Part shown: positions 1 to 64,000 of the stretch, in pieces
Layout of the letters: the number at the start of each line of letters is the position of its first letter
Numbering within the stretch: position 1 is the stretch's first letter
Source of the DNA: a virus
Length of the DNA stretch: 64,000 nucleotides
IMG/VR virus record: IMGVR_UViG_3300043409_000680
Span: 1-64,000 of that record
Strand: one strand, 5' to 3'
Position numbers and translations under genes: made by a program
The notes under the pieces: generated by a model
What the model saw: the letters and a program-made list of their open reading frames with translations, nothing else
What the model was told of the DNA's origin: nothing
Database searches by the model: none

Positions 1-120
1 CAAGGACTTCAAGGTACGACAGGTTTACAAGGCACAGCTGGTAGTCAAGGAACTACGGGTGCTCAAGGACTTCAAGGTACCACTGGTATACAAGGTTTTC
101 AAGGCACCATAGGTGATGAT
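1..120 (+). repeat. Collagen-coding 9-nt period repeat (caagg..)
   Basis: caaggacttcaaggtac repeated; Gly every third residue. Confidence 0.85.
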
Positions 121-1398
121 GGGTTTGTTGCTCAAGCCTCAGCACCTACTAACACAAGCCTTTTATGGCTAGACACAACTACCGCCGCAGTTGCAGCACA
201 GGTAGCTATCCCTGAAAGCTTGAACACAGTATCAGTAGGTGGATATTTTGATGGTACAGGGTTACGGTTATATGGGGCACAACTTAACTCTGCATCCACA
301 CCAGATTCTACAGCGTTAGACATCACTGGAGACATAGATATACGCACACAGGTAGCGGCTACTGACTGGACTCCTACTTTTAATACTAGCGTTGTAGGAA
401 AATGGAGCGGCGTACAGCAATCGTATGCATTTTATATTAACTCATCTGGTCTATTAGAATTTAAATGGTCTACCACAGGAAGCGACACTATAACAAAACA
501 ATCTACAGTTGCTACTGGCTTAACTGACGGCAGCACAAAGTGGATTCGTGTAACACTAGACGTTGATAATGGTGCTTCAGGCAATGATGTTAAATTTTAC
601 ACGTCAGATAATGGTACTACCTGGACACAATTAGGGTCAACTGTAACAACTGCGGGTGTTACTTCCATATTTAGTTCAACTTCTACTCTAGATATAGGCG
701 CTAACCAAGGCGGAACAAGCTTTGCAGGAACTATTTACCGTACACAAATAAGAAATGGAATAGACGGTACGGTAGTATTTGACGCTAACTATGCAAATGC
801 ATCTACAGATTCTTTTGCTTTTACTGAATCTAGTTCTAATGCTGCTACGGTAACTCTGACTACATCTCGTTATTCATTTGGTATTCCTGGCAAATCATTT
901 TCTAGCCTTAGTACAAGCGTAACTCCTAGTACTAATTCAGATTTATATAGCCCATTTAGAGTTACAGGAACTCCCATAACTGTAAAACATATAGCCTATG
1001 AAATTACCTCAGCGCCAGCATCAACTTCTACCATGTATCTTGCTATATACGCTGCTGATAGCAATATGCAGCCTACAGGCTCTCCTTTATATGCTTCTTC
1101 TGCAATTTCTATTTCTACTACTGGAGCAGGTGTTTACAGAGTATATATCACACCACTTACTCTTTCAGCAGGACAATATTTGGTTGCATTTAACATGAAT
1201 GTATCAGCAACTTTTAGAACTTTTTTAGTTCCAACCACTTCCATTATGAATGTTATGGGTACAAACAGCGTTCGATTATATTTAGCTAATTCTAGAACTG
1301 CAGCAGCATTTACTAGCTCACCGACTCCTTGGAGCTCAGTGAGTACATCATCTAATAACGCAAGTACAACTAATTTCTTACTGTTAGGATGGATGTAA
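1..1398 (+). CDS. 5'-truncated collagen-like fibre protein with C-terminal LamG/concanavalin-like beta-sandwich
   Basis: Frame of ORF 220..1398 is open back to base 1 (QGLQGTTGLQG...). G-X-Q repeats are followed by SAPTNTSLLWLDT and a beta-rich domain (LDITGDIDIR...WIRVTLD...VKFYTS...LDIG). Confidence 0.75.
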   Translation, partial: QGLQGTTGLQGTAGSQGTTGAQGLQGTTGIQGFQGTIGDDGFVAQASAPTNTSLLWLDTTTAAVAAQVAIPESLNTVSVGGYFDGTGLRLYGAQLNSASTPDSTALDITGDIDIRTQVAATDWTPTFNTSVVGKWSGVQQSYAFYINSSGLLEFKWSTTGSDTITKQSTVATGLTDGSTKWIRVTLDVDNGASGNDVKFYTSDNGTTWTQLGSTVTTAGVTSIFSSTSTLDIGANQGGTSFAGTIYRTQIRNGIDGTVVFDANYANASTDSFAFTESSSNAATVTLTTSRYSFGIPGKSFSSLSTSVTPSTNSDLYSPFRVTGTPITVKHIAYEITSAPASTSTMYLAIYAADSNMQPTGSPLYASSAISISTTGAGVYRVYITPLTLSAGQYLVAFNMNVSATFRTFLVPTTSIMNVMGTNSVRLYLANSRTAAAFTSSPTPWSSVSTSSNNASTTNFLLLGWM

Positions 1399-1493
1399 TG
1401 CCTAGACTTATTGATATTAACGAAGTAACTGGTGAAATCCACATTACAGATATTCCTGATGATTTAGAGGAGGACACCAGTGGCACAACTTAA
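1398..1493 (+). CDS. Small hypothetical protein (31 aa, MPRLIDINEVTGEIHI...)
   Basis: TAATG overlap with the upstream stop; not in ORF track because of its length. Confidence 0.55.
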   Translation: MPRLIDINEVTGEIHITDIPDDLEEDTSGTT

Positions 1494-2442
1494 ATATTGG
1501 GATGGTTCTCAGTGGGCTACTGCAGTAATTGGTGCACAAGGTGTACAAGGTATCCAAGGAAATCTTGGTACACAAGGCACAACAGGAGCAGGAACACAAG
1601 GAACAACTGGTACACAAGGTCTTGGTGGTTTTCAAGGTGTTCAAGGTACCCAAGGTATCCAAGGTTTAATTGGAACACAAGGTCTAACAGGTTCACAAGG
1701 AGCAACTGGAACTACAGGAACCCAAGGTTTAACTGGACTTCAAGGCACAACTGGAACCACCGGAACTCAAGGTACTACAGGTTCTCAGGGAACAACCGGC
1801 TCAACAGGTGCACAAGGCCTAACTGGTTCAAATGGAGCACAAGGTACAACCGGAGCAAATGGTTCTCAAGGTTTAACTGGTTTTCAAGGATTAACAGGTT
1901 CGCAAGGAACTACTGGCTCAACTGGAGCTCAGGGTTTGACTGGTTTCCAAGGATCAACCGGAGCACAGGGAACTATTGGTCAAAACGGTACACAAGGATT
2001 AACCGGTTTTCAGGGTTCTACTGGAACACAGGGTTTGACTGGTTTCCAGGGCCTAACGGGACTTCAAGGACCAACTGGTGCCCAAGGAACTACTGGTGCA
2101 AACCTATTAACTACTAAAGGTGACTTAGCCACATTTTCCACCACTACAACCCGTTTGCCAGTTGGTACAGATGGATTGTATTTAAAAGCTGATTCAACTC
2201 AAACTACAGGTTTGGCTTGGGCTGCGGCTGGTGGAGGCTCAGTAACTGTATCAGATACCCCTCCAGTCTCACCTACTGCGGGAGACTTATGGTTTGAGTC
2301 GGATACAACGAAGTCTTATGTATACTATGATTCGTATTGGATTGAACAAGGAAACGTAATTACCACCATAGGAAATCTTGATGGTGGAGCACCTACCTCA
2401 ACATACGGCGGTATGACACTAATTGACGCAGGTGGGGTATAA
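1480..2442 (+). CDS. Collagen triple-helix fibre protein
   Basis: About 190 aa of G-X-Y (GTQ/GLT/GFQ); GAGGAG RBS; C-terminal SDTPP..GDLWF and LDGG motifs. Confidence 0.85.
   Translation: MAQLKYWDGSQWATAVIGAQGVQGIQGNLGTQGTTGAGTQGTTGTQGLGGFQGVQGTQGIQGLIGTQGLTGSQGATGTTGTQGLTGLQGTTGTTGTQGTTGSQGTTGSTGAQGLTGSNGAQGTTGANGSQGLTGFQGLTGSQGTTGSTGAQGLTGFQGSTGAQGTIGQNGTQGLTGFQGSTGTQGLTGFQGLTGLQGPTGAQGTTGANLLTTKGDLATFSTTTTRLPVGTDGLYLKADSTQTTGLAWAAAGGGSVTVSDTPPVSPTAGDLWFESDTTKSYVYYDSYWIEQGNVITTIGNLDGGAPTSTYGGMTLIDAGGV
1531..2100 (+). repeat. Collagen-coding G-X-Y repeat tract
   Basis: Degenerate 9/18-nt repeats encoding QG-T/L-TG. Confidence 0.85.
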
Positions 2443-2459
2443 TAGGTTAAGGAGAAAAT

Positions 2460-3029
2460 ATGCCAATTCAAATACAATATAGACGAGGAACAGCAGCGGA
2501 ATGGACAGCTGCTAATACACTCTTGTCCGCAGGCGAGCCAGGATACGAGACTGATACTGGAAAGTTTAAAGTTGGTAACGGCTCTACTGCTTGGAACTCA
2601 TTAGCGTATGCTTCTGGTATACAAGGTACCCAAGGTACCCAAGGACTACAAGGTACTCAAGGTACCCAAGGGCTCCAAGGAACTCAGGGTCTTCAGGGAA
2701 CACAAGGAGTCCAAGGTATTTTTGGCCCTTACAACACCCCTGTTCAGGGAGTTGCTACATACACATTGCTGGCAACAGACACTGGAAAAACAATTGCCCC
2801 AACAACAGGCGGTGTTACAGTAAATACATCTACATTTAGTGCTGGTGATAACTGCGTTATTTACAATAACTCTGCCGCTAACCAGTTAATTACACAGGGT
2901 TCAGGTGTTACGCTTCGTCTTAGTGGAACAGGAACAACGGGTAACAGAACGCTAGCACAATATGGAGCTGCTACTTTATTGTGCGTTGCAGCAAATACTT
3001 ACGTAATTGCTGGAACTGGACTTTCATGA
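2460..3029 (+). CDS. Tail fibre protein with Mtd_N/hyaluronidase-type N-terminal domain, short collagen and C-terminal adaptor domain
   Basis: IQYRRGTAAEW...GEPGYETDTGKFKVGNG signature; QGTQGLQG repeats. Confidence 0.8.
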   Translation: MPIQIQYRRGTAAEWTAANTLLSAGEPGYETDTGKFKVGNGSTAWNSLAYASGIQGTQGTQGLQGTQGTQGLQGTQGLQGTQGVQGIFGPYNTPVQGVATYTLLATDTGKTIAPTTGGVTVNTSTFSAGDNCVIYNNSAANQLITQGSGVTLRLSGTGTTGNRTLAQYGAATLLCVAANTYVIAGTGLS

Positions 3030-3904
3030 GTGGGTTTCCTTGCATATCTATTGGGATTGACAAGCAATCAACTGCGACTATTTCGGCCGTTAACAACGGT
3101 TCAGCACTAACCCCTACAAGTGATGCTACCTACTACTACTACACCTTTACAACTGGTACTTGCAGTTTAGCCGTATCTGGCTCAAACATTAACTGCGATA
3201 TCCTCACTGTTGCTGGCGGTGGCGGTGGTGGTTCAGGTATTTCTTCTGGAGGTGGCGGAGGAGGTGCTGTTATTCTGTTTACTTCCTACCCACTCTCACC
3301 TAATGATGGAACATATTCAATTACTGTTGGTGCATCTGTTGCTGCTGCAACTAATGGAAATACAACATCTTTTGGTTCGTTAACTCCGCAAGCAACTGGT
3401 GGTGGTCGTGGTGCATCTTCTGCAACAAACGCTGCAGGTAACAGCACTCTAGGTTCGGGTGGTGGAGCATCTGCTGCTTTAGCAACTGTAGGGACTGGTG
3501 CTACTGGAACTGGTACAACTGCTGCGGTAGTTAGTTACCTTTACTATGGTAACAACGGCGGTGCTGGTCGTTCAGCAGGTAACGCATCTACATACGCAGG
3601 CGGAGGTGGAGGAGGCGCTGGAGCAGTAGGCGGAGCAGCATCCTCAGGCACAGGTGGTACAGGTGGTGCAGGACAAGTAATTTCTGGCTTTGGTACGTAT
3701 TCTGGTGGTGGTGGTGGTATTTCCGTTAACACACAGGCTTCTGCTGGTGGTACAGGTGGCGGTGGTGCTGGTGGTTTGACCACTGGAACTGCAGGAACTG
3801 CTAACACAGGTGGTGGTGGTGGTGGTGGCGGAACAACTGGCGGTGCTGGTGGTTCTGGTGTAGTTGTTGTTCGTGTTCCTAGAGCAGTTATTACTGGCGG
3901 TTAA
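3026..3904 (+). CDS. Glycine-rich tail fibre/adhesin protein
   Basis: ATGA overlap start at 3026; many GGGGG runs; ends GGSGVVVVR. Confidence 0.75.
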   Translation: MSGFPCISIGIDKQSTATISAVNNGSALTPTSDATYYYYTFTTGTCSLAVSGSNINCDILTVAGGGGGGSGISSGGGGGGAVILFTSYPLSPNDGTYSITVGASVAAATNGNTTSFGSLTPQATGGGRGASSATNAAGNSTLGSGGGASAALATVGTGATGTGTTAAVVSYLYYGNNGGAGRSAGNASTYAGGGGGGAGAVGGAASSGTGGTGGAGQVISGFGTYSGGGGGISVNTQASAGGTGGGGAGGLTTGTAGTANTGGGGGGGGTTGGAGGSGVVVVRVPRAVITGG

Positions 3905-3938
3905 TTAGTTTTTATTCCTATAGAAGAAGGTATTTATT

Positions 3939-4703
3939 ATGGCTTATGACTTTCCGAATAGTCCTACAGTAGGTCAACTACAAACAGTAAACGGCATAGC
4001 CCGTAGATGGGATGGAGTTACTTGGAGCATTGTCCCAGTAACAATTCAAGGTGTAACTGGTGCTCCTGGTATCCAGGGCACACAAGGCTTAATTGGTCCT
4101 CAAATTGTTAGCGCTACTTCTCCCATACTATGGGATTCTGGAACTAGAGTTATTTCATTTGACACCACTCCTGATTTAGGAACACCAAGTGCAGCAGTAC
4201 TTACTAATGCTACAGGTTTGCCAATATCAACTGGTGTATCTGGTCTTGGTACTAACGTTGCTACTTTTTTAGCTACACCGTCTTCTGCTAACTTAGCAGC
4301 TGCGTTAACCGATGAAACTGGTACTGGAGCTAATGTATTTGGTACTAGCCCTACTATTACCGACCCTAAACTTAACTTAAGCTTAAACGCAAAAACTGCA
4401 ACGTACAGCATGACTGCAGCCGATCTTACAGATAACGGCAAACTAATTACCTTTAGCAGTGCTACAGCGGTAAACTTTAACATCCCTACAAATGCTAACA
4501 ATGCGTTCCCTACAGGTGCTCAGATACACGTTATTCAAATTGGTGCAGGACAGGTAACAATTCAAGCTGCTACGCCAGCTACAACTACCATATCATCTAC
4601 TGGAGCCACCTCAACAACGCCAAAAACTAGAGTTCAGTTTTCATCAGCTACCTGTATAAAAGCAGGAACTGACCTTTGGTACGTTATAGGAGATATAGTA
4701 TGA
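3939..4703 (+). CDS. Tail fibre-related protein
   Basis: N-terminal FPNSPTVGQ..WDG.W motif; LATPSSANLAAALTDETGTG fibre motif; ends WYVIGDIV. Confidence 0.7.
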   Translation: MAYDFPNSPTVGQLQTVNGIARRWDGVTWSIVPVTIQGVTGAPGIQGTQGLIGPQIVSATSPILWDSGTRVISFDTTPDLGTPSAAVLTNATGLPISTGVSGLGTNVATFLATPSSANLAAALTDETGTGANVFGTSPTITDPKLNLSLNAKTATYSMTAADLTDNGKLITFSSATAVNFNIPTNANNAFPTGAQIHVIQIGAGQVTIQAATPATTTISSTGATSTTPKTRVQFSSATCIKAGTDLWYVIGDIV

Positions 4704-5083
4704 GCCTAAAAACATATCCTACAACCTTAGCAACTCCTGTACTTTTATCACCTAAAATTTCGAACACGTACACAGCTAAAACATCTGCATATACGTTTAT
4801 ATCTGGTGATGAAGGTAACCTCTTCTCAATGAACAATGCTGCTTCCGTAGCATTTACAGTACCAACTGATGCAACATTTAACTTTGCGATAGGTACAGAG
4901 TTCAACGTATTTTGGATTACAGGTGCAGGTCAGCCCACTATCTCAGCAGTAACTCCTGGAACAACAACAGTTATTTCAACTGGTGCTACATCTGCTACGC
5001 CTAAACTTCGTGCAGTTAACTCAGGTGCAACTATTAAAAAGATTGCCGCTAACTCTTGGATAGTATTTGGAGACATAGTATAA
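4700..5083 (+). CDS. Fibre adaptor-domain protein, paralog of the C-terminus of 3939..4703
   Basis: ATGA overlap; shares ISTGATS.TPK and W.V.GDIV. Confidence 0.7.
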   Translation: MSLKTYPTTLATPVLLSPKISNTYTAKTSAYTFISGDEGNLFSMNNAASVAFTVPTDATFNFAIGTEFNVFWITGAGQPTISAVTPGTTTVISTGATSATPKLRAVNSGATIKKIAANSWIVFGDIV

Positions 5084-5850
5084 TGACACCTATTTTAGGA
5101 ATTATGAGCAGTAAAAAACGTGCTAGTGCCATCGGTGGTACCGTAGTTTCTGATGCAACCTATTATTATCATATATTTTATTCAAATGGTACTTTTCAGT
5201 TTACAGCAACTAGCAGCACTAGCTGGACATTTGATGCAATAGCCTTTTCTGGTGGTAATTCGTCAAGTGGTGGTGTAGGTGGTTCAGGAGGTCGCTACAC
5301 ACTTAGCAATGGTGCTGCAACTACTGGCAGTGCAACATGGAACGTTGTAATTGGGGCGGGTGGAACTGGTGGCGTAGGTGGAAGTCAAAGCACTGTTGCA
5401 GCGCTGAGCCTAACTAGTGGTACTACTGGTTTTAGCGCAGGAGGAAGCACTGGTTATAGCACTGGTGCTGGTTATGGTGGAGGCGGGGGTGCCGGAGGTA
5501 GCGGTGTAACTGGAACATCTGGACTATGGTACAGCACATTTGCTATAAGCTACGGTGGAGCAGGTGGAATTGGATACAATCCTTGGAGTAGTACTGCTTT
5601 AAGTTCGTATGGCGCAGGTGGTGGTGGCGCTGCTACTGGTGGAGTAGGAGACGCAGCACTTGCTGGTGGTGGCGGCTCGGCAGGTGGAGGAAATGGTGGA
5701 ACTTATACAACGGATAACGTATACAACCAAAGCAGTAGCAGTGGTAGTCAGGGTGGAGGATCAGGTGGATATACTGGTGTTGGCGCCATAGCTAATGGTG
5801 GAAGCGGTATAGTAGTTATAAGGTATGCAAGATCGATTGTAGGAGGCTAG
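5083..5850 (+). CDS. Glycine-rich tail fibre/adhesin protein
   Basis: TAATG overlap; SDATYYY shared with the 3026 ORF; ends GGSGIVVIRY. Confidence 0.75.
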   Translation: MTPILGIMSSKKRASAIGGTVVSDATYYYHIFYSNGTFQFTATSSTSWTFDAIAFSGGNSSSGGVGGSGGRYTLSNGAATTGSATWNVVIGAGGTGGVGGSQSTVAALSLTSGTTGFSAGGSTGYSTGAGYGGGGGAGGSGVTGTSGLWYSTFAISYGGAGGIGYNPWSSTALSSYGAGGGGAATGGVGDAALAGGGGSAGGGNGGTYTTDNVYNQSSSSGSQGGGSGGYTGVGAIANGGSGIVVIRYARSIVGG

Positions 5851-5851
5851 T

Positions 5852-6178
5852 ATGGCACACTGGGCAGAGGTAGACGAAAATAATATTGTACTTCAAGTAA
5901 CTGTTGGTGATAATAATGACCCAGCAGGTGATGAAGGATACCAATGGTTAATAGATGTCCTTGGTGGAAGTTGGATTAAGACTTCCTACAACGCAGTAGG
6001 GGGAAAACGACGTGACCCTTTAACAAATGAAGTAACTGAGGAACCTGGGTTTAGAAAAAATTTTGCTGGGGTCGGTTACCTGTACGATCCAATCCGTGAC
6101 GCATTTATTCCCCCAAAACCATTAGAGGGCGAATGGGTATTAAATGAAAACACATGTTTATGGGAAGAAGTTATCTAA
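5852..6178 (+). CDS. Conserved phage protein that typically follows Gly-rich fibres (possible fibre chaperone)
   Basis: MAHWAEVDENN...WIKTSYN...FRKNFAGVG..YD..RDAFIPPKP motif. Confidence 0.6.
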   Translation: MAHWAEVDENNIVLQVTVGDNNDPAGDEGYQWLIDVLGGSWIKTSYNAVGGKRRDPLTNEVTEEPGFRKNFAGVGYLYDPIRDAFIPPKPLEGEWVLNENTCLWEEVI

Positions 6179-6839
6179 CCCAACACATACCAACATCAGC
6201 GGTAGGTCTTAGGTAGGCTTCTTTCCATCCCCCATCTTCCCAAGCAGGAAAATTAGCTATGACCCAATCGTCTAACCGCATCTTGTCTATAGGGAACCAT
6301 TCTTTTGGTTCCTCTAAGTGGCTTACAATAAACTGAGGCCCTATCTCTTTATAGCCTAACTTAGCTAGGTATTCGATTTGAGCTTGGTGCTCACCAATAG
6401 TAACGTTGGTCCATTCAAAAGTGAGCATCCCATGGTACTTAGTCATACCTTTAAGAACAGCCCACTCTGCACCCTCAACATCGATCTTAATTAAGTCAGG
6501 TTCCCCGTAAATCTCTGCTAAATCATCTATGGTTATAGTTCTAGCTTTTACTGTTCTATACGGCTTACCTTTATATGGCATATCACCAGCAGTCAACCAA
6601 TCTATGTTCATAGTTGATAAGCCATCTTCTTCTGCTTCGTAAAACTCTATTATCTTACATGAAGTATCTGATACGGCCATGCGAAGCGGCACTACCATAG
6701 GGCTGTAAATAAAGTTACCCACTAGTTCCCCAAAGACCTTAGGGGCAGGCTCTAAAGCAATTACTTTATATCCTTTTGCAACACCAACTACAGTTGCATC
6801 TCCTCGATTTGCACCAACATCAAATAGTAGCAATTCCAA
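6171..6839 (-). CDS. FkbM-family SAM-dependent methyltransferase
   Basis: FDVGANRG motif I; LEP; LIKIDVEGAE. Confidence 0.9.
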   Translation of the reverse strand: MELLLFDVGANRGDATVVGVAKGYKVIALEPAPKVFGELVGNFIYSPMVVPLRMAVSDTSCKIIEFYEAEEDGLSTMNIDWLTAGDMPYKGKPYRTVKARTITIDDLAEIYGEPDLIKIDVEGAEWAVLKGMTKYHGMLTFEWTNVTIGEHQAQIEYLAKLGYKEIGPQFIVSHLEEPKEWFPIDKMRLDDWVIANFPAWEDGGWKEAYLRPTADVGMCWVR

Positions 6840-7395
6840 GCCTTTCTAAGTTACCAGCAACAGCGTCTTTATACTCTTTTTCCATATCTAAAGAACTAAG
6901 TAGAGACAGTAAAGAGATGCTTTCGTCTTGTCTACCAATCCACCAAGAGCTAACTGCTTGCTGGAATAGCAGGCAGTACTCTCCGTAGTAGCCTACAAAA
7001 CAAGGTAACTCTTCTGTGCCCCCAGCTCTAGAGAAGCCCATCTTAGCCCAGGTGTATGCCTCTTGCCAGCTTCCCTGTTTTTCAAAGAACTGAGACAGTA
7101 AGAAGTACGCCTCTTTACGTTCAGGGGCAAAAGAGATAGCTTGTAGTAAGCAGTTGCTCACAGTGTAGAGTCTATTATTTTGATCATCTATGCACTTAGC
7201 TACTTTTAGTAGTGAGGCGTAAACAATTAGTGGTTGAGTATCAATACCGTACTCTGCCGCTCTAAGATAAAACGACACTGCAGAAGCGGTCTGATTTAGT
7301 TTTTCATACTCTAAAGCAGCCTTGAAGTTCTTCTCCGGATCATGAGGGTCCTGTGACAGGTCTACGATTAGTTTTTCTATATGGTCATAGTTCAT
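6820..7395 (-). CDS. TPR-repeat protein
   Basis: Helical repeats: AVSFYLRAAE, P.RKEAYFLLS, AVSSWWIGR. Confidence 0.75.
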   Translation of the reverse strand: MNYDHIEKLIVDLSQDPHDPEKNFKAALEYEKLNQTASAVSFYLRAAEYGIDTQPLIVYASLLKVAKCIDDQNNRLYTVSNCLLQAISFAPERKEAYFLLSQFFEKQGSWQEAYTWAKMGFSRAGGTEELPCFVGYYGEYCLLFQQAVSSWWIGRQDESISLLSLLSSLDMEKEYKDAVAGNLERLGIATI

Positions 7396-8395
7396 AGGTA
7401 AGTGCCTCCATAATCATGTCCTCAACTACTGCCTTTGGAGTTCTAAGAATAAATGCAGCATTGTCCTGGAAACCAAAGGAGATCAATAGATCATCCTTGT
7501 ACACTGCTGCTCCAGCACAGAACTCAATACGAGCATCTAGGAAAGAGAATGCGGTTGGGCTTAATCCAACTAGATTTAGCTGATCATCCCAGACGCATAA
7601 CCTATGACGATAGTATCCGTCTTTTTGATCAAGGTAGTTTTTGAATAGGTCTACTTCGTGAGTAATAGACAGGTACATACTTCCCCACTTAACTAAGTGA
7701 GAACTACCCCTCTGGTCTTTGGGAGGAAGCATGCATTCTTTTAAGGACACTTGCTCACATCTTGGTGGAAGAGTTGGGAAGGTCTTTACTACCTCCGTAG
7801 GGGAGGTCCACTTTATAAAGTGGAATGGTTTATCTAATATTGGCACCCAGTTTTTCTCACAGTAAGAGTTATTCTCTCCTGGTGCTGGAATACGAATGCG
7901 AGAGGTTTCTTTAGCTGTCCATTTTTTCTTATTAAGATTAATCTTAGACAGCTCCATACGGCCCTCACCGTGGGTAGTTGTATCTCTACGTACCCCAATA
8001 AGGTAGTACTCGCCTTCCCACTTGACTAGGCGACAGTCTTCTTCTCCGTGAAACTCCCACATTGGCGTAACATCTAGCTTAGATGTGTCCACCTGTACGA
8101 AGTCAGTCATAGACAGATTCTCATCAAGTCTGCAGAGATAATTGACAGTTGCTAATCTTTGGTCCTTCTCAGGATGTAGGTAAGACAGGGGACCCCATCG
8201 GCTATTAAATCTTTGGGTATTCTCAGAGTGATAAAGGGTATAGTTGACATGTCTTAGGTTTACTAAGATTTCCCCGTCATCGTCTACAAAGACTGAGGGG
8301 TTCATAAGACCAGTACCGCTAGTTAGGCCATCTGAGATTACTAATGGGGCTAATTTGCCTCCATGGGCGACCGCCCTTTGCACCAGGTTATCCAT
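7385..8395 (-). CDS. Five-bladed beta-propeller glyco-enzyme (GH130 / GT91 / GT108-like)
   Basis: NPSV, EDCRL, EKNWVP, RGSS, IEFCAG and ISFG..D blade motifs; start placed at ATG 8395. Confidence 0.65.
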   Translation of the reverse strand: MDNLVQRAVAHGGKLAPLVISDGLTSGTGLMNPSVFVDDDGEILVNLRHVNYTLYHSENTQRFNSRWGPLSYLHPEKDQRLATVNYLCRLDENLSMTDFVQVDTSKLDVTPMWEFHGEEDCRLVKWEGEYYLIGVRRDTTTHGEGRMELSKINLNKKKWTAKETSRIRIPAPGENNSYCEKNWVPILDKPFHFIKWTSPTEVVKTFPTLPPRCEQVSLKECMLPPKDQRGSSHLVKWGSMYLSITHEVDLFKNYLDQKDGYYRHRLCVWDDQLNLVGLSPTAFSFLDARIEFCAGAAVYKDDLLISFGFQDNAAFILRTPKAVVEDMIMEALTYEL

Positions 8396-8410
8396 AGTAT
8401 AAGTATACCA
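8396..8410 (-). promoter_or_regulatory. Extended -10 promoter (TGgTATACT), probably leaderless
   Basis: TATACT lies 6 nt before ATG 8395; no SD in between. Confidence 0.6.
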
Positions 8411-8486
8411 TAGGAAGCCGATATCTAAATAATGCTGTATCATAAGTCCCTAGACTTCCTTTATCCGTAAAATTATTGTACTAAGG

Positions 8487-8500
8487 GGTATACTACAAAT
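8487..8500 (+). promoter_or_regulatory. -10 element (ggTATACT), probably leaderless
   Basis: TATACT 8489-8494 lies 6 nt before ATG 8501. Confidence 0.5.
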
Positions 8501-9766
8501 ATGGCTATTAATTTTCCTACACCCACATCAGTTGGGCAACAATACCGTTACGGTATCCGCACTTGGGAATGGAACGGCACTGCTTGGCAGCTTCTTATTA
8601 ACCCAGCATTTGGTTATGGCAGTACTACTGTAAATGGCGATCTATCCGTAGCTGGTACTCTGACTGTAAGTGGAACAACTACAACTATTAACTCTACTAC
8701 TCTTACTGTAGATGATAAAAATATTGAGTTAGGTTCTGTAGATACACCATCAAATACTACAGCCAATGGTGGAGGTATCACTCTTAAAGCTGGCACGGAC
8801 GTCGATAAGACAATCCTTTGGGATTCTGCGAACAGCAACTGGACTACTTCTGAAAACTTAAATCTAGCAACAGGTAAGACACTTAAGATTAATAACGTAA
8901 ACGTTATCTCTGGCACAGGAGCTGCTCTTGTTGTAGGCGGAAATGCCTCTACAAGTTTGACTCTTGGTGCTTCCGGAGGAACAGTATCTATTGCATCTGG
9001 TGCTACGTTTAGCCCAACTCTTACATCTCCAACTATTAACACCAGCATTGTTACAGGAACAACCTTTACTTTAGGCGCTTTGGCTACTACATTATCTTTA
9101 GGCGCAACAACTGGAACTACTGCAGTTAAAAACCCTACTATTGAAATAGGACAGACTTCTGCAACAGTATCTTTTCCTACAGCAACTACTATTACATATA
9201 CTAGTGGTGGAGCAACGCCTTCTGTTGCATTCCACAACTTAACAGCTACTACTTTTACAACTGCAGGTGCTGCAACCAGCTATACCATAGGTGGAACCAC
9301 TACTGCTACATTAACTGCTTCTTTCTTTGCTAACGCAACAGCTTCAGGTAATACAAAGACTCTTAACCTTGGTACCGCTGGTGTATCTGGTTCTATTACT
9401 AATATCAATATTGGTTCTGCTGTATCTGGAGCTACTGGCACTACTACACTCAACCAAAACGTAATTCAAACCAAATTACTTGCTATGGGTACCACATCTG
9501 GTGCTCCAACAGTTACTATTGCCTCTAACACTATTACACCTACTACACCTATTGTTTTTCTTGGAGCTGGGTCAATCAATACCATAACACCTCCGGCCCC
9601 TATATCTACAAATGGTGGACAAATTACTATTATTCCTACAGCAGCATTTACTACCACCACTACAGGCGGCGGAGCAAATATTGGTCTTGCCTCAACTGCG
9701 GTAATTAGCAAAGCGTTGATTATGACTTATGACCCTACTACAACAAAATGGTATCCATCTTACTAA
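8501..9766 (+). CDS. Thr/Gly-rich tail fibre protein
   Basis: FPTPTSVGQ..WEWNG.AW N-terminus; LTVSGTTTTINSTTLTVDDKNIELG fibre motif. Confidence 0.75.
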   Translation: MAINFPTPTSVGQQYRYGIRTWEWNGTAWQLLINPAFGYGSTTVNGDLSVAGTLTVSGTTTTINSTTLTVDDKNIELGSVDTPSNTTANGGGITLKAGTDVDKTILWDSANSNWTTSENLNLATGKTLKINNVNVISGTGAALVVGGNASTSLTLGASGGTVSIASGATFSPTLTSPTINTSIVTGTTFTLGALATTLSLGATTGTTAVKNPTIEIGQTSATVSFPTATTITYTSGGATPSVAFHNLTATTFTTAGAATSYTIGGTTTATLTASFFANATASGNTKTLNLGTAGVSGSITNINIGSAVSGATGTTTLNQNVIQTKLLAMGTTSGAPTVTIASNTITPTTPIVFLGAGSINTITPPAPISTNGGQITIIPTAAFTTTTTGGGANIGLASTAVISKALIMTYDPTTTKWYPSY

Positions 9767-9780
9767 GCTAAGGAGCTTAA

Positions 9781-10107
9781 ATGGCAACAGTATACAAAAT
9801 CCTGGGACAAAGTGCCCCGGCAGCTACTACAGAAACACTAGCATACACAGCAGGTAATCAGGCTGTACTATCTAGTATTACAATCTGTAATCAAGCAGCA
9901 ACATCTGCTACATTCCGTATTGCTGTTCGCCCAGCTGCAGACCTTACTACAACTCAGAAGCACTGGATTGTTTACGGATCTACAGTAGCAGCTAATGATT
10001 CTACTATCATTACTCCAGGCATTACCTTGGCGACAGGGGATAAGGTATTTGTTTACGCTTCAACTACAACAATGTCTTTCTCTGTATTCGGTACTGAACT
10101 CTCCTAA
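9781..10107 (+). CDS. Small virion/fibre-associated protein (paralog of 24008..24337)
   Basis: LGQSAPA...SITICNQ...SFSVFG.E. Confidence 0.65.
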   Translation: MATVYKILGQSAPAATTETLAYTAGNQAVLSSITICNQAATSATFRIAVRPAADLTTTQKHWIVYGSTVAANDSTIITPGITLATGDKVFVYASTTTMSFSVFGTELS

Positions 10108-10111
10108 ACTA

Positions 10112-10549
10112 ATGGAAATTAAGTACGTATCAGATCTGTATGTTAGTGACCAGCCTCCTTTAGGTGAGGTTCCTGACCCACCTAAACAAAAGCCATTTGC
10201 TGAGCGCATCGGCACTACTAGAGATGTACGTGTTTATTTCAACCCCTCAGTAACGGGTGGAGTAGCTACGTCGTACTTGGTAACTTCCTATAAGTTGCCA
10301 TACCTAATTCTTGATACTCCAACTGGAACCGGAGTATCCTCTCCAATTACTGTTACTGGTCTTCCTGATTTTGGGGTATATAAATTTAAGGTTCAAGGGG
10401 TAAATGCAAGTGGGGCTGGTCCAGTAAGTAGGCCTACTAACTCAATTGGATATGGTACAGATCAAGGCCAAGATGATCAAAATTCTGGAAACAATAAGGG
10501 TGCCGGTTCACGTGATGATCATAAGTACTACTGGCCACCGGAGGTGTAA
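10112..10549 (+). CDS. Fibronectin type III domain protein
   Basis: SSPITVTGL...YKFKVQGVNASG. Confidence 0.75.
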   Translation: MEIKYVSDLYVSDQPPLGEVPDPPKQKPFAERIGTTRDVRVYFNPSVTGGVATSYLVTSYKLPYLILDTPTGTGVSSPITVTGLPDFGVYKFKVQGVNASGAGPVSRPTNSIGYGTDQGQDDQNSGNNKGAGSRDDHKYYWPPEV

Positions 10550-10551
10550 TT

Positions 10552-10905
10552 GTGACCGCAATTAAGAGCATTTCACAAAGACAAGTAACACGGGCAAACA
10601 ATCAAGTTACTACTAAAATTGTTGATGTTACAGATATCCCAACTATTGGAACTGCAACAAAGTCAACCACTACCGCATCAGTTACCTTTACTCCAGCGGC
10701 TACAGGTGGCGCAGCTACTTCTTTTAAAGTAAGTGCGTTTACTGCTGGGGTTATTACCTCCCCTCTTCTGAGCCAAACAGGATCCACATCTCCAATTGTA
10801 GTAACAGGATTATCAATAGGAACAGCCTATACCTTTAAAGTACAAGCAATAAATACTAAGGGGACTAGCGGGTATAGCGCCCAATCAAACGCAATTACTC
10901 CATGA
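10552..10905 (+). CDS. Fibronectin type III domain protein
   Basis: PTIGTAT...SPIVVTGL..GTAYTFKVQAIN..G. Confidence 0.8.
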   Translation: MTAIKSISQRQVTRANNQVTTKIVDVTDIPTIGTATKSTTTASVTFTPAATGGAATSFKVSAFTAGVITSPLLSQTGSTSPIVVTGLSIGTAYTFKVQAINTKGTSGYSAQSNAITP

Positions 10906-11117
10906 CCGTACGTCCTTGGGACCTGTTTACTGCCTACAGGGCAGACTCAGATTCTATAGCGCATCGTATGAAAATTTGTCAAGAATGCGATAGATTTATC
11001 AAGTTAACCGCACAATGTAAAGAGTGTGGCTGCTTTATGAAAGGCAAGACTAAACTTGCCGAAGCCGAATGTCCCCTAGCTAAATGGGGCCCAGTAGAAG
11101 CAGTGGAAGAGGACTAG
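10902..11117 (+). CDS. Cys-rich Zn/Fe-S-binding small protein (DUF6171-like)
   Basis: R..ICQEC...QCKECGCFM..K......CPL.KW. Confidence 0.7.
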   Translation: MTVRPWDLFTAYRADSDSIAHRMKICQECDRFIKLTAQCKECGCFMKGKTKLAEAECPLAKWGPVEAVEED

Positions 11118-11843
11118 ATGCGTGGAGAACGTGTAGACGGGCGCTTTAGTATTGATAGCGAACGCAAATCTATTATCTCTGGAACTAGCAAAGAACTTGT
11201 TCGACTTGTAGGCAGCCAATTAGAGTGGTGGTTCTTTGACCATGAAAATACAGTTGTAGATGGAATTTACGATGTAGGCTATGATGGTGCTGGCGGGGGA
11301 CGTAAATGGTCTGGGCCTATTATAATACCTGTAGTAACTGCCAACTTAGATCAAGGCGTTACTGTTCAAAATGACCGTGGTTTTTATAACACTGACGTAC
11401 TGACAATTACTATTAACATGGACATTATTGATAGCGGGCGCAATAAAACAAAAATGGGCATTGTTGGAAGTAATGCCGCTACTATCCCACAGCTATCTAA
11501 AATTCAAACTAACCCGGACCACTACCTGACAGACAGGGTGGTCTTTCGTAATGAAGTTTTTACCCCTATTCAAATTTTTCCAGAGGGAATCATTACAGAT
11601 CAGTACACCCTTATAACTATTAGGTGTGCTCAAGTTAACTCTGAAGAGCTAGTCAATGATTCTCAGTTTCAGGTGTATGCTAACTACCTACCGCTTCAGT
11701 CTATTACCCCCAGTCTTCAGACAGTTCAAGCAGTACAAGCAGTTCAAGCAACCCAAGGGGTTCAGGGCGTACAGGGAGTTCAAGGAACTAACCCAGTACA
11801 AGATGTCCTCCAAGGCCTAGTAGATCCATGGAACATATACTAA
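11118..11843 (+). CDS. Putative neck / head-closure protein
   Basis: Position before tail completion genes; beta-rich DRVVFRNEVF; collagen-like C-terminal tail. Confidence 0.45.
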   Translation: MRGERVDGRFSIDSERKSIISGTSKELVRLVGSQLEWWFFDHENTVVDGIYDVGYDGAGGGRKWSGPIIIPVVTANLDQGVTVQNDRGFYNTDVLTITINMDIIDSGRNKTKMGIVGSNAATIPQLSKIQTNPDHYLTDRVVFRNEVFTPIQIFPEGIITDQYTLITIRCAQVNSEELVNDSQFQVYANYLPLQSITPSLQTVQAVQAVQATQGVQGVQGVQGTNPVQDVLQGLVDPWNIY

Positions 11844-12046
11844 TGGCAAAGATAAAGGTTGACGGGGAAATCCACGTCATTAAGAAAAACACGTCTGGCG
11901 AAGTCATTGTTGATCACGCAGGCAATAAAGGTAAATATGATAAGATTAACCTAACCAAAAAGGCCGGGGCTAAGACCATTAAAGCTGGTGAAAAGGCAAC
12001 TCGGACTTGGCATAAAAACAACCCAACTAAGAAGAAAGGCAAGTAA
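11843..12046 (+). CDS. Small basic protein
   Basis: TAATG overlap; Lys-rich. Confidence 0.7.
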   Translation: MAKIKVDGEIHVIKKNTSGEVIVDHAGNKGKYDKINLTKKAGAKTIKAGEKATRTWHKNNPTKKKGK

Positions 12047-12047
12047 T

Positions 12048-12173
12048 ATGTGCGCTGTATGCGGATGTGGTAAGAAAAAAGGCGAACCAGGATTTGGTAA
12101 GGGCCCAAAGACAAAGTCAAAGAAGGCTTGTACTTGCGGTACTTGTAAGGCTTGTAAGGCAAAGAAAAAGTAA
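12048..12173 (+). CDS. Cys/Lys-rich metallothionein-like microprotein (41 aa)
   Basis: MCAVCGCGKKKG...ACTCGTCKACKAKKK. Confidence 0.7.
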   Translation: MCAVCGCGKKKGEPGFGKGPKTKSKKACTCGTCKACKAKKK

Positions 12174-12316
12174 TGTGCGCCACCTGTGGCTGCATGAAGC
12201 CCAAGGATAAGCACGGCATGAAGACCCTAGATGCTGCTAATAAAAAGTACGCTAAAAAGTCTGACTCAAAGGGTAAGGCTAAGAAGCCAACAATGGTTAA
12301 GAAGAAAGGTATGTAA
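12173..12316 (+). CDS. Cys/Lys-rich microprotein (47 aa), paralog of the previous gene
   Basis: MCATCGCMKPKDKHG...; TAATG overlaps at both ends. Confidence 0.7.
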   Translation: MCATCGCMKPKDKHGMKTLDAANKKYAKKSDSKGKAKKPTMVKKKGM

Positions 12317-12507
12317 TGGCCAAGTCTGATAAAGAACAAGATAAAGAGACAATGTCAAAGCTTAGTCCTAAGGGCAAGGCTCGCTTCAAAAAAGAAGACA
12401 AAAAAATGGACAAGAAGAACCCCCCTAAGGGCAAGGATAAAAAGATAGATGAAGCCTTAGCAGACAAGATTGCTAAGGATGAGAAAAAAGGTAAGAAAAA
12501 GAAGTAA
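12316..12507 (+). CDS. Lys-rich small protein
   Basis: ORF track; K/D/E-rich. Confidence 0.7.
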   Translation: MAKSDKEQDKETMSKLSPKGKARFKKEDKKMDKKNPPKGKDKKIDEALADKIAKDEKKGKKKK

Positions 12508-12513
12508 CGACTT

Positions 12514-12540
12514 AGCCCCCGTAAGGGGGCTTTTTCGTTT
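12514..12540 (+). terminator. Rho-independent terminator
   Basis: agccccc-gtaa-gggggct followed by a T run. Confidence 0.85.
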
Positions 12541-12613
12541 ATGATTACCTTGACGCCAGAGCAATCTGGAACCCTGAAGCTTTACCTACACACCTTCCTA
12601 TGGAGGACTTGCT

Positions 12614-12775
12614 ATGAACCTTTTTATTGATCGTTTATTGCGTGCTGAAACTAGCGCTGACAAAGAAGAGTTTGTCCGTGGTGTTGCAGGTCTAGACAAA
12701 AACCCAAGCACTAAAAGAATTCTTATTGGTATTCTTGCTGGGACATTGCTAGCAGCCGCAAGGCGAAATAAATGA
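12614..12775 (+). CDS. Small hypothetical protein with hydrophobic C-terminus (53 aa)
   Basis: GGAGG RBS; ATGA overlap with next gene. Confidence 0.65.
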   Translation: MNLFIDRLLRAETSADKEEFVRGVAGLDKNPSTKRILIGILAGTLLAAARRNK

Positions 12776-13056
12776 CTCTTGGATTTCTTAGCAAACTAAT
12801 TGGTGGAGAGTATGTAAGGGCTTCTTTAACTGAAGAACGCATTCATACACACAATATTCGTCTTGCTGCCCGTAGAGCAGGATGGCCTTCAGAAGCCGTA
12901 AACGGGCTTTCTATAAAAGTAGAAGACGGTAAGTACCACCCACATATTGATCCTACTGTTAAACCTCTGGTGGATAGTATTACCTATGGAAACAGTTCTA
13001 CCCAATCTTCTCATGTAATTTTAGCCTTCATGCGTACCTTAGGGCCGGTGGCATAA
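12772..13056 (+). CDS. Hypothetical (possible tail completion) protein
   Basis: ORF track; position. Confidence 0.5.
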   Translation: MTLGFLSKLIGGEYVRASLTEERIHTHNIRLAARRAGWPSEAVNGLSIKVEDGKYHPHIDPTVKPLVDSITYGNSSTQSSHVILAFMRTLGPVA

Positions 13057-13655
13057 TGCCATTTATTTTAAATGAAGATAAGGCTCTTAAAGAACTTATA
13101 TCAAATATCACAGTCTCAGACTCTGGGAACCCAACCCGTCCCGTAGGTGTCTGGTTTGGTCAGCCTGACCCACAAATTCGGCAACAGAGTTATCCATATA
13201 TTACGATAGACTTAGTTGGTGTATCAGAGGCTAAAGAACGTGTTCATACAGGATTTGGCCCATTGAGCTACACCCCTGAGGGAGTAGATCCTGATCTTGA
13301 TTTTGAAACTAATAAGCCAATAGCTATTAATCTTGACTATCAAGTCACTACGTACTCACGACAACCACGTCATGATAGACAACTTATGGCTACATTGCTT
13401 GGCGCAGATCGCCTACCGTTTAGATTTGGTGTTCTAGTTATCCCTGAAGACAATACTGTCCGCAGATTAGATATGCTAGGATTCTCAAAAAGGGATACTA
13501 CTGAAGGAGACAAGCGTCTTTTTAGTAATGTCTTTATGTTACAGATTAGCTCGGAAATTCTCCGTGATGATCTGGTAGAAGTACACAAAGTGCTATATCC
13601 TCCTACAATTTCGTACACAGTACAAGATACTGACTTCACTATACAAGAACTATAA
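13056..13655 (+). CDS. Tail terminator / sheath-completion protein (Pvc16-like)
   Basis: YPYITIDL, LDYQVTTYSR..HD; lies immediately before the sheath gene. Confidence 0.6.
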   Translation: MPFILNEDKALKELISNITVSDSGNPTRPVGVWFGQPDPQIRQQSYPYITIDLVGVSEAKERVHTGFGPLSYTPEGVDPDLDFETNKPIAINLDYQVTTYSRQPRHDRQLMATLLGADRLPFRFGVLVIPEDNTVRRLDMLGFSKRDTTEGDKRLFSNVFMLQISSEILRDDLVEVHKVLYPPTISYTVQDTDFTIQEL

Positions 13656-13704
13656 CATTCGGCCCCAACACAAACACACCCACTTAATTAAGGAGTAATA
13701 CCGT

Positions 13705-15276
13705 ATGGCTACATATAGTAGACCCGGTGTCTATATTCAAGAAATTGAATTGCCACAGACAGTTGCCCTTGCCAATAATGGCACAGCAATTGGAGCCTTC
13801 GTAGGCCCACTTGCAAAAGGACTAACATCTGTTCCAATCCTATTGACATCTTGGACACAGTTCACCAAAACTTTTGGCTCACTAGAAGATGCATACCCAA
13901 CAACTTGGGCTGCTTATAACTTCTTCGCTAATGGCGGACGCCAATTATACGTGAAGCGCATTACAGGCTCAGGCGCCCTTGCAGCTTCTACACGCCTAGT
14001 AGACAAATCAAATGATGCTCTTGACACACTTGATGTCTTTGCTGCTAATGCTGGATCATGGGGAAATGACCTCGGAATCCAAATTAAAGCAGCTGGATCA
14101 ACAGATCGTTTTACACTTGTTGTATACGGTTCCCCAACAAATAGCAATGTAGCAACATCAAATGCTTTAGAACAGTTTACTGATCTAAGCATGGACATTA
14201 CAGACCCACGTTACGCTATTTCAATGATCAACACTTCTTCTGCCTATATTCGAGTCGTAGACTTGGAATCAGGCTCAACAGGTGATGAAAAAAATCCTGA
14301 TGTTACTTCAGCAACTGTACCAGTTGCATTGTCAAGTGGCGCAGATGGAGCAGCTCCAGTTCGTGCTGATTATTCAAACGCTCTTGCTACATTTGATCCA
14401 ATTGACAATCCACTAGTATTTAACATTCCAAATGCTGCATACTTTTATACAACTTCCGGTTCAGGAACTGAGCGCACACTTGCTGTAAACGTACAGGGAG
14501 ATGCAGTCAACTACTCAGAACTTCGTGGAGATTGCTTTGTAGTAGTAGACATTCCTGCTGGTCTTTCATCTACGGATGCACAGACATTTGCAACAGATGT
14601 AGTTTCTGCTGCACCTGACTCAGACGGTGGTTGCGCTGCTGCGTACTACCCATGGTTAAACGTTCCAGACACTCTTCGTGCTGCTCGTGGCGCAGTTCGT
14701 TCACAGGCACCGGGTGCTGCAATGGTTGGTCAGTATCTTGCTACAGACGCTTCTCGTGGCGTATTCAAGACACCAGCTGGCTACAACAACCGTGTAGCCC
14801 TTGCAGTCTCTACTGAATTCCAGTTTACAAATACTCAATTAGATGCATTGAACGTTAGTGCACATCCAGTAAACGTAATCCGTCAAGTTCCAGGTAATGG
14901 AATTGTTGTAATGGGTGGTCGTACTCTTAACAACACAACTGGAGACCGCTACATTAACGTTCGTCGTTCTATCATGTACCTTAAGAAAGAACTTACAGAC
15001 CGCAGTGCTTTTGCAGTATTTGAAAATAATGATGAGCGTCTATGGTCTTCTCTTCGTACGGTATTGGGTACGTTCTTACGTACTTATTGGCAAGCTGGTG
15101 GTCTTCGTGGAGCGACTACTAATCAAGCATTCTTTATACGTTGCGACGAGACTACAACAACAGAAGCTGATATCTTGAATGGTTTAGTCAACATTGAAGT
15201 TGGCGTAGCTTTAGAGTATCCAGCAGAGTTTGTGGTTATCAAACTCGGACAAATCACAGGAAACGCTTCGGCGTAA
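13705..15276 (+). CDS. Tail sheath protein
   Basis: PGVYIQE, YYPW, RGVFKTPAG, GGRTL, YINVRR, FENND, PAEFVVI. Confidence 0.95.
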   Translation: MATYSRPGVYIQEIELPQTVALANNGTAIGAFVGPLAKGLTSVPILLTSWTQFTKTFGSLEDAYPTTWAAYNFFANGGRQLYVKRITGSGALAASTRLVDKSNDALDTLDVFAANAGSWGNDLGIQIKAAGSTDRFTLVVYGSPTNSNVATSNALEQFTDLSMDITDPRYAISMINTSSAYIRVVDLESGSTGDEKNPDVTSATVPVALSSGADGAAPVRADYSNALATFDPIDNPLVFNIPNAAYFYTTSGSGTERTLAVNVQGDAVNYSELRGDCFVVVDIPAGLSSTDAQTFATDVVSAAPDSDGGCAAAYYPWLNVPDTLRAARGAVRSQAPGAAMVGQYLATDASRGVFKTPAGYNNRVALAVSTEFQFTNTQLDALNVSAHPVNVIRQVPGNGIVVMGGRTLNNTTGDRYINVRRSIMYLKKELTDRSAFAVFENNDERLWSSLRTVLGTFLRTYWQAGGLRGATTNQAFFIRCDETTTTEADILNGLVNIEVGVALEYPAEFVVIKLGQITGNASA

Positions 15277-15290
15277 GGAGATAGAGACAA

Positions 15291-15926
15291 ATGACAATAC
15301 CAAATATTAATCCGTTATCACACATTGAAACAGATCCAATTCGTAACTTTAAGTTTCTAGTAAAGTTTACTCCACTTGACGGCGACGGCGGAGATACAAA
15401 GTGGGGAGCACAATTTGGAAAGCTTGGTTTCGTATCAGTAAGCGGCCTTAGTGTAACAACTGAGTCTATTGCTTACCGTGAAGGCGGATACAACACGAAT
15501 CTACACCAGATTCCTGGACAAACTTCTTTCACACCAATTACCCTTTCTAAGGGAGTTATGATCGGTAGCGGAAGCGATGTCCACGCTAACTGGATGAAGC
15601 GTCTGTTTACTATCATGACATCAACCTCTGCAGCAGGAGCTGTTGGTAATGACTTCCGTTGCCACGTAGACATTCAAGTGCTAAGCCACCCAAACCCAGC
15701 AGGATACAGCGGAAAAGGTGGAGCAGCGGTTGCTACTGCAGATCTGCAACATACATCTATGCGTTTTAAGGTCTATAATGCATGGATTACAAACTTAACA
15801 TACAGCAATCTTGATGCCGGAGCAAACTCACTCATGGTTGAAGAGATGACTCTAATGCATGAAGGTTTTGATGTAAGTTTTGCTGCAGACTTAAAAACTA
15901 CAGCAGCAACTCCTTCCGAATACTAA
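15291..15926 (+). CDS. Tail tube protein (T4 gp19 / CIS tube family)
   Basis: DPIRNFKF, YREGG, PITLSKG, YNAW, E..L.HEG. Confidence 0.9.
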   Translation: MTIPNINPLSHIETDPIRNFKFLVKFTPLDGDGGDTKWGAQFGKLGFVSVSGLSVTTESIAYREGGYNTNLHQIPGQTSFTPITLSKGVMIGSGSDVHANWMKRLFTIMTSTSAAGAVGNDFRCHVDIQVLSHPNPAGYSGKGGAAVATADLQHTSMRFKVYNAWITNLTYSNLDAGANSLMVEEMTLMHEGFDVSFAADLKTTAATPSEY

Positions 15927-15938
15927 AACTAAACAAAG

Positions 15939-16772
15939 GTGAATAATATGGATACAGAAACAAAAGTAGACGCACAATCTAACCCTGCCTTACTTAATAA
16001 GTTAGCGGCAGAAGCTATGGCACCATCTCAGGCGGAGGTAACAGCCACTAAACCAGTGGCTGTTATCACCCCTCCTGATTTAACAGTTGAACTTCCAGGT
16101 GGGTTGTATGACCCATTTGACGGGGTAACAAAAACTGCAGAAATCCGTGAATTAAACGGAGCTGACGAAGAAGCTATTGCTCGTATTACAGACGCTGGTA
16201 AAGCCTTGCTTACAGTGCTAGAAAGAGCAACAGTTAAAATTGGTGAAAAACCTGTAAATAAAGAGTCTTTAGATACTTTGTTAGCTGGTGATAGAGAAAT
16301 GCTATTACTTGCTATTAGAAAAGCAACTTTTGGTTCTACTGTTGAAGTAGGTCCGGGATTTTGCCCATCATGCGATGCAGAGCAGACCTTTAAAATTGAC
16401 CTAACTGAAGATGTTACAGTAAAGACACTTAATGAAGAAGATCGTGAATTTACTATGAACTGTAAAGTTGGGAAAGTTATAGTCTCTTTACCTAATGGGT
16501 ATGTACAAAAAAGTATTGTGACTGCAACAAATAAGAACTCTGCTGAACTTGATACTTTATTATTAAAAGGATGCGTTCTTTCAATCAATGATGGTCCTAT
16601 AGTCACTATAGATCATATTAAAAAACTAAGTCTTACAGATCGTAGAGATATTATTACAGAGATTACAAATCGTAACCCAGGACCACAATTAAGTGACATT
16701 AAAAAACCATGTATTTCCTGCGGCCTGGAGGTACCGCTTCCGCTAACTTTAGCGGATCTATTTCGAGAGTAG
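15939..16772 (+). CDS. Tail assembly chaperone / T4 gp26-like baseplate hub assembly protein
   Basis: RELNGADEE, DR..LL..IR..TFG, two CxxC motifs; between tube and tape measure. Confidence 0.75.
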   Translation: MNNMDTETKVDAQSNPALLNKLAAEAMAPSQAEVTATKPVAVITPPDLTVELPGGLYDPFDGVTKTAEIRELNGADEEAIARITDAGKALLTVLERATVKIGEKPVNKESLDTLLAGDREMLLLAIRKATFGSTVEVGPGFCPSCDAEQTFKIDLTEDVTVKTLNEEDREFTMNCKVGKVIVSLPNGYVQKSIVTATNKNSAELDTLLLKGCVLSINDGPIVTIDHIKKLSLTDRRDIITEITNRNPGPQLSDIKKPCISCGLEVPLPLTLADLFRE

Positions 16773-16914
16773 TATAGACTATCAAGAATTGATAGAAATA
16801 TACTCTATTCTTACGCAGTTTTATAGTGGTTGGTCTCTTACAGAGATCAAAAGTCTTTCTAACAGAGAAAGGTTTATGTGGCTAGAGATGGCTTTAAATA
16901 GACCTAGAAGATAA
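16762..16914 (+). CDS. Tail chaperone C-terminal segment (gpT / DUF6760-like), probably reached by frameshift
   Basis: +1 frame is open 16753-16914: ...YSILTQFYSGWSLTEIKSLSNRERFMWL; no clear RBS. Confidence 0.65.
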   Translation, partial: FESSIDYQELIEIYSILTQFYSGWSLTEIKSLSNRERFMWLEMALNRPRR

Positions 16915-16933
16915 TAATAGGTGGTGAGTTCTA

Positions 16934-19900
16934 ATGGATAACACAGGTAGTAGTCCTTCTGCTGCAGGTAATATGATTACCGCTAGTGACGCTGGGTCAC
17001 TTGGCTTTGCAGTCGTGGATAAGTCAATTACATCTATGAATAAGGGTATTTTTGCCACCCTTAAAAACTCACAACTTATTGAAAAAACATGGAAAAGTAT
17101 CCATAAGTTTGCTTCCATGTCCGCTAGAATATTTGGGATAACAGGTAGGGGCGGTGGCGCTAGTAGTCTAGGTATGGGCGCAATGCCTAATACTGGACCA
17201 CTATCTGGTCAACAAAAACTAGGACTTGCTGCGGGTATTGGAACAACTGCCGCAGTGGCTGCACCAGCTTTGTTTATGGGCTTAATGCCAAATACAATGG
17301 CAGCTGTTACACAGCGCATGGCGGCAGAAACTACTGCTGGTGTAAGCGGTATGGCTCCTCGTCAAATGATCCTTGGTGCAAATAAAATCATTGCACGAGG
17401 TAATGGAGCCACTAGTGCGTATAGCCCTACAATGGCTGCTTCTGCAATGCTCTATCAAGGCGGTGTTGCTTTTGGCTCAAAAGGCTCTAAAAATATCTTT
17501 GGTGCTCTTTCAGGTCTTAGTGCGCTTACCGGCGGTACTAATGAACAAATAGCTGGAGGATACGCTAGTTGGAATAGCAATAATATGTTTAGCCTTGGTA
17601 TTCGTACTCGTGATTCAAAAGGCGAACAGCGTAAACCCCACGAAATTATAAATGAACTTTGGAGGGTTATGTATGGGGGCAAAAAGGTAACTAAAGAGCA
17701 AGTAGCTATAGTGTTTACCCCCGGATCTCCAAGCAATCTTACTGTAATGAATGCCGCTAATGGCAGCCCAGAAATGTTTAGCGTTCTTGCTAATGGTCTT
17801 TTAGCTAAAGCAACAACTAGCGGTGAAGTTAGAAACTTAACTGCAAAATCATTAGCTAGCTCAGGTGCTGCATTAGACCTTGCAGGGGTACCTAAAAACT
17901 CTATATTTAGAGCTAACTTTAGAAACAATACTGCACAAAATAAAGCATTAGGGGCAACTGAAAAAGGGCTTTCAGAAGGGTACATGAGTGCAGTAAATCT
18001 TAATGCGTCTGCAACTCAAAACATGGCCGGCTTTGCTCAGGAAATCCAAGGTGCCACTGATGCTCTCATGAAGTTTAAGGGATTTTTACAGACAATGCCA
18101 TCAACTGGTGGCGTTGGCGGCGGTATAGCTAGCGCAGTACAAACAGCTGGAAGTTTTGCTTTACAAATGGCAGTTATGAAAAAAATGATGGGCGGAGGAC
18201 CGTTATTTGTAGGCCCTAAAGGCGGTGGAGGCGCTAAACCTAGCGGACTCCTAGGACCTAACGGAATGCCTTTAGCTGCAGCGACAACAACAGCTGCTGG
18301 TCCTGGATTTATGAGTTTTTTAACTAGAGGAGGTAAGCTTACTCCAACAGGAGTTTTAGGTGCAGGCTCAGTTGCATCAAAAGTTGGTAGAGCTGGACTT
18401 GCTCTTGGAGTCTATGCGGGAGGAGAATTTTTACAAAAATGGTTAAATAAAAAAGGAAAAAATTTACCTGGTTGGGCAAAATGGGCAGGTAACTTTGCGT
18501 ATGATCTTGGTCAAGGTGCTTTAACTGGGCTAGCAGCTGGAGGATTACCTGGAGCCATTGCTGGAACTGCTGCTGGTGGTATTGGAAACCTTGCTACTGG
18601 AACAGGTATGGGTGGAGATAATCCTTCTGCTGGTAGCTCTAGTGGTGGAAAAACTAGTGGTTTAACTTTACAGCCGCCTGTTAAAGGACCTATTTCATCT
18701 GATTTTGGACCAAGACAAGCAGCACATGATAAGAATCCAGAAGTTAGTGCAAAACATAGCGGAATTGATTATGCTGTACCGGTAGGAACATCAGTTGCAG
18801 CTGCTGGTGATGGAATAGTTACTGAAACTGGTCTTCACAGACAATATGGAAACTATGTGATTATCAAACACGGTAGAAAATCTACTCTATACGCCCACCT
18901 AAGTAAGATTATGGTTGGAACAGGTAAAAGAGTAAAGGGTGGAGAGACAATTGCTTTATCCGGTGGTAGAAAAGGATCTTCGGGTGCTGGTAGTTCTACT
19001 GGTCCACACGTTCACTTTGAAGTAAGAAACAATGGTGGTGTTGCTGCCCAAGGTCGTGAAAATCCTCATGGATTTTTTGGTCAACTAGTTAGCAGCCTTA
19101 AATCAGCAGGCACAACCGGACTCAATATGATTAAAAAAGCAGTTAATACCGTTACTGGAAAGGATATCTTTTCATATAGTAATACTGCTTCTAACGAAAA
19201 TCCTTTTGATTTTAGTCGTACCAGCGATGTCATTGGTATAAATAATACTAGTATTGCTAGTGCAATGAAGTACGCTTACCGTTCAGGTGCACCAATTTCA
19301 TTTGCAGATATTCAAGGTTCTACTGAAGGCGGAGGTGCTGGGTCGTATAGCTTTAATGCTAAGATACCTGGTAAAAACGGAGAATTTATTAATACTAACG
19401 TAAATGCTAATGTTGACCCAGGTATCAATAAAGTTAGCGGAGATAAGGGCGGTATGGGAGGAGGCAGTAGAGCAGGTTTAATTAGGCTTCTTTACAACGC
19501 AGGCTTTAAAGGAAAAGCCTTAGAGACAGCTTTTGCTGTAGCTTTGGCAGAATCCGGTGGGCGAACTCATGCACATAATGGAGTAGCACCTGATGATTCT
19601 TACGGCATGTTCCAAATCAATATGATCGGTGATTTAAAGGGCGCCCGCCTATCTAAAAAATGGCGTAGTGCTGATGGCTCTAAGTTTAAATTATCCAACG
19701 TGGAAGATCTATATGATCCTATGCTGAATGCTAAAGTGGCCTATCATATGACTAAGCACGGTACTAATTGGTCTAGATGGTCTACGTACACTGGTGGAAA
19801 GTTTGTTGAGTTTCTAGATGATGCTCGTACAGCAGCCATAAAAGCAAAAATTCCATCATATGATGTGGGAACTAAAAGAGTCCCTAAAGATCAAATTGCT

Positions 19901-20113
19901 ACTGTTCACAAAGATGAAATGATTCTTACTGCAAAAGAAGCAGAGAAAGTACGCAATGCTGTCTCCCCTTCTGGTGGGAGCACTGCTAATATTAACGTTA
20001 ATATGAAAGTTACTCTTAACAATTCTTCTCCACAACAAGCTCAACAACTTCTAGCCTTCTTTAAAAAGCAGTTGAAGGAAGAACTTAAAAGTGAAGGGTT
20101 AGGTATATTCTAA
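16934..20113 (+). CDS. Tape measure protein with M23 peptidase and lytic transglycosylase domains
   Basis: Ala/Gly-rich; HSGIDY..YGN..YAHL..GPHVHFE (M23); AVALAESGG..GMFQIN (SLT-like). Confidence 0.85.
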   Translation: MDNTGSSPSAAGNMITASDAGSLGFAVVDKSITSMNKGIFATLKNSQLIEKTWKSIHKFASMSARIFGITGRGGGASSLGMGAMPNTGPLSGQQKLGLAAGIGTTAAVAAPALFMGLMPNTMAAVTQRMAAETTAGVSGMAPRQMILGANKIIARGNGATSAYSPTMAASAMLYQGGVAFGSKGSKNIFGALSGLSALTGGTNEQIAGGYASWNSNNMFSLGIRTRDSKGEQRKPHEIINELWRVMYGGKKVTKEQVAIVFTPGSPSNLTVMNAANGSPEMFSVLANGLLAKATTSGEVRNLTAKSLASSGAALDLAGVPKNSIFRANFRNNTAQNKALGATEKGLSEGYMSAVNLNASATQNMAGFAQEIQGATDALMKFKGFLQTMPSTGGVGGGIASAVQTAGSFALQMAVMKKMMGGGPLFVGPKGGGGAKPSGLLGPNGMPLAAATTTAAGPGFMSFLTRGGKLTPTGVLGAGSVASKVGRAGLALGVYAGGEFLQKWLNKKGKNLPGWAKWAGNFAYDLGQGALTGLAAGGLPGAIAGTAAGGIGNLATGTGMGGDNPSAGSSSGGKTSGLTLQPPVKGPISSDFGPRQAAHDKNPEVSAKHSGIDYAVPVGTSVAAAGDGIVTETGLHRQYGNYVIIKHGRKSTLYAHLSKIMVGTGKRVKGGETIALSGGRKGSSGAGSSTGPHVHFEVRNNGGVAAQGRENPHGFFGQLVSSLKSAGTTGLNMIKKAVNTVTGKDIFSYSNTASNENPFDFSRTSDVIGINNTSIASAMKYAYRSGAPISFADIQGSTEGGGAGSYSFNAKIPGKNGEFINTNVNANVDPGINKVSGDKGGMGGGSRAGLIRLLYNAGFKGKALETAFAVALAESGGRTHAHNGVAPDDSYGMFQINMIGDLKGARLSKKWRSADGSKFKLSNVEDLYDPMLNAKVAYHMTKHGTNWSRWSTYTGGKFVEFLDDARTAAIKAKIPSYDVGTKRVPKDQIATVHKDEMILTAKEAEKVRNAVSPSGGSTANINVNMKVTLNNSSPQQAQQLLAFFKKQLKEELKSEGLGIF

Positions 20114-21636
20114 TGGCCTATGTGTATGACGTTACGGCTCGGGAGTATGATAATACAACCGCCACGCTAGGCGGCACTGCTTTAAATGGAAGCCCTAAAG
20201 TAAGCGTAAGCTCTGTAATTAGGTACATAGTTAAAATCTATGAATCAGATGGTACTACCAGATACAGTGGTACGGGTGTAAGTGTACATTGGGGAGTTGT
20301 TGCTAGTCAACCTAAAAATATTACTTGGGAAGATTATTTTAAGGTAAAAGGGATGCCGGATAATCTTAACTTTGTGGCAGATATTTCAGGTAAGGGCCCA
20401 TCTACAATAACCCCAACTTTTACAGTGGAAGTAAATGGAGACGCAGCTACTTTACAGGGATCAATTGCTACTCCTATCTTTACTTTAGCTACTGTTACTA
20501 CACTACCTACAGTACCAAGCCAAATTACCGCTGATTTAGTTGGTACTAACTCTTCTACAAAGGATGTTTACTATAATCCTTGTCCAGATGCGGTAAATAA
20601 TGTGTGGGCAGCGGATATTAAAACTTTATCTGGCCTTACCTATAACCATGTAATTAAGTTTTATAAAAAAGATGGAAGTGCTGGTGCTACAGCAATATCC
20701 TATGGAACAGAGTATCAAAGGGTTTTAAAATACCTTCTTGATTTTAAATCTGGAATTTTTTGCCCGTCAAATAGAAAAGCTATAACAGGATCTAGTTCTT
20801 TTAATACAACAGCCTATACTGGACCTAGATGGAATCCCCCTAATCATAAAGGCACACGTGGGGACTCCCATGGAGAACGTACAGCAGGTGGTCATGCAGC
20901 AAAAGATACGAGACTTGGATACATGTACTCTAATACAGATTATAAGAGCAGTACACTTAATAAGCCTGTTTTAATGTCAACCACTGGCAAATCTCCAATT
21001 GCTGAAAACGCTGCGTGGGGATTTAGATTTCATTATAATCCTGGTGACTTTAGTTATCAAACTTCTGTAATGGAGGGTTTAAATATAGAATCAATTCAAA
21101 AAGACCCTACTCTTATAGTACCTGGTAATACTAGTATTACTTTAGGTCTTGTATTAAACCGCCAATTAGATATGCACTTGCTGGACCCAGCAAACCCAGA
21201 ACGTTCTAAATGGGCTAGTCATTATGAAACAAGCTCTGTTCGTGGATCTTTGACAGAAGATCAATTAAATAACTTTTGGACTAGAGGTACGGAGTATGAT
21301 TTAGAGTTCTTTTATAGAATTGTGTCTGCTATGGAACCAACTAAACGAACTCTATTAACAAATGGGGATATTACTTCAGATCTTGGGTTTGTAACCGTAC
21401 AGCCCTTTTGGTTAACACTCCATGATAATATGAACTACTTTGTCAAGTTACAGAATATTAGTGTTTTTCATAGAGCATTTACAAAGAATATGGTTCCATA
21501 CTTAACTGAAGTTACTTTAACAATGACACGAATGATGACACCAGAGCTTAATGTTACAGACATTGTAAATAAAACTACTGTTTCATATGATCCTCGTTCT
21601 GGTTTAAAGGTAGATTTTAACGGAGGTACGCCATGA
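20113..21636 (+). CDS. Baseplate / tail tube initiator protein
   Basis: GFRFHYNP...F..NMVP...V..TM; follows the tape measure gene. Confidence 0.55.
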   Translation: MAYVYDVTAREYDNTTATLGGTALNGSPKVSVSSVIRYIVKIYESDGTTRYSGTGVSVHWGVVASQPKNITWEDYFKVKGMPDNLNFVADISGKGPSTITPTFTVEVNGDAATLQGSIATPIFTLATVTTLPTVPSQITADLVGTNSSTKDVYYNPCPDAVNNVWAADIKTLSGLTYNHVIKFYKKDGSAGATAISYGTEYQRVLKYLLDFKSGIFCPSNRKAITGSSSFNTTAYTGPRWNPPNHKGTRGDSHGERTAGGHAAKDTRLGYMYSNTDYKSSTLNKPVLMSTTGKSPIAENAAWGFRFHYNPGDFSYQTSVMEGLNIESIQKDPTLIVPGNTSITLGLVLNRQLDMHLLDPANPERSKWASHYETSSVRGSLTEDQLNNFWTRGTEYDLEFFYRIVSAMEPTKRTLLTNGDITSDLGFVTVQPFWLTLHDNMNYFVKLQNISVFHRAFTKNMVPYLTEVTLTMTRMMTPELNVTDIVNKTTVSYDPRSGLKVDFNGGTP

Positions 21637-21914
21637 TAACTAGACTTTCACGCTATTTTAATGGAAAGTTATTTCAACCAAAACACAAGTATACAAGTGT
21701 ACAAAATATTGTTGTAGACCGAACGTTTCCTTACTTTCAAAAAATAAGTTATCTTGATTACACCTGGATTTATGGAGATAGTTTAGGAGCATTAGCAGAA
21801 AAATATTTAGGGAATTCAAAGCTATGGTGGAGAATTATGGAGATTAATCAAGAGATTAGTGATCCATTCTCTATAGCTCCCGGCACTGTAATTAGGATTC
21901 CATATGGCTCTTGA
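21633..21914 (+). CDS. LysM-domain baseplate protein (gpX/gp53-like)
   Basis: GDSL..LAEKYLG...WWRI...N..I.DP..I.PG..IRIP. Confidence 0.85.
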   Translation: MITRLSRYFNGKLFQPKHKYTSVQNIVVDRTFPYFQKISYLDYTWIYGDSLGALAEKYLGNSKLWWRIMEINQEISDPFSIAPGTVIRIPYGS

Positions 21915-22743
21915 TCCAAAACTTGCTGCCAAGATTACCGTAACTGATGCGGATGATAGTGCTTTTGCTGTTGAATTTCCTAAATCACCTGATATTCAGT
22001 TTTTCTTAGTAAGTGCTAACTTGCATCAAGCTGCCGAAAGACATGAACGCCTTACTCTATACTTTAAAGGTGTTCCAACAGATCAAACTATGTCAATAGC
22101 TGCAGATGACCCTGTAATTTTTAAATACAGACGTGGTTTAGAGAGCGCTACTTTTAACGGCTATGTTCACAGTATCACACAGGAAAACACTCAAAATAAT
22201 AATGAGACCTCTGTGACTTGTGTAGGCGCAACATACTATATGAAAGACACAGATCAGCAAATCTATAAGAATGTTAGCGCTGATCAAGTTGTATCAAAAA
22301 TTGCAAGGAAATACGGGTTTACACCAATTACTCAAATACACCCTAGAAAGAGAAAATCTATTGTTCAAGCTGGATTAACCGACTGGCAAATGCTTACTAG
22401 CCTTGCTAGACAAACTGGTTATGCCCTATATTCATCTAATACATTTCTTGTCTTTATGTCTAAGGACAAGATTTATAATGATAAAAAAGTTAACGCCCCA
22501 TACTTTTTTTATGTATCAGAAGAAGATGCTCCTACTACACCTTTTGGATTGCGTATGTACGGAACTATTCTTAATTATACTATTGAAGTATCAGATCAAT
22601 CACCAGAGTCAGGAAGAGTAGTTGATCGAGTTCTTACTGGACGCAACAATCTTACAGGCACTGCTATTAAAGACACAATAGTATACACAAAACCTGCTTC
22701 TGGAACAAGTGCTGCTATACCTGGGGAGACTTACTTTGAATAA
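21904..22743 (+). CDS. Baseplate hub (gpD/gp27-like), N-terminal part
   Basis: FNGYV, V.KIARKYG, Q.G.TDWQ.L..LA..G. Confidence 0.75.
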   Translation: MALDPKLAAKITVTDADDSAFAVEFPKSPDIQFFLVSANLHQAAERHERLTLYFKGVPTDQTMSIAADDPVIFKYRRGLESATFNGYVHSITQENTQNNNETSVTCVGATYYMKDTDQQIYKNVSADQVVSKIARKYGFTPITQIHPRKRKSIVQAGLTDWQMLTSLARQTGYALYSSNTFLVFMSKDKIYNDKKVNAPYFFYVSEEDAPTTPFGLRMYGTILNYTIEVSDQSPESGRVVDRVLTGRNNLTGTAIKDTIVYTKPASGTSAAIPGETYFE

Positions 22744-24004
22744 ATCTCCTTTTACAAATGTCTTACCTAATGCTACGCCAAAGGCAAAGTTTAAACGGCA
22801 TCAAGTTCATGAGGTCATTGATAACTTAAGTGATGCTAGGCATATAGGTAGAGACTACGCTTTAGCTACTAGATACACTCACCGTATGTTAGTAACTATT
22901 GCCGCTTCTCCTAATATTCGCCCTTACGACCCAATTTACCTAGACGGTTTATTAAATGGTTTATCAGGATATTGGACAGTATTAGAAGTTCAACATCTTT
23001 TTAACTCTCCACAAGCTAACTACACTATGAAACTACTAGTGGGAGCAGATGTACTTGGTGATGTCAACCCAAATGCTGGGGAAGCTTCTCAATTAAGAAA
23101 CCTAAATGATTCTTTAATAAACCAAAATATCACAGAAAGCGCCTCTACTTTACTAGACACTTCCTTTAGTACTCCAGTAGATGCTGCTAACACATCTTCT
23201 TTATCTTTAATCACTAGTGATGTAGTTGCTCCTGTGGGGATGTTTATGATTAGTAGTACCCCTACCACTGAACTGGTTTCAACACCTACACCTGATTTCT
23301 CTATTGTTAAACGCCCAGTTTCCTGGCAAAGCCCTACACAAACAACTCTTACAACAACACCAACAGCCTCTGCGATGCCTAGCACATCTGCTACGGCAAC
23401 AGTACCGACTCTTACAAGCGTATCTGCCGTAGTCAATACCGGTACAACCTATAATGCCGGCACAGTAACAGTAACTGTAGCCCCACAGACTACTGGTGGC
23501 TCAGACATTACCCTATACACCGTTACGACTACACCTACAACAAGCACATTTACAAGCACTACCTCAACTGTTACTGTTACTGGCCTGTCTTCTAATACTT
23601 CATATGTATTTAAAGGCAAGGCAACTAACGCAGTAGGTAACTCGACTATCCTTTCAAGCTCTAATACATTAGTAACAACTACGCCTCAGGCACCTACTAT
23701 TGGTGCAGCTACTAAGATTAATGGGACTACGGTGACCGTAGCCTACACCGCAGGAAACACAGGGGGCTCTGCAATAACTGGATACACTGTGGTATCAAGC
23801 CCAAGCGTGAGTGGACTTATAGTTACTGGGGGATCTGGTATACTGAGTGTGTCTGGGGCATTTGCTAAAAATACGTCGTATACTTTTACCGTTGCTGCAG
23901 TAAATGCAAACGGCACGGGGGCGTATAGTGGCTCTTCTAATGCAGTTACAGGATTAGGGTCATCTAGTATGACCAACGCTAAAGTTTACTTTATGAAGGG
24001 ATAG
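22736..24004 (+). CDS. Baseplate hub C-terminal part fused to a Thr-rich linker and two Fn3 domains
   Basis: TTG start with GGGGAG RBS; IRPYDPIYLDG..SGYW.V..V.H (gpD C-terminus); two Fn3 repeats. Confidence 0.65.
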   Translation: MNKSPFTNVLPNATPKAKFKRHQVHEVIDNLSDARHIGRDYALATRYTHRMLVTIAASPNIRPYDPIYLDGLLNGLSGYWTVLEVQHLFNSPQANYTMKLLVGADVLGDVNPNAGEASQLRNLNDSLINQNITESASTLLDTSFSTPVDAANTSSLSLITSDVVAPVGMFMISSTPTTELVSTPTPDFSIVKRPVSWQSPTQTTLTTTPTASAMPSTSATATVPTLTSVSAVVNTGTTYNAGTVTVTVAPQTTGGSDITLYTVTTTPTTSTFTSTTSTVTVTGLSSNTSYVFKGKATNAVGNSTILSSSNTLVTTTPQAPTIGAATKINGTTVTVAYTAGNTGGSAITGYTVVSSPSVSGLIVTGGSGILSVSGAFAKNTSYTFTVAAVNANGTGAYSGSSNAVTGLGSSSMTNAKVYFMKG

Positions 24005-24007
24005 AAG

Positions 24008-24337
24008 ATGGCTAGCGGACTTTTAGGAAAAGCTATACCGGCTCTTAATACGTGGAATAACGTATACACCGTTCCAACAGGAACATTAGCTAGTATAAGC
24101 ATTAATGCGTGTAATCAGTCAACTACTGTTCCGGCAACCATTGATATAGTAATTTCTACCTCCTCTACTTTAGGAGGAATAACAACTAGCGAATATCTAA
24201 TGGCTGCTACTGCTCTACCTGTATCCTCGGTAATTGAGCGTAGCGGTCTTGTTACTGATGATGTAAACGGAAAATACGTTTGGGTCAGGGCGTCTACTGC
24301 AAACGTATCATTTCAAGTATACGGGTATGAGGAGTAA
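24008..24337 (+). CDS. Small virion protein (paralog of 9781..10107)
   Basis: GLLGKA.PA..VYTVP...SINACNQ...SFQVYGYEE. Confidence 0.65.
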   Translation: MASGLLGKAIPALNTWNNVYTVPTGTLASISINACNQSTTVPATIDIVISTSSTLGGITTSEYLMAATALPVSSVIERSGLVTDDVNGKYVWVRASTANVSFQVYGYEE

Positions 24338-24339
24338 AA

Positions 24340-24777
24340 ATGAATGAGCTTGAATATAACCTAGATCCTCAAGGCCGTATACGTTTTCCCGGAGTATATT
24401 CTGCTAAAGTTATTTCTATTAACGACCCTTTAAATAAAAGCCGTATTCAAGTAACAGTTGACCAGCCTACTGGTTCAAAGGTAACCTCTTGGGCACAGGC
24501 TTGTTTACCCGTTCATCAAAACGCTATTCACCCTGATCACAACCCCCACTTAGCTACTTTTACTACCACTTCTGCTGGAGATCCCTCTCATACCCATAGC
24601 GTAACAGTATCTTTTGATAACCATGCCCACGTAGCCTCAACAGATCCCCAAGAAACTGATACCGTGAACGAGCATACAGCACACCGAATTATCCCTAGAA
24701 TAGGACAATTAGTATGGGTCATGTTTATAGCAGGAGACCCTGATCACCCAGTCTGGATAGGAGTGCAGCATGACTAA
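24340..24777 (+). CDS. Baseplate spike OB-fold protein (gp5/gpV N-terminal type) with His-rich insert
   Basis: GVYSAKV...DP....RIQV...WA..C...P.IGQLVWVMF.AGDP..PVWIG. Confidence 0.8.
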   Translation: MNELEYNLDPQGRIRFPGVYSAKVISINDPLNKSRIQVTVDQPTGSKVTSWAQACLPVHQNAIHPDHNPHLATFTTTSAGDPSHTHSVTVSFDNHAHVASTDPQETDTVNEHTAHRIIPRIGQLVWVMFIAGDPDHPVWIGVQHD

Positions 24778-25162
24778 AGCGATAAACTTTCCGTTTAACT
24801 TTAGAGGCAATGGCACACTTATTGAAACTGAGGACATAGCTAAGATTTATGTAGACAGAGTACTGACACTCTTGTCTACAAATACCGGTCAGCGCCCCAT
24901 GGCTCAAACCTATGGCACAGACCTTTCTGAGGCGTTATTTGAAAATGATAACAAATTAGAAGCAGCTGTAAAGGAAGCGGTTACCTCTTCTTTAAATAGA
25001 TGGATTCCAGAGGTTGTGGCAGAGGAAATCATAGTCGGAATGCCTGATGAAACAGGCATTGCTGAAGTAGATATTCGGTTGCGTTTACCAAATAACGTAA
25101 CTACAGCTGTACAGATAAACACTGCTATTTTCTATGCTGACGGGAAGATTACACAACAATGA
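24770..25162 (+). CDS. Baseplate wedge gp25/gpW-like protein
   Basis: LL.T..GQRPM...YGT.L...LFE; RWIPEV. Confidence 0.85.
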   Translation: MTKAINFPFNFRGNGTLIETEDIAKIYVDRVLTLLSTNTGQRPMAQTYGTDLSEALFENDNKLEAAVKEAVTSSLNRWIPEVVAEEIIVGMPDETGIAEVDIRLRLPNNVTTAVQINTAIFYADGKITQQ

Positions 25163-26697
25163 CCAAATATCAGATTGACTACACCTCTAGAGACTTTGAG
25201 TCTATTAAAGCTGATCTAATTAAGATCATTAACTACCGCACCAATAATGAGTGGGATTTGAATGACCCATCAGATTTGGGAGCAATTCTTATTGAGTCAT
25301 TTGCTTATATGGGCGATATGGTTTCCTACTATATTGATCGTGTTGCAAATGAGTCCTCTGTTATGACGGCTACAAAAGAAGAAAACCTTCTTAACTTTGC
25401 AACTCTTTATGGGTATAAACCATCTGGTCCTACATCAGCTACCGCAGACGTGACATTTACTAATATTGGAATAGCAAATATCGATATTCCTGTTGGAACT
25501 CAGGTTATTGGAAAGATCAACTATAACTCTTATACTGAAATTTATTTTGAAACTATTAACTCTGCCATTGGTCTTTTACCTGGTCAGAGCGTAACTCTTA
25601 CTTGTCAAGAAGGTAAAACAGTAAATACTGATCGTCCTGATCTTATTGACCCAACAACAAATAAAGCCTTGCCAATTTCCTTAGGTACTTCCTCAGGAGC
25701 AGCTAATCAAGAGCTATCTCTCATTGATCTTAATGTTGTTGATACATCCTTAAAAGTGTACGTAGGACAAGGCTCAGCATTTGTTGGTTGGACCTATGTA
25801 GATTCCTTACTAGATCATGGTCCTGGGGAGACAGTATTTACCACCCGCCGTAACTCTGATGGAACTGTTGTTGTTATCTTTGGAGATAGCGTTAATGGCG
25901 CTATTCCTCAAGCAAATGCTTTAATTAGTGCTGTGTATAAAGTAAGCGCTGGCTTTGTAGGAAATATTGGAAGTAACGTTCTTGCTGAAGTTACTTACCT
26001 TCCAGGAAATACAAATTCAGAAGCGGTTACTTATCTTGAGGTTAATAACTCTGAAGCGGCTTATGGCGGAGCAGATGCGGACTCTTTTGACCAGTTACGA
26101 ACAAAAATCAAAGCCGCTATTGCTACAAAAAGACGTGCAATCACTCTTATTGACTATGAGTATCTGGCTTCTTTAGTTCCACAAGTAGGAAAAGTAAAGG
26201 CAGATTCTTCTGTTTATAGCTCTGTACAGATTTACTTACAGACTCAAAATGATGGAAGTACCACCCCTGGAATTGTTAACAACGTTACTACTACTGTATG
26301 GGAAGATATCGCTACAAATATTTCTAGCTTTTTATCTGATAAGATTCCTGCAGGAACAACAGTGTCAGTTCTTCCCCCTACATATTCTCCTATTTATTTA
26401 GATTTAAATATTACTATAGATAACGCGTACAAGCAAGCAACTGTAAAGCAAGATGTATATCGAGGACTTATCGGTTCAGAGGGACTATTTTCATATGACA
26501 TGAATACCTTTGGCAGATCAATTACGTTATCCAGTGTAATTTCAAAGATTTCAGCAATTCCTGGAGTGACAGATGTTGAGATTACCCGTATGGATACTGG
26601 GTATGCTATTGTATTAGGCAATATAAACCTAGCTGTTGGGGAAATTGGATACCTTATTCCAGGCAATATAACCTTAACATCTACAGGGGGAATGTAA
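25159..26697 (+). CDS. Baseplate wedge J/gp6-like protein
   Basis: DYTSRDF, YYIDR.ANE, FGD..NG.IP, GGADA, RAIT..DY. Confidence 0.9.
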   Translation: MTKYQIDYTSRDFESIKADLIKIINYRTNNEWDLNDPSDLGAILIESFAYMGDMVSYYIDRVANESSVMTATKEENLLNFATLYGYKPSGPTSATADVTFTNIGIANIDIPVGTQVIGKINYNSYTEIYFETINSAIGLLPGQSVTLTCQEGKTVNTDRPDLIDPTTNKALPISLGTSSGAANQELSLIDLNVVDTSLKVYVGQGSAFVGWTYVDSLLDHGPGETVFTTRRNSDGTVVVIFGDSVNGAIPQANALISAVYKVSAGFVGNIGSNVLAEVTYLPGNTNSEAVTYLEVNNSEAAYGGADADSFDQLRTKIKAAIATKRRAITLIDYEYLASLVPQVGKVKADSSVYSSVQIYLQTQNDGSTTPGIVNNVTTTVWEDIATNISSFLSDKIPAGTTVSVLPPTYSPIYLDLNITIDNAYKQATVKQDVYRGLIGSEGLFSYDMNTFGRSITLSSVISKISAIPGVTDVEITRMDTGYAIVLGNINLAVGEIGYLIPGNITLTSTGGM

Positions 26698-26730
26698 TAA
26701 TGATCATCTATAGAACGATAAGGAACTAAT

Positions 26731-27288
26731 ATGGTAGCCCAATTTCCAACACAGGTAAGAGTTTTTTCTAATAAAAAAGACTTAACTAATACTGTTATGG
26801 CAGATCACGTAAACGCTCTGCAAGAAGAAGTAACAGCGATAGAAAACACACTTACTACTGATATCCTAACTTCTACCTATACTGGGGCTTTTGTTGCTAC
26901 TACGGCTTGGACTACTTTACAGCAAAGACTGGTAAACATTGAAAAAGGTCTTGTTAATGGAGTACCTAATTCTCCATATGTAAGAACTGCTGGTGGCAGT
27001 ACTCTAGCAAATAGTAGCGGTTTCGTAGGACTTAGCCTATCTACTAGTACTGGAACCAATAACTTAATATCAGCATTTGCATATGAGAATATTCCTGGGT
27101 TTAATGCTGGGGCATTAACATTTAACCTTAACTATAATGGTATTCCAAAAGTAGGTACTGGAAATGTACTTTATGTAGGTGGAATGGACTATAATGCTTT
27201 ATTAGCGTTAATAGCTGCGGCTCAAAACACAGCAGATTCTGCAATAATTTCGGGAGCTATCCACCCATTTGTATTATCAGGTATGTGA
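26731..27288 (+). CDS. Tail/baseplate-associated protein
   Basis: A.HVNALQEEV.AIE motif; position. Confidence 0.55.
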   Translation: MVAQFPTQVRVFSNKKDLTNTVMADHVNALQEEVTAIENTLTTDILTSTYTGAFVATTAWTTLQQRLVNIEKGLVNGVPNSPYVRTAGGSTLANSSGFVGLSLSTSTGTNNLISAFAYENIPGFNAGALTFNLNYNGIPKVGTGNVLYVGGMDYNALLALIAAAQNTADSAIISGAIHPFVLSGM

Positions 27289-27296
27289 TATAAAAA

Positions 27297-30200
27297 ATGG
27301 CAAAATATTCATATGATAAGTATGGTAATTTTATATACGGAGAATCAAATCCGGAAACAAGCCCATACTATCAAGCTAATATAGTTGCAGAGTCGGTAGA
27401 CTATAATACTATTAGAATTTTGTGGCAACCTATAAGCCCAAATCCTGTAATTGGTACCCCTACCTGTTGGGCTTTAGTAAAAACATTTACTGGAAAACCA
27501 GATGATCCATATGATGGTCGTATTGTTATTGCAGATTCTATGGAAAGATATCAAACTTCATGGGTAGAAACCTTTGTAAATACTACTGATATAGAGATTA
27601 ACTACTCTGTATGGGTATTTACTGAAGGATATGGTTGGACATTTTGTGGTAGTGCAAATGCACTTATTATTGCAAAGACTACTACTCCAGATTTAGTATC
27701 TAAATGGATACCTCGTGCATGGCAAAATGATAAAGAAGGTGTTGGAGATTCTGTAGGCGAGTACGAACTACAAGATCTTATGACAGCGATTACTGCGTAC
27801 TCAATTGAATATGACAAATTTCGTTTAATGTCAAAAATGCTAGAAAAGGTAAATACTTCCAAGTATATTACTAATAACTATGCTTCTACTAAACTATTAG
27901 ATTTTGGCTTTTCTTATGAGCCTAATTTGGGTGACCCTTACTATCGAACTTTAGCTATTTCTGGTGAAAAAATTAACAGCCTTAAGGGAACAACAGAAGG
28001 TATTTCTCAATACATAACTGCTCTTACCCACATACAAAACAAAATAGAAATTGGCCATAACTTAATTCTTGACTACAATGACTCCTCTTTTGAAGAGAGC
28101 ACTGGTAGATGGGGACCCAATATTGCTTGGACAACCTATACGATAGAAGGCATTACCCCTCCTTCCCCAAATCTTTATGATATTGAAGCATTGCCTAGAT
28201 CAGTAGGTTTAGGAAAAGTAACGTCAGGATCAAATTTAGTATTGGAACTTCCTTATTTACCATTAGCTACAACAATAGGTGGAGTTATTGATGGGTATTC
28301 CCAAATGATTCCAGTAAATCCAGGAACTAGGTATATATTTACTGGGTGGATTAAATCTGCTTCCTCATTTTCAATTCGAACAGAAATTCAATGGTATAAC
28401 TCTAAAGGACAGGGTATTTCTACCACTCCAGTTAATTCTACTACTACTATTGCTGCAGGTAGTTGGACAGAGTTTAAGTCAGTATCTGATGCATATAGAA
28501 ATGGTCAAATAGCGCCACCTGGTGCAAGATTTGCTTTAATTTCCCTTAGTACTACGGGAGCATATCCAACTTTTTATATAGACATGTGTCAGTTCTGTGA
28601 ATGGCAGCACAGCCTTTCATATGAAGACCCAAGACTTATTAAAATTTACCTTCGTGGACAAGAAGAAAACTTACTGCTTAATTCGTCTTTTAAAGAGGGT
28701 ATTGGTGGTTGGTTTGGAAAAAATGTTCAGCTAACTCATGACCAAAGCTCTGGATCTGGTTCTTTAGGAATATATCCTCTTGAAACAATACAACCTTGGG
28801 GATATTGGAATCAAATAAGTTCATTAATTCCTTATACAGGATCAATTGTTTGGTCAGATTGGGTGGAAGTAGACCCTGGCATTTCTTATACTTTTAGTAT
28901 TAATAAAGATCAAAATCTTACAAACAAAATTATATTGGGTATTGAATTTTCTAACGTTAGCAGTGAAGAAAATCAATCCTATGTTACTTTACTTGGCGAT
29001 ACTCTTTACTATGATAGTTTTGAAACAGCAAACAAAAATAAACTTGAGGAACTATTTTATGATGTAACTACTCATACTATTAAAGCTTCTCCAAATGTTT
29101 TTTTTCAAGCTGGTGATTCTGTAACTATTATTGGTGCTAGTAACGCACTATTTAATGGAACTTGGACGGTTTCTAGTGCTGACACAACAGGTTTTTACAT
29201 AAATAACGTATATTATGCTATTAATGCTAATTTACTTGAAGTTACTAATGCATATGCTGTCGGCACTACAAAAATTTACGGTAATGTTAATGAAGAGGTA
29301 TATCGTTATAATAATGAGATATCTCCGGATACTACATCTGTTACGGCAGTCGCCCCACCCAAGACAAAAGATTCTGGAAAACCATACGCTCGTGTGTACA
29401 TGCTTGGTGTTAATCAGTATGAATATCTAACTATAAAAAATGCTAGGTTTGCCCCTACTCTTATTGAAGACCGTAGTCAAGTAAAGGGTGATATTGTTTC
29501 ACTTAATCCAACGTATAATACTATTTATTTTGATGGTAACGGAAATGATCCAGACGATATAGTTACTGGTTTTGATCCTATAACTACTCAATATTTTAAT
29601 ACAGAAGGCTGTTTTTGGGAAACATCTAAGCGATATAACTTTGTTAACAATTCTAATTTTGAAACTAACATTACTGGATGGTCTGCTGTAGGAAGTAGCG
29701 TACTATCTAGCAACACATCCTCTGGATATAGTGGAACAAAATCTCTTAAGGTAACTGGTAGCTCAGGAAGTGCTGGTGGAGCAACTACTACGGTTTATCT
29801 TCCATATCCTGCAGTTGGTGGAGAATCTGTAGCTATCTCAGCTTATGTAAAAGGTGCGTTAGGAACATTTTCTATAACAAGCCCAGATGCAAATGCTTTT
29901 CCTTATTCAGGAGATAAGTCTTTTTATTTAGACGCAACTCAAGCAACCTCATGGACAAGAATTGATAATGTTATTACATTAAATCAAAACCAAACTAGTT
30001 TTACATTAAATGTCAACTCTGTTCTTGATTCTGGCTCTACTATTTATAGTATTGATGCAGTACAGGCTGAGTGGGGTCAGGTGCCATCACACTTTATTAC
30101 ACTAACTGATCCTGGAACTTTTTCTTTCCCTAATCCAAATCAGACATCTAATACACTATGGTCTGCTTATAATCAAAATATTAATAACGGTAAAAGCTCA

Positions 30201-31226
30201 TACATCTCAGAATGGGGCGTTAAGTTTAATCGTTTATTTGCAACTCTTCCTAATTTTGTTCCTACTGGAAGTAGTTGGACTATTAAAACTGGTTGGCCTA
30301 AACAACCTAGTGCAGACCTAGAGGAATCATTAATTCCTTCTTCTTCATTTGAGAATGATCTTGGAGACTGGAATAGTGATACAGCTCATTTGAAACGTGT
30401 TCCATATATGGGGTTGCACGTTGACTATGTAACACATGGAATTGCATATGCTGAAGTAACAACTCTTAGATCAGTAACTGATGAAAAGTATAATTTTGGT
30501 ATCTCTTCGGACAAGATATATGTAAATCCAAATAAAGGATATTATGGATCTGTTGCTGTGCGCCCTGTTCCTGGAACCTCTGCTTCTGGATTTTACGGTA
30601 TTGTAGTTGAAGCTTACAATGAAAATGATGTACTAATTCAAACATTTAATAATACTCTTAGAGTAAATACAGACCTTATTACTAATGGTATTGCCTTTAC
30701 ATCTAGCACAACAGCTCCAACGACTCCAGTTGAGGGCGATCGTTGGTTAGAGCCAGACAGTGGACGAATGTACACTTGGGTAATAGATGGAGACTCTTCT
30801 CAGTGGGCAGAAGTTGATGAGTATAACTATTATGTAGGTTCTAACCTAAACATTGATTCTCGCTATGCGTACAGCGCTACCCCACCAATTAATCCTATCG
30901 TAGGAAGCCGTTGGATAGATACAGATACCCAAATTGGCTACACATGGTTTGATGATGGAGATACCCAACAGTGGGTAGAGTTTGCAGTAATTTATTCAGA
31001 TTCTTCTTCATACGTTGATGAAACATACTCTCCTCGTTGGGCCTACCTAAATATCGTTATTCCTAAGGGAGAACTACTTATCCCAATCTATGGTGGCAGC
31101 CCAACTCTGGTACCTCCTACATCTTTGGAGACTGCTGCATATGTTAAATTTAAAGTAGAGTGTACTCCTGACGTATTTGCTACAGGACAAGCGTTCCAGA
31201 TAGATAGGGCTATTTTCCGAGAGTAA
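27297..31226 (+). CDS. Large baseplate wedge (gpI/gp7-like) protein with several CBM4/9-like domains
   Basis: KGT.EG motif; repeated N.SFE...W carbohydrate-binding modules. Confidence 0.65.
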   Translation: MAKYSYDKYGNFIYGESNPETSPYYQANIVAESVDYNTIRILWQPISPNPVIGTPTCWALVKTFTGKPDDPYDGRIVIADSMERYQTSWVETFVNTTDIEINYSVWVFTEGYGWTFCGSANALIIAKTTTPDLVSKWIPRAWQNDKEGVGDSVGEYELQDLMTAITAYSIEYDKFRLMSKMLEKVNTSKYITNNYASTKLLDFGFSYEPNLGDPYYRTLAISGEKINSLKGTTEGISQYITALTHIQNKIEIGHNLILDYNDSSFEESTGRWGPNIAWTTYTIEGITPPSPNLYDIEALPRSVGLGKVTSGSNLVLELPYLPLATTIGGVIDGYSQMIPVNPGTRYIFTGWIKSASSFSIRTEIQWYNSKGQGISTTPVNSTTTIAAGSWTEFKSVSDAYRNGQIAPPGARFALISLSTTGAYPTFYIDMCQFCEWQHSLSYEDPRLIKIYLRGQEENLLLNSSFKEGIGGWFGKNVQLTHDQSSGSGSLGIYPLETIQPWGYWNQISSLIPYTGSIVWSDWVEVDPGISYTFSINKDQNLTNKIILGIEFSNVSSEENQSYVTLLGDTLYYDSFETANKNKLEELFYDVTTHTIKASPNVFFQAGDSVTIIGASNALFNGTWTVSSADTTGFYINNVYYAINANLLEVTNAYAVGTTKIYGNVNEEVYRYNNEISPDTTSVTAVAPPKTKDSGKPYARVYMLGVNQYEYLTIKNARFAPTLIEDRSQVKGDIVSLNPTYNTIYFDGNGNDPDDIVTGFDPITTQYFNTEGCFWETSKRYNFVNNSNFETNITGWSAVGSSVLSSNTSSGYSGTKSLKVTGSSGSAGGATTTVYLPYPAVGGESVAISAYVKGALGTFSITSPDANAFPYSGDKSFYLDATQATSWTRIDNVITLNQNQTSFTLNVNSVLDSGSTIYSIDAVQAEWGQVPSHFITLTDPGTFSFPNPNQTSNTLWSAYNQNINNGKSSYISEWGVKFNRLFATLPNFVPTGSSWTIKTGWPKQPSADLEESLIPSSSFENDLGDWNSDTAHLKRVPYMGLHVDYVTHGIAYAEVTTLRSVTDEKYNFGISSDKIYVNPNKGYYGSVAVRPVPGTSASGFYGIVVEAYNENDVLIQTFNNTLRVNTDLITNGIAFTSSTTAPTTPVEGDRWLEPDSGRMYTWVIDGDSSQWAEVDEYNYYVGSNLNIDSRYAYSATPPINPIVGSRWIDTDTQIGYTWFDDGDTQQWVEFAVIYSDSSSYVDETYSPRWAYLNIVIPKGELLIPIYGGSPTLVPPTSLETAAYVKFKVECTPDVFATGQAFQIDRAIFRE

Positions 31227-31236
31227 TCTCGCAAAG

Positions 31237-31265
31237 TTGACAAATCCAAACTAAACGAGTAAAAT
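31237..31265 (+). promoter_or_regulatory. Sigma70/SigA promoter, leaderless transcript
   Basis: TTGACA-N17-TAAAAT; ATG 7 nt downstream with no SD. Confidence 0.8.
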
Positions 31266-31272
31266 AAAATCT

Positions 31273-31548
31273 ATGGGCATAATTCTAATAGCAGCATTAG
31301 CGACAGCATTTATCCTAACCGCAGTTGAAAGCCTCCTCATTCCTTTAGGAAAATGGCGGGGGCTACTTGCGCTGGGCATATCAATGTTAGCGCTTATAAA
31401 CCTTGAAGTCAAATGGTTGTACTTAGTCGTTTATGCCTTTGCGTCAACCTTTGTCGGACTCACCCTTTCTATTCTTGTAGACCAAATTTTTGCAGGTTCT
31501 ACACGTAGAGATTTCCGTGATTTGCCAAGAAGGGTCGACGTACGCTAA
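31273..31548 (+). CDS. Small membrane protein (3 TM)
   Basis: Three hydrophobic segments. Confidence 0.7.
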   Translation: MGIILIAALATAFILTAVESLLIPLGKWRGLLALGISMLALINLEVKWLYLVVYAFASTFVGLTLSILVDQIFAGSTRRDFRDLPRRVDVR

Positions 31549-31570
31549 TATAGTATATAAGGAGGGTTAT

Positions 31571-32536
31571 ATGTTAAAACCTATTGTTAACCCAGGACTA
31601 TCGTTACGTGCAAGATCTTTGTTCTACTACTTCCTTGAGAAGGGTAGACTCATGTCTGCAGATGAGTTGTGGGCGAGTAAAGAATTTCCCGAGGGCCGTG
31701 ATGCTCTCGTCAACGCCTTGAATGAGCTAAAAGCCTTCAAGTACGTTCGTGCTGTCCGCACGAATGTCAATGGTCGCTGGGTCCACCAGCTTAAATTTAC
31801 CGACGCCGCCCTGAAGTTATTGGGCGATTCCGTGCCCGGATTCTCAGGGCATATGTATATCTATAGAGATGTGTCTGTCAATACTAGTACTAGTACTAGT
31901 GACTTAACCACTAGTAGCAAGCATATAGATACAGTTACTAACGTAACTGTATCTATACCCGAGCAAGCTCGGGAAGAAGGAGAAGCAATGGCATGGAATC
32001 TTGATGGAGAAGAAACACCCGATGGCGACTTTAAAAGCAAGTCTCAGTTACGCAGAGCTAATATTATGCAGGAGGCCGAAGATACTCCTGGCGCTGTTGG
32101 CAAACTTGAAGATCGTCAAAAGAAGCTTAACAATAAATACAAGCGTGCTACCAAAGCACAACACGCTGGGCGTAACCGCAGAGATGTTCCAGAGGCCGAT
32201 TGGACTACAACAGATCTAATCGCAGAGTTCTATGCGTTAACTGATGAGAAGGCTCCAGGTGTACCTGGGCAGGTTAATCAGGTTCGCATGGCAGGCTGGA
32301 TTAATCAACAGGTTGGGCTTGGTACAGAGCGTGCAGTAATCCTTGCAGCGATTCGTATGTTCTTTGCGGATCCACGAATGCTTCACGATGCTGGAGTAGG
32401 CAAGCCACTCTACCAGCGCTTCTTTGGCTACTATCTCACAGTTCACGGGGTGGTTACTAAGAAAGCAACTGTTTACGAAGACGAAGAGTTCCTAGCTCAC
32501 CAAGAAAAGATGTTACGACTACTGAGAGGCGAATAA
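31571..32536 (+). CDS. Replication initiator protein (N-terminal winged HTH)
   Basis: LSLRAR..F...GRDAL.NALNELK..KYV; AAGGAGG RBS; upstream of a DnaC-like loader. Confidence 0.7.
   Translation: MLKPIVNPGLSLRARSLFYYFLEKGRLMSADELWASKEFPEGRDALVNALNELKAFKYVRAVRTNVNGRWVHQLKFTDAALKLLGDSVPGFSGHMYIYRDVSVNTSTSTSDLTTSSKHIDTVTNVTVSIPEQAREEGEAMAWNLDGEETPDGDFKSKSQLRRANIMQEAEDTPGAVGKLEDRQKKLNNKYKRATKAQHAGRNRRDVPEADWTTTDLIAEFYALTDEKAPGVPGQVNQVRMAGWINQQVGLGTERAVILAAIRMFFADPRMLHDAGVGKPLYQRFFGYYLTVHGVVTKKATVYEDEEFLAHQEKMLRLLRGE
31883..31957. repeat. Candidate replication origin: ACTAGT x4 plus 15-bp perfect inverted repeat
   Basis: actagt at 31883, 31889, 31895, 31910; tatagatacagttac-taac-gtaactgtatctata at 31924-31957. 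Confidence 0.65.
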
Positions 32537-33216
32537 TGTTTGACCTAAAAAGCTTAGCGCCCAGCCGTCGTTCTCAGATTATGACAGCAGGACTGCCAAT
32601 GAAAACTATCGGTATGGAGTTCTCAGATTTGGATCCAACTCCAGCTTTGGAGATTGTGAAGAACTGGGTAGCCTCAGTCATCGAAGGTAACGTTATCCAA
32701 GCAGTCGGAAAAGGCTCCTGCGGGGTCGGATTACTCCTGGTAGGCAATCCAGGTCACGGCAAGACTACTATGGCCTCTACGGCCCTCCAGGAGCTTATTA
32801 GGGGTATTCCAGGGGACGCCTCCGGTGTACTGCCAAGGCACTTTGGGGGGTTTATGGACTACCCCAAGTTTTTAAGGCTACAACAGAAAAACTGGGGCAA
32901 TGACGTAGACGACCAAAGTGAGATTTCTTTCCGACTTGACAGCATACGGGGTGATGCTGGTAATATGAATAATACAAGAGTATTTATTCTCGATGACTTA
33001 GGTAAAGAATACAGAACCCAGTCTGGATGGTCAGAGAACCAGTTTGATGCTTTGTTGCGTTCAAGATTTAATGCGGGGTTACCCACAATTGTCACAACAA
33101 ACGTACCAAAACAAGATTGGGGAAAGGTTTACGGAGAACCCATGGGTAGTTTCGTAAACGAAGCGTTTATTCCAGTTGTAGTATCGTCTAGTGAAGGGGA
33201 TCGTCGAGGAAAATGA
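32536..33216 (+). CDS. DnaC/IstB-like AAA+ helicase loader
   Basis: GNPGHGKT, ILDDLGKE, R.....PTIVTTN. Confidence 0.9.
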   Translation: MFDLKSLAPSRRSQIMTAGLPMKTIGMEFSDLDPTPALEIVKNWVASVIEGNVIQAVGKGSCGVGLLLVGNPGHGKTTMASTALQELIRGIPGDASGVLPRHFGGFMDYPKFLRLQQKNWGNDVDDQSEISFRLDSIRGDAGNMNNTRVFILDDLGKEYRTQSGWSENQFDALLRSRFNAGLPTIVTTNVPKQDWGKVYGEPMGSFVNEAFIPVVVSSSEGDRRGK

Positions 33217-33509
33217 GAGAGACTACAATGACCTGGCAAACCACACAGTTGTTTTTATCTACTACAGGTGTACATGAAGTTCAAATTAACCTTGACAACC
33301 AAAAACTTCGATGCAACTGTCAAGGAGCAAGTTCTCGCAGTTACTGCAAACATATGGTTTTTGTTGATAAGCGTATGGAGCGTAACGGTGGGGTTTATCC
33401 TGTTGAAATTTCTAAAAATGCAAAAATGGAAGACGCAGCAATTGCTAATTTAGATCCAGAAGCATTTAGAGAATTTTTAGTTAGGTACGGCAAGATTGAA
33501 GTAGTTTAG
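33213..33509 (+). CDS. SWIM zinc-finger protein
   Basis: CNC........CKH. Confidence 0.75.
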   Translation: MRETTMTWQTTQLFLSTTGVHEVQINLDNQKLRCNCQGASSRSYCKHMVFVDKRMERNGGVYPVEISKNAKMEDAAIANLDPEAFREFLVRYGKIEVV

Positions 33510-33511
33510 AT

Positions 33512-33931
33512 ATGAGAGGGGGCGACATATCAAATGAGGTTCCAGCTCGTATGCTTGTCGCTCTTGACTGCATATTAAACCGAGAAATTAAAATAACTAA
33601 AGTTTTAGGTATTCCAGTACCTAAAGAAGAAGTTACATATAGTCGCATCTCGTTAGCAATGTTTTGGCGATTTGCAGAGAAGTATGGTTATACGCTAGAA
33701 TTAGTAGGGTTCGGTCATTCTCAAAAAGAAATGGATGATGTACTTGAGGATCTTCATAATTTAGGTACTAACCCATTTAGTTATTCTACCGCCTATAACG
33801 TAGTGGCTGACTTAGTAGCAGAGTTGCCTTATAGACCTGAAGTAAAAAACGTAATTGATATACCCAGTCGTAGTTTGCGTTATGGGCATTGGTATTTGGA
33901 TTTGGAGGCATTAAATAATGGCAGCAGATAA
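33512..33931 (+). CDS. Hypothetical protein (possible degenerate HAD-like fold)
   Basis: MLVALDCIL strand; weak resemblance to 58917..59381. Confidence 0.5.
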   Translation: MRGGDISNEVPARMLVALDCILNREIKITKVLGIPVPKEEVTYSRISLAMFWRFAEKYGYTLELVGFGHSQKEMDDVLEDLHNLGTNPFSYSTAYNVVADLVAELPYRPEVKNVIDIPSRSLRYGHWYLDLEALNNGSR

Positions 33932-35153
33932 TGAAGAGCGGTTACTTTCTCGTGTTATCAAAACAAGAGATCTTTCCCGTGCATTAGAAGCTGGTGTAAC
34001 AGAGGAATGGTTTTACGTAGACGAGAATCGTGCTATGTGGAAGTTCTTAGTTGCTCACTGGTCTAAGTACCAAGAAGTACCTACCGCAGTAACAGTTAAA
34101 GATAACTTCCCAACTTACCGGTTACTTGCTGTAGAAGACTCCGCTGAGTACTTAGTAGACCAGCTTGCTGAATACAGACGACGCCAAAAAGCTATTGAAG
34201 TAATCCAGAACGCAGCTGAATTTATTGCGGAGGGAAACCACGATGAGGCTATTGCTGAAATGGGCCGTGGGCTTTCTGCTATCCATGATGAGACTAGCGG
34301 AGAATCAGAAGATGAGAACCTTAGCAAAGATGCACTAAAGCGTTACGATGAGTACCTTGCAATTAAGACCCGTCCTAACGGATTACTTGGTATCTCCACC
34401 GGATTTAAAACTATTGATGATATTACGGCAGGTATCTTAAAGCAGCAGCTTTGGACAATCATCGCACCGCCTAAGACAGGTAAATCTGTGTTAGCTATGC
34501 AGATGGCAATTAGAGCACAAGATGAAGATCTTAAAGTTCTCTTTCAGTCTTTTGAAATGACTGCTCGTGAAATGAAAACTCGTTATGATGCTATGCGTGC
34601 CCACATCTCTCATGCTCGTCACATTCGTGGTGCGTTAACTTCCGTTGAAGAAGAGCGGCTACTTGCTCACTTAAATACTGAGCGTAATGATTTTATTATG
34701 CCTGATGCAATCTCTGCCCGTACAGTCTCTGGCTTGTCAGCAAAGATTGAAAAATTTACCCCTGATATTGTTTTTGTAGACGGTGTTTACCTTATGCACG
34801 ATGAGGCAACAGGTGAAACAGAGACAGAGCGTGCTCTACGTAGCTTAACACGTAGCTTAAAGCGCCTAGCACAGCGCTATGATCTTCCAGTAATTATCAG
34901 TACTCAGTCTCTTCGTTCTAAAATGCGTGGTGGCAAAGTAACTTCTGATTCTATTGGGTACACTTCTTCGTTTGCTCAAGACTCGGATATGATCCTAGCT
35001 TTGCAGCGTCAAGACGAAGAGGACGACAGTTCTCGTTCATTGTCTATTGTAGAAAGCCGTATTTCCGGTAAAGGAAGTACTGATCTTCTATGGGACTGGG
35101 AGGAGGGCCGCTTTGAAGAATATGGCACCTTTGGTCAACAAATCACCTTTTGA
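33918..35153 (+). CDS. dnaB: DnaB-like replicative helicase
   Basis: GISTGF..ID, APPKTGKS, SFEM, VFVDGVYL, SFAQDSD. Confidence 0.9.
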   Translation: MAADNEERLLSRVIKTRDLSRALEAGVTEEWFYVDENRAMWKFLVAHWSKYQEVPTAVTVKDNFPTYRLLAVEDSAEYLVDQLAEYRRRQKAIEVIQNAAEFIAEGNHDEAIAEMGRGLSAIHDETSGESEDENLSKDALKRYDEYLAIKTRPNGLLGISTGFKTIDDITAGILKQQLWTIIAPPKTGKSVLAMQMAIRAQDEDLKVLFQSFEMTAREMKTRYDAMRAHISHARHIRGALTSVEEERLLAHLNTERNDFIMPDAISARTVSGLSAKIEKFTPDIVFVDGVYLMHDEATGETETERALRSLTRSLKRLAQRYDLPVIISTQSLRSKMRGGKVTSDSIGYTSSFAQDSDMILALQRQDEEDDSSRSLSIVESRISGKGSTDLLWDWEEGRFEEYGTFGQQITF

Positions 35154-35382
35154 TGGTACTCAGCTATGCGTAGATGCGGATCCGGAAATCTTTTTTCCTC
35201 AAACGTATACATACCTAGATAAGGATACTGTAAACGCTGCTAAAGCAGTGTGCGGTGATTGTTGGATGCAGAAGGACTGTTTAGAATATGCACTAAACGA
35301 ACCAGGTCTAGAAGGGATCTGGGGAGGAACAACCCCACTAGAAAGAAAGCGGTTAAAAAAATTAAACATATTAACGATGTAA
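35122..35382 (+). CDS. whiB: WhiB-family transcription factor
   Basis: C..DPEIFFP..AKAVCGDC.....CLEYAL..GIWGG. Confidence 0.92.
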   Translation: MAPLVNKSPFDGTQLCVDADPEIFFPQTYTYLDKDTVNAAKAVCGDCWMQKDCLEYALNEPGLEGIWGGTTPLERKRLKKLNILTM

Positions 35383-35582
35383 AACCTGACTACAAAAATG
35401 CACTAGATGTACGTGGTGAGCCAACAATGGTTTGTCCATGTGGATGTTATGTGTGGAATCTTAAAGTAAGCTTTGATGAAGAAGGCGTGATCAATACCTA
35501 CTTTACAGATATGGAATGTATTGAGTGCGGAACACTAGCTACGGCACCAATGCCAGGAGTTAATATCGGTTTGGAGGACTAA
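35361..35582 (+). CDS. Zn-ribbon protein (CPCG...CIECG); start uncertain
   Basis: Protein-like from IKHINDVKPDY onward, but no ATG/GTG with an RBS there; see frameshift finding. Confidence 0.55.
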   Translation: MKHINDVKPDYKNALDVRGEPTMVCPCGCYVWNLKVSFDEEGVINTYFTDMECIECGTLATAPMPGVNIGLED

Positions 35583-36556
35583 TGTATCGTCAGGGTGATG
35601 TAGAGAGCGCATTACTCCGTCTTGGTATTGAAGTAGACCAGCGGGGAGATGAGCTATTAGGCCTGTGCCCAATGCACTTAGAGCGCACAGGAAAATCAGA
35701 TTCAAATCCTTCCTGGTCTATGAATTCAGAGACTGGTGTTCATCACTGCTTCTCTTGTGGTTACAAAGGAACGCTCCTTACTTTAGTTGCTGAAGTTAAA
35801 GACTTCAACACTCAGTGGGATCGTCTTGACTTTGATGCTGCAAAGGATTGGCTACGTAGCAATATCGAGGTTAACTTCGAACTACTAGCTAAGCAGTTAG
35901 ATGAAGCTAAAGAAGCTTACATTCCTGTCCAACGTTTGTTGGAGATGAGTGAGGCACGTCTTGCAGTCTTTGCAGACATTCCACCACAGTGGGCGCTAGA
36001 CGCCCGTAATTTAACTGCGGATGCGTGTGTTACTCACAAAGTTAAGTGGGATACCAAACAGAATGCGTGGATCACCCCTATTAGAAATCCTGAAACCCAC
36101 TCCCTATTGGGGTGGCAAGAAAAGGGACAGAGCAATAGGTACTTCCGCAATCGCCCTGCCGGTGTAGAAAAGTCTAGAACCTTATTTGGTCTCGATGTCT
36201 GGAAGGGAGGCTCTATGATCGTAGTAGAGTCTCCTTTAGACGTCGTACGACTCTCATCATTGGGAATATCTGGTGGTGTCTCAACCTATGGGGCGTCAAT
36301 TAGCGAAACACAAAAGAACTACATGCGTCAAGCTGAGAAGTTGATTATTGCCTTTGATAACGCTATAATGGATAGTGCGGGGTTAAAAGCCTCGCAAGAT
36401 ATGCTTGCCTACGGTAAGAAGACTGGCCTTGAGTGCTACTTCTTTAACTATGGTAAGAGTGAGTACAAAGATATAGGAGATATGCCAGAGCAAGAAGTTT
36501 GGGATGGAATACGTACATCTAAACATTCAGTATTTGGAGAGGCGGCATTTGTATGA
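35582..36556 (+). CDS. DNA primase (CHC2 zinc finger + TOPRIM)
   Basis: CPMH..NPS....HCFSCG; VVESPLD; IAFDN; KDIGDM. Confidence 0.9.
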   Translation: MYRQGDVESALLRLGIEVDQRGDELLGLCPMHLERTGKSDSNPSWSMNSETGVHHCFSCGYKGTLLTLVAEVKDFNTQWDRLDFDAAKDWLRSNIEVNFELLAKQLDEAKEAYIPVQRLLEMSEARLAVFADIPPQWALDARNLTADACVTHKVKWDTKQNAWITPIRNPETHSLLGWQEKGQSNRYFRNRPAGVEKSRTLFGLDVWKGGSMIVVESPLDVVRLSSLGISGGVSTYGASISETQKNYMRQAEKLIIAFDNAIMDSAGLKASQDMLAYGKKTGLECYFFNYGKSEYKDIGDMPEQEVWDGIRTSKHSVFGEAAFV

Positions 36557-36786
36557 CACACGATGAACTGCTGGCAGAAATAAATCTAGCATCAATAGGT
36601 GAGTATGCCAGCCTTGCTGTAGCCCTAATTGCAGTAGTGGAATTGCATAAGCCAAAAGAAGAAGATGGCAAACTGTGGTGCATACACGAGGTTTGTTACA
36701 ACCACGTAGAGTTTCTTGAACGAAATGACTGTGACTGTTCCTATCCCTGCCCAACTATTGAGGCAATAATTGAGGAACTTAAATGA
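36553..36786 (+). CDS. Small hypothetical protein
   Basis: AVVELHKP...C...YPCPTI.AI; ATGA overlap. Confidence 0.7.
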
Positions 36787-36950
36787 GTAAAGCAACTTGG
36801 GAAGAATGGATGGATGTACCCAAAGAAGTGCAAGATGTTATTGCAAAAAATATTGCTCGCAAACTAAGGGAAGAATACCCTCATCCATCTGAAGAGGCTA
36901 AGGCTTGGGCATATGCCTATGCAGAAGTAATTGAAAAGGAGTTGCAATGA
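36783..36950 (+). CDS. Small hypothetical protein (55 aa)
   Basis: MSKATWEEW...VIEKELQ; ATGA overlaps at both ends. Confidence 0.7.
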
Positions 36951-37138
36951 GAGGTGTATGTAGCATTAATACGTGCGAAATGTATATGGACAAACGCACA
37001 AAAATCACCAGAAAAGTAATACCAATTCCAAACAAAATTCACGAATCATTTGAGTGGGCTGCGGTTGATAGTAATATTAATATATGCTGGCATTGCGGTG
37101 ACAAAATATTAAAGGCTATCGAGAAGGAGTTGGGATGA
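36947..37138 (+). CDS. Small Cys-containing hypothetical protein
   Basis: C....C / CWHC; ends AIEKELG. Confidence 0.65.
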
Positions 37139-37686
37139 TTATAGGACTAACAGGTTACGCTCAGTCCGGTAAGGACACCGTAGCTAGTACCTTAGTAAAT
37201 AACTACGGGTTTACTCGTGTTGCTTTTGCAGATAAGATTCGTGACTACCTTTATGAAATGAATCCTATGGTAGATAACATGTCTGGACAACCAATTTATC
37301 TTAAAGAATTGGTTGATATTGCAGGTTGGGAAAACGCTAAAAAATCTCCTCATGTACGCCGTGCATTACAGAATGCTGGTGTTGCTGCCCGTACAATATT
37401 TGGACCTCAATTTTGGGTGCACGAGGCCATGAAAACTATGCTTAATGATCCTAGACCAGATCTTAACTACGTCATAACAGATGTTAGATTCCTAAATGAG
37501 GCAGATATGATACGTGCTAATAAAGGCCAACTTTGGCGCATAAAGCGTTTAGGCATAGAAGCAGTAAATAGTCATGTGTCAGAACATGAACTAGATAACT
37601 ATGCGGTTGATCAAATCTTTACAAATAATGGTACCCTAGAAGACCTAGAGGCTATGATTAATGCAAGAATGGTGGCGTTAGTCTAA
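37135..37686 (+). CDS. Deoxynucleoside monophosphate kinase
   Basis: [29 protein letters not shown]. Confidence 0.9.
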   Translation: MIIGLTGYAQSGKDTVASTLVNNYGFTRVAFADKIRDYLYEMNPMVDNMSGQPIYLKELVDIAGWENAKKSPHVRRALQNAGVAARTIFGPQFWVHEAMKTMLNDPRPDLNYVITDVRFLNEADMIRANKGQLWRIKRLGIEAVNSHVSEHELDNYAVDQIFTNNGTLEDLEAMINARMVALV

Positions 37687-37892
37687 TGTGGTCTTGGATA
37701 TTAGCTATTATTGGAGTAACTGGTATTTACTTTGTAGGGCGTAAAACCCTCTGGGGTTGGTTTGTGCTCTTGTTTAACGAATGCCTATGGATTACCTATG
37801 CCATTATTACAGACCAATATGGATTTATATTCTCTGCTTTAGCATACGCAGCAGTTTACATACGATCATATTTACATTGGAAAGCTGAGTAA
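37686..37892 (+). CDS. PnuC-like 3-TM membrane protein
   Basis: W..A..G..G.......WGW......LW..Y.....YG.........Y...W pattern. Confidence 0.6.
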   Translation: MWSWILAIIGVTGIYFVGRKTLWGWFVLLFNECLWITYAIITDQYGFIFSALAYAAVYIRSYLHWKAE

Positions 37893-39451
37893 TGTCATTC
37901 ACTGGAACTTTATTACCCTACCAGGTTGAGGCTGTAGATGCCATGGTGGCACGCAAGAAAATGCTTGTTGCCTATGACCTGGGTTTAGGTAAGACTGTTC
38001 TAACTATTGCAGCAATAGAAGAGTTGAATTTAGAAGAGCCTGGTATTGTTATATGCCTATCCAGCCTTAAATATCAGTGGGCTGAACAAATCAGAAAGTT
38101 TACTGATGTTGGAAATCCTTTGGTCATTGATGGCACCCCCAAGCAAAGAGCCCTCCAGTATGAGCAAGCGCTCACTGGAGAGTACACTCATATCATTATC
38201 AACTACGAGCAAGTTGTTAACGACTGGGAGCAAGTACGACTACTCCCACAGGGATTCATTGTCTGCGACGAAGCAACCGCAATTAAATCTTTCAGGTCTA
38301 AACGATCAAAGCAAGTAAAGAAGTTAGAAAGTAAAGTTAAATTTGCACTTACCGGAACTCCTATTGAGAATGGTAAGCCTGAAGAGCTGTATAGCATTAT
38401 GCAGTTTATTGACCCTAAGATCTTAGGGCGTTTTGATTTATTTGACCAAACCTTTATTGTACGTAATCGTTTTGGTGGGGTAGAGCGTTACCGTAACTTA
38501 CCTACATTAAGCAAGACACTTGCTACAGCGACAGTACGCAAACGCCAACAAGACCCAGACGTTGCACCATATCTTCCAGATACTATCTTTGCAGAACCTA
38601 TTTTAGTATCTTTTGATAAAGCTGGATCAGCGCTATATAAGCAAATAGCAAATGAAATACTAAATGATTTAGATGATGCTTTAGATAGTTACGGCAGCTC
38701 CTTTGACTTATTTTCACACTACTCTGGTGAACATCAAGATGAGGCTGCCAATGCTCTTAAAGGAAAGATTATGTCTAAGCTTACTGCATTACGCATGCTT
38801 TGCGATAGTCCGTCTTTGTTGTCTAACTCTGCTGGTAAATACCGTAAAGATCCTGACAATGGGTCTAAATATGTTAATGATTTAGATGAGGCAGGCAAGT
38901 TAGCTGTGCTTAAAGCAAGTCCTAAAGCTAAAGCACTTGAGTCTTACGTAGTTGACTTCTTAGATAGTTATGAAGGCAACAAGCTAGTAATCTTTACCAG
39001 TTATGTGCATATGGTAAAATTATTGCACAAATCTTTAGAAAACTATTCACCACAAATGTATACAGGAGAAATGAATGCAAAAGACAAAGAAGCTGCTAAA
39101 GTTACTTTCCAAACTGATCCAGGTTGTCGTATTCTTATTAGTTCTGATGCCGGTGGCTATGGTGTGGATCTGCCTCAAGCTAATCTCCTTATTAATTACG
39201 ACCTTCCGTGGAACGCCGGTTTGGCTCTCCAACGCAATGGCCGTATACGAAGAGCCTCTAGTACTTGGCCTACAATTGTTATTCAAGACTTCTTAATGGA
39301 AGGATCCATTGAGGAACGTCAACATGCTATGCTTGTACAAAAGATGGCTGTGGCTAATGCCGTACTTGATGGGGAAGGAATAAATGATGCAGGTGGAGTT
39401 ACCCTAACTGCGGGTACACTTAGGGCTTTTTTAACGGCTATTTCAGTCTAA
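37892..39451 (+). CDS. SNF2-family helicase
   Basis: DLGLGKT, CDEA, LTGTPIEN, G.G.DL, YDLPWN, QR.GRI.R. Confidence 0.92.
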   Translation: MSFTGTLLPYQVEAVDAMVARKKMLVAYDLGLGKTVLTIAAIEELNLEEPGIVICLSSLKYQWAEQIRKFTDVGNPLVIDGTPKQRALQYEQALTGEYTHIIINYEQVVNDWEQVRLLPQGFIVCDEATAIKSFRSKRSKQVKKLESKVKFALTGTPIENGKPEELYSIMQFIDPKILGRFDLFDQTFIVRNRFGGVERYRNLPTLSKTLATATVRKRQQDPDVAPYLPDTIFAEPILVSFDKAGSALYKQIANEILNDLDDALDSYGSSFDLFSHYSGEHQDEAANALKGKIMSKLTALRMLCDSPSLLSNSAGKYRKDPDNGSKYVNDLDEAGKLAVLKASPKAKALESYVVDFLDSYEGNKLVIFTSYVHMVKLLHKSLENYSPQMYTGEMNAKDKEAAKVTFQTDPGCRILISSDAGGYGVDLPQANLLINYDLPWNAGLALQRNGRIRRASSTWPTIVIQDFLMEGSIEERQHAMLVQKMAVANAVLDGEGINDAGGVTLTAGTLRAFLTAISV

Positions 39452-39463
39452 TATATAACTACT

Positions 39464-39625
39464 ATGCCTAATGCGCCTAAAACCCCGACACGTACTATAC
39501 GTGTGTCAAACGATCTTTGGACTGCTGTTAAAGACAAAGCCGCTATTGAAGAACGTACCGTTACGGACGTTATTATTCAGGCTCTAAAAGCCTATATTAA
39601 GGATTTGCATTCTACGGATTTATAG
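39464..39625 (+). CDS. Ribbon-helix-helix DNA-binding protein (53 aa)
   Basis: TRTIRVSNDLW..VK.KA..E.RTVTDVI..AL..Y. Confidence 0.8.
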   Translation: MPNAPKTPTRTIRVSNDLWTAVKDKAAIEERTVTDVIIQALKAYIKDLHSTDL

Positions 39626-39633
39626 TCTATAAT
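39605..39633 (+). promoter_or_regulatory. Sigma70/SigA promoter
   Basis: TTGCAT-N17-TATAAT. Confidence 0.75.
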
Positions 39634-39653
39634 ATTACTATAAGGGGGTAAAA

Positions 39654-40091
39654 ATGCCAAAAGTTATAAGCAAAGAACCAAGCAAAGTTGAAGACCCATT
39701 TTTGGGTAAAGTCCGAGAATTCCTTGGGCTTCGTAGTCGTGTAAAAGACCTAACAGCGCAGCAAGATGCTATTAAATCAGAGCTGTCTGATATTGTAGAT
39801 ACTGACGGTGAACCTGACGAAAAAGGTAGCCTGTATGTTTATTTACCTGAAGAAATTGATGGGTATGTTGCACTAAAACGTGAGCGCAAAGTTTCACAGT
39901 CTCTTGACGCAGACACAGCAGAAAAGCTTTTAAAAGAAAAGGGCTTATTTGACCGATGCTACATACTGGAGCCCGTTCTTAAAGAAGATGAAGTTATGGC
40001 TTGTCTATACGACGGGTTGCTTTCTGAAGAAGAAATTGATATAATGTTTCCTAAGAGAGTTTCATACGCTTTTATTCCAGTAAAGTCTTAA
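39654..40091 (+). CDS. Hypothetical coiled-coil protein (Gam / gp157-like)
   Basis: N-terminal coiled coil; replication region. Confidence 0.45.
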   Translation: MPKVISKEPSKVEDPFLGKVREFLGLRSRVKDLTAQQDAIKSELSDIVDTDGEPDEKGSLYVYLPEEIDGYVALKRERKVSQSLDADTAEKLLKEKGLFDRCYILEPVLKEDEVMACLYDGLLSEEEIDIMFPKRVSYAFIPVKS

Positions 40092-40093
40092 CA

Positions 40094-40567
40094 ATGTCCG
40101 ACAAGGTCGAAGAGTTCTTTGGAAGCCTGGATGATTACTACCCAGGCTCTAAACGTAAACGTCGCCCTATTGATCCAATTGTTTCAGATAAGAAAAAGAA
40201 AAAAGAAGAAGCAAATTCCTGGGATGCAAATCCTCAGGTAAAAACCTTACCTAACGGTAAGACAGTAGAGCTGTTTAGTGCAGGGTCATTGTGCCAAGCA
40301 TTAGGCAGACCGATAGTAACTCTACGGCTGTGGGAACGTAAAGGTTATATACCGCGTGCACCTTACAGACTGCGGTCTATGATTATAGATGGAGTAAAGA
40401 AGCCAGGTTGGCGTATGTACTCTAGAGCTATGATCGAGACTACTATCAAAAGTTTCGAGTCCAGGAAGCTACTTAATGCTCCCCGGATTGATTGGAATAA
40501 GTTTCCAGACTTATCATTTGAATTAATGGAAGACTGGAAACAAATTCACGATCAAGAAACTGCTTAA
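40094..40567 (+). CDS. MerR-like HTH DNA-binding protein
   Basis: AG.L..ALGR...TLRLWERKG.IP...G.RMYS. Confidence 0.75.
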   Translation: MSDKVEEFFGSLDDYYPGSKRKRRPIDPIVSDKKKKKEEANSWDANPQVKTLPNGKTVELFSAGSLCQALGRPIVTLRLWERKGYIPRAPYRLRSMIIDGVKKPGWRMYSRAMIETTIKSFESRKLLNAPRIDWNKFPDLSFELMEDWKQIHDQETA

Positions 40568-40626
40568 TCAACTTAGCGCAAAAGCTCACCCGAGCTTAGC
40601 TATCAACCTACAACCGAAAGGACGCC

Positions 40627-41322
40627 ATGAGCGCCGCATCACTAAAGCTAAAGAAAGAAACACCTAATGTAGATTCATACGGATCTGCAGACCTTGAAGA
40701 AGAACTCTTTGAGGTAGAAGATGAAAATGAAACTCCTGCTCGTTCATCTTCAGTACAATCAGGCTGGGCTGCTGCTAAAAAAGTAGCAAGCTCACAATCT
40801 AAGTCTTTTGCAACTGATTTCAAGTTTGACGAAGACGTGCAACTAATCAAGTTTATCTCTGATGAACCAATGGCTTTTATGCAACACTGGGTTAATCGCC
40901 CAGGTAAAAAGTCATTCATCAGCATCGGTGAAGATGATCCACTACTAAAGGTTGGAAGTGTTCCTTCCCCTAAGTTTGCATTCACCGTACTAAATATCTC
41001 TGATGAAGAACCAGAGGTACAGTTAATGACCGTTGGGGTGCGCCTTTGTGGTCAGCTAGAGAAGCTTGCTTCGAATCCGAAGACAGGTCCTCTAAATCGT
41101 GCTGATCTCTATTGGGCAGTAAGCAAGTCTGGTCAAGGCACCAAAACTTCTTACTCTGTAGTTCCTGTAAAGGAACGAGACCTCGCTGAAGAATGGGAAC
41201 TTGATCCCGTTGCTGTTGCTGAGTTGGTCAAAACTGCTAAGCCTCTAGGGTCTGAAGCTCTCCAGACTTCTACCAAGGCCGAGTTGGCAGAGATTGCTCG
41301 TGAAATCGCAGCAAGCATCTAA
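40627..41322 (+). CDS. Single-stranded DNA-binding protein (gp32-like)
   Basis: IKF, QHW, FTVLN, VSKSG.G.KT.Y.V.P; directly upstream of the polymerase gene. Confidence 0.65.
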   Translation: MSAASLKLKKETPNVDSYGSADLEEELFEVEDENETPARSSSVQSGWAAAKKVASSQSKSFATDFKFDEDVQLIKFISDEPMAFMQHWVNRPGKKSFISIGEDDPLLKVGSVPSPKFAFTVLNISDEEPEVQLMTVGVRLCGQLEKLASNPKTGPLNRADLYWAVSKSGQGTKTSYSVVPVKERDLAEEWELDPVAVAELVKTAKPLGSEALQTSTKAELAEIAREIAASI

Positions 41323-41335
41323 GTAACCCATAAAC

Positions 41336-41396
41336 GTTGTGGGGGCCTGGTTTTTAACCTCCTTTCTACAGGCCCCCACAGCACCTATTTAAGGAG
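41336..41396 (+). promoter_or_regulatory. 14-bp stem-loop with anti-SD loop upstream of the DNA polymerase RBS
   Basis: gttgtgggggcctg / caggcccccacagc stem; loop contains acctcctttct; AAGGAG at 41391. Confidence 0.7.
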
Positions 41397-41400
41397 AGCA

Positions 41401-43389
41401 ATGAACATTATTACTACCACAGAACAGCTTGATGAGTTTGTTGCTGCCTACGATAAAGTAGATGCATTTGTCTATGACGTAGAAACTGTTGGAGTACACC
41501 GAGGAGATCCACGACAGAATATTGTTACGTGGATTGCTTTTGCTACTAACGGCCGTGTAGATGTTATTCCTATGGGTCATCCAAATGGTGATTATATTCG
41601 TACCAATTTTCCCCTCTTGCCTTCTGCTCAAGACCGTATTATAAAAGGACTTGCTATTCGTCCATCAGACTACAGCAAAGATGAGCGCAAAGCAACTAAA
41701 GTATTTACAGAAGCACCAGAGCAATTAACTACTGGTGAAGTATTCAAGGCTCTTAAGCCTTTGTTTAGAAGTGATAAACTAAAGATCGGACACAACTTAA
41801 AGTTCGATCTGCAGAGTGTAACCAAGTACCTTGGTGCCCTGCCAGCGCAGCCGTACGCTTGTACCCTCAATGCTGCGTTTATTATTAATAGCCAGAACCG
41901 TCTCAACTTAGGTCTTGATGATTGCCTAAAGCGTGAGTTTGGTTACGAAATGGTTAAGGGTGTGGGTAAAGAAGTCGAAGTCTACAGCTTTGATGAGGTT
42001 GCTACCTACGCTGCCTTAGATGCTGAGTGGACGTGGAAACTGTGGCAAAAGTACTCCCAAGATCTTGACAATGATAACTTGCGTGGACTATTCCGTCTTG
42101 AAATGGATGTGCTTGAGGTTATCTCTAATATGGAGCTTCATGGCGCTAACATTGACGTAAGCCAGTTAACAAAGCTTAAAGCGGAGCTTGAGGTACAGCT
42201 GGAGACTACAAAAGCTACTATCTACAGGCTAGCAGGTAAGGCTTTTAATATTAATAGTATTCCTGAAAAGCAAAGACTTGTTTTTGGCGCTAAGAAAGAT
42301 GGCGGACGAGGTTTAAAACCTAAGGGACGTAATGCGTTAACTCCAAAAGGTACAAAGAATGAAGAAAGCGGAAACGCTCTTTCTATTACAGATTACTCTG
42401 TATCTGAGCCAGCATTAAAAATCTTTCAAGGCAAAGATGCTTTAGTAGATGCTCTACTTAACTATGCTGATTTAAATAAACTATTAACTACATATGTTAT
42501 TCCATACTTAGGTGGAGACATTACCCGTACAACTTCAGGTAAAGCTAAGATTGTTGCTAAGAAGAGTCTGTTAGTTAAGGGAAAGATCCATACTGATTTT
42601 ATACAGTATGGTGCTGAAACGGGTCGCTTTGCTTCACGCAACCCTAACCTTCAAAATATCCCTAACTCTAAAAGTGTCAACGGTAAGGCGATCCGTAACC
42701 TCTTCGTTGCTCCGGATGGTTACAAAATGATTGTGGCTGACTACTCACAGATCGAACCACGTGTCACCGCTTCCTTCAGCGGGGATCGCCTTATGTGTGA
42801 GGGTTACTTAAATGGTGAAGATGTGTACGTAACCATGGGTAAGCTTATGGGTATTGATGATCGTCCCAAGTGTAAGACCTTGTTTCTTGCTGTTATGTAC
42901 GGAGTTGGCCCAGATAAAGTAGCAGCAGATATTGGCTGCTCTGTTAGCGAGGCTCGTGACTTGTTAGATCAGTTTGCAGGTAAATTTCCTACTGTTATGC
43001 GTTATAAGAAGCAAGTCATTTCTGACTCACGTCGACGTGGCCCAATACCTTACGCCAAGACTTATTTAGGACGCCGCCGTTACTTGCCTAATCTTCGTTC
43101 TGGTGTAATGTGGGAGCGTGCCCAGGCAGAGCGCCAGGCGTTTAACACTGTTATACAAGGGTCTTCAGCAGATCTTATAAAGCTTGCTATGATTAGGGCA
43201 CATAAGCTAATCCCGGATAAAGCAAGCCTTATCCTTACCATCCACGATGAACTTGTAACTGTTACTCCAGAGAATTTGGTAGAAGAAACAGAAGCAGCAA
43301 TTCGTGAGGCTATGGAAGGAATTACCGCTCTCAGCATTCCGTTGTTAGCAGAAGTAAGTATTGCTAATAGATGGGGAGATGCTAAATAA
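41401..43389 (+). CDS. polA: Family A DNA polymerase with 3'-5' exonuclease
   Basis: YDVET, GHNLKFD, YAALDA; TGRF..RNPNLQNIP, ADYSQIE, K...L..MYG, IHDE. Confidence 0.95.
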   Translation: MNIITTTEQLDEFVAAYDKVDAFVYDVETVGVHRGDPRQNIVTWIAFATNGRVDVIPMGHPNGDYIRTNFPLLPSAQDRIIKGLAIRPSDYSKDERKATKVFTEAPEQLTTGEVFKALKPLFRSDKLKIGHNLKFDLQSVTKYLGALPAQPYACTLNAAFIINSQNRLNLGLDDCLKREFGYEMVKGVGKEVEVYSFDEVATYAALDAEWTWKLWQKYSQDLDNDNLRGLFRLEMDVLEVISNMELHGANIDVSQLTKLKAELEVQLETTKATIYRLAGKAFNINSIPEKQRLVFGAKKDGGRGLKPKGRNALTPKGTKNEESGNALSITDYSVSEPALKIFQGKDALVDALLNYADLNKLLTTYVIPYLGGDITRTTSGKAKIVAKKSLLVKGKIHTDFIQYGAETGRFASRNPNLQNIPNSKSVNGKAIRNLFVAPDGYKMIVADYSQIEPRVTASFSGDRLMCEGYLNGEDVYVTMGKLMGIDDRPKCKTLFLAVMYGVGPDKVAADIGCSVSEARDLLDQFAGKFPTVMRYKKQVISDSRRRGPIPYAKTYLGRRRYLPNLRSGVMWERAQAERQAFNTVIQGSSADLIKLAMIRAHKLIPDKASLILTIHDELVTVTPENLVEETEAAIREAMEGITALSIPLLAEVSIANRWGDAK

Positions 43390-43820
43390 TGTTTGGTAGA
43401 AAAAAGAAACAGTCAGAACAGCTGTCTAGGCTATTGAGTGTGCCGTTGCCTGTTTTAATTAGACAAGTTATTTACGATTCTATGTTAGAGCCAGCAGAAG
43501 ACATTGCTGAAGCTTTAGGCTTACCTCCAATTTCTGATGAGGTATCTGAAATGGAAGAGCGTGCAAGTCAAGATCGTTTGCAATTCTTTTCTCAACTACT
43601 TCCTTTTATTGACTCACATGCAGATATTGCAGCAAAGATTGCTTCAGCAGCATATGTGTTTTCTGATGAAATTGACACAGAAGAAAAAGTAGAGAGCATT
43701 GATTTAGAGGAAATGACTAAGTTATTTAGGCTTGTATCGTTGTCTGCGTCAGTATCTTGCATCTCTACATTATTTAGTTTAGACCTAATACACTTGAATG
43801 GAGCAAAGCATGGCAAATAA
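43389..43820 (+). CDS. Hypothetical protein
   Basis: ORF track; TAATG overlap. Confidence 0.65.
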   Translation: MFGRKKKQSEQLSRLLSVPLPVLIRQVIYDSMLEPAEDIAEALGLPPISDEVSEMEERASQDRLQFFSQLLPFIDSHADIAAKIASAAYVFSDEIDTEEKVESIDLEEMTKLFRLVSLSASVSCISTLFSLDLIHLNGAKHGK

Positions 43821-44205
43821 TGATTGGTGGGCTAACAAGTTAGGTGGAAAAACCGGTTCTTCAAGTTCTACACCTGCAGTAGGTCCTGCACCCAACGTGC
43901 CATACAGCCCTCCTGCACAGCAACCAAATGTACAGGTTAACTATGATCCTGAAAATGATCAGTTAGTTTCTAAAGCTAGGACATCACGCATGTCTGATCG
44001 TTGTCCTGAATGCAACAGTGGTAACTATTTTGCTCCACAAGGTACGCAACGAATGCGTTGTTACGACTGCGGGTACCCTGTAATGCAGTCTGGTTCAGGT
44101 GCAGGAATGCCTAGTGGAAGTAGCGCAGGGCCTACTCAAGCTGCAAAGCAAGTGGGACAAAAGGGCGGGTTTAATCCAAACATAATTGTAGATAGGATCG
44201 GGTAA
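43810..44205 (+). CDS. Zn-ribbon protein
   Basis: CPEC.S.NY...RCYDCGYP. Confidence 0.7.
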   Translation: MANNDWWANKLGGKTGSSSSTPAVGPAPNVPYSPPAQQPNVQVNYDPENDQLVSKARTSRMSDRCPECNSGNYFAPQGTQRMRCYDCGYPVMQSGSGAGMPSGSSAGPTQAAKQVGQKGGFNPNIIVDRIG

Positions 44206-45266
44206 TGAAACTTAACGCAGAAGCTTTAAAAGTTGTAGCAAACATTAACAAAAAGGTTGGTGCGGGCACTGTGTTACTTGCTAGTCAAGTGCGATTGCCT
44301 GAACGTATCACTACCGGATCACTTACTTTAGATGTAGTTCTTGGCGGCGGTTGGCCAATGAATCATTGGGTAGAACTAGTTGGAGAAGCATCACATGGTA
44401 AGACTGCTCTTGCTCTACGTACTATTGGTGCTAACCAACAAAACAATCCAGACTTTACCGCTGTTTGGATTGCAGCTGAAGCGTTTGACGCACAGTATGC
44501 AGAATTATGCGGGGTTGACACAGAGCGTGTCATTCTTGTAGAGACAAATAGTATGGAGGATGCTTTCGATGCAGTTATTCAATTCATGGAAAGTAAAGCT
44601 GTTGATATGGTCGTTGTTGATTCTCTTCCTGCCCTGGTTCCTAGTGCAGAGGACGAGAAGCACATGGAAGAGTTCACCGTTGGACGAGGAGCACTCATCA
44701 CCAACAAGTTCTTCCGTAAAGTAGCCTCAGCTACTAAACGTGACTTAATAGAAGCAGAGCGCCCTGTATTAGGGCTTATGATCAATCAGTATCGAATGAA
44801 AATTGGAGTTATGCATGGAGATCCACGTACCACCCCAGGTGGTCTTGGAAAAGACTACGCCTATAGTATCCGAGCAGAAGTCAAGCGCGATGACTGGCTG
44901 GAGGTTGGGACTGGGCAGGATAAGCGTCGCATTGGACAGACTATCCGAGTTAGAACCATTAAGAATAAGACCTTCCCGCCACAACAAACGGCGTACCTAG
45001 ACTTTTACTTTGCAGACGGCGGCCCAATTGATGCTGGAAGCTATGACACTGGCAAAGAGATTGTTGCCCTAGGTATACTAAACGGTATCATTGACCGCAG
45101 GGGTGGCTGGATGTATTACGGGGACCGTAAGTGGCAAGGTGCTCAAGCGTTGATCGAATCCCTTCGTGAGGAGGTAGACTTAGCTAGTGAGATTAGCACA
45201 GCCGTAATGGATACGCTAAGATCTGCTCCAATCTTGTTGCTTAACAAAGATGACAGTGAAGAGTGA
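44205..45266 (+). CDS. recA: RecA recombinase
   Basis: TGSL.LD..LGGG.P, GEASHGKT, VVVDSL.ALVP, INQ.RMKIGV..GDP.TTPGG, KNK. Confidence 0.95.
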   Translation: MKLNAEALKVVANINKKVGAGTVLLASQVRLPERITTGSLTLDVVLGGGWPMNHWVELVGEASHGKTALALRTIGANQQNNPDFTAVWIAAEAFDAQYAELCGVDTERVILVETNSMEDAFDAVIQFMESKAVDMVVVDSLPALVPSAEDEKHMEEFTVGRGALITNKFFRKVASATKRDLIEAERPVLGLMINQYRMKIGVMHGDPRTTPGGLGKDYAYSIRAEVKRDDWLEVGTGQDKRRIGQTIRVRTIKNKTFPPQQTAYLDFYFADGGPIDAGSYDTGKEIVALGILNGIIDRRGGWMYYGDRKWQGAQALIESLREEVDLASEISTAVMDTLRSAPILLLNKDDSEE

Positions 45267-45573
45267 AGGACAAAAGCAATCTCTTAAACATGAAAAACGT
45301 TTAGAGAAAGCAATAGGCGGCCAGCGCAGTGCCGCTTCCGGTGCATTTTGGTCTCGTAAGGGGGACGTCAGAAGTGACGACCTTCTTATTGAACACAAAT
45401 GGACGGGAAAGAAACAAGTTACTATTAAGTCTGACGTACTTAAGAAAATAACTATTGAAGCAATCTTAGATAGCAGAATGCCTGTTCTTGGGTTGCATCT
45501 TGACGGTGAGAATTATGTTGTTCTATGTGAGGAGGATTTCTTTGAGTTACGTAACTCAGTAAAAGGTGAATAA
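45250..45573 (+). CDS. PD-(D/E)XK nuclease, Holliday junction resolvase-like
   Basis: E......GG.R...SGA....KGDV.....IEHK. Confidence 0.75.
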   Translation: MTVKSEGQKQSLKHEKRLEKAIGGQRSAASGAFWSRKGDVRSDDLLIEHKWTGKKQVTIKSDVLKKITIEAILDSRMPVLGLHLDGENYVVLCEEDFFELRNSVKGE

Positions 45574-45905
45574 TGCGATATAGCGATGACCCGTCATGGA
45601 CATGGCGGTATGAGGCTAAGTGTAGGGGCGAAGACACAGAGTTATTTTTTCCACCCCGTGATAAGGCTTTATACAAACCTATCGCAGATAAAGCTAAAGC
45701 AATTTGCTTAGGCAAGGATGGGCGACCAGTTTGCCCAGTTAGACAAGAGTGCCTTAAAGAGGCTATAATGAATGAAGAGCTTCACGGAATATTTGGTGGG
45801 ATGTCCCACAGAGAACGGAATGCAGTAAAACGTAAAATTACAAAGCAGGGGATTACCCTTGATGAGTGGTTAGAGAAAGAGGGCAGAAAGTATGGGAAAA
45901 CCTAG
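45573..45905 (+). CDS. whiB: WhiB-family transcription factor (second copy)
   Basis: W...AKC...D.ELFFP..AKAIC-x8-CPVRQECL..A...HGIFGG. Confidence 0.88.
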   Translation: MRYSDDPSWTWRYEAKCRGEDTELFFPPRDKALYKPIADKAKAICLGKDGRPVCPVRQECLKEAIMNEELHGIFGGMSHRERNAVKRKITKQGITLDEWLEKEGRKYGKT

Positions 45906-46752
45906 AACTATTGCTAGCAAGGACTTAAAAGCGTTCCTTGATGCTAACAAGCGTACCACTAGACTTATGGGCGCTATTGAACGACATGTAATTTCTAAAC
46001 CATTTGATAACCGCAATATGAAGGTTATCCACCCCTCAGATATTATTAAAGATGAGTGGTGCGGTCTTGCACAATACCACGCATTACTTGGGAACTATAA
46101 AGAAGTAAGAGATAAGCCAGCACTGCGTATGTCATCTATCTTTGCTGAGGGTCACGTGATCCATGCTAAGTGGCAGCAATGGCTGCAAGAAATGGGTGTG
46201 CTCTATGGTTATTGGAAAAAGGGCAACAAGAAAGTTGGCCCGGTACTAGCTTCTGAAGTATCTAAAACTCACACGTATGCTGAGTTCCCACTGACTAGTG
46301 CTAAACATATGATGGCCGGTCACACTGATGGTTGGGTCAAAGGAATTGGTGAAGATTTCTTAATTGAGATTAAGTCTATTGGATCAGGCACACTGCGTTA
46401 TGAAGCGCCTGCAATTCTTGCACAAGCTGAAGGTGACATTGAGAAGGCATGGAAAAATATTAAGATGCCTTTCCGTGCACACCAATTGCAAGGTCAAGTT
46501 TATTTGCACTTATGCCATTTAATGGTAGAAGAAGGGTTGATCCCCTCAGCACCAAATGAGATTGTTTTTATCTACGAGCTTAAAGCCAACCAGGATTATA
46601 AAGAGTTTGTAGTTCAGTACTCTCCTGAGTTTACTGCTGAAATCTTTGAAAAAGCCAGAGATGTAGCATGGGCTGTAGAAAATAGCCGACCACCTGTTTG
46701 TTCAACCGACCCAGAGAAGGGATGTAAACGCTGTGAGCCTTTCCGTATCTAA
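45892..46752 (+). CDS. Cas4/RecB-like PD-(D/E)XK exonuclease
   Basis: HPSD...WC, G..IH, GHTDG, IEIKS, Q...Y, C-terminal C....C..C. Confidence 0.8.
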   Translation: MGKPRTIASKDLKAFLDANKRTTRLMGAIERHVISKPFDNRNMKVIHPSDIIKDEWCGLAQYHALLGNYKEVRDKPALRMSSIFAEGHVIHAKWQQWLQEMGVLYGYWKKGNKKVGPVLASEVSKTHTYAEFPLTSAKHMMAGHTDGWVKGIGEDFLIEIKSIGSGTLRYEAPAILAQAEGDIEKAWKNIKMPFRAHQLQGQVYLHLCHLMVEEGLIPSAPNEIVFIYELKANQDYKEFVVQYSPEFTAEIFEKARDVAWAVENSRPPVCSTDPEKGCKRCEPFRI

Positions 46753-47224
46753 GAGAGCTTTAGACACCATTACTGAGTTAGGCTTCCCACTAAGCCCTAA
46801 ACCTAAGTACGATATACCTGGTTTGCCCCGTGACATTACAGAGTTAGACGATGAAGGCCTTATGGATCTTTTTGTTCAGTTCACACAGTGGAATGATCAT
46901 TTAGCTGGTGCACACGCTATTGCTATTATTAATGAGAGAGAATCTCAAAGAGCGTTAGATAATGCTGAAGATGCAGCTATGATGGCTAACTGGACTGGTG
47001 CAAAAGGCGGGGACAAAATTACTATTATTAAGGCCATTATTGGGGCCAGCCAATCCATTCAAGATCTTAAACAAGACGCAGATATTAAATACGCTTTTCG
47101 TAAGCTTATAGAGACCAAGACCCAGTGTGTAGAGCGTGACTCTCAACTAGTATCTCGTGAATTAACTCGTCGTACCTCAGACGGAGGCGGCATGCGATCT
47201 AGAACAAGAAAGTTTAACACATGA
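46733..47224 (+). CDS. Coiled-coil protein, possible UvsY-like recombination mediator
   Basis: Helical; ends SRELTRR; recombination cluster. Confidence 0.45.
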   Translation: MSLSVSKRALDTITELGFPLSPKPKYDIPGLPRDITELDDEGLMDLFVQFTQWNDHLAGAHAIAIINERESQRALDNAEDAAMMANWTGAKGGDKITIIKAIIGASQSIQDLKQDADIKYAFRKLIETKTQCVERDSQLVSRELTRRTSDGGGMRSRTRKFNT

Positions 47225-47343
47225 GTCACGAATGTTCTTTTACGTTAGACCTTGACGGACAGGTAACTTGTTTGCATTGTGGTGCCATGGATGATGTTAC
47301 TCCTCCTTCTTGGGGAGACATTCCAGTTAGTTTTGAGGAATAA
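47221..47343 (+). CDS. Small Cys/His protein (40 aa)
   Basis: MSHEC..LDLDGQVTCLHCG; ATGA overlap. Confidence 0.6.
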   Translation: MSHECSFTLDLDGQVTCLHCGAMDDVTPPSWGDIPVSFEE

Positions 47344-47433
47344 ATGAAAAAAGCATATCCTGAAGAATGGATTGGAATTTGCGGTAAATGGCATCATGCC
47401 TATTCTAATAATGAATGTGAGGACTGTAAATGA
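47344..47433 (+). CDS. Microprotein (29 aa, CGKWH...CEDC)
   Basis: Fills the gap exactly; ATGA overlap with next gene. Confidence 0.5.
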   Translation: MKKAYPEEWIGICGKWHHAYSNNECEDCK

Positions 47434-47681
47434 GTAAGCGCCAAGAAAAGATTGCTGGTCGTAAAGAAGAGCAGGCTGCTTTCTTAACAGCTCGCCGCCA
47501 AGATAATATGGCTAAGTTTGCAGCTAGGGTTGAAATGGGCAAGATGCTTCTCAATGATAATAGGGACAAGATTCCTGCTGAAGAGTTAGCTCTCCTAGAA
47601 GCTGAGCTTGCACAGAATGAAAAGATAATTGCTGATTATTTGGAGGAAATAAAGAATGCCGAGTCAACACAGGAAGCATAG
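47430..47681 (+). CDS. Hypothetical helical protein
   Basis: ORF track. Confidence 0.65.
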   Translation: MSKRQEKIAGRKEEQAAFLTARRQDNMAKFAARVEMGKMLLNDNRDKIPAEELALLEAELAQNEKIIADYLEEIKNAESTQEA

Positions 47682-48003
47682 AGGTTACCGCTCACAGAAA
47701 GTAGTAGCTAACTACTTAGCTGAGCACGGGTTTCCATTTGCTGAGTCTACTGGTGCAGGCCGTCCCGGTACAGATATTACTGGCACTGTTGGTATTGACT
47801 GGGAAGTAAAAGCACGTAAGGATTTCAGCCCTAGCACGGTAATTAAACAGCTTAAGGATCGTTCTAATGGAAAAGATCTACCCGTTGCTGTACTGCGCTT
47901 AAATGGGCAAGGAGAGGCTTCTATTGGGGAGTGGGTGACCATCCTTAGACTAGAAGACTTTGTAAAGCTACTTAAGGATGCGGGATACGGCGATACACCT
48001 TAG
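47656..48003 (+). CDS. Holliday junction resolvase-like PD-(D/E)XK nuclease
   Basis: RG...Q..VA.YL...G; G.DI.G....WEVKAR. Confidence 0.75.
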   Translation: MPSQHRKHRGYRSQKVVANYLAEHGFPFAESTGAGRPGTDITGTVGIDWEVKARKDFSPSTVIKQLKDRSNGKDLPVAVLRLNGQGEASIGEWVTILRLEDFVKLLKDAGYGDTP

Positions 48004-48053
48004 AATAGTACTTAGGTGGGCGACTATAAATCGAACCTAAAGGACTACAAATT

Positions 48054-48332
48054 GTGACTGAAATTCAAGAAGAAAACATCCTGCGTGCAGGAGCCGGCTC
48101 AAATGCTCAATCATTAGGGTCTGCAATAGCACACGCTTTATATGAATCCCCACAGGTTAAGGTAAGGGCCGTAGGCGCCTCAGCCGTAAACCAAGCAGTG
48201 AAGGCAATTGCTATCGCTAGTGGCTACGTAGCCCCTAGAGGAATGCGATTAGCTACTATCCCCGGGTTTACCACAGTGGACTCTAGAGATGGAAAAATCT
48301 CAGCAATAGTATTTACAATTTTCTCTATTTGA
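48054..48332 (+). CDS. spoVS: Stage V sporulation protein S family (Alba-like nucleic-acid-binding protein)
   Basis: S...S.G.AIA......V...AVGA.AVNQAVKAIAIA.GYVAP.G......PGF......ISAI.F. Confidence 0.9.
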   Translation: MTEIQEENILRAGAGSNAQSLGSAIAHALYESPQVKVRAVGASAVNQAVKAIAIASGYVAPRGMRLATIPGFTTVDSRDGKISAIVFTIFSI

Positions 48333-48361
48333 TATACTCTTAGGGCAAGAGCTCGAGCTCT
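48333..48361 (+). promoter_or_regulatory. -10 TATACT followed by a 14-bp palindrome AGAGCTCGAGCTCT (candidate operator)
   Basis: TATACT 48333-48338; palindrome 48348-48361. Confidence 0.45.
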
Positions 48362-48380
48362 CTAACAGTTAGGTACCAAC

Positions 48381-48740
48381 ATGGCAAAGTCAGATCTAGA
48401 CACTGCGGTAGCCGCAGGAAACACACAGGGTCGTTCTACTATGGGTAGCGAAGGCGTGAAGTTTTCTTCACCGTCTGCCTCACCAGCATCAGGAACACTT
48501 GTAGAAAAGAAGAACACAGCAGCTGGGGACCCAACAGCTTCTGGAACAAAAGCAAATCGTGTGAACGTACAGCAGACTCCAGCAATGGAGCGTAATGGTG
48601 CGGCTAACACAATTAAAGGTATGTATATGAAGCAAACCGATCCCGCAGCAGGACTAACACAGGCTAATGGCCGTATTGTTTCTCCTTCAGTAGTTCGTAG
48701 CACACAAAGCTTTGATCAAGGAATTGGCACTTCGTACTAA
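48381..48740 (+). CDS. Hypothetical low-complexity protein
   Basis: ORF track; codon usage resembles the structural genes. Confidence 0.65.
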   Translation: MAKSDLDTAVAAGNTQGRSTMGSEGVKFSSPSASPASGTLVEKKNTAAGDPTASGTKANRVNVQQTPAMERNGAANTIKGMYMKQTDPAAGLTQANGRIVSPSVVRSTQSFDQGIGTSY

Positions 48741-48744
48741 AATA

Positions 48745-48788
48745 TGTTATAATAAGTAATAGGGCCTGACTAACCTCGGGCCCTATTA
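48745..48788 (+). promoter_or_regulatory. Extended -10 promoter (TGtTATAAT) plus 5' leader hairpin
   Basis: TATAAT 48748-48753; taatagggcctga / tcgggccctatta stem; AGGAGG follows. Confidence 0.65.
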
Positions 48789-48803
48789 AAATTAGGAGGC
48801 GCA

Positions 48804-49034
48804 ATGCTAGAACAGTTATATGAAAAAGCAAAACTAGAAAGCGTAGCTAACCGCTGCGTTGTAGCACAATGGGGCCAGCAATTTACAGGCTCTGACAAAG
48901 AAGCCTTTAATGCATCTATTGCAGATGATGACTTCTCTAATAAAAACCTGTTTAACTTATACAAAGATGCCGGGGCCAACTTTAGTTTAACTTCTCTCCG
49001 TGCTCATAGAGTAGGAGAATGTGGATGTCGCTAG
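48804..49034 (+). CDS. Small Zn-binding HTH-like protein
   Basis: C.V...S.TSLRAHR.GECGC. Confidence 0.65.
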   Translation: MLEQLYEKAKLESVANRCVVAQWGQQFTGSDKEAFNASIADDDFSNKNLFNLYKDAGANFSLTSLRAHRVGECGCR

Positions 49035-50170
49035 GTGATGCATACAGTGAGGCAAAGACAGACGCTACGTCGTCTAATGGAATTAACTCCATTGAAAAAT
49101 TACTTAAGGCCAATGGCCTAACCCCTGAAGATGTAGGGAAGATTAGCAAGGTTAGCCTTTCTAATAACCCTGATGATACAAAAATTATTCTTTCTCCTAA
49201 GTGGAGTGAAGGACCAAAATGGCAACCTGTACAGCAGGCTGCACCTACAGTAGTTACCCCTAAAGAACGAACACCTGCACTTATATCAAGTGATTGGAAA
49301 GTTGCAGTAGCGCTTCCAGATCCTCAGATAGGATATCGTCGCTATGAAGATGGTTCTTTAGATCCGTTTCACGATGAAGCAGCTATGGATGTGGCCCTAC
49401 AAGTTGTAGGACTAGACCATGGCCACCCTCTTGCTCAGGTAATTAACCTCGGGGATTTCTTAGATCTCCCTATGTATGGTACTTACGAGCAAGAGGCTGT
49501 GTTTGCAATGACTGCACAGAAGGCCATTGACCGTGGACACTTGTTCCTTGCCCAGCAACGTGCTGAAGCTGGTGCAGATGCGCGTATTATCTTATTAGAG
49601 GGTAACCACGATAAGCGTCTGTCCCGTTTTATTAACACAAATGCAGCAGCAGCTTACGGCCTTAAAGTGGCTAATATGCCAGATTCATGGCCTGTAAACA
49701 GTTTGCAAAATTTATTACGTTGCGATGAACTAGGAGTTGAGTTTATTGATGGATATCCTGCAGCAGCACACTGGATTAACAAACGTCTTCGTGCTATGCA
49801 CGGTGATCGTGCTAATAGCGCTGGTTCGACTGCTGCACAGTATGCAAATTCAAATCCAAATATATCCACACTTTTCGGCCATACACATCGCATGGAGCAA
49901 CAGTCCAAGACTGTATTTGATCGTGACCAAGCAATTAAGAGTGTGTCTTTTAGCCCGGGATGCCTCTGCAGAGTTGATGGGGCCGTACCCTCTGTTAAGG
50001 GCGGTGTGGATGTCAAGGGTCAAGCTTTACAGTACTTTGAAAACTGGCAACAAGGAGTAAGTGTTATCTTCTTTAAAGACGGGGATGACGACAGCTTCCA
50101 CTTTGACCAGGTACATATACATAAAGGTAAAACTATGTACCGTGGACAAGAAATACAGGCTAAAATGTAG
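49025..50170 (+). CDS. Calcineurin-like metallophosphoesterase
   Basis: LPDPQ, LGDFLD, EGNHD, MHG, FGHTHR, WQQG. Confidence 0.9.
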   Translation: MSLGDAYSEAKTDATSSNGINSIEKLLKANGLTPEDVGKISKVSLSNNPDDTKIILSPKWSEGPKWQPVQQAAPTVVTPKERTPALISSDWKVAVALPDPQIGYRRYEDGSLDPFHDEAAMDVALQVVGLDHGHPLAQVINLGDFLDLPMYGTYEQEAVFAMTAQKAIDRGHLFLAQQRAEAGADARIILLEGNHDKRLSRFINTNAAAAYGLKVANMPDSWPVNSLQNLLRCDELGVEFIDGYPAAAHWINKRLRAMHGDRANSAGSTAAQYANSNPNISTLFGHTHRMEQQSKTVFDRDQAIKSVSFSPGCLCRVDGAVPSVKGGVDVKGQALQYFENWQQGVSVIFFKDGDDDSFHFDQVHIHKGKTMYRGQEIQAKM

Positions 50171-50185
50171 CGCATTTAGCAGTAC

Positions 50186-50231
50186 GAAAAGTCCGGTGTA
50201 ATGCATACTATGTGCATACGCCGGCTTTTTC
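50186..50231. terminator. Long hairpin, probable (bidirectional) terminator
   Basis: gaaaagtccggtgta.atgcata / tgtgcatacgccggcttttt. Confidence 0.65.
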
Positions 50232-50253
50232 ATTGTAAAGGACTATATGTACC

Positions 50254-50565
50254 GTGAATATCAATAATGTTTCTATGTGGGCTACAGCAATAAGTGGTTA
50301 TTTATTTATAGTATTAACTTTCTTAGCTGGCGCTAGATGGGCATTTAAACACTATTTACAAAACATACTTCAAGACTTTAAAGAAGCTATTCTTCCTATA
50401 CAAGAACTTAAACCAAATGGCGGTAATTCTTTAAATGATAGAATTAATAAACAAATTATTCCTATGCTAGATACGCTTATAGAAAAACAACAGACAATTG
50501 CTGTAGATCTAGCCACATTAGATGGTAAGTTTGAGCAGCACATAAGAGAGCATAACAAATCATGA
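50254..50565 (+). CDS. Membrane protein of the lysis cassette (TM + coiled coil)
   Basis: N-terminal TM; ELKPNGG.SL.D motif. Confidence 0.7.
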   Translation: MNINNVSMWATAISGYLFIVLTFLAGARWAFKHYLQNILQDFKEAILPIQELKPNGGNSLNDRINKQIIPMLDTLIEKQQTIAVDLATLDGKFEQHIREHNKS

Positions 50566-51053
50566 GTGACGAAGCATACGTTCCACGCCCCGGTGATTTT
50601 GGTGTAGTAAAAACTGACGGCATTATTGGTAGACTTATTCGTGTTGGTACAGCATCTAGATGGAATCATGCTTTTATTTATCTAGGTGATGGACTTATTG
50701 TAGAGGCTAATCCCACCGGAGTAGCTATCAGCTCTGTAAGTAAGTACCCTCAAATTGCTTGGAATCGCCACACAAATATACCAGCAAAGACTAGAGATAA
50801 GATTGTAGAAGCTGCTTATAAAGAAGTAGGTAAGCCATATGCTTTCTTAGATATCATCGTTATATTTCTTAGGATTATAGGATTAAGATTTATTCGTCCA
50901 AACACTTTTTGGAAGAAGCTTTCAGATATAAATGGTTGGTTTTGCTCTGAACTCGTGTCGTATTGTTACAGAACCTCTGGAATACCTATTCTTAAAAAGA
51001 AAGATGATCTGGTTACCCCAGGAGATTTAGCTGAGTTTTTGGTTTATCAATGA
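50562..51053 (+). CDS. Permuted papain-like NlpC/P60 enzyme (YiiX/YaeF family)
   Basis: PGD, WNHA.IY.G...VEA, GKPY, FCSELV, TPGDL. Confidence 0.85.
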   Translation: MSDEAYVPRPGDFGVVKTDGIIGRLIRVGTASRWNHAFIYLGDGLIVEANPTGVAISSVSKYPQIAWNRHTNIPAKTRDKIVEAAYKEVGKPYAFLDIIVIFLRIIGLRFIRPNTFWKKLSDINGWFCSELVSYCYRTSGIPILKKKDDLVTPGDLAEFLVYQ

Positions 51054-51898
51054 GCAGCGCCGCGGAGGTACTTGAGGCCGCTCGTACTCAAATAGGAACC
51101 ATAGAAGGTAAGAATAACGACAGTAAGTATGGCAAGTGGTATGGATTAAACCATGAACCTTATTGCGCTATGTTTGTTTCTTGGTGTTTTAATGAGGTTG
51201 GTATAGCTTCTATTGTGGCTGCACAAAGCAAAAAAGGTTTTGCTTCCTGTAGTGCGGGTTTGACTTGGTTTCAGAAAAAAGGACTTGTTGTAGATAAGTA
51301 CAAAGCTCAACCAGGAGACATTGTATTTTTCCAGTTTGACAGAGATGCACAGCCTGACCATGTTGGCATTATAGAAAACGCCAGCAAAGATGGAATCACT
51401 ACCATTGAAGGAAATACTTCTCCAGATCATTCACTTGGATCCCAATCTAACGGTGGGGGCGTATATCGCCGTCATCGCTCTTATCTTCAAGTTATGGCTA
51501 TAGTTCGACCTAAGTACCCTGTTGTGTCTAAACCCTCATCTTCTTTACTGCAAAGTAAAAAACTAGCTGGTGGCGTAGCTGCAGTTACCGCTCTTGGTGG
51601 GGGTAGTGCAGCCACTCTCAATAATAATAGTACAACAGATACAAAAGCCCCCACAGTAATTGCAGCACCCCAATTTCCAGGAGTATCAGCATTTAAAATA
51701 GGGTCTAAAAATGCAGCTGTACTAGCTGTAGAAACTGCCCTTGCTAAAAAAGGTCTACTCCCAAAGAACTTAGCAGAGGGCGTGTACACTAAAGAAACCA
51801 CAGCCGCAATTAAAAAATACCAGGCATCCCATTTGACTCTAGGTAAAGCTGATGGTATAATTGGTATTAAGACGTACCGTTCAATTACAAAGGGGTAG
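51050..51898 (+). CDS. Endolysin: CHAP amidase plus peptidoglycan-binding domain
   Basis: PYCAMFVSW, PGDIVFF, HVGI, IEGN; C-terminal T.AAIK.YQ......DGIIG..T. Confidence 0.9.
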   Translation: MSSAAEVLEAARTQIGTIEGKNNDSKYGKWYGLNHEPYCAMFVSWCFNEVGIASIVAAQSKKGFASCSAGLTWFQKKGLVVDKYKAQPGDIVFFQFDRDAQPDHVGIIENASKDGITTIEGNTSPDHSLGSQSNGGGVYRRHRSYLQVMAIVRPKYPVVSKPSSSLLQSKKLAGGVAAVTALGGGSAATLNNNSTTDTKAPTVIAAPQFPGVSAFKIGSKNAAVLAVETALAKKGLLPKNLAEGVYTKETTAAIKKYQASHLTLGKADGIIGIKTYRSITKG

Positions 51899-51902
51899 AT
51901 AA

Positions 51903-52133
51903 ATGGGAGTAAAGTTAAACTTAACTAACCCAGTATCTATGGGAATTGCGGGGAGTGCTGGAATGACTACCTGGGCAGCTATGGGTTACCCAACAGATCC
52001 AAAACAACTAATAGCAGTAGCAACCACTGTGCTTGCTGGTTCAGCCCAGACTACTAGTTACTCTTCAAAGCCAAACGTCTCAGCGGATTCACATATTGTG
52101 ACTCCATACGTAAACAACATCGAAAGCGAGTAA
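51903..52133 (+). CDS. Putative holin / small membrane protein
   Basis: Two weakly hydrophobic segments after the endolysin gene. Confidence 0.5.
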   Translation: MGVKLNLTNPVSMGIAGSAGMTTWAAMGYPTDPKQLIAVATTVLAGSAQTTSYSSKPNVSADSHIVTPYVNNIESE

Positions 52134-52136
52134 TAC

Positions 52137-52313
52137 ATGAACGCAAAGACAAAAACACTAGTAGAATACTATCTAATTGCCGTTGCAGCAGCCGGCGTAG
52201 CTATTTATCAGGGCGGAAACCACGATGTAAAACAGGTCGCATGGGCAGCTGTTATTGGTGTACTTGGTCCAGTTGCTAAAGCAGCTTGGGATAAAGTCAA
52301 ACCATCAAAGTAA
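52137..52313 (+). CDS. Putative holin (58 aa, 2 TM)
   Basis: YYLIAVAAAGVAIY and VAWAAVIGVLGPV; basic C-terminus. Confidence 0.65.
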   Translation: MNAKTKTLVEYYLIAVAAAGVAIYQGGNHDVKQVAWAAVIGVLGPVAKAAWDKVKPSK

Positions 52314-52324
52314 GTATTTAACAC

Positions 52325-52360
52325 CAAGGCCCCGGGGATTACACCTCGGGGTTTTGTTAT
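52325..52360 (+). terminator. Rho-independent terminator
   Basis: caaggccccgggg / cctcggggttttg followed by T-rich sequence. Confidence 0.75.
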
Positions 52361-52394
52361 TTGCGGTATGATAGGAAGGGTCTAAGGAGTATAT

Positions 52395-52940
52395 ATGGCA
52401 CAGTCGCATCAAAACTGGCAGTATCTCGGTGCTAGCGGTTATATTGGAGCGTACACTACAACAGGTGGTGGCGGTACTCCTGTCGTACCACGAAGTGGTA
52501 TGGACTTCATCCGTATGGGTGTTGGTCGTGCTCCGCAAGCAGAGTATCCAGATGGCTACCTAGGAACTATTCGTTCACGTCGTGACGATAAGGGTAAACC
52601 TTATGCTATGTCCGACACAGTATTAGACTCACTAAAGAATCGCCAGAACCAGCGGGCGTATCAACGTGGAGTTCACAAAGGTGAGCGCATTGATCCAGGT
52701 TCATATATGTGGCCAGAAGGTCTAGAACCAGATCGTCGCTTAAACCCAAAGAAATATAAATTTGAAGACAATGACGGTGGAATTACTATGGTGACTGCAC
52801 GCTATGCTCCAGAAGCTAAATTAGCTCCTCCTCCACATCTTGTTAATGATGGTAAAGCAAACATTTCTGCTAACGTACCAGCAGAATTTAATCCTCGCAC
52901 AGCACAGTACTTTACACACTTAAAACCACGGTGGAAGTAA
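52395..52940 (+). CDS. Hypothetical protein
   Basis: AAGGAG RBS; AEYPDGYLGTI.SRR, RGVHKGERID. Confidence 0.7.
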   Translation: MAQSHQNWQYLGASGYIGAYTTTGGGGTPVVPRSGMDFIRMGVGRAPQAEYPDGYLGTIRSRRDDKGKPYAMSDTVLDSLKNRQNQRAYQRGVHKGERIDPGSYMWPEGLEPDRRLNPKKYKFEDNDGGITMVTARYAPEAKLAPPPHLVNDGKANISANVPAEFNPRTAQYFTHLKPRWK

Positions 52941-53584
52941 TGGCTCGTATATCTAACAGAGCAGTAACTGGGTTTTCTACACCCGACAATCCAGTAACTG
53001 GCCCAAGACATGGTAGACCCGTAAACTTTACTATTGATAGTGAAAAAGCTCCGCCTCCCGTAGATGATGAAGGCATAGAAATGCTTAGCAATCATGAAGT
53101 TGGTGAAATATTTGGCTGGAATAATCATAATTCAAAACGTATTAGTTATAATAAACCTATAAAACAGTATAAAGTTTACCCTACTAAAGAAAAAATTGAA
53201 AATTCAGAAAACACTGGACAAGGTGCACGTACTTGGTTTAGCTTATCTCATGTTGTAGAACATTTAGAGGACGCAGCAAAAGATGACCCTAAATGGAAAG
53301 GCGCACATACTTTTCATTCAAACAGGCTAAAACAAGCTCGCAAAATAGAAAAAACTCGCATTAAAAATGGCGGGGAAGTTTTTAATACTACTAATCAACC
53401 GCACCCAGCTAATAAAGTTAAAGGTATCTTTGGGCCTGATATCCGTAAATGGACTGAACAACGTGTAGGTATGACTAAGGGGCAATATGCGCCTTCAACA
53501 GAAAATGATTTAAGTTCAAATTTAGATAACCCCTATAACAATGGATTATTTACTTCAGTAGAAGACAGAGGAAACCCATCATGA
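52940..53584 (+). CDS. Hypothetical protein
   Basis: TAATG overlap. Confidence 0.65.
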   Translation: MARISNRAVTGFSTPDNPVTGPRHGRPVNFTIDSEKAPPPVDDEGIEMLSNHEVGEIFGWNNHNSKRISYNKPIKQYKVYPTKEKIENSENTGQGARTWFSLSHVVEHLEDAAKDDPKWKGAHTFHSNRLKQARKIEKTRIKNGGEVFNTTNQPHPANKVKGIFGPDIRKWTEQRVGMTKGQYAPSTENDLSSNLDNPYNNGLFTSVEDRGNPS

Positions 53585-53937
53585 TGAACCAAGACAGCGT
53601 TTATGATCATAGCAAAGGTCGTGCCATAGTTGGAGATGAGCCAGAACCAAATCTTCTCCGGTATGACTTCATGGGTCCATTTGCTAACATTCAAGAGGCA
53701 AACATGGCCAGAGCCCTTAAATCTGTTACTATGCCAGCACAGCTGCTTCCAGACTTAGTACGACCACCCCTTCCTAACTTAGTTTTGTTTCCACCACGTT
53801 TTGGGTATCGTACTCGTGAATTAGGAATCCTAGATGTAATGGATGTTAATGAAGAGTTCCAGCCAACCCGTGTAGACTTTACACGTGAACCCGGCGGTTA
53901 CCAGGGAACTGTTAGAAATGGATCCCTAGGAGTATAA
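53581..53937 (+). CDS. Hypothetical protein
   Basis: ATGA overlap. Confidence 0.65.
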   Translation: MMNQDSVYDHSKGRAIVGDEPEPNLLRYDFMGPFANIQEANMARALKSVTMPAQLLPDLVRPPLPNLVLFPPRFGYRTRELGILDVMDVNEEFQPTRVDFTREPGGYQGTVRNGSLGV

Positions 53938-54107
53938 TGAAAGAAGAGATTTCTACTGAGACTATCTATGAGGGTAGTGTTCAATGCCCTAAATGCGACC
54001 GGATTATGACCCCTCTAGAGGTTATGTACGCTGGTGGTAAACTATGTCCAGACTGTAGAAATCGCCAGTATGAATACCACACAAAGAATAAGATGGTAAA
54101 TGACTAA
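53937..54107 (+). CDS. Small Zn-finger protein (56 aa, CPKC...CPDC)
   Basis: TAATG overlap; two CxxC motifs. Confidence 0.65.
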   Translation: MKEEISTETIYEGSVQCPKCDRIMTPLEVMYAGGKLCPDCRNRQYEYHTKNKMVND

Positions 54108-54420
54108 GCCCGTTACTAGTCGGGGAAGATCCCCTAGGCCTAAGAAAGTTCCTAGTCCTAAAGTATCCAAACCAAATACTAGTGCTTCTAGAAGTCAGGC
54201 TCATGAGACTTCACACGTTAAAAAAGAGTTCCATAGCTCAGATAACTGGAAAAAAGTAGTTCGGGATGCCCCATGGGTCGGTGGACAATCCTCTGATTTA
54301 AACCCAGGCAGTACTGGAGCAATAGGTCGCAGAAAGAATAGCTCTAAGTTTAAAGCAAGGGGCAAAAAAGTAATTCGCCCTAGAATACAAAAACACCGCA
54401 AACAGACAGACAAGAAATAA
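54100..54420 (+). CDS. Highly basic disordered protein
   Basis: K/R/S/P-rich. Confidence 0.6.
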   Translation: MTKPVTSRGRSPRPKKVPSPKVSKPNTSASRSQAHETSHVKKEFHSSDNWKKVVRDAPWVGGQSSDLNPGSTGAIGRRKNSSKFKARGKKVIRPRIQKHRKQTDKK

Positions 54421-54441
54421 AAATAGGGGGATACTTACACC

Positions 54442-54618
54442 ATGGCTACTCATAGAATCATGACCCCAGACGGCAAGAAAGCCGACGGAGTTATTGTTAA
54501 GAAGGCTGTAGCTAAGACTTCTGAGCAGAAGATTAGACAGAAGATTAGAGAAGAGTTAAAGGCAAAAGCAGATGCTAAGCCTAAGGCAAAAAAACTACCA
54601 GGAAAGAAGAAAAAATAA
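54442..54618 (+). CDS. Lys-rich small protein (58 aa)
   Basis: MATHRIMTPDGKK...PGKKKK; TAATG overlap with next gene. Confidence 0.6.
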   Translation: MATHRIMTPDGKKADGVIVKKAVAKTSEQKIRQKIREELKAKADAKPKAKKLPGKKKK

Positions 54619-54878
54619 TGGGACTATTAAGTTTTGTTCGTAACCGTAAGGCGGTAGTTGCTTCACGTGCTACAACGTCGGGAATACCTGATAATTGGGA
54701 CGAGCCCTATGTTCACCCAACAGGGCCTAGCAATAAAGAATTAATGGCAGCTAAAGATGCAAAAACAGCTGCAAAAAATGAAGCAAATAACACACCGAGG
54801 AAACCAGTAACTTTTTCACAACCAGATATGACAAATGACCCACACAAGTATCGTTTAACAAGTTATGGTGATGATTAA
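54618..54878 (+). CDS. Hypothetical protein (N-terminus MGLLSFVRNRKAVVASRA)
   Basis: ORF track. Confidence 0.65.
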   Translation: MGLLSFVRNRKAVVASRATTSGIPDNWDEPYVHPTGPSNKELMAAKDAKTAAKNEANNTPRKPVTFSQPDMTNDPHKYRLTSYGDD

Positions 54879-54879
54879 C

Positions 54880-55176
54880 ATGGGACTAGGTAGTTTTGTA
54901 CGTTCTCGTAAAGCTGTAAAAGCTTCACGCGCTTCTTTAAATGGTATTGCTGGTCATCAAGCTGCTATGAAAGCATTAGGTAACCAGATGTCTAGAAAAA
55001 GCCGTGATCGCATGAGCTCAGAAAATATTGCAAAACGAAGTGTTCAGATTGACTCAGATAATGCTTCTCGTAACATTAAACCTATTACAGTAGATAACAG
55101 CCCAGAGTCAAAAATAAGAGTAACTCACTCTATAGATAACCTAGCAGCAAAGTATGCGGAAGAAGGACCACTATAA
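54880..55176 (+). CDS. Hypothetical protein (N-terminus MGLGSFVRSRKAVKASRA)
   Basis: Start set by paralogy with the previous gene. Confidence 0.65.
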   Translation: MGLGSFVRSRKAVKASRASLNGIAGHQAAMKALGNQMSRKSRDRMSSENIAKRSVQIDSDNASRNIKPITVDNSPESKIRVTHSIDNLAAKYAEEGPL

Positions 55177-55457
55177 TGGCAACTAACGAATCACGTTCTC
55201 TTAATGAGAGCCTATCAGAGGGATCAACAGACGGTAAGTACCGTAAAGTTGCTCCTAACCGTACTGTAGATCCAGGCATGGGTGATGAAATCACTACAGC
55301 TAACCGCCGTGGTCTACACCCATATTGGAACTATGATTTTATTGATCAAGAAGCTCCTATTAAGGTAGAGCCAGGTAAGATGGACGCTCCTTCAAAGAAG
55401 CGCTCTCCTATGCCTGTAGCTGATATCTCTAACAATCAGATGCTTGGTACATACTAG
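55176..55457 (+). CDS. Hypothetical protein
   Basis: TAATG overlap; AAGGA RBS. Confidence 0.65.
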   Translation: MATNESRSLNESLSEGSTDGKYRKVAPNRTVDPGMGDEITTANRRGLHPYWNYDFIDQEAPIKVEPGKMDAPSKKRSPMPVADISNNQMLGTY

Positions 55458-55461
55458 TACT

Positions 55462-55653
55462 ATGGGAAACTATGTATACAACAGAAACAAAAGTCGTAGA
55501 ACTTTTGGCCGTAATCCTCAAGAAATAGGGGATGCTGTAACGGCTTCTGGTATACCTGATGATGTAAGCTCCCCTAATGTTAAACCACTCAGAGATACTG
55601 CTGAGTTAAGAAAAATTGCTGCTGATTTAAAAGACCCTAAAAGGAAAAAATAA
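55462..55653 (+). CDS. Hypothetical basic protein
   Basis: ATG start at 55462. Confidence 0.55.
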   Translation: MGNYVYNRNKSRRTFGRNPQEIGDAVTASGIPDDVSSPNVKPLRDTAELRKIAADLKDPKRKK

Positions 55654-55654
55654 C

Positions 55655-56035
55655 ATGGCTAAAAAGTCTGCTAAAATGATTATGCAACAAAGAAAGAACT
55701 TTGCTGTCGCAAAATCTAAATTAGTAGACACAGTAAAAAAGAATTACATAGACCCTGTTAGGCGTGACCCCAACACTCCTAAAGAACCTAGAGCTAAGTT
55801 TGGCTCATGGGAAGGTAGAACATCTACTTTTTTTGGTCTTTCTCCAAGTCAAAATGAAAATAGAGAAATACAGCCAGTACAAGGCGCACTAGATAACCAT
55901 ATACAAAATGCACAGGCCAATGCACCTGAATCTTTGGGGTTAAAGAGGGTCAATCATTTTAATACAGGTGGTTCTGAGCATCTAGCTACTGTTACTGACA
56001 TAGGTCCAGATAGCGCAATTCGAAACCGTAAGTAA
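55655..56035 (+). CDS. Hypothetical basic protein
   Basis: ORF track. Confidence 0.6.
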   Translation: MAKKSAKMIMQQRKNFAVAKSKLVDTVKKNYIDPVRRDPNTPKEPRAKFGSWEGRTSTFFGLSPSQNENREIQPVQGALDNHIQNAQANAPESLGLKRVNHFNTGGSEHLATVTDIGPDSAIRNRK

Positions 56036-56042
56036 TAGTATA

Positions 56043-56930
56043 ATGGCATCTACAGATAAACCCAATCCTGGTAGAGGTGTAGATAAAAAACCTGTTCTCG
56101 TAGAGCGTGGGCACGTTGTACCTGTTGCTCCCTATGATCAAACTAATCCAAATACCTCAGGTCCTGCATACTCTCCTGTAACAGGGGATAGGGCAGAAAA
56201 CCAAGAGTGGATCAATACCCCACTTAGATGTGATCATGGTGCTCCCCATAAAACAACTCCTATTTACCGTGTATCTCAAACAGGTAAAGAAAAACCTCAA
56301 AATCTTTGTGGATTTCATTATGAAAGAGCAAAGAACAACGGGCTAATTGACTCTAGTAGACCACCAATAGAACTGACTAATGACCCTGAGCACATTAAAA
56401 GTATTAACCTTGAAGATTATCAGATTAAGTTAGGACAAAAAAATAGAGACGCCGCAATAGTTTTTGAAAACACAGGTTTACTAAGAAATGTTAGAACTGT
56501 TGGACGTCCTGCCACCCCCTCTTCAGATACACAAGCAGCCTTAGATAGAGCAAATACTGGCGGAGGACATTTACCTAAAGACCACGAAGAAATTTTAAGT
56601 AAGGCATATACTGCATTGTTACACTCTAAGAAAGAAAATGATGACGTACCACACTATCCTACTTACGCCAAGAAAGCATTAAGTTTAGGGGTACACCCTT
56701 CTCATGTATCTAAATACTTTGATTATGCTGTCGCTTACCATAAAAAATTAACCGGGGAATCTGCTGTACCCCCAGTTAGCCGTGAAATAAAGATCCGTAA
56801 AGCCCAACTTGACTTTGCTAGTAGCGATTCTCCAGTTGAATCAACAGAGACACTTATGCAGTCTGATATCCCGGCAGCCGTAGATGAACAAGGTAACTCA
56901 AGTAGATCCCCTAAACCTCGCTACGATTAG
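56043..56930 (+). CDS. Hypothetical protein with C..H / C..H Zn-like motif
   Basis: CDHGAPH...LCGFH. Confidence 0.6.
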   Translation: MASTDKPNPGRGVDKKPVLVERGHVVPVAPYDQTNPNTSGPAYSPVTGDRAENQEWINTPLRCDHGAPHKTTPIYRVSQTGKEKPQNLCGFHYERAKNNGLIDSSRPPIELTNDPEHIKSINLEDYQIKLGQKNRDAAIVFENTGLLRNVRTVGRPATPSSDTQAALDRANTGGGHLPKDHEEILSKAYTALLHSKKENDDVPHYPTYAKKALSLGVHPSHVSKYFDYAVAYHKKLTGESAVPPVSREIKIRKAQLDFASSDSPVESTETLMQSDIPAAVDEQGNSSRSPKPRYD

Positions 56931-56986
56931 CATTTCTAGTCAAAATATAGTATAATAGGAACATAACGTATTAGGAGGAGCACTCT

Positions 56987-57568
56987 ATGGCCGTCCCTAT
57001 TTTGGGTGGAAGTTCGCAACCAGCGGATGAAGGAACATACACAGAGATCAAGGACGATGGTCCTAAGATTCGTCTGCTGTATTGCTATAACTGTAAGAGC
57101 ATTGAAGAACTGCCTGATTATGAAGGCCACCCAGATGATGATGTAACCCTACAAGTATTAATTGATCGCCACGAATCTGCCGGTATTCCACATAACGGAT
57201 TCCTATCTAAAGTGGGAGTTAAGTTATACTCACGCCCTGAAGTTAAGAAACAGATTGTAGAAAACCTACGCAATAAAGTAGGTGGAGGTCTTGCTGATAT
57301 TGACCCAGACTACTACACTACTAAAGCTACATTCTACGATGATGCAATGAAGTGCTTTAACCTTCATCTACGTCCTGTAGAGGGCTGTTATGATTGGAAG
57401 AGCGAAACAAAGCGCCTAGTTCCAAAGAGCACAGCAGAGGCACGTAAAGAATTAGGTCTAGAATCAGCAGCAAAGTCCGGCGGTACAAAAGTGTACCTCT
57501 GCGATTTTTGTCCTGCTAAAACTTATGTAGTTGAACAAAACCGTAAAAAACTCGGACTATACGAATAG
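56987..57568 (+). CDS. Cys-rich Zn-binding protein
   Basis: AGGAGG RBS; upstream TATAAT; CYNC, CF..H....GC, LCDFCP. Confidence 0.7.
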   Translation: MAVPILGGSSQPADEGTYTEIKDDGPKIRLLYCYNCKSIEELPDYEGHPDDDVTLQVLIDRHESAGIPHNGFLSKVGVKLYSRPEVKKQIVENLRNKVGGGLADIDPDYYTTKATFYDDAMKCFNLHLRPVEGCYDWKSETKRLVPKSTAEARKELGLESAAKSGGTKVYLCDFCPAKTYVVEQNRKKLGLYE

Positions 57569-57576
57569 GATATAAA

Positions 57577-57843
57577 ATGACAGAAGAAACAACCACAGAT
57601 ACTCCAGTAGATGCAACAAACCTACCAGTTCTTAAGTATGGTTTTGCCGTACTAGTAGATGAAGATGCAAATGTTTTCATTGAAAAGAACCCATCAGTAT
57701 TCTCAATTCCAGTAGAGCGTGAATCTACATTAGTAGAGGTTCGCCGCTATATGTCAGAAATCCTTATGGATCTTCAGGCACAAGCCGCTGCAGAATACAC
57801 AGTTCTACGACTAAATGCAAGTAAAGAAGAGACAGCCTCTTAA
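57577..57843 (+). CDS. Hypothetical acidic protein
   Basis: ORF track. Confidence 0.65.
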   Translation: MTEETTTDTPVDATNLPVLKYGFAVLVDEDANVFIEKNPSVFSIPVERESTLVEVRRYMSEILMDLQAQAAAEYTVLRLNASKEETAS

Positions 57844-57898
57844 TATTCATATCCACCAAGCCGAGACGTAATGACGATTGAGATGGAAGAATACGGGT

Positions 57899-58813
57899 AT
57901 GGAATACGCAGAGTTTGGAAAGGCCCCGGAGATTACTCCTGGGGCAACGTCCTACTTCAGCGCACCTTCATCTGAACTAGACCCCACATTATTCCAAGAC
58001 CAGGAGTTAAGGCCGTGGGTACGCACAGGCGTGCTCTCTATGCTCTTTGCCTATCTGGCTACTAGATTTTCTAACCCACACCAGTGGACACACGTCTGGT
58101 TAGCTGGATCTGGAATCTCATATCAATGGGAAGCTCAACGTTCTCCAGGAGACTTAGACTGCTTAGTTGGTATTGAGTATGTTAAGTTTCGTCAAAGTAA
58201 CCCAGAATATGTTGGTTACTCCAATGTTGAAATTTCTAAAGAACTCAATGAAGGATTTAATGCTGAGCTTATGCCTAAAACCCGTAACTGGGAAGGCTAT
58301 GAGCTTACATACTATGTAAATACACAGAGTGATATAAGAGATATCAATCCGTATGCAGCTTATGATCTAACGGCTGATGTTTGGACTGTAAAACCAGATA
58401 TGAATCCGCAACCTCCTTACAGCAGAGCATGGGAACATCGCACGCAACGTGATCATGACATGGCTGTAGATATGTTGGGTAAGTATAACTCTGCTATTGA
58501 TGAGATTAGAAGTACAAATAACCCTGCTTACCGCACTAATGCTGAGCGAAAGCTTAAATTAGCAATGGAGCAGGCAGTTGCTTTCTATGATGATATTCAT
58601 GCAGCACGGCACATTGCATTCAGTAGTACAGGATCCGGGTATTCAGATTATAACAACTATCGTTGGCAAGCTGGAAAACGTTCTGGGGCAATACAGGCAC
58701 TAAGATCTCTCAAAGATCTTAAGACTAATGCAGAGCGTGTTAACCAGGTACAGACATATGGTGTAGAATTACCGGACGCATCAACTTTGATTAGGAGAAC
58801 GCTACGTGGGTAG
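57899..58813 (+). CDS. Pol-beta superfamily nucleotidyltransferase
   Basis: hLAGS...Y.W....GDLDCLV; downstream ELTYY strand; helical C-terminal domain. Confidence 0.75.
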   Translation: MEYAEFGKAPEITPGATSYFSAPSSELDPTLFQDQELRPWVRTGVLSMLFAYLATRFSNPHQWTHVWLAGSGISYQWEAQRSPGDLDCLVGIEYVKFRQSNPEYVGYSNVEISKELNEGFNAELMPKTRNWEGYELTYYVNTQSDIRDINPYAAYDLTADVWTVKPDMNPQPPYSRAWEHRTQRDHDMAVDMLGKYNSAIDEIRSTNNPAYRTNAERKLKLAMEQAVAFYDDIHAARHIAFSSTGSGYSDYNNYRWQAGKRSGAIQALRSLKDLKTNAERVNQVQTYGVELPDASTLIRRTLRG

Positions 58814-58916
58814 TACTGTTTTTTGTAGAAAGTGTGGGCATGAGTTAGATCATGGAACATGTGTTTCAAATATTTGTAAATGTATTTGTGAAAAAGTAGG
58901 TACACCGGAGGATTAA
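58806..58916 (+). CDS. Cys/His-rich microprotein (36 aa)
   Basis: AGGAG RBS, GTG start; MGSTVFCRKCGHELDHGTCVSNICKCICEK; stop abuts the next ATG. Confidence 0.6.
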   Translation: MGSTVFCRKCGHELDHGTCVSNICKCICEKVGTPED

Positions 58917-59381
58917 ATGGCAACAGCACTCGTAGCACTAGAAGGCGTACTTATGACGGAGGTCGGGGATCCAATCCCTGAGGGCATTCGTTTATTCCGC
59001 ATACTCTCAGCTAGCTATCGTGTTGTAATTTGCTCTGATATGTCACAGGCACACACAGAACATTGGTTACGCTCCCACTTGATTACAGGTCAAGGAGATG
59101 TCTATGATAATAGGTACTTCTTTGAGGGCCAAGACCTACGCTCCCGCCAGCTAGCTGTAGCTCTTAATGGTGGTCGTGTGGATCTATTTGTAGATCCGGA
59201 CGCTGATAGATGTGCTGAAGCAGTTGCTATGGGAATAACCGCCCTTCTATTTGCAGCACCTAAATTTGTAAGAACTAAGCGCCAAGTAAAACCATGGGAA
59301 GATGTGGTTAATGAGGTTGAACGCCAGAAACTCGCCCTACTAGAAGCAGAGCTCGGTAGCTCAGTTAAGAGATATGAATGA
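58917..59381 (+). CDS. HAD-like fold protein lacking the DxD motif
   Basis: LVALEGVL...PIPEGI.L...L....VVICS......HWL...LFVDPD. Confidence 0.55.
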   Translation: MATALVALEGVLMTEVGDPIPEGIRLFRILSASYRVVICSDMSQAHTEHWLRSHLITGQGDVYDNRYFFEGQDLRSRQLAVALNGGRVDLFVDPDADRCAEAVAMGITALLFAAPKFVRTKRQVKPWEDVVNEVERQKLALLEAELGSSVKRYE

Positions 59382-60871
59382 ACATAGTATTCCTAGGTGG
59401 AGAGGTTCCCTCTCACCGTAACCTCTTGGTTAATGCTGGTGTAAAGCATATTGGCGTAAGCTATTACCGTCTAGTAAAGCGTGGTTTGCCTAAGTCTAAA
59501 CCCTACCTATTATCAGAGAGATTTCCTGATGATGTAAAGATTTACGTAGATGGCGGCGGCCACCAGCTCAATGACCTAAACATGACAGAGCGAGAGCTCG
59601 AAGAGTATGCTGCCGACTATCAAGACTGGCTTATTCTCAATGAAGATAGAGTTACCCTAGCCAGTGAATTGGATATTAAATCCCTGGGATCTAACTGGAT
59701 CAACCATGAGCGCCGTACATTTTGGGAAGACTTTGGTTTAGATAAATTTATTGCAATTTGGCACCAAGAAACCGGGCATGCAGCCCTATATGGCCTTGCT
59801 CAGCGTTACACCCACGTAGGAATACTCGGAGAGTCTATTGAGGACGACACGAGCCTTGCAGCCCGTTCTAAGGCCATCCTACAGGAGTTCCCTGAAGTCT
59901 CATTTCATGGAATCGCTTGTGCTCGCCCGGACAATCTACGCCAGGTATCTTTAACAACTGCCAGCACCCTATCTTGGCTCAGCCCAATGATGAGAGGGGA
60001 AACAATTGTGTGGGACGGCACTCGTCTGGTTCGTTACCAGAAGAAGATGAAGGATCAGGCTCGCCCACGATACAAAGCAGTTATTGAGAAAGTCGGTTTG
60101 GACTTTGAGAAGATTCTTAATGATGATAGTAACGAAGTTACTAAGTTAGCCATATGGTCATACCTGCAGCTAGAAAATTCTTTAAACAAGAAATCACACC
60201 TTTCAGTAGTTAATCAAGAGAAGTTATCTGATAACAGTGCGGATAAGGATGACCCCGGAAGTGCGGAAACCATGGGTCCCGACCCTGATAATAGAGGGGT
60301 AGAGGTGCGGAAAGAATTTAAACTTAAACAGCCTAAAGAGACCTATACCCTTCCAGTTTTTGGCGTAACTTCTAAAACTATTATGGAAAAAGATGAACTT
60401 GGAAGGGATGTTATTAAAGATGTTCCCATCATCGTCAGCACACAGAATTCCTTTCGTCAATGTAATACTTGTTTTGTTGCATCGAATTGCCCAGCATTTA
60501 CTCCTAATAGTGCATGCGCTTTTAACCTCCCAGTGGAAATTAAGACTAAAGACCAACTCAAGAGTTTATTGAACGCAATTATTGAAATGCAGGGCGCTAG
60601 AGTCGCTTTTGCACGTTTTGCTGAAGAATTGAACGGCGGATACCCTGATCCAAATACCGGCCAAGAGATTGATCGACTCTTTAAGATCATAGGAGAACTT
60701 AAGAAAATGGAAGAGAACAAGGAGTTTGTTCGCATGACCGTAGAGCGTCAAACCTCTAGCGGTGTAATGTCAGCACTCTTTGGAGATAAAGCAAACACTT
60801 TAAGGGAACTTCCGATTGGACTTACCGAGGGTGAATCTGCTAGAATAATCAATGACACATTAGAAGGATAG
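59378..60871 (+). CDS. TGT/DpdA-like TIM-barrel protein with C-terminal 4-Cys domain
   Basis: YVDGGGHQ (cf. DSGGFQ), ELD, IAIWH, HVGI, FHGIA, STLSW; CNTC.....C........C. Confidence 0.55.
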   Translation: MNIVFLGGEVPSHRNLLVNAGVKHIGVSYYRLVKRGLPKSKPYLLSERFPDDVKIYVDGGGHQLNDLNMTERELEEYAADYQDWLILNEDRVTLASELDIKSLGSNWINHERRTFWEDFGLDKFIAIWHQETGHAALYGLAQRYTHVGILGESIEDDTSLAARSKAILQEFPEVSFHGIACARPDNLRQVSLTTASTLSWLSPMMRGETIVWDGTRLVRYQKKMKDQARPRYKAVIEKVGLDFEKILNDDSNEVTKLAIWSYLQLENSLNKKSHLSVVNQEKLSDNSADKDDPGSAETMGPDPDNRGVEVRKEFKLKQPKETYTLPVFGVTSKTIMEKDELGRDVIKDVPIIVSTQNSFRQCNTCFVASNCPAFTPNSACAFNLPVEIKTKDQLKSLLNAIIEMQGARVAFARFAEELNGGYPDPNTGQEIDRLFKIIGELKKMEENKEFVRMTVERQTSSGVMSALFGDKANTLRELPIGLTEGESARIINDTLEG

Positions 60872-60935
60872 TACTTCCCCGCTATCCTTGCTTTACCTGA
60901 TAACAGTCAATTACTATTAGAAATGAGAGTCTATT

Positions 60936-62966
60936 TTGTTTTCCTTCAAGCTCACCGAAGATTTTGTAAATTCATATAAAGAAAAAACTGTACCATGGGG
61001 ATATAAAGATGCCGCAGGTAACTCAGTCGGTGAGATTATCTTTCTAAGGACCTACTCTCGTCTTAAAGAGGACGGGACAAAGGAGACTTGGACTGAAGTA
61101 TGCGAACGTGTCATCAATGGCATGTACTCCTTGCAGAAAGACCACGCCAAGCAGAACCGCCTACCATGGAATGACGCCAAAGCACAAGCTTCAGCCAAAG
61201 AAGCATTCCAGCGTCTATTTGAATTGAAGTGGACACCTCCAGGTCGAGGCCTATGGGTAATGGGTACTGACATTGTGAATGTTCAAAGGAACTCAGCCGC
61301 ACTTCAGAACTGCTCATTCGTATCTACAAACTCAATGACCAAGCTAGATCCTGCCAAGCCATTTGCATTCCTAATGGAGGCTTCTATGCTGGGAGTGGGA
61401 GTTGGCTTTGACGACAAGGGTGCAGACAAAGACTTCACAATCTACGAACCACAGAAGGGAGATGACTATGTCATCCCAGATACCAGAGAAGGATGGGTCG
61501 AATCCACATCCGCTCTCATCAATGCTTACCTCAGAGCAGATACAAAGGCTCCAGTATTTCGTTACGAAGAAATTAGACCAGCAGGCACGCCAATTAAAAC
61601 TTTCGGGGGAACAGCCGCCGGATCCGAACCTCTAGAGAAACTTCATGCCTATATCTCTAAGATCTTTGGGGGACGTGCTGGACAAAAAGTTACTCGCAAG
61701 GACATCGCAGATCTAGGAAATCTAATTGGAGTCTGTGTCGTTTCCGGTAACGTTCGCCGTTCAGCTGAGCTACTCATTGGTCGTATTGACGATGATGAGT
61801 TCCTTAACCTAAAGAATGCAGATGTATTCCCGGAGCGTAATTCTTATGATCCAAAGGCTCCAGGTTGGGGTTGGATGTCAAACAACTCGGTAGAGGCTAG
61901 TGTAGGTACAGACCTCTCAAAGATCATAGACGGCATTTCTCGTAATGGAGAGCCAGGCGTGGTCTGGATGGATGTAACTCGTAAATACGGTCGACTTGCT
62001 GATCCAATAAATAATAAAGACTGGAGAGCTGCCGGGTATAACCCGTGTGCAGAACAATCCCTAGAATCAATGGAGTGCTGTACTTTGGTAGAGACCTACC
62101 TCAATCGTCATACAGACCTAGATGACTACAAGCGTACGCTTAAGTTTGCTTACCTCTATGCAAAGACTGTAACTCTTCTTCCTACTCATTGGGAAGAGAC
62201 AAACGCAATCATGCAGCGTAATCGCCGTATTGGAACATCAATGTCAGGTGTTGCAAACTTTGCGGATTTGAAGGGGCTTCCAACTCTACGTGAGTGGATG
62301 GATGCAGGTTATCAGACAGTTACTGCCTATGATAAGAGTTACTCTGAATGGCTTGGTATTCGTGAATCAATTAAAACTACAACTGTAAAACCATCCGGCA
62401 CTGTATCTATTCTCGCAGGAGAATCACCAGGAGTACATTGGACCCCCGGTGGTAAGTATTTCCTACGTACTATTCGCTTTGCTAATAGTGATGCAATGCT
62501 CCCATTGTTCAAAATGGCTAACTACCGTATTGAACCAGCGTTAGAATCCCCCGGTACAACATCGGTGGTGTACTTCCCAATTAAGAGTGAAGCGATACGT
62601 TCTGAGAGAGAAGTATCTATTTACGAAAAGATGGCGCTTGCTGCAACTGCACAACGCTATTGGTCAGACAACTCTGTAAGTGTAACGATCAGCTTTGATC
62701 CTGCTACAGAGGCTAAAGCAATCGGCACAGCACTTCACATGTACGACGGACAACTTAAGACTGTATCATTTCTACCGATGGACCCGAATAGTTACCAACA
62801 AATGCCGTATACACAGAGCACTGAAGCTGAGTATGCGGACGGTACTATGAAACTCTTTCCCATTGATTTTAGTGGAATCTATAATGGGTTGGGATCGGAC
62901 GCTATCGGAGAAGCATACTGTACGACCGATGCATGTGAAGTAAAGCTAATCAAAGATAATATCTAA
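60936..62966 (+). CDS. nrdJ: Class II (adenosylcobalamin-dependent) ribonucleotide reductase, monomeric RTPR type
   Basis: FLRTYSR, PPGRGLW, LQNC, GNVRRSA, NPCAEQ, TVKPSGT, C-terminal CTTDAC. Confidence 0.92.
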   Translation: MFSFKLTEDFVNSYKEKTVPWGYKDAAGNSVGEIIFLRTYSRLKEDGTKETWTEVCERVINGMYSLQKDHAKQNRLPWNDAKAQASAKEAFQRLFELKWTPPGRGLWVMGTDIVNVQRNSAALQNCSFVSTNSMTKLDPAKPFAFLMEASMLGVGVGFDDKGADKDFTIYEPQKGDDYVIPDTREGWVESTSALINAYLRADTKAPVFRYEEIRPAGTPIKTFGGTAAGSEPLEKLHAYISKIFGGRAGQKVTRKDIADLGNLIGVCVVSGNVRRSAELLIGRIDDDEFLNLKNADVFPERNSYDPKAPGWGWMSNNSVEASVGTDLSKIIDGISRNGEPGVVWMDVTRKYGRLADPINNKDWRAAGYNPCAEQSLESMECCTLVETYLNRHTDLDDYKRTLKFAYLYAKTVTLLPTHWEETNAIMQRNRRIGTSMSGVANFADLKGLPTLREWMDAGYQTVTAYDKSYSEWLGIRESIKTTTVKPSGTVSILAGESPGVHWTPGGKYFLRTIRFANSDAMLPLFKMANYRIEPALESPGTTSVVYFPIKSEAIRSEREVSIYEKMALAATAQRYWSDNSVSVTISFDPATEAKAIGTALHMYDGQLKTVSFLPMDPNSYQQMPYTQSTEAEYADGTMKLFPIDFSGIYNGLGSDAIGEAYCTTDACEVKLIKDNI

Positions 62967-62975
62967 GGAGATATA

Positions 62976-63116
62976 ATGACAGAGCCAGAGATCAATCCAG
63001 ACCTATTTGAAGAAGACTTTGAGGATGACTTTGAAGACTTCGAGTTTGATGAAGAAGACCTAGAGGACATTGATGATTTGTTCCTAGAGGAAGACTCAGA
63101 AGAGACGGCAGAATAA
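62976..63116 (+). CDS. Extremely acidic 46-aa protein
   Basis: TAAGGAG RBS; MTEPEINPDLFEEDFEDDFEDFEFDEEDLEDIDDLFLEEDSEETAE. Confidence 0.75.
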   Translation: MTEPEINPDLFEEDFEDDFEDFEFDEEDLEDIDDLFLEEDSEETAE

Positions 63117-63131
63117 CGCCCAAACGCCCAA

Positions 63132-63182
63132 CACAAACATTTGGCCCCGACTCAATTAAGAGCCGGGGCCATTTGCTTTGTC
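63132..63182. terminator. Bidirectional terminator between converging gene blocks
   Basis: tggccccgactc / gagccggggcca stem with A-rich left flank and T-rich right flank. Confidence 0.75.
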
Positions 63183-63338
63183 TTATTCGTCTTCGCATTC
63201 TTGATTTAAATAGTCAATCTCTGAATAGATATCATTGATATGCCACTCAAGATTAGTTATACGCCGTGAATTTATACGGTCATACCACATGTCGACGCCT
63301 ACGTATAATATAATCCCTATGATTATAAGCCAGTTCAT
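63183..63338 (-). CDS. Small membrane-anchored protein (51 aa)
   Basis: AAGGAG RBS; MNWLIIIGIILYVGV. Confidence 0.65.
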   Translation of the reverse strand: MNWLIIIGIILYVGVDMWYDRINSRRITNLEWHINDIYSEIDYLNQECEDE

Positions 63339-63347
63339 TTGTTCTCC

Positions 63348-63560
63348 TTAATCGGATAGTTGCTTACCTTGTCCGTTACGTAATTCATAGAAGCTTTGAT
63401 TGCTATCCTCTATACTATCATGTGCATCATCAAGGTCTGCTTCGTATATATCACCATCTAATAGGGCCTCATACATTTCTAATGCATGAGCATCATCGTC
63501 AGCCGTGAATGTTATTGTTCCTGATCTTTCTGTACTGTACATTACTGAGTAGTTAGGCAT
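63348..63560 (-). CDS. Small acidic hypothetical protein
   Basis: ORF track. Confidence 0.65.
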   Translation of the reverse strand: MPNYSVMYSTERSGTITFTADDDAHALEMYEALLDGDIYEADLDDAHDSIEDSNQSFYELRNGQGKQLSD

Positions 63561-63747
63561 TTTCTTTATCCTCCATTTTCATTTCCATTTCGTCATACGC
63601 ATCAGCAGCTAGGATGTTATTGCTTCCCGCCTCATCATTGCATTCTTCGCAAGGTTGAATATCCCATTCTTCCTCGTCACCGAAGTAGATATAGCCCCGT
63701 CCATGACACTCTGTACATGTCCGGGGCAGCACTGTTTCCATATCCAT
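63553..63747 (-). CDS. DnaJ-type Zn-finger microprotein
   Basis: CTECHGRG...PCEEC; start at TAATG overlap. Confidence 0.65.
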   Translation of the reverse strand: MDMETVLPRTCTECHGRGYIYFGDEEEWDIQPCEECNDEAGSNNILAADAYDEMEMKMEDKENA

Positions 63748-63848
63748 TACTCTTCCCCTGTATCCCAACCACAATCAGAACATGCCCAAGTACCGTTCTC
63801 GGACATGCTCTCGTATGTGATTTTAGCTCCGCATTCTTTACATCTCAT
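63747..63848 (-). CDS. Zn-ribbon microprotein (33 aa, CKECG...CSDCG)
   Basis: TAATG overlaps on both sides. Confidence 0.6.
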   Translation of the reverse strand: MRCKECGAKITYESMSENGTWACSDCGWDTGEE

Positions 63849-64000
63849 TATGCACCAACCTTCCAACTTAACAGACCTACCAAATGTGTTGGTTTGCCAG
63901 CATCATTGGTTGATTCAACCACCATCTTAATAGATTTGCGTGGAGTGGTTTCAATGACATGGGCTTTAAGATACCGCTTAGCTGCAGACGGATTAGCCCA
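63848..64000 (-). CDS. 5'-truncated hypothetical protein
   Basis: Open frame WANPSAAKRYLK...WKVGA runs off the window. Confidence 0.55.
   Translation of the reverse strand, partial: WANPSAAKRYLKAHVIETTPRKSIKMVVESTNDAGKPTHLVGLLSWKVGA

Follow-up and report, generated by a model that had tools for sequence, protein, structure and literature searches.

Between the putative single-strand DNA binding protein (SSB) gene and the DNA polymerase (pol) gene of a freshwater myovirus lies a conserved sense-strand RNA structure, a hairpin confirmed beyond chance, whose loop sequence supports its reading as a mimic of the 16S rRNA 3′ tail, i.e. of the anti-Shine-Dalgarno (anti-SD) sequence, adjoining the pol ribosome-binding site. 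We suggest, with a probability of about 0.4, that the loop masks the pol Shine-Dalgarno sequence (SD) in cis, in which case the hairpin would regulate the SSB-PolA message of a freshwater actinobacterial myovirus clade as a cis-acting RNA element. The window, by which we mean the whole stretch of DNA analysed, comprises 64,000 nucleotides of an IMG/VR record (IMGVR_UViG_3300043409_000680) of 73,633 bases (~74 kb) that is 75% complete.

A conserved sense-strand hairpin at the SSB-pol junction

The putative SSB gene (40627..41322, + strand, 231 aa) matches PHROG 1192, 'single strand DNA binding protein', at E 3.4e-4, and homology to a Streptomyces phage Alone3 gene that carries an SSB annotation (BLASTP E 2e-10) bears out the assignment made in an earlier note on this DNA; the protein had no Pfam match and no PDB sequence match. 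The downstream gene (41401..43389, + strand, 662 aa, start codon ATG at 41401-41403) encodes a family A DNA polymerase, with matches to Pfam DNA_pol_A (3.7e-84) and DNA_pol_A_exo1 (1.8e-13) and to PHROG 17 (1.1e-114). A blastn search of 40600-42400 against GenBank phages returned no match, i.e. no close cultured relative. The record carries a WhiB gene, so an actinobacterium is the likely host. Three public RNA runs gave few contigs, at 2-4x and none over 41273-41726, and such contigs give neither ends nor strand.

The hairpin (41336-41382, + strand) begins after a gap of 13 nt from the SSB stop codon. Folding and covariation both support its 5′ arm GTTGTGGGGGCCTG (41336-41349) and 3′ arm CAGGCCCCCACAGC (41369-41382), which form 14 pairs with a GC-rich core, including one U41337·G41381. 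The 19-nt loop GTTTTTAACCTCCTTTCTA (41350-41368) consists of a U-rich variable 5′ part and a conserved 3′ block, ACCTCCTTTCT (41357-41367), within which CTCCTT occupies 41359-41364. An 8-nt pyrimidine-rich linker of variable sequence (41383..41390), about 5-11 nt long in relatives, separates the stem from the PolA SD, AAGGAG (41391-41396), which is complementary to loop CTCCTT. Stem, loop, CTCCTT and AAGGAG are thus where the earlier note had placed them. The predicted fold has an energy of -31.7 kcal/mol against a shuffle mean of -19.9 (z -4.3; equalled by 0/200 shuffles), and the 10-mer CCTCCTTTCT occurs only once in the 73,633-base record. The tail after the stem, ACCUAUUUAAGG, has no T-run, in keeping with the absence of a U-tract noted earlier, and a terminator scan detected no + strand terminator-like site at 41336-41400; the clear terminators of the record (12508-12613, 50171-50253 and 52314-52394) have short loops and U-tracts. 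Between the SSB stop and the stem, a conserved and unexplained motif, CCCAU(U/A)A (41327..41333, + strand), is present in most main-clade junctions of the anchored listing, and also in one lineage (L030) whose loop has no mimic.

All 42 distinct homologous SSB-pol junctions contain the hairpin, with stems of 10-16 bp and loops of 11-24 nt. Covariation was assessed on 30 of the 42: 96.9% of stem cells are paired and double changes occur in 10/10 pairs, a value reached by 0/500 shuffles, while slid controls are 34-67% paired. Among the 528 stem cells, G·U wobbles (42) far exceed A·C (3), which identifies the mRNA-sense (+) strand as the folded one. These results come from an analysis anchored on the hairpin, used in place of a MAFFT-based RNAalifold run whose 130-column alignment misaligned the stems and recovered only 7 pairs. 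A covariance-model search gave one strong match per record in 10/10 large records, always at the SSB-pol junction; the only candidates for second copies in relatives' genomes were weak matches in two records (E 0.24-0.74), and four fragment records had none. The divergent hairpin of L063 itself also escaped the model. Rfam gave 0 matches over the whole window at gathering thresholds, and around the hairpin its best score was at most 15.7 bits against cut-offs of 60-100.

The hairpin itself extends beyond this clade. Streptomyces phages with 38% Pol identity have a GC-rich hairpin after SSB, with other loops and U-containing tails, and in two of them, GiJojo and pSt2308, the homologous hairpin follows SSB with one or two small genes between it and pol. 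Its position at the SSB 3′ end is probably ancestral, since it is common to these distant phages. Pairing of the Alone3 loop with its own ribosome-binding site was considered and rejected; judging from GiJojo and pSt2308, UAGA/UCUA merely lengthens the stem. In L067, a distant relative of high GC content, the hairpin loop is C-rich and ACCUCC stands in the linker just before the pol SD; the sister clade of L067 is represented by one extra, near-identical contig. Two more distant Pol relatives (L223 and L224) have no such element.

Identity of the loop to the 16S rRNA 3′ tail

The most conserved part of the loop is the block ACCUCCUUUCU, which is nearly invariant: each of its 11 positions is conserved at 82-100%, compared with 37-61% in 8 of the 9 flanking positions tallied. 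The core CUCCU is found in the loop of 39/42 junctions, and in every one of these motif-bearing junctions the mimic block is predicted to be unpaired within the loop. Three lineages (L011/L012, L030 and L064) have the hairpin and a normal SD without the mimic.

In the window the mimic, ACCTCCTTTCTA, spans 12 nt (41357..41368, + strand) and is identical to the region of the actinobacterial 16S free 3′ tail. These 12 nt match the 16S end of genome L103, ...ggatcacctcctttctaagg, where the identical partner reads ...cacctcctttcta...; the candidate host is inferred from WhiB. The claim that the loop carries an actinobacterial 16S 3′ end was upheld when we looked in the family of the best WhiB-matching genome, the candidate host family: the tail string GGATCACCTCCTTTCT is present in 45 of its 61 genomes, the reversed control in 0, and in L103 the string closes the Rfam SSU match. 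Measured as the longest shared string, identity to the 16S tail reaches at least 11 nt in 32/42 junctions, and the chance of an identity of 11-12 nt is ~4^-11 per position. The SSB ribosome-binding site of many relatives is GAAAGGA(G), the other half of the tail's complement, so the mimic matches the SDs of both cistrons.

Pairing potential with the pol SD and proposed masking in cis

The window loop can form a 6-bp duplex with the pol SD (CUCCUU/AAGGAG, -8.2 kcal/mol), and 4-7 contiguous loop-SD pairs are possible in all 39 motif-bearing junctions, at -6.4 kcal/mol or stronger and mostly at -7 to -11. The SD always lies a short, variable-sequence linker downstream of the stem; in the window the hairpin ends 8 nt before it, adjacent and without overlap.

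We propose that a very stable, covarying hairpin just past the SSB stop, which probably has a 3′-end, processing or insulating role, would free pol from coupling to SSB, a heavily translated cistron. The enlarged loop of the freshwater clade would display a copy of the host 16S free 3′ tail and act as a built-in anti-SD, its core CUCCU(U) pairing with the pol SD 5-11 nt beyond the stem. The loop would then compete with the 30S subunit by means of the ribosome's own sequence and hold translation of the polymerase beneath the SSB level; the loop-SD pairing may gain stability from a protein or a second contact. That this pairing forms, and that it represses translation, is what we infer from the following. 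Counted for masking in cis are the hairpin in every junction, its covariation and + strand fold, the near-universal CUCCU and its ability to pair wherever it occurs, the short linker and the single copy per record. To these we add the ordinary GGAG-type SDs of the record's other genes, a stem that, unlike the record's terminators, has no U-tract, and the ACCUCC in the L067 linker.

Other observations count against masking in cis and keep the proposal tentative. Of the 11-12 conserved loop bases, the pol SD offers partners for no more than 4-7, which leaves the A before CCUCC, and UUCU, partnerless despite their conservation. Compared with 200 shuffles of the same loop, loop-SD energies have z-scores of -2.3 to +0.6, mostly ~0, so the strength of pairing would be about the same for a pyrimidine-rich loop with its bases in any order. 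The base 5′ of AGGAG varies (A, G, C or U) and is C or U in at least 11 junctions, with no compensation in the loop. The covariation check on SSB-pol junctions that the earlier note had called for gave a divided answer: the stems covary and the loop is conserved, but no covariation backs the loop-SD helix, whose two partners are too nearly invariant to give such a signal. From helix rise, the geometry appears strained, since linkers of about 5-11 nt would have to reach back along stems of 10-16 bp. The H-type pseudoknot drawn in the earlier note is a candidate structure, given the uncompensated changes beside the SD, the z of ~0 against shuffled loops and an 8-nt linker that must span a 14-bp stem. 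The loop-SD duplex is also equal in strength to the SD-16S duplex, so that loop-SD pairing alone could only attenuate translation. The lineages without the mimic, and the hairpin that stays with SSB in GiJojo and pSt2308, weigh on the same side.

Two segments of the SSB coding sequence, GCTCTCC (41257-41263) and ATTGCTC (41293-41299), were considered as long-range partners of the pol ribosome-binding site and rejected: the matches are confined to sub-clades, are uncompensated where the site differs and have z ~0.

Pseudoknots that sequester an SD are known from the E. coli rpsO/S15 operator and from the preQ1-II and SAM-II riboswitches. The phage element resembles them in having a hairpin loop complementary to a downstream SD, where H-type pairing would limit 30S access. 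It differs in its first stem, which at 10-16 bp is far longer than usual and is followed by a short linker, in a loop that copies the whole 16S tail in place of a minimal anti-SD, in a second helix without covariation support, and in being a candidate without a known ligand or protein.

Alternative roles, known systems and meaning

A somewhat unlikely alternative to masking in cis is a decoy function for the mimic or an action in trans, the latter being the second option of the earlier note. The stable 3′ end marked by the hairpin would belong to an abundant SSB message or to a processed fragment, and the loop would either capture SDs in any register on other messages, of phage or host, or bind and titrate a factor with affinity for the 16S tail. 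Such a role would account for conservation of the full 11-12 nt tail, beyond the part that pairs with the pol SD, and of a loop order that the pairing energy does not require; it also fits with a mimic that suits the SDs of both cistrons and with the attachment of the hairpin to the 3′ end of SSB in GiJojo and pSt2308. Published work supplies two parallels. Actinobacterial 6C sRNA is reported to act through a C/U-rich seed exposed by the loop of a stable hairpin and, like other Gram-positive sRNAs with C-rich loops, targets G-rich ribosome-binding regions (PMC6486639). OLE RNA is a non-ribosomal RNA with a perfect host anti-SD copy, bound by bS21, and an SD-like partner (PMC12054373). The 6C sRNA has two hairpins with C-rich loops, whereas the phage element is a single hairpin within an operon, has no Rfam 6C match and carries the 16S tail as its loop. 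OLE RNA is a ~600-nt cellular ncRNA of Bacillota whose 6-nt mimic, in P6, is already stem-paired, whereas the phage mimic is 11-12 nt long, lies in a loop on an mRNA and would have a real SD as its partner (PMC12054373). With one copy per genome, titration would need high transcript levels, and the main clade has no U-tract to make a defined 3′ end. No bS21 gene (Ribosomal_S21, PF01165) was found in the 75%-complete record, any partner is hypothetical, and a purely trans-acting RNA would not need to stay always within ~11 nt of an SD.

We hold it improbable that the hairpin is instead a protein-binding translational operator through which Pol, SSB or a neighbour represses pol translation, in the way of T4 gp43 at its own operator, the 16S likeness being secondary. 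A covarying stem with a conserved loop directly 5′ of a ribosome-binding site is classical operator anatomy, the site precedes a DNA polymerase gene, and the pol SD and spacer, GGAGAGCAAUG, are unusually constant in the clade while the SSB ribosome-binding site varies. The T4 and RB69 gp43 and gp32 operators (PMC3014915, PMC535899) provide precedents: a hairpin directly 5′ of a pol ribosome-binding site, a replication module with an SSB gene, and the shared idea of balancing replication proteins at the translation step. The earlier note's comparison with gp43 and gp32 is an analogy only. The polymerase here is of family A and that of T4 and RB69 of family B. The gp43 operator hairpin is 5′ of the polymerase ribosome-binding site and overlaps it; the phage hairpin is adjacent to the SD, 8 nt upstream. 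The gp32 operator is 5′ of gene 32, whereas the phage element follows the SSB gene; its stem and loop are also of other sizes and another sequence, and binding here is hypothetical. Counting further against an operator, a match of 11-12 nt to the 16S tail is very unlikely to be coincidence, Pfam and PHROG searches identified no RNA-binding domain in the neighbours, and L030, which has no loop motif, keeps the same SD.

Equally improbable, in our judgement, is a purely structural 3′-end hairpin, i.e. a weak terminator, exonuclease block or processing site that would keep SSB mRNA above pol mRNA, with a loop that has no translational role. Like intrinsic terminators and intercistronic stabilising hairpins, the phage element has a GC-rich stem right after a highly expressed gene, in the position that holds terminator-like hairpins with other loops in the Streptomyces phage relatives; the three freshwater lineages without the mimic, and the U-rich tails after the stem in the L060-L063 subclade, point the same way. 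However, intrinsic terminators have loops of ~3-8 nt and a U-tract, as do the short-looped sites in this record, whereas the window loop is 19 nt without a U-tract and loops of 11-24 nt are large for such a role. Conservation of the loop is not a terminator property, and a structural role leaves both the contrast between the 11 loop bases and their flanks and the 16S-tail identity unexplained.

In mycobacteria, toxin-antitoxin nucleases reportedly take off precisely this tail: MazF-mt11 is reported to cut C^ACCU and free the terminal 11 nt of 16S rRNA (PMC12274833), and RelE1 to have a cut site just upstream of the anti-SD (PMC12620021). The conserved phage block is the same 11-nt piece as MazF-mt11 releases. 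It is preceded by C in 0/39 motif-bearing junctions, so the CACCU cleavage motif is never present. We consider it very improbable that the loop is a counter-defence device against host toxins that attack the ribosomal anti-SD tail, either soaking up or inhibiting such a toxin or another tail-binding factor, or forming a ready-made SD/anti-SD helix with the pol SD so that tail-less ribosomes could start on pol.

A feature of the opposite strand or of the DNA, in which AGAAAGGAGGT would serve a minus-strand gene as its ribosome-binding site or the inverted repeat would be a DNA site, is largely refuted: in the 12 nt that follow GGAGGT on the - strand there is no ATG, GTG or TTG, the nearest ATG starts a frame of 4 codons, loop indels of 1-3 nt with compensatory stem changes are not coding-like, and folding of that strand would turn the 42 G·U pairs into A·C mismatches. 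What speaks for it comes from elsewhere in IMG/VR, where the same 14-mer occurs in at least 109 stretches: among the 80 loci classified, 57 have an ordinary SD opposite the 14-mer, on the other strand, followed at 4-12 nt by a start codon, while 8 are further family members, 13 are other contexts and the remaining 2 are rule-flagged but weakly folding.

We found no description of such a phage hairpin in the literature, as far as titles and the beginnings of abstracts tell. It is a well-supported, previously uncatalogued structured RNA of abundant, mostly uncultured freshwater phages, and its conserved part copies the tail with which the ribosome itself binds mRNA. Because mutations in the loop leave all coding sequence intact, its function is directly testable. 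If the pol SD is masked in cis, the hairpin would be a compact way to set, on a single transcript, the ratio of stoichiometric SSB to catalytic Pol; a mimic that worked as a decoy or in trans would represent a new way for phages to interfere with translation in the host or with ribosome-aimed defences.

The hairpin at the SSB–polymerase junction

The IMG/VR record comprises 73,633 bases at an estimated completeness of 75%, and the window, its first 64 kb, has a G+C content of ∼42%. Pfam and PHROG scans identified the sheath, tube and baseplate genes of a contractile-tail phage. Its replication module runs from a DnaB-like helicase through a primase, a dNMP kinase, an SNF2 helicase, two unknown genes and a putative SSB to a family A DNA polymerase, two more unknown genes, a RecA-like protein and a WhiB-like regulator. 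The phage-encoded WhiB-like protein (45573–45905; Pfam 3.8e-18), which is accompanied by a SpoVS-like protein (48054–48332; Pfam 3.1e-23), suggests an actinobacterial host; its top genomic match, at 67% identity, is encoded by a Rhodoluna MAG contig of 7.5 kb. Freshwater or lake metagenomes account for 16 of the 17 DNA runs containing the stretch. Genes that may specify tail fibres or tropism stand side by side at 1480–3904; they encode collagen-repeat proteins, an Mtd_N (major tropism determinant N-terminal) domain and a protein with a glycine-rich domain.

The hairpin lies on the plus strand, with arms at 41336–41349 and 41369–41382 (14 pairs, one of them U·G) and a 19-nt loop (41350–41368) that carries the block ACCTCCTTTCT at 41357–41367. 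The polymerase SD, AAGGAG (41391–41396), and start codon, ATG (41401), follow on the same strand. Each coordinate given in the earlier note was correct on recheck. The predicted fold has a free energy of −31.7 kcal/mol (z −4.3), equalled by 0 of 200 shuffles. No U-tract is present 3′ of the stem, as had been noted, and a scan for terminator-like sites was empty on the plus strand at the hairpin; three sites elsewhere in the record (12508–12613, 50171–50253 and 52314–52394) are textbook terminators, each with a short loop and a U-tract. Another GC-rich hairpin without a U-tract (48741–48803; 13 bp, loop CUAACC) lies directly 5′ of the strong SD (AGGAGG) of the gene at 48804, in a similar layout with a loop that is not anti-SD.

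Of 68 viral loci recovered in a polymerase search, 62 were usable (polymerase start present, enough upstream sequence, same clade, 65–95% polymerase identity). Together with the window they gave 42 distinct junctions between SSB stop and polymerase start, and in all 42 a hairpin is predicted between the SSB stop and the polymerase SD. Covariation was counted over the inner 10 pairs of 30 junctions. Left out were 8 junctions whose inner hairpin is identical, relative L002, which has a bulge, and the 3 that lack the loop motif. Pairing was retained in 96.9% of cells, and both-side changes occurred at 10/10 pairs (54 cells); none of 500 shuffles matched the observed covariation, and slid controls were only 34–67% paired. 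The stem therefore covaries, which the earlier note had proposed as a check. Full-stem cells comprise 471 Watson-Crick, 42 G·U, 3 A·C and 12 other combinations, and the predominance of G·U over A·C indicates that the folded molecule is the mRNA-sense strand.

Several flanking features recur. The motif CCCAU(U/A)A (41327–41333), 5–8 nt upstream of the stem, is kept in most main-clade junctions and occurs also in L030, a relative without the mimic loop; in the L060–L062 subclade a C-rich stretch at this position is complementary to the stem 5′ arm. The polymerase spacer AGCA (41397–41400) and first codons AUGAAU/C are nearly invariant clade-wide, with GGAGAGCAAUG in most junctions, in contrast to the variable SSB ribosome-binding site and spacer.

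The loop as a copy of the 16S rRNA tail

When the 39 junctions with a CUCCU core are anchored on it, eleven loop positions, A-C-C-U-C-C-U-U-U-C-U, are 82–100% conserved. Eight of nine flanking positions tallied reach 37–61%, and the ninth, five bases 5′ of the core, is U in 85%. Compared with the 16S end, the longest common string measures at least 11 nt in 32/42 junctions, 6–9 nt in 7 and ≤5 nt in 3. Those three, L030, L064 and L011 (to which L012 is identical), retain the hairpin and a normal SD. The actinobacterial 16S end given in the earlier note was checked: 45 of 61 genomes from the family of the Rhodoluna MAG contain GGATCACCTCCTTTCT (1–4 copies each; reversed control, 0 matches), and in L103, actinobacterial genome DNA used for comparison, the Rfam SSU match ends within GGATCACCTCCTTTCT and the DNA reads ...ggatcacctcctttctaaggagc. 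The 12 nt common to the window loop and the L103 16S end are the single-stranded tail after the last 16S helix. In the L103 rRNA operon (1500–1525) the tail CCUCCUUUCU is followed immediately by AAGGAGC, so the 16S precursor bears an SD-like partner beside its anti-SD, and both sequence blocks recur in the phage element.

Within the record CCTCCTTTCT occurs once. R1, a covariance model built from the hairpin, gave one strong match (E 3e-5 or better) per record in 10/10 records of 72–104 kb, always at the SSB–polymerase junction, with only three weak extras (E 0.24–0.74). Rfam yielded nothing at gathering level, and nearby matches were chance-level. Elsewhere in viruses, 80 loci classified from at least 109 stretches with the 14-mer ACCTCCTTTCTACG comprise 57 complements of an ordinary SD with an other-strand start codon, 8 further members of the hairpin family, 2 weak folds picked by the hairpin rule and 13 other contexts. 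We conclude that the element is a real and conserved structure of the sense strand, present in single copy and uncatalogued, and that its loop is a mimic of the 16S tail.

Possible functions of the loop

Our preferred reading, with a probability of about 0.4, is that the hairpin works in cis as an anti-SD that attenuates translation of the polymerase, and that it arose from an ancestral hairpin at the SSB 3′ end. Loop CUCCU(U) would pair with the polymerase SD, damping initiation. The pseudoknot proposed earlier is possible, the loop being able to pair with the SD in 39/39 motif-bearing junctions, with no duplex weaker than −6.4 kcal/mol and most between −7 and −11, but our tests do not set it apart: loops of shuffled sequence pair equally well (z ∼0), and just 4–7 of the 11–12 conserved loop bases take part. 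The base 5′ of AGGAG is A, G, C or U, and the loop is unchanged throughout. From helix dimensions, linkers of ∼5–11 nt running back along 10–16 bp stems seem feasible but strained. Since the loop–SD duplex is as strong as the SD–16S duplex, alone it could only damp initiation. Two SSB-coding segments were rejected as conserved partners of the polymerase ribosome-binding region, being confined to sub-clades and uncompensated elsewhere: GCTCTCC (41257–41263), a perfect 7-nt complement of SD plus spacer (41393–41399) that pairs with the SD in the MFE structure of 41250–41415, and ATTGCTC (41293–41299), a perfect 7-nt complement of spacer plus start (41396–41402).

A trans-acting tail mimic, an option also raised earlier, or a decoy one is less probable than cis attenuation. 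The identity along the whole tail is easier to explain if the loop has to act as the tail of the ribosome does: such a loop could face SDs in any register, SSB's own SD, GAAAGGA(G), using the other half of the complement, or a factor recognising the 16S tail. The anti-SD mimic of OLE RNA is described as bound by bS21 (PMC12054373), and 6C sRNA as having C-rich loops (PMC6486639). The mycobacterial toxin MazF-mt11 is reported to cut C^ACCU, freeing the terminal 11 nt of the 16S tail (PMC12274833), and RelE1 to remove the tail similarly (PMC12620021). The base 5′ of ACCU is never C in 39 loops, so CACCU is absent, which is only a hint of a relationship to tail-cutting toxins.

We consider a protein-bound operator unlikely; the analogy drawn earlier to the T4 operators fails on polymerase family, the enzyme here being family A, and on the anatomy of the hairpin. 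Similarly doubtful is a structural 3′-end hairpin only. An opposite-strand or DNA-level feature is highly improbable, and no opposite-strand ORF uses the loop complement as its RBS, because the minus strand at the hairpin has no start codon within 12 nt.

Origin of the element

The nearest cultured relatives are Streptomyces phages, at ∼38% polymerase identity. Alone3 and BRock have the order SSB, hairpin, polymerase; in GiJojo and pSt2308 the same hairpin lies directly 3′ of SSB, and one or two small genes precede the polymerase. Loops in these phages are not anti-SD-like, UAGA/UCUA lengthens the stem, and U-runs occur in the tails. The stem is therefore probably old and accompanies the 3′ end of SSB, and its 16S-tail loop was elaborated in the freshwater clade. 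The element would be a novel variant of known anti-SD regulation and lies outside any described family.

Follow-up and report, generated by a model that had tools for sequence, protein, structure and literature searches.

The conserved unit of the locus analysed here is a triad of genes encoding p193, p154 and a protein with a TGT/DpdA fold; the locus lies in a viral stretch of 64,000 nucleotides (the window). Judged from profile alignment and a predicted model, the third protein is a true TGT/DpdA-fold barrel without the nucleophilic Asp, and its gene is carried by a widespread group of actinobacteria-infecting phages. Because this Asp is missing and QueC and QueD are absent from the relatives searched, the TGT-like gene does not represent a classical Dpd system. 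Our preferred explanation, held with moderate confidence, is a DpdA-derived pseudoenzyme triad which would bind bases rather than exchange them.

The conserved unit is a triad

Positions 57899-60871 of the window contain four plus-strand ORFs, as the original prediction stated, and every motif it quoted was verified. These encode the NT-like protein (57878/57899-58813, 311/304 aa; the TTG at 57878 is the longest ORF start and the alignment of homologues begins at the ATG at 57899), Zn36 (58806..58916, + strand; 36 aa with 6 Cys and 2 His, in the slot between the NT-like and HAD-like genes), the 'HAD-like' p154 (58917..59381, + strand, 154 aa) and the TGT-like protein, a pseudo-DpdA of 497 aa (59378..60871, + strand) assigned by its match to phrog_887 and by its fold. 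The NT-like and Zn36 genes overlap by 8 nt, Zn36 abuts the p154 ORF and the p154 and TGT-like ORFs overlap by 4 nt (ATGA). Upstream, and outside the region originally described, is the gene for p193 (56987..57568, + strand), a Cys/His-rich protein of 193 aa that had been overlooked and is the real third partner. It is followed by p88 (57577..57843, + strand), a small acidic protein (pI 4.2) for which searches of Pfam and PHROG revealed no family match; its tblastn matches are confined to the closer loci L002-L046, with none in L047-L081 or in GiJojo, and it is regarded as a lineage-restricted filler gene.

Gene co-occurrence was counted in 105 evaluable loci from four clades, each with the TGT-like gene. 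In 104 of them the p154 gene immediately precedes the TGT-like gene, and in 103 the p193 gene lies upstream of this pair. The NT-like gene is present in 76/105 and missing from 29, among them all 19 loci of one clade and 9 of the 14 evaluable bacterial-genome loci; it is found in none of the 26 P0250-clade loci and in 5/15 genome loci. Where present inside the module, it occurs throughout the window clade (70/70), in the Streptomyces phages BRock and GiJojo and in five genome loci. The Zn36 Cys pattern was identified in only 8/78 loci (six distinct sequences, five ending TPED as in the window), the slot being filled in other lineages by a C2HC-type ORF of 32-33 aa (7/78) or K/R-rich ORFs, or by nothing (39/78, gap <60 nt). 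The predicted four-gene operon is therefore correct as a layout in the window but not as a conserved unit, and the expected co-occurrence in relatives holds for p154 but not for the NT-like gene or Zn36. The zinc microprotein, proposed as a core part, occupies a variable slot. We infer that the NT-like and Zn36 genes are lineage-specific insertions and not parts of the triad mechanism.

The partner proteins are themselves without assigned families. For p193, Pfam, PHROG, PDB profiles and ESM-Atlas gave no assignment; in an alignment of 32 sequences C33, H62, C123, C134, C172 and C175 are invariant and C36, H69 and H127 are conserved in at least 90%. The p154 protein had been described as HAD-like with VALEG where DxDG is expected. 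If its N-terminal strand corresponds to HAD motif I, as this comparison assumes, the family motif (h-h-h-[LIV]-[E/D/N]-G-V-L; VALEGVL in the window) has L, I or V at the first position of the would-be DxD and E, D or N at the third in all aligned members, so that the first Asp is missing and this part of the original prediction is borne out. The HAD-like label itself was not confirmed. The protein has no match in Pfam, PHROG, NCBIfam or PDB profiles, no Pfam domain is found among the 120 homologues listed, and one of 36 family members matches Hydrolase_6, at E 0.061; the label is left with NIF/HAD clusters that ESM-Atlas places among the weak feature neighbours (0.90-0.92, rank 10 and below). 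Among 67 sequences only G22, L25, W49, G105, P114 and W126 are conserved at 85% or more, and p154 appears from its alignment to lack conserved residues of a catalytic type.

Directly downstream of the TGT-like gene is a class II (B12-dependent) ribonucleotide reductase (RNR; 60936..62966, + strand; PF17975 E 2.9e-30, PF21995 E 5.3e-12, phrog_367 E 1.4e-135). The RNR gene is adjacent in most window-clade loci, which would suit a role for the triad in nucleotide metabolism, where it would bind guanine or nucleotides and regulate, or act as a scaffold for, the neighbouring dNTP-supply genes instead of binding nucleic acid. Other flanking genes are compatible with this: DUF6378 and HD/YfbR-like genes (Pfam) lie downstream in the 7 of 26 P0250-clade loci with flanks listed, a Pfam NT5C gene (E 4.5e-11) follows the TGT-like gene in genome locus L102, and an NT5C-type gene was recognised, by motif reading only, in L120. 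Residues of a guanine-type base-reading pocket are also kept in many lineages. However, RNR adjacency is lost in prophage-like loci, in those seven P0250-clade loci and in BRock and GiJojo, whose modules have lysis genes, HNH and small ORFs as neighbours; the module is retained in clades whose pocket is degenerate, and such a role has no known precedent. We regard it as improbable, and the RNR as a neighbour outside the module. A relationship of p154 itself to NT5C was also looked for: the NT5C model had no match to p154 in 19 genomes, and hhalign of p154 to an NT5C protein gave E 0.13.

Fold, ancestry and base pocket of the TGT-like protein

In the AF2 model of the TGT-like protein (pLDDT 82.9 overall, 91-98 in blocks of the barrel) the barrel spans residues 1-277; an acidic, disordered linker follows at 278-330, and the C-domain, made up of the Cys4 element and helices, occupies 331-497. 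Although no sequence-level match to Pfam TGT (PF01702) or to any PDB chain was detected, the modelled barrel aligns in VIA to ArcTGT 1iq8_A with Z 17.8 (rmsd 3.4, 262 aligned) and to bacterial TGTs with Z 17.0-17.6. Foldseek retrieves TGT (E 3.1e-5), Cap10 (9ntn_B, 1.7e-4) and DpdA (7ui4, 2.4e-4) for the same model. The protein matches phrog_887 with E 1.2e-56, the family to which gp021, the DpdA of Bacillus phage BCD7, belongs; hhalign gives 99.9% and E 4e-34 over 264 columns against the BCD7 protein, and 97.3% and E 2.1e-11 against the DpdA of phage 9g. By these profile comparisons BCD7 DpdA is the nearest characterisable relative. The two proteins come from a single lineage of phage DpdAs and share the barrel, the linker and the Cys4 C-domain.

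The motifs of the window protein are VDGGGHQ, ELD, TASTLSW and C362-x2-C365-x5-C371-x8-C380 (Cys4 cluster, 60461..60517, + strand). The four cysteines are invariant in 73/73 sequences, are kept in 143-145 of 150 diverse representatives and are also present in BCD7 DpdA. Confidence of the model is lower around them (block means 71-86 over residues 331-440, except 47 at 351-360); the VIA alignments to ArcTGT and human TGT reach model residues 370-376, an extent compatible with the modelled Cys4 element being the zinc subdomain of TGTs.

The position of the nucleophile was assigned from profile alignments with the DpdAs of phages 9g and BCD7 and from strand topology in the predicted model. In the bacterial DpdA (bDpdA) Asp256 serves as nucleophile where the beta8/alpha8 insertion begins, activity is abolished in the D95A and D256A mutants, and the nucleophilic Asp is described as invariant in the bacterial DpdA and TGT families (PMC10164549). 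The corresponding column aligns without gaps (window ASTLSW, BRock VSSTSW, 9g CDSSSW, BCD7 GDSTTW) and places Ser196 (codon 59963..59965, + strand), which the model puts in barrel strand 8, at the catalytic Asp. Residues 156-218 of the 9g protein match positions 200-259 of the PADLOC DpdA profile (E 0.02), in agreement with this mapping. Across the 150 representatives the position is occupied by S in 66, A in 20, T and G in 16 each, M in 6, V in 5 and Y in 4, with D in only one; in the alignment of 73 sequences Asp occurs once. The original prediction of a TGT-like barrel without its nucleophilic Asp is thus upheld in both fold and residue.

In the window protein, D58 and D99 are the counterparts of the two bDpdA Asp residues that act as general acid/base and read the base, their equivalence to Asp95 and Asp130 being drawn from alignment to 9g and BCD7 and from strand position. 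In the alignment to 9g DpdA, D58 is the Asp of the LDSG-type motif and H177 corresponds to the conserved His196. D58, E97, D99 and H177 are kept by the window protein and by all 120 closest cluster representatives (the difference of two tallies), and are strictly conserved in the soil clade as in the window subclade. Of the 150 diverse representatives, 85 have D58, a further 18 have E there, and 108 have D99. In the sister clades D58, E97, D99 and H177 are lost or decayed, with W200, G207, E/D208 and the Cys4 domain retained.

Matches to QueC, FolE and Pfam TGT were absent from the window's record (G000), and no QueC or QueD was found in 12 IMG/VR relatives (11 at 100% and one at 95% completeness) or in two Streptomyces phages, the BCD7 control being positive. 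The original prediction had noted no folE/queCDE genes in the window, and for QueC and QueD the absence extends to these genomes. It would have given way to a known Dpd system had an intact nucleophile been accompanied by preQ0 genes elsewhere; neither that residue nor the genes searched for were found.

A DpdA that still works, inserting a host-made 7-deazaguanine or another base by means of a different or partner-supplied nucleophile and serving as a singleton anti-restriction enzyme, is nevertheless an alternative to be weighed. Singleton DpdAs that depend on the host are described in other phages (PMC6884629), the protein is homologous to a DpdA from a preQ0 cluster, and with D58, E97, D99 and H177 so strictly conserved in both the window subclade and the soil clade, the enzyme could equally be active with other chemistry, for example as a hydrolytic glycosidase or with an acid supplied by a partner. 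E/D208, acidic in 140/150 representatives, could be catalytic, and an acidic residue is conserved in motif I of p154 (E in 26 and D in 22 of the 49 sequences, out of 67, aligned there). BCD7 DpdA, however, has E208 alongside the nucleophilic Asp, so E208 is not a replacement for it. The Asp is absent in 149/150 representatives, several clades without the whole base pocket still retain the gene and its partners, and Mycobacteria are reported to be without any Q-pathway genes (PMC6884629). We consider a working DpdA unlikely.

Removal of the nucleophile in glycosyl-transfer enzymes can make room for water. Small residues (S, A, G or T) replace the Asp here, and many lineages retain the residues that read the base together with D58, the putative general acid/base, as would be expected if the protein had become an N-glycosidase that uses water to cleave guanine-type bases from the host's DNA or RNA during takeover. 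Such an enzyme would endanger the phage's own DNA, no precedent in the TGT superfamily was found in the literature consulted, and clades without D58, D99 or H177 still carry the gene. We consider this conversion very improbable.

The pseudoenzyme triad is the reading that we prefer. With the Asp that forms the covalent sugar intermediate replaced by Ser, Ala, Gly or Thr in the alignments, base exchange by double displacement would no longer be possible, and by analogy with QTRT2 the TGT-like protein may act as a non-catalytic binder. Its most likely ligand is nucleic acid, and for proteins of the window's lineage a guanine-like base probably still fits the pocket. The protein probably acts jointly with p154 and p193, the genes for which are translationally coupled or adjacent to its own in four clades. 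As the parent enzyme acts on DNA, we lean towards a DNA-directed role (protection, recognition or a replication-associated function). Against this, the module proteins are all acidic (pI 5.4-5.9), which is unusual for non-specific DNA binders. The presence of this TGT-like gene in a phage of actinobacteria does not imply that its DNA is modified, because the key catalytic residue has been lost and two partner genes are present at nearly every locus.

The NT-like protein as an accessory gene

The GS and GDLD motifs noted originally in the NT-like protein are present, and G77, S78, D92, D94 and E142 are invariant in 40/40 aligned homologues. The set hG[GS]...DxD with a third carboxylate on a later strand is the signature of Pol-beta nucleotidyltransferases, and with GS, DxD and E kept throughout, the protein is probably active as a transferase, which would make it the module's sole candidate enzyme. 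No Pfam or PDB-profile match was obtained. In the AF2 model (pLDDT 89.2) residues ~36-169 resemble minimal nucleotidyltransferases (1ylq Z 6.8-6.9, rmsd 3.2 over 89 residues; 1no5_B 6.3; 2rff_A 5.8), Z values of 5.8-6.9 being in the range that the tool labels 'middling', and the top Foldseek PDB rows are nucleotidyltransferases, weakly matched (best E 1.3e-2) and including CD-NTases and a CCA-adding enzyme. The NT-like protein is best described, on its model, as a putative Pol-beta-type nucleotidyltransferase-like N-domain with a helical C-domain, encoded by an accessory and not a core gene.

The original prediction placed this protein at the active centre of a four-protein machine for tRNA repair or tagging, or of a nucleotide-signal counter-defence module, in which degenerate TGT and HAD folds bind the substrate. 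The invariant catalytic residues, the kinds of enzyme retrieved by Foldseek and the constant presence of the gene within the module in the window clade, with BRock, GiJojo and five genome loci, are in keeping with this, and Cap10-CdnD provides a precedent for a TGT fold combined with a nucleotidyltransferase (bioRxiv 10.1101/2025.04.06.647259). A complex centred on the NT-like protein is, however, difficult to reconcile with a triad that persists at the 29 loci, including one whole clade, from which the gene is missing, or with the rarity of Zn36. Its fold is weakly matched, NT-like proteins of related structure are found elsewhere in phages and in fusions (BFVD, 11 matches at E <= 1e-3), and there are no tRNA genes within the window. 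We therefore think it doubtful that the NT-like protein is the centre of the module.

Comparison with known systems

The analogy originally drawn with type IV CBASS was not sustained. The module is like Cap10-CdnD (9NTN) in that a TGT-fold protein is encoded beside a nucleotidyltransferase-fold protein. Cap10 keeps its nucleophile, D248, and is without a zinc site, and the system needs the QueC-like Cap9 and a Gly-rich N-terminus of the CD-NTase (bioRxiv 10.1101/2025.04.06.647259). In contrast, the window family has no nucleophile, PADLOC gave no match to a CD-NTase, Cap9 or Cap10 at E <= 1, there is no QueC-like partner, and the NT-like N-terminus (MEYAEFGK) is not Gly-rich. Cap10-CdnD is moreover a host defence operon, whereas this is a phage module in which the NT-like gene is dispensable.

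Bacterial DpdA (S. Montevideo, 7UI4) and the TGTs share with the window family the TIM-barrel TGT fold, acidic residues where strands 3 and 4 end, and a Cys-rich element that follows the barrel. They differ in possessing the nucleophilic Asp and in their C-terminal helical domain, and bacterial DpdA differs further in its DpdB-like partner, which the window family is without.

QTRT2 is the non-catalytic TGT-fold subunit that pairs with QTRT1 in the eukaryotic TGT (bioRxiv 10.1101/2025.04.06.647259). No catalytic TGT or DpdA partner was found in the window's record, and the TGT-like protein is instead accompanied by two small proteins unrelated to it, but the logic is alike, a non-catalytic TGT-fold subunit serving as a binding partner.

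The closest comparison is with BCD7 DpdA. BCD7 has the nucleophilic Asp and adjoining genes for FolE, QueC, QueE and QueD, whereas in the window family that position is occupied by Ser, Ala, Gly or Thr, and QueC and QueD are absent. The p154 and p193 profiles, like that of the NT-like protein, match BRock and GiJojo but not BCD7 or 9g, so that BCD7 is without the two obligatory partners of the window family. Common to both are the homologous barrel, the domain order, a near-identical Cys motif, membership of PHROG 887 and the residues D58, E97, D99, H177, W200 and E208.

Fold, ancestry and active site of the TGT-like protein

The 497-aa TGT-like protein (59378-60871, + strand) has no match in Pfam, NCBIfam or PADLOC and falls in PHROG 887, 'queuine tRNA-ribosyltransferase' (E 1.2e-56). 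Its AF2 model, built with 73 diverse homologues, has a mean pLDDT of 82.9 and comprises an eight-stranded barrel (residues 1-277, pLDDT 91-98), a disordered linker and a C-terminal domain that contains a Cys4 cluster and helices. The barrel superposes on archaeosine TGT with a Z of 17.8 and an rmsd of 3.4 Å over 262 aligned residues, and on bacterial TGTs with a Z of 17.0-17.6; Foldseek searches with the model returned Cap10 (9ntn_B, E 1.7e-4) and DpdA (7ui4, E 2.4e-4). In profile comparisons the family matched the DpdA of phage 9g (97.3%, E 2.1e-11) and, much more strongly, gp021 of the Bacillus phage BCD7 (99.9%, E 4e-34). The TGT-like barrel of the original prediction is thus borne out, structurally by the archaeosine and bacterial TGTs and at profile level by the phage DpdAs. 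Searches of PDB sequences with the protein and with four alignments (A3, A5, A6 and A7) gave chance-level rows only, and the 9g and BCD7 DpdAs had no match there.

BCD7 gp021 directly follows genes for GTP cyclohydrolase, QueC, QueE and QueD. Based on the profile match, these preQ0-type neighbours, the assignment of gp021 to the same PHROG and the C-terminal Cys4 domain common to both, the window protein is a descendant of true phage DpdAs. The 757 aa of gp021 (L083 4195-6468), which has no Pfam match, are due to two linker insertions of ~108 aa, one of which is Lys/Pro-rich.

In a gap-free alignment the active-site motif reads CDSSSW in 9g, GDSTTW in BCD7, VSSTSW in the Streptomyces phage BRock and ASTLSW in the window, such that the column of the nucleophilic Asp in 9g and BCD7 is occupied by Ser196, which the model places in barrel strand eight. 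In the DpdA of S. Montevideo, according to PMC10164549, the nucleophile Asp256 sits where the beta8/alpha8 insertion begins, Asp95 serves as general acid/base, and the base is read by Asp130 together with His181; the three Asp do not vary among TGTs and DpdAs, and mutation of Asp95 or Asp256 abolishes activity. Residues 156-218 of the 9g protein align with positions 200-259 of the DpdA model in PADLOC (E 0.02), consistent with the 9g Asp being the counterpart of Asp256. Cap10 retains its nucleophile, D248, according to its preprint (bioRxiv 10.1101/2025.04.06.647259). The absence of this Asp, which had been noticed in the window protein, extends to the family: among 150 representatives (50% clustering), position 196 is S in 66, A in 20, T in 16, G in 16, M in 6, V in 5, Y in 4 and other residues in the remainder, with Asp in one alone, P0138. 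This representative nests inside the nucleophile-less clade and may either have regained the Asp or be an active form that has persisted. A locus scan with P0138 returned distant loci only (identity ≤37%), and scans with two further representatives, P0179 and P0255, found no loci.

The other pocket residues kept in the window protein are D58, E97, D99 and H177, the last of which is matched in 9g by His196, the residue that PMC6884629 refers to as the 'conserved histidine'. All four are kept in each of the 120 closest cluster representatives, a figure obtained as the difference between two residue tallies. In the tree rooted on BCD7, the soil and Streptomyces lineages keep this D-E-D-H set and carry S, A or G at position 196, its residues are replaced in several sister lineages from freshwater, and the P0250/L102-type clade has none of them left; W200, G207, E/D208 and the Cys4 cluster persist everywhere. 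The retained pocket would be compatible with two less likely alternatives, a still-active DpdA that uses another nucleophile and a hydrolytic glycosidase; to be weighed with it is the decay of the same pocket in the sister lineages.

Pathway genes and genomic setting

The IMG/VR record totals 73.6 kb (estimated 75% complete), of which the window, with a G+C content of ~42%, covers the first 64 kb. Searches of the whole record for QueC, GTP cyclohydrolase I and Pfam TGT had no match, so the earlier remark that folE and queCDE are lacking from the window holds, for QueC and GTP cyclohydrolase, beyond its limits. QueC and QueD were found in none of 12 IMG/VR relatives, 11 of them 100% complete and one 95% complete, and in neither BRock nor GiJojo, a second Streptomyces phage carrying the module, whereas the control, BCD7, was found by both searches. 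An intact nucleophile with a preQ0 pathway elsewhere, which would point to a known Dpd system, is not what was found, because position 196 is Ser, QueC and QueD were not detected in the relatives, and QueC and GTP cyclohydrolase I were not detected in the record.

The four ORFs originally described, which encode a nucleotidyltransferase-like (NT-like) protein (57899-58813, +), a 36-aa Cys-rich protein (58806-58916, +), a 154-aa protein termed p154 (58917-59381, +) and the TGT-like protein, are present exactly as reported and tightly packed, with all of the quoted motif strings. Pfam, NCBIfam and PADLOC gave chance-level rows at most for the four proteins. Since a promoter scan found 14 sites, no more than in shuffled sequences (16.3 ± 4.1), no operon boundaries were drawn. 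Megablast of 14 kb against phage records gave no match; the relatives are all actinobacterial phages or genomes, and the source virus is accordingly an actinophage.

A class II RNR gene (60936-62966, +) directly follows the four ORFs, a position that would suit a further alternative, an accessory of nucleotide metabolism; the neighbourhood also holds genes for phage replication and for lysis (DNA polymerase, UvsX-like recombinase, Cas4-like exonuclease, metallophosphoesterase and endolysin). Genes for lysis are likewise found close to the module in BRock, GiJojo and a prophage-like locus, and 5 kb upstream of it in the window; the link to lysis that they prompted was dropped, as no protein feature supports it.

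Immediately 3' of the RNR gene, the stretch 62976-63180 holds an ORF for an extremely acidic protein of 46 aa and, after it, a strong hairpin (63142-63171; 12 pairs, 9 of them G-C, readable on both strands), at which the long + strand gene array ends. On the other side, ~nine hydrophilic ORFs in a row (52395-56930) have no Pfam or PHROG match. At least one of these, at 55176-55457, has an N-terminal motif similar to that of ORFs situated shortly before the p193 gene (see below) in a divergent clade (L105-L130), and given this likeness the conserved block may be larger than the three genes described below. Beyond the window, inspection by eye suggested a large vWA-type protein adjoining an AAA-ATPase-like protein (record positions 65878-69147, - strand) and an ORF with a WhiB-like Cys pattern (73303-73626, - strand); further WhiB-like ORFs were seen 3' of the module in loci of the divergent clade.

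The conserved gene set and its partners

The loci collected comprise 80 of the window clade, 15 from bacterial genomes (mostly actinobacteria, with prophage-like contexts where inspected), 26 of the divergent clade and three further, and their ORFs were scanned with profiles of four families (E ≤ 1e-5). A locus was considered evaluable if its TGT-like ORF was preceded by at least 3 kb of sequence, which left 105; of the 19 others, 18 had <3 kb upstream and one had no ORF-level match. The p154 gene is upstream of the TGT-like gene in 104/105 evaluable loci and p193, a Cys/His-rich protein encoded at 56987-57568 (+) in the window, is found in 103/105, and each of the 104 loci that yielded both partners has the order p193, p154, TGT-like. 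The NT-like gene is present in 76/105 (70/70, 5/14, 0/19 and 1/2 across the four sets). Without the 3-kb filter, 25 of the 26 divergent-clade loci have p193 and p154, and none of the 26 has the NT-like gene. The NT-like, p154 and p193 profiles also match BRock and GiJojo and have no match in BCD7 or 9g. From these counts the conserved unit is the obligate triad of p193, p154 and the TGT-like protein, and the NT-like and 36-aa proteins are accessory. The four-gene operon first proposed is not that unit, as the triad takes in p193 from outside its span and leaves out two of its four members. The triad was also seen, together with a Pfam NT5C gene and, by eye, a DUF6378-like and a WhiB-like ORF, on a contig titled as an Ignavibacteria MAG (L102), which seems to be actinophage sequence that was sorted into a bacterial MAG.

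The slot between the NT-like and p154 genes (58806-58916 in the window; L002-L081) is a hot spot for tiny ORFs whose contents vary by lineage. A Cys6 protein of 33-36 aa, as in the window, occurs in only 8/78 loci, which removes the zinc microprotein from the module; five of its six distinct locus sequences end in TPED, as does that of the window. Seven of the 78 loci have instead a C2HC-type zinc-finger-like ORF of 32-33 aa, some have K/R-rich proteins of 36-57 aa or a Lys-rich protein of ~85-100 aa, and in 39/78 the slot is empty of any ORF (gap <60 nt).

The NT-like protein keeps the predicted catalytic motifs, G-S and D-x-D with a later Glu, in 40/40 sequences. Its AF2 model is confident (pLDDT 89.2), the N-domain resembles solved NTases modestly (Z 5.8-6.9), and the top Foldseek rows (E ≥ 1.3e-2) include CD-NTases, ANT(6), AadA and a CCA-adding enzyme. 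Its 11 structural relatives in BFVD (E ≤ 1e-3) include larger fusion proteins, one of which is named as a nucleotidyltransferase-domain protein, so that it belongs to a broader phage family with a life of its own. The intact motifs would fit the original idea of an NTase-centred tRNA or signalling machine, an alternative to be set against the absence of the gene throughout the divergent clade. The aminoglycoside nucleotidyltransferases ANT(6), AadA and AAD(9), as prominent as CD-NTases among the weak matches, share with the NT-like protein the layout of an NTase domain and a helical domain; a published study reportedly concerns aminoglycosides as anti-phage compounds of Streptomyces. BCD7 gp015, a 'nucleotidyltransferase', proved unrelated to the NT-like family (hhalign probability 0.1%).

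For p154 there was no match in Pfam, PHROGs, NCBIfam, PADLOC or PDB profiles, no Pfam domain among the 120 homologues listed, and the Pfam NT5C profile did not pick it up in 19 genomes. The HAD-like label is left with weak pointers, namely ESM-Atlas feature neighbours at 0.90-0.92 and a non-significant hhalign alignment with an NT5C protein at the 'WL' helix (E 0.13). If its first strand corresponds to motif I, then L, I or V stands where the nucleophile is expected, in line with the degenerate active site first proposed. The +2 position is then E, D or N, and an acidic residue (E or D) is found in 48 of the 49 sequences, out of 67, that align there. Few p154 residues are conserved and none looks catalytic. 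The p193 family has invariant Cys and His residues and probably at least two metal sites; its alignment resembles nothing known in the PDB (chance-level rows), and the ESM Atlas gave nothing usable (best 0.84). Complex prediction for the TGT-like protein with p154 gave a score of 0.16 against a mark of 0.32, a value that speaks neither for nor against pairing.

Possible role and relation to known systems

The TGT-like protein would have lost base exchange by the TGT/DpdA mechanism and become a binding subunit, one that in the lineage of the window probably still binds a guanine-type base. Precedent for a TGT-fold subunit described as non-catalytic is QTRT2 of the eukaryotic TGT (bioRxiv 10.1101/2025.04.06.647259). 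The three proteins probably act together, and a DNA-directed role is favoured by analogy, because the parent enzyme acts on DNA. That the triad is a novel phage machine, one derived from a DNA transglycosylase but independent of 7-deazaguanine, is an idea to which we assign a low probability. In one version, the p154 acidic residue or E/D208 would replace the lost Asp in a composite site and allow a new reaction with guanine, either of DNA or of RNA; in another, a guanine-flipping 'reader' complex would shield or mark phage DNA against host defences. Under either, lineages like that of the window would have added the nucleotidyltransferase to modify the captured site.

The family numbers 853 clusters at 50% identity (E ≤ 1e-3) and at least 1574 at 90%, and occurs in ~100-kb uncultured phages, Streptomyces phages and actinobacterial genomes; in phage records it is annotated 'queuine tRNA-ribosyltransferase' or 'dpdA-like'. 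The DpdA family has been put forward as a marker of viral DNA that contains 7-deazaguanine (PMC10516641). Predictions of DNA modification from genomes would miscount this family, because it is annotated as DpdA/TGT and has neither nucleophile nor pathway genes. The finding corrects an annotation used for such predictions and defines an obligate three-gene module that has outlasted deep divergence even as the active site inherited from its ancestor decayed step by step. Since BRock-type phages are cultivable, the evolution of a phage pseudoenzyme can be studied here in a tractable system.

Literature searches on nucleophile-less or actinophage DpdA found no description of the family, and nucleophile loss, the missing pathway and the p193/p154 partnership were not found in the available parts of PMC6884629, PMC10516641, PMC10164549 and the Cap10 preprint. 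The DpdA-like label is already in use for these proteins in phage records; relative to the literature searched, what appears to be new is the loss of the nucleophile, the absence of the pathway and the partnership with p193 and p154.
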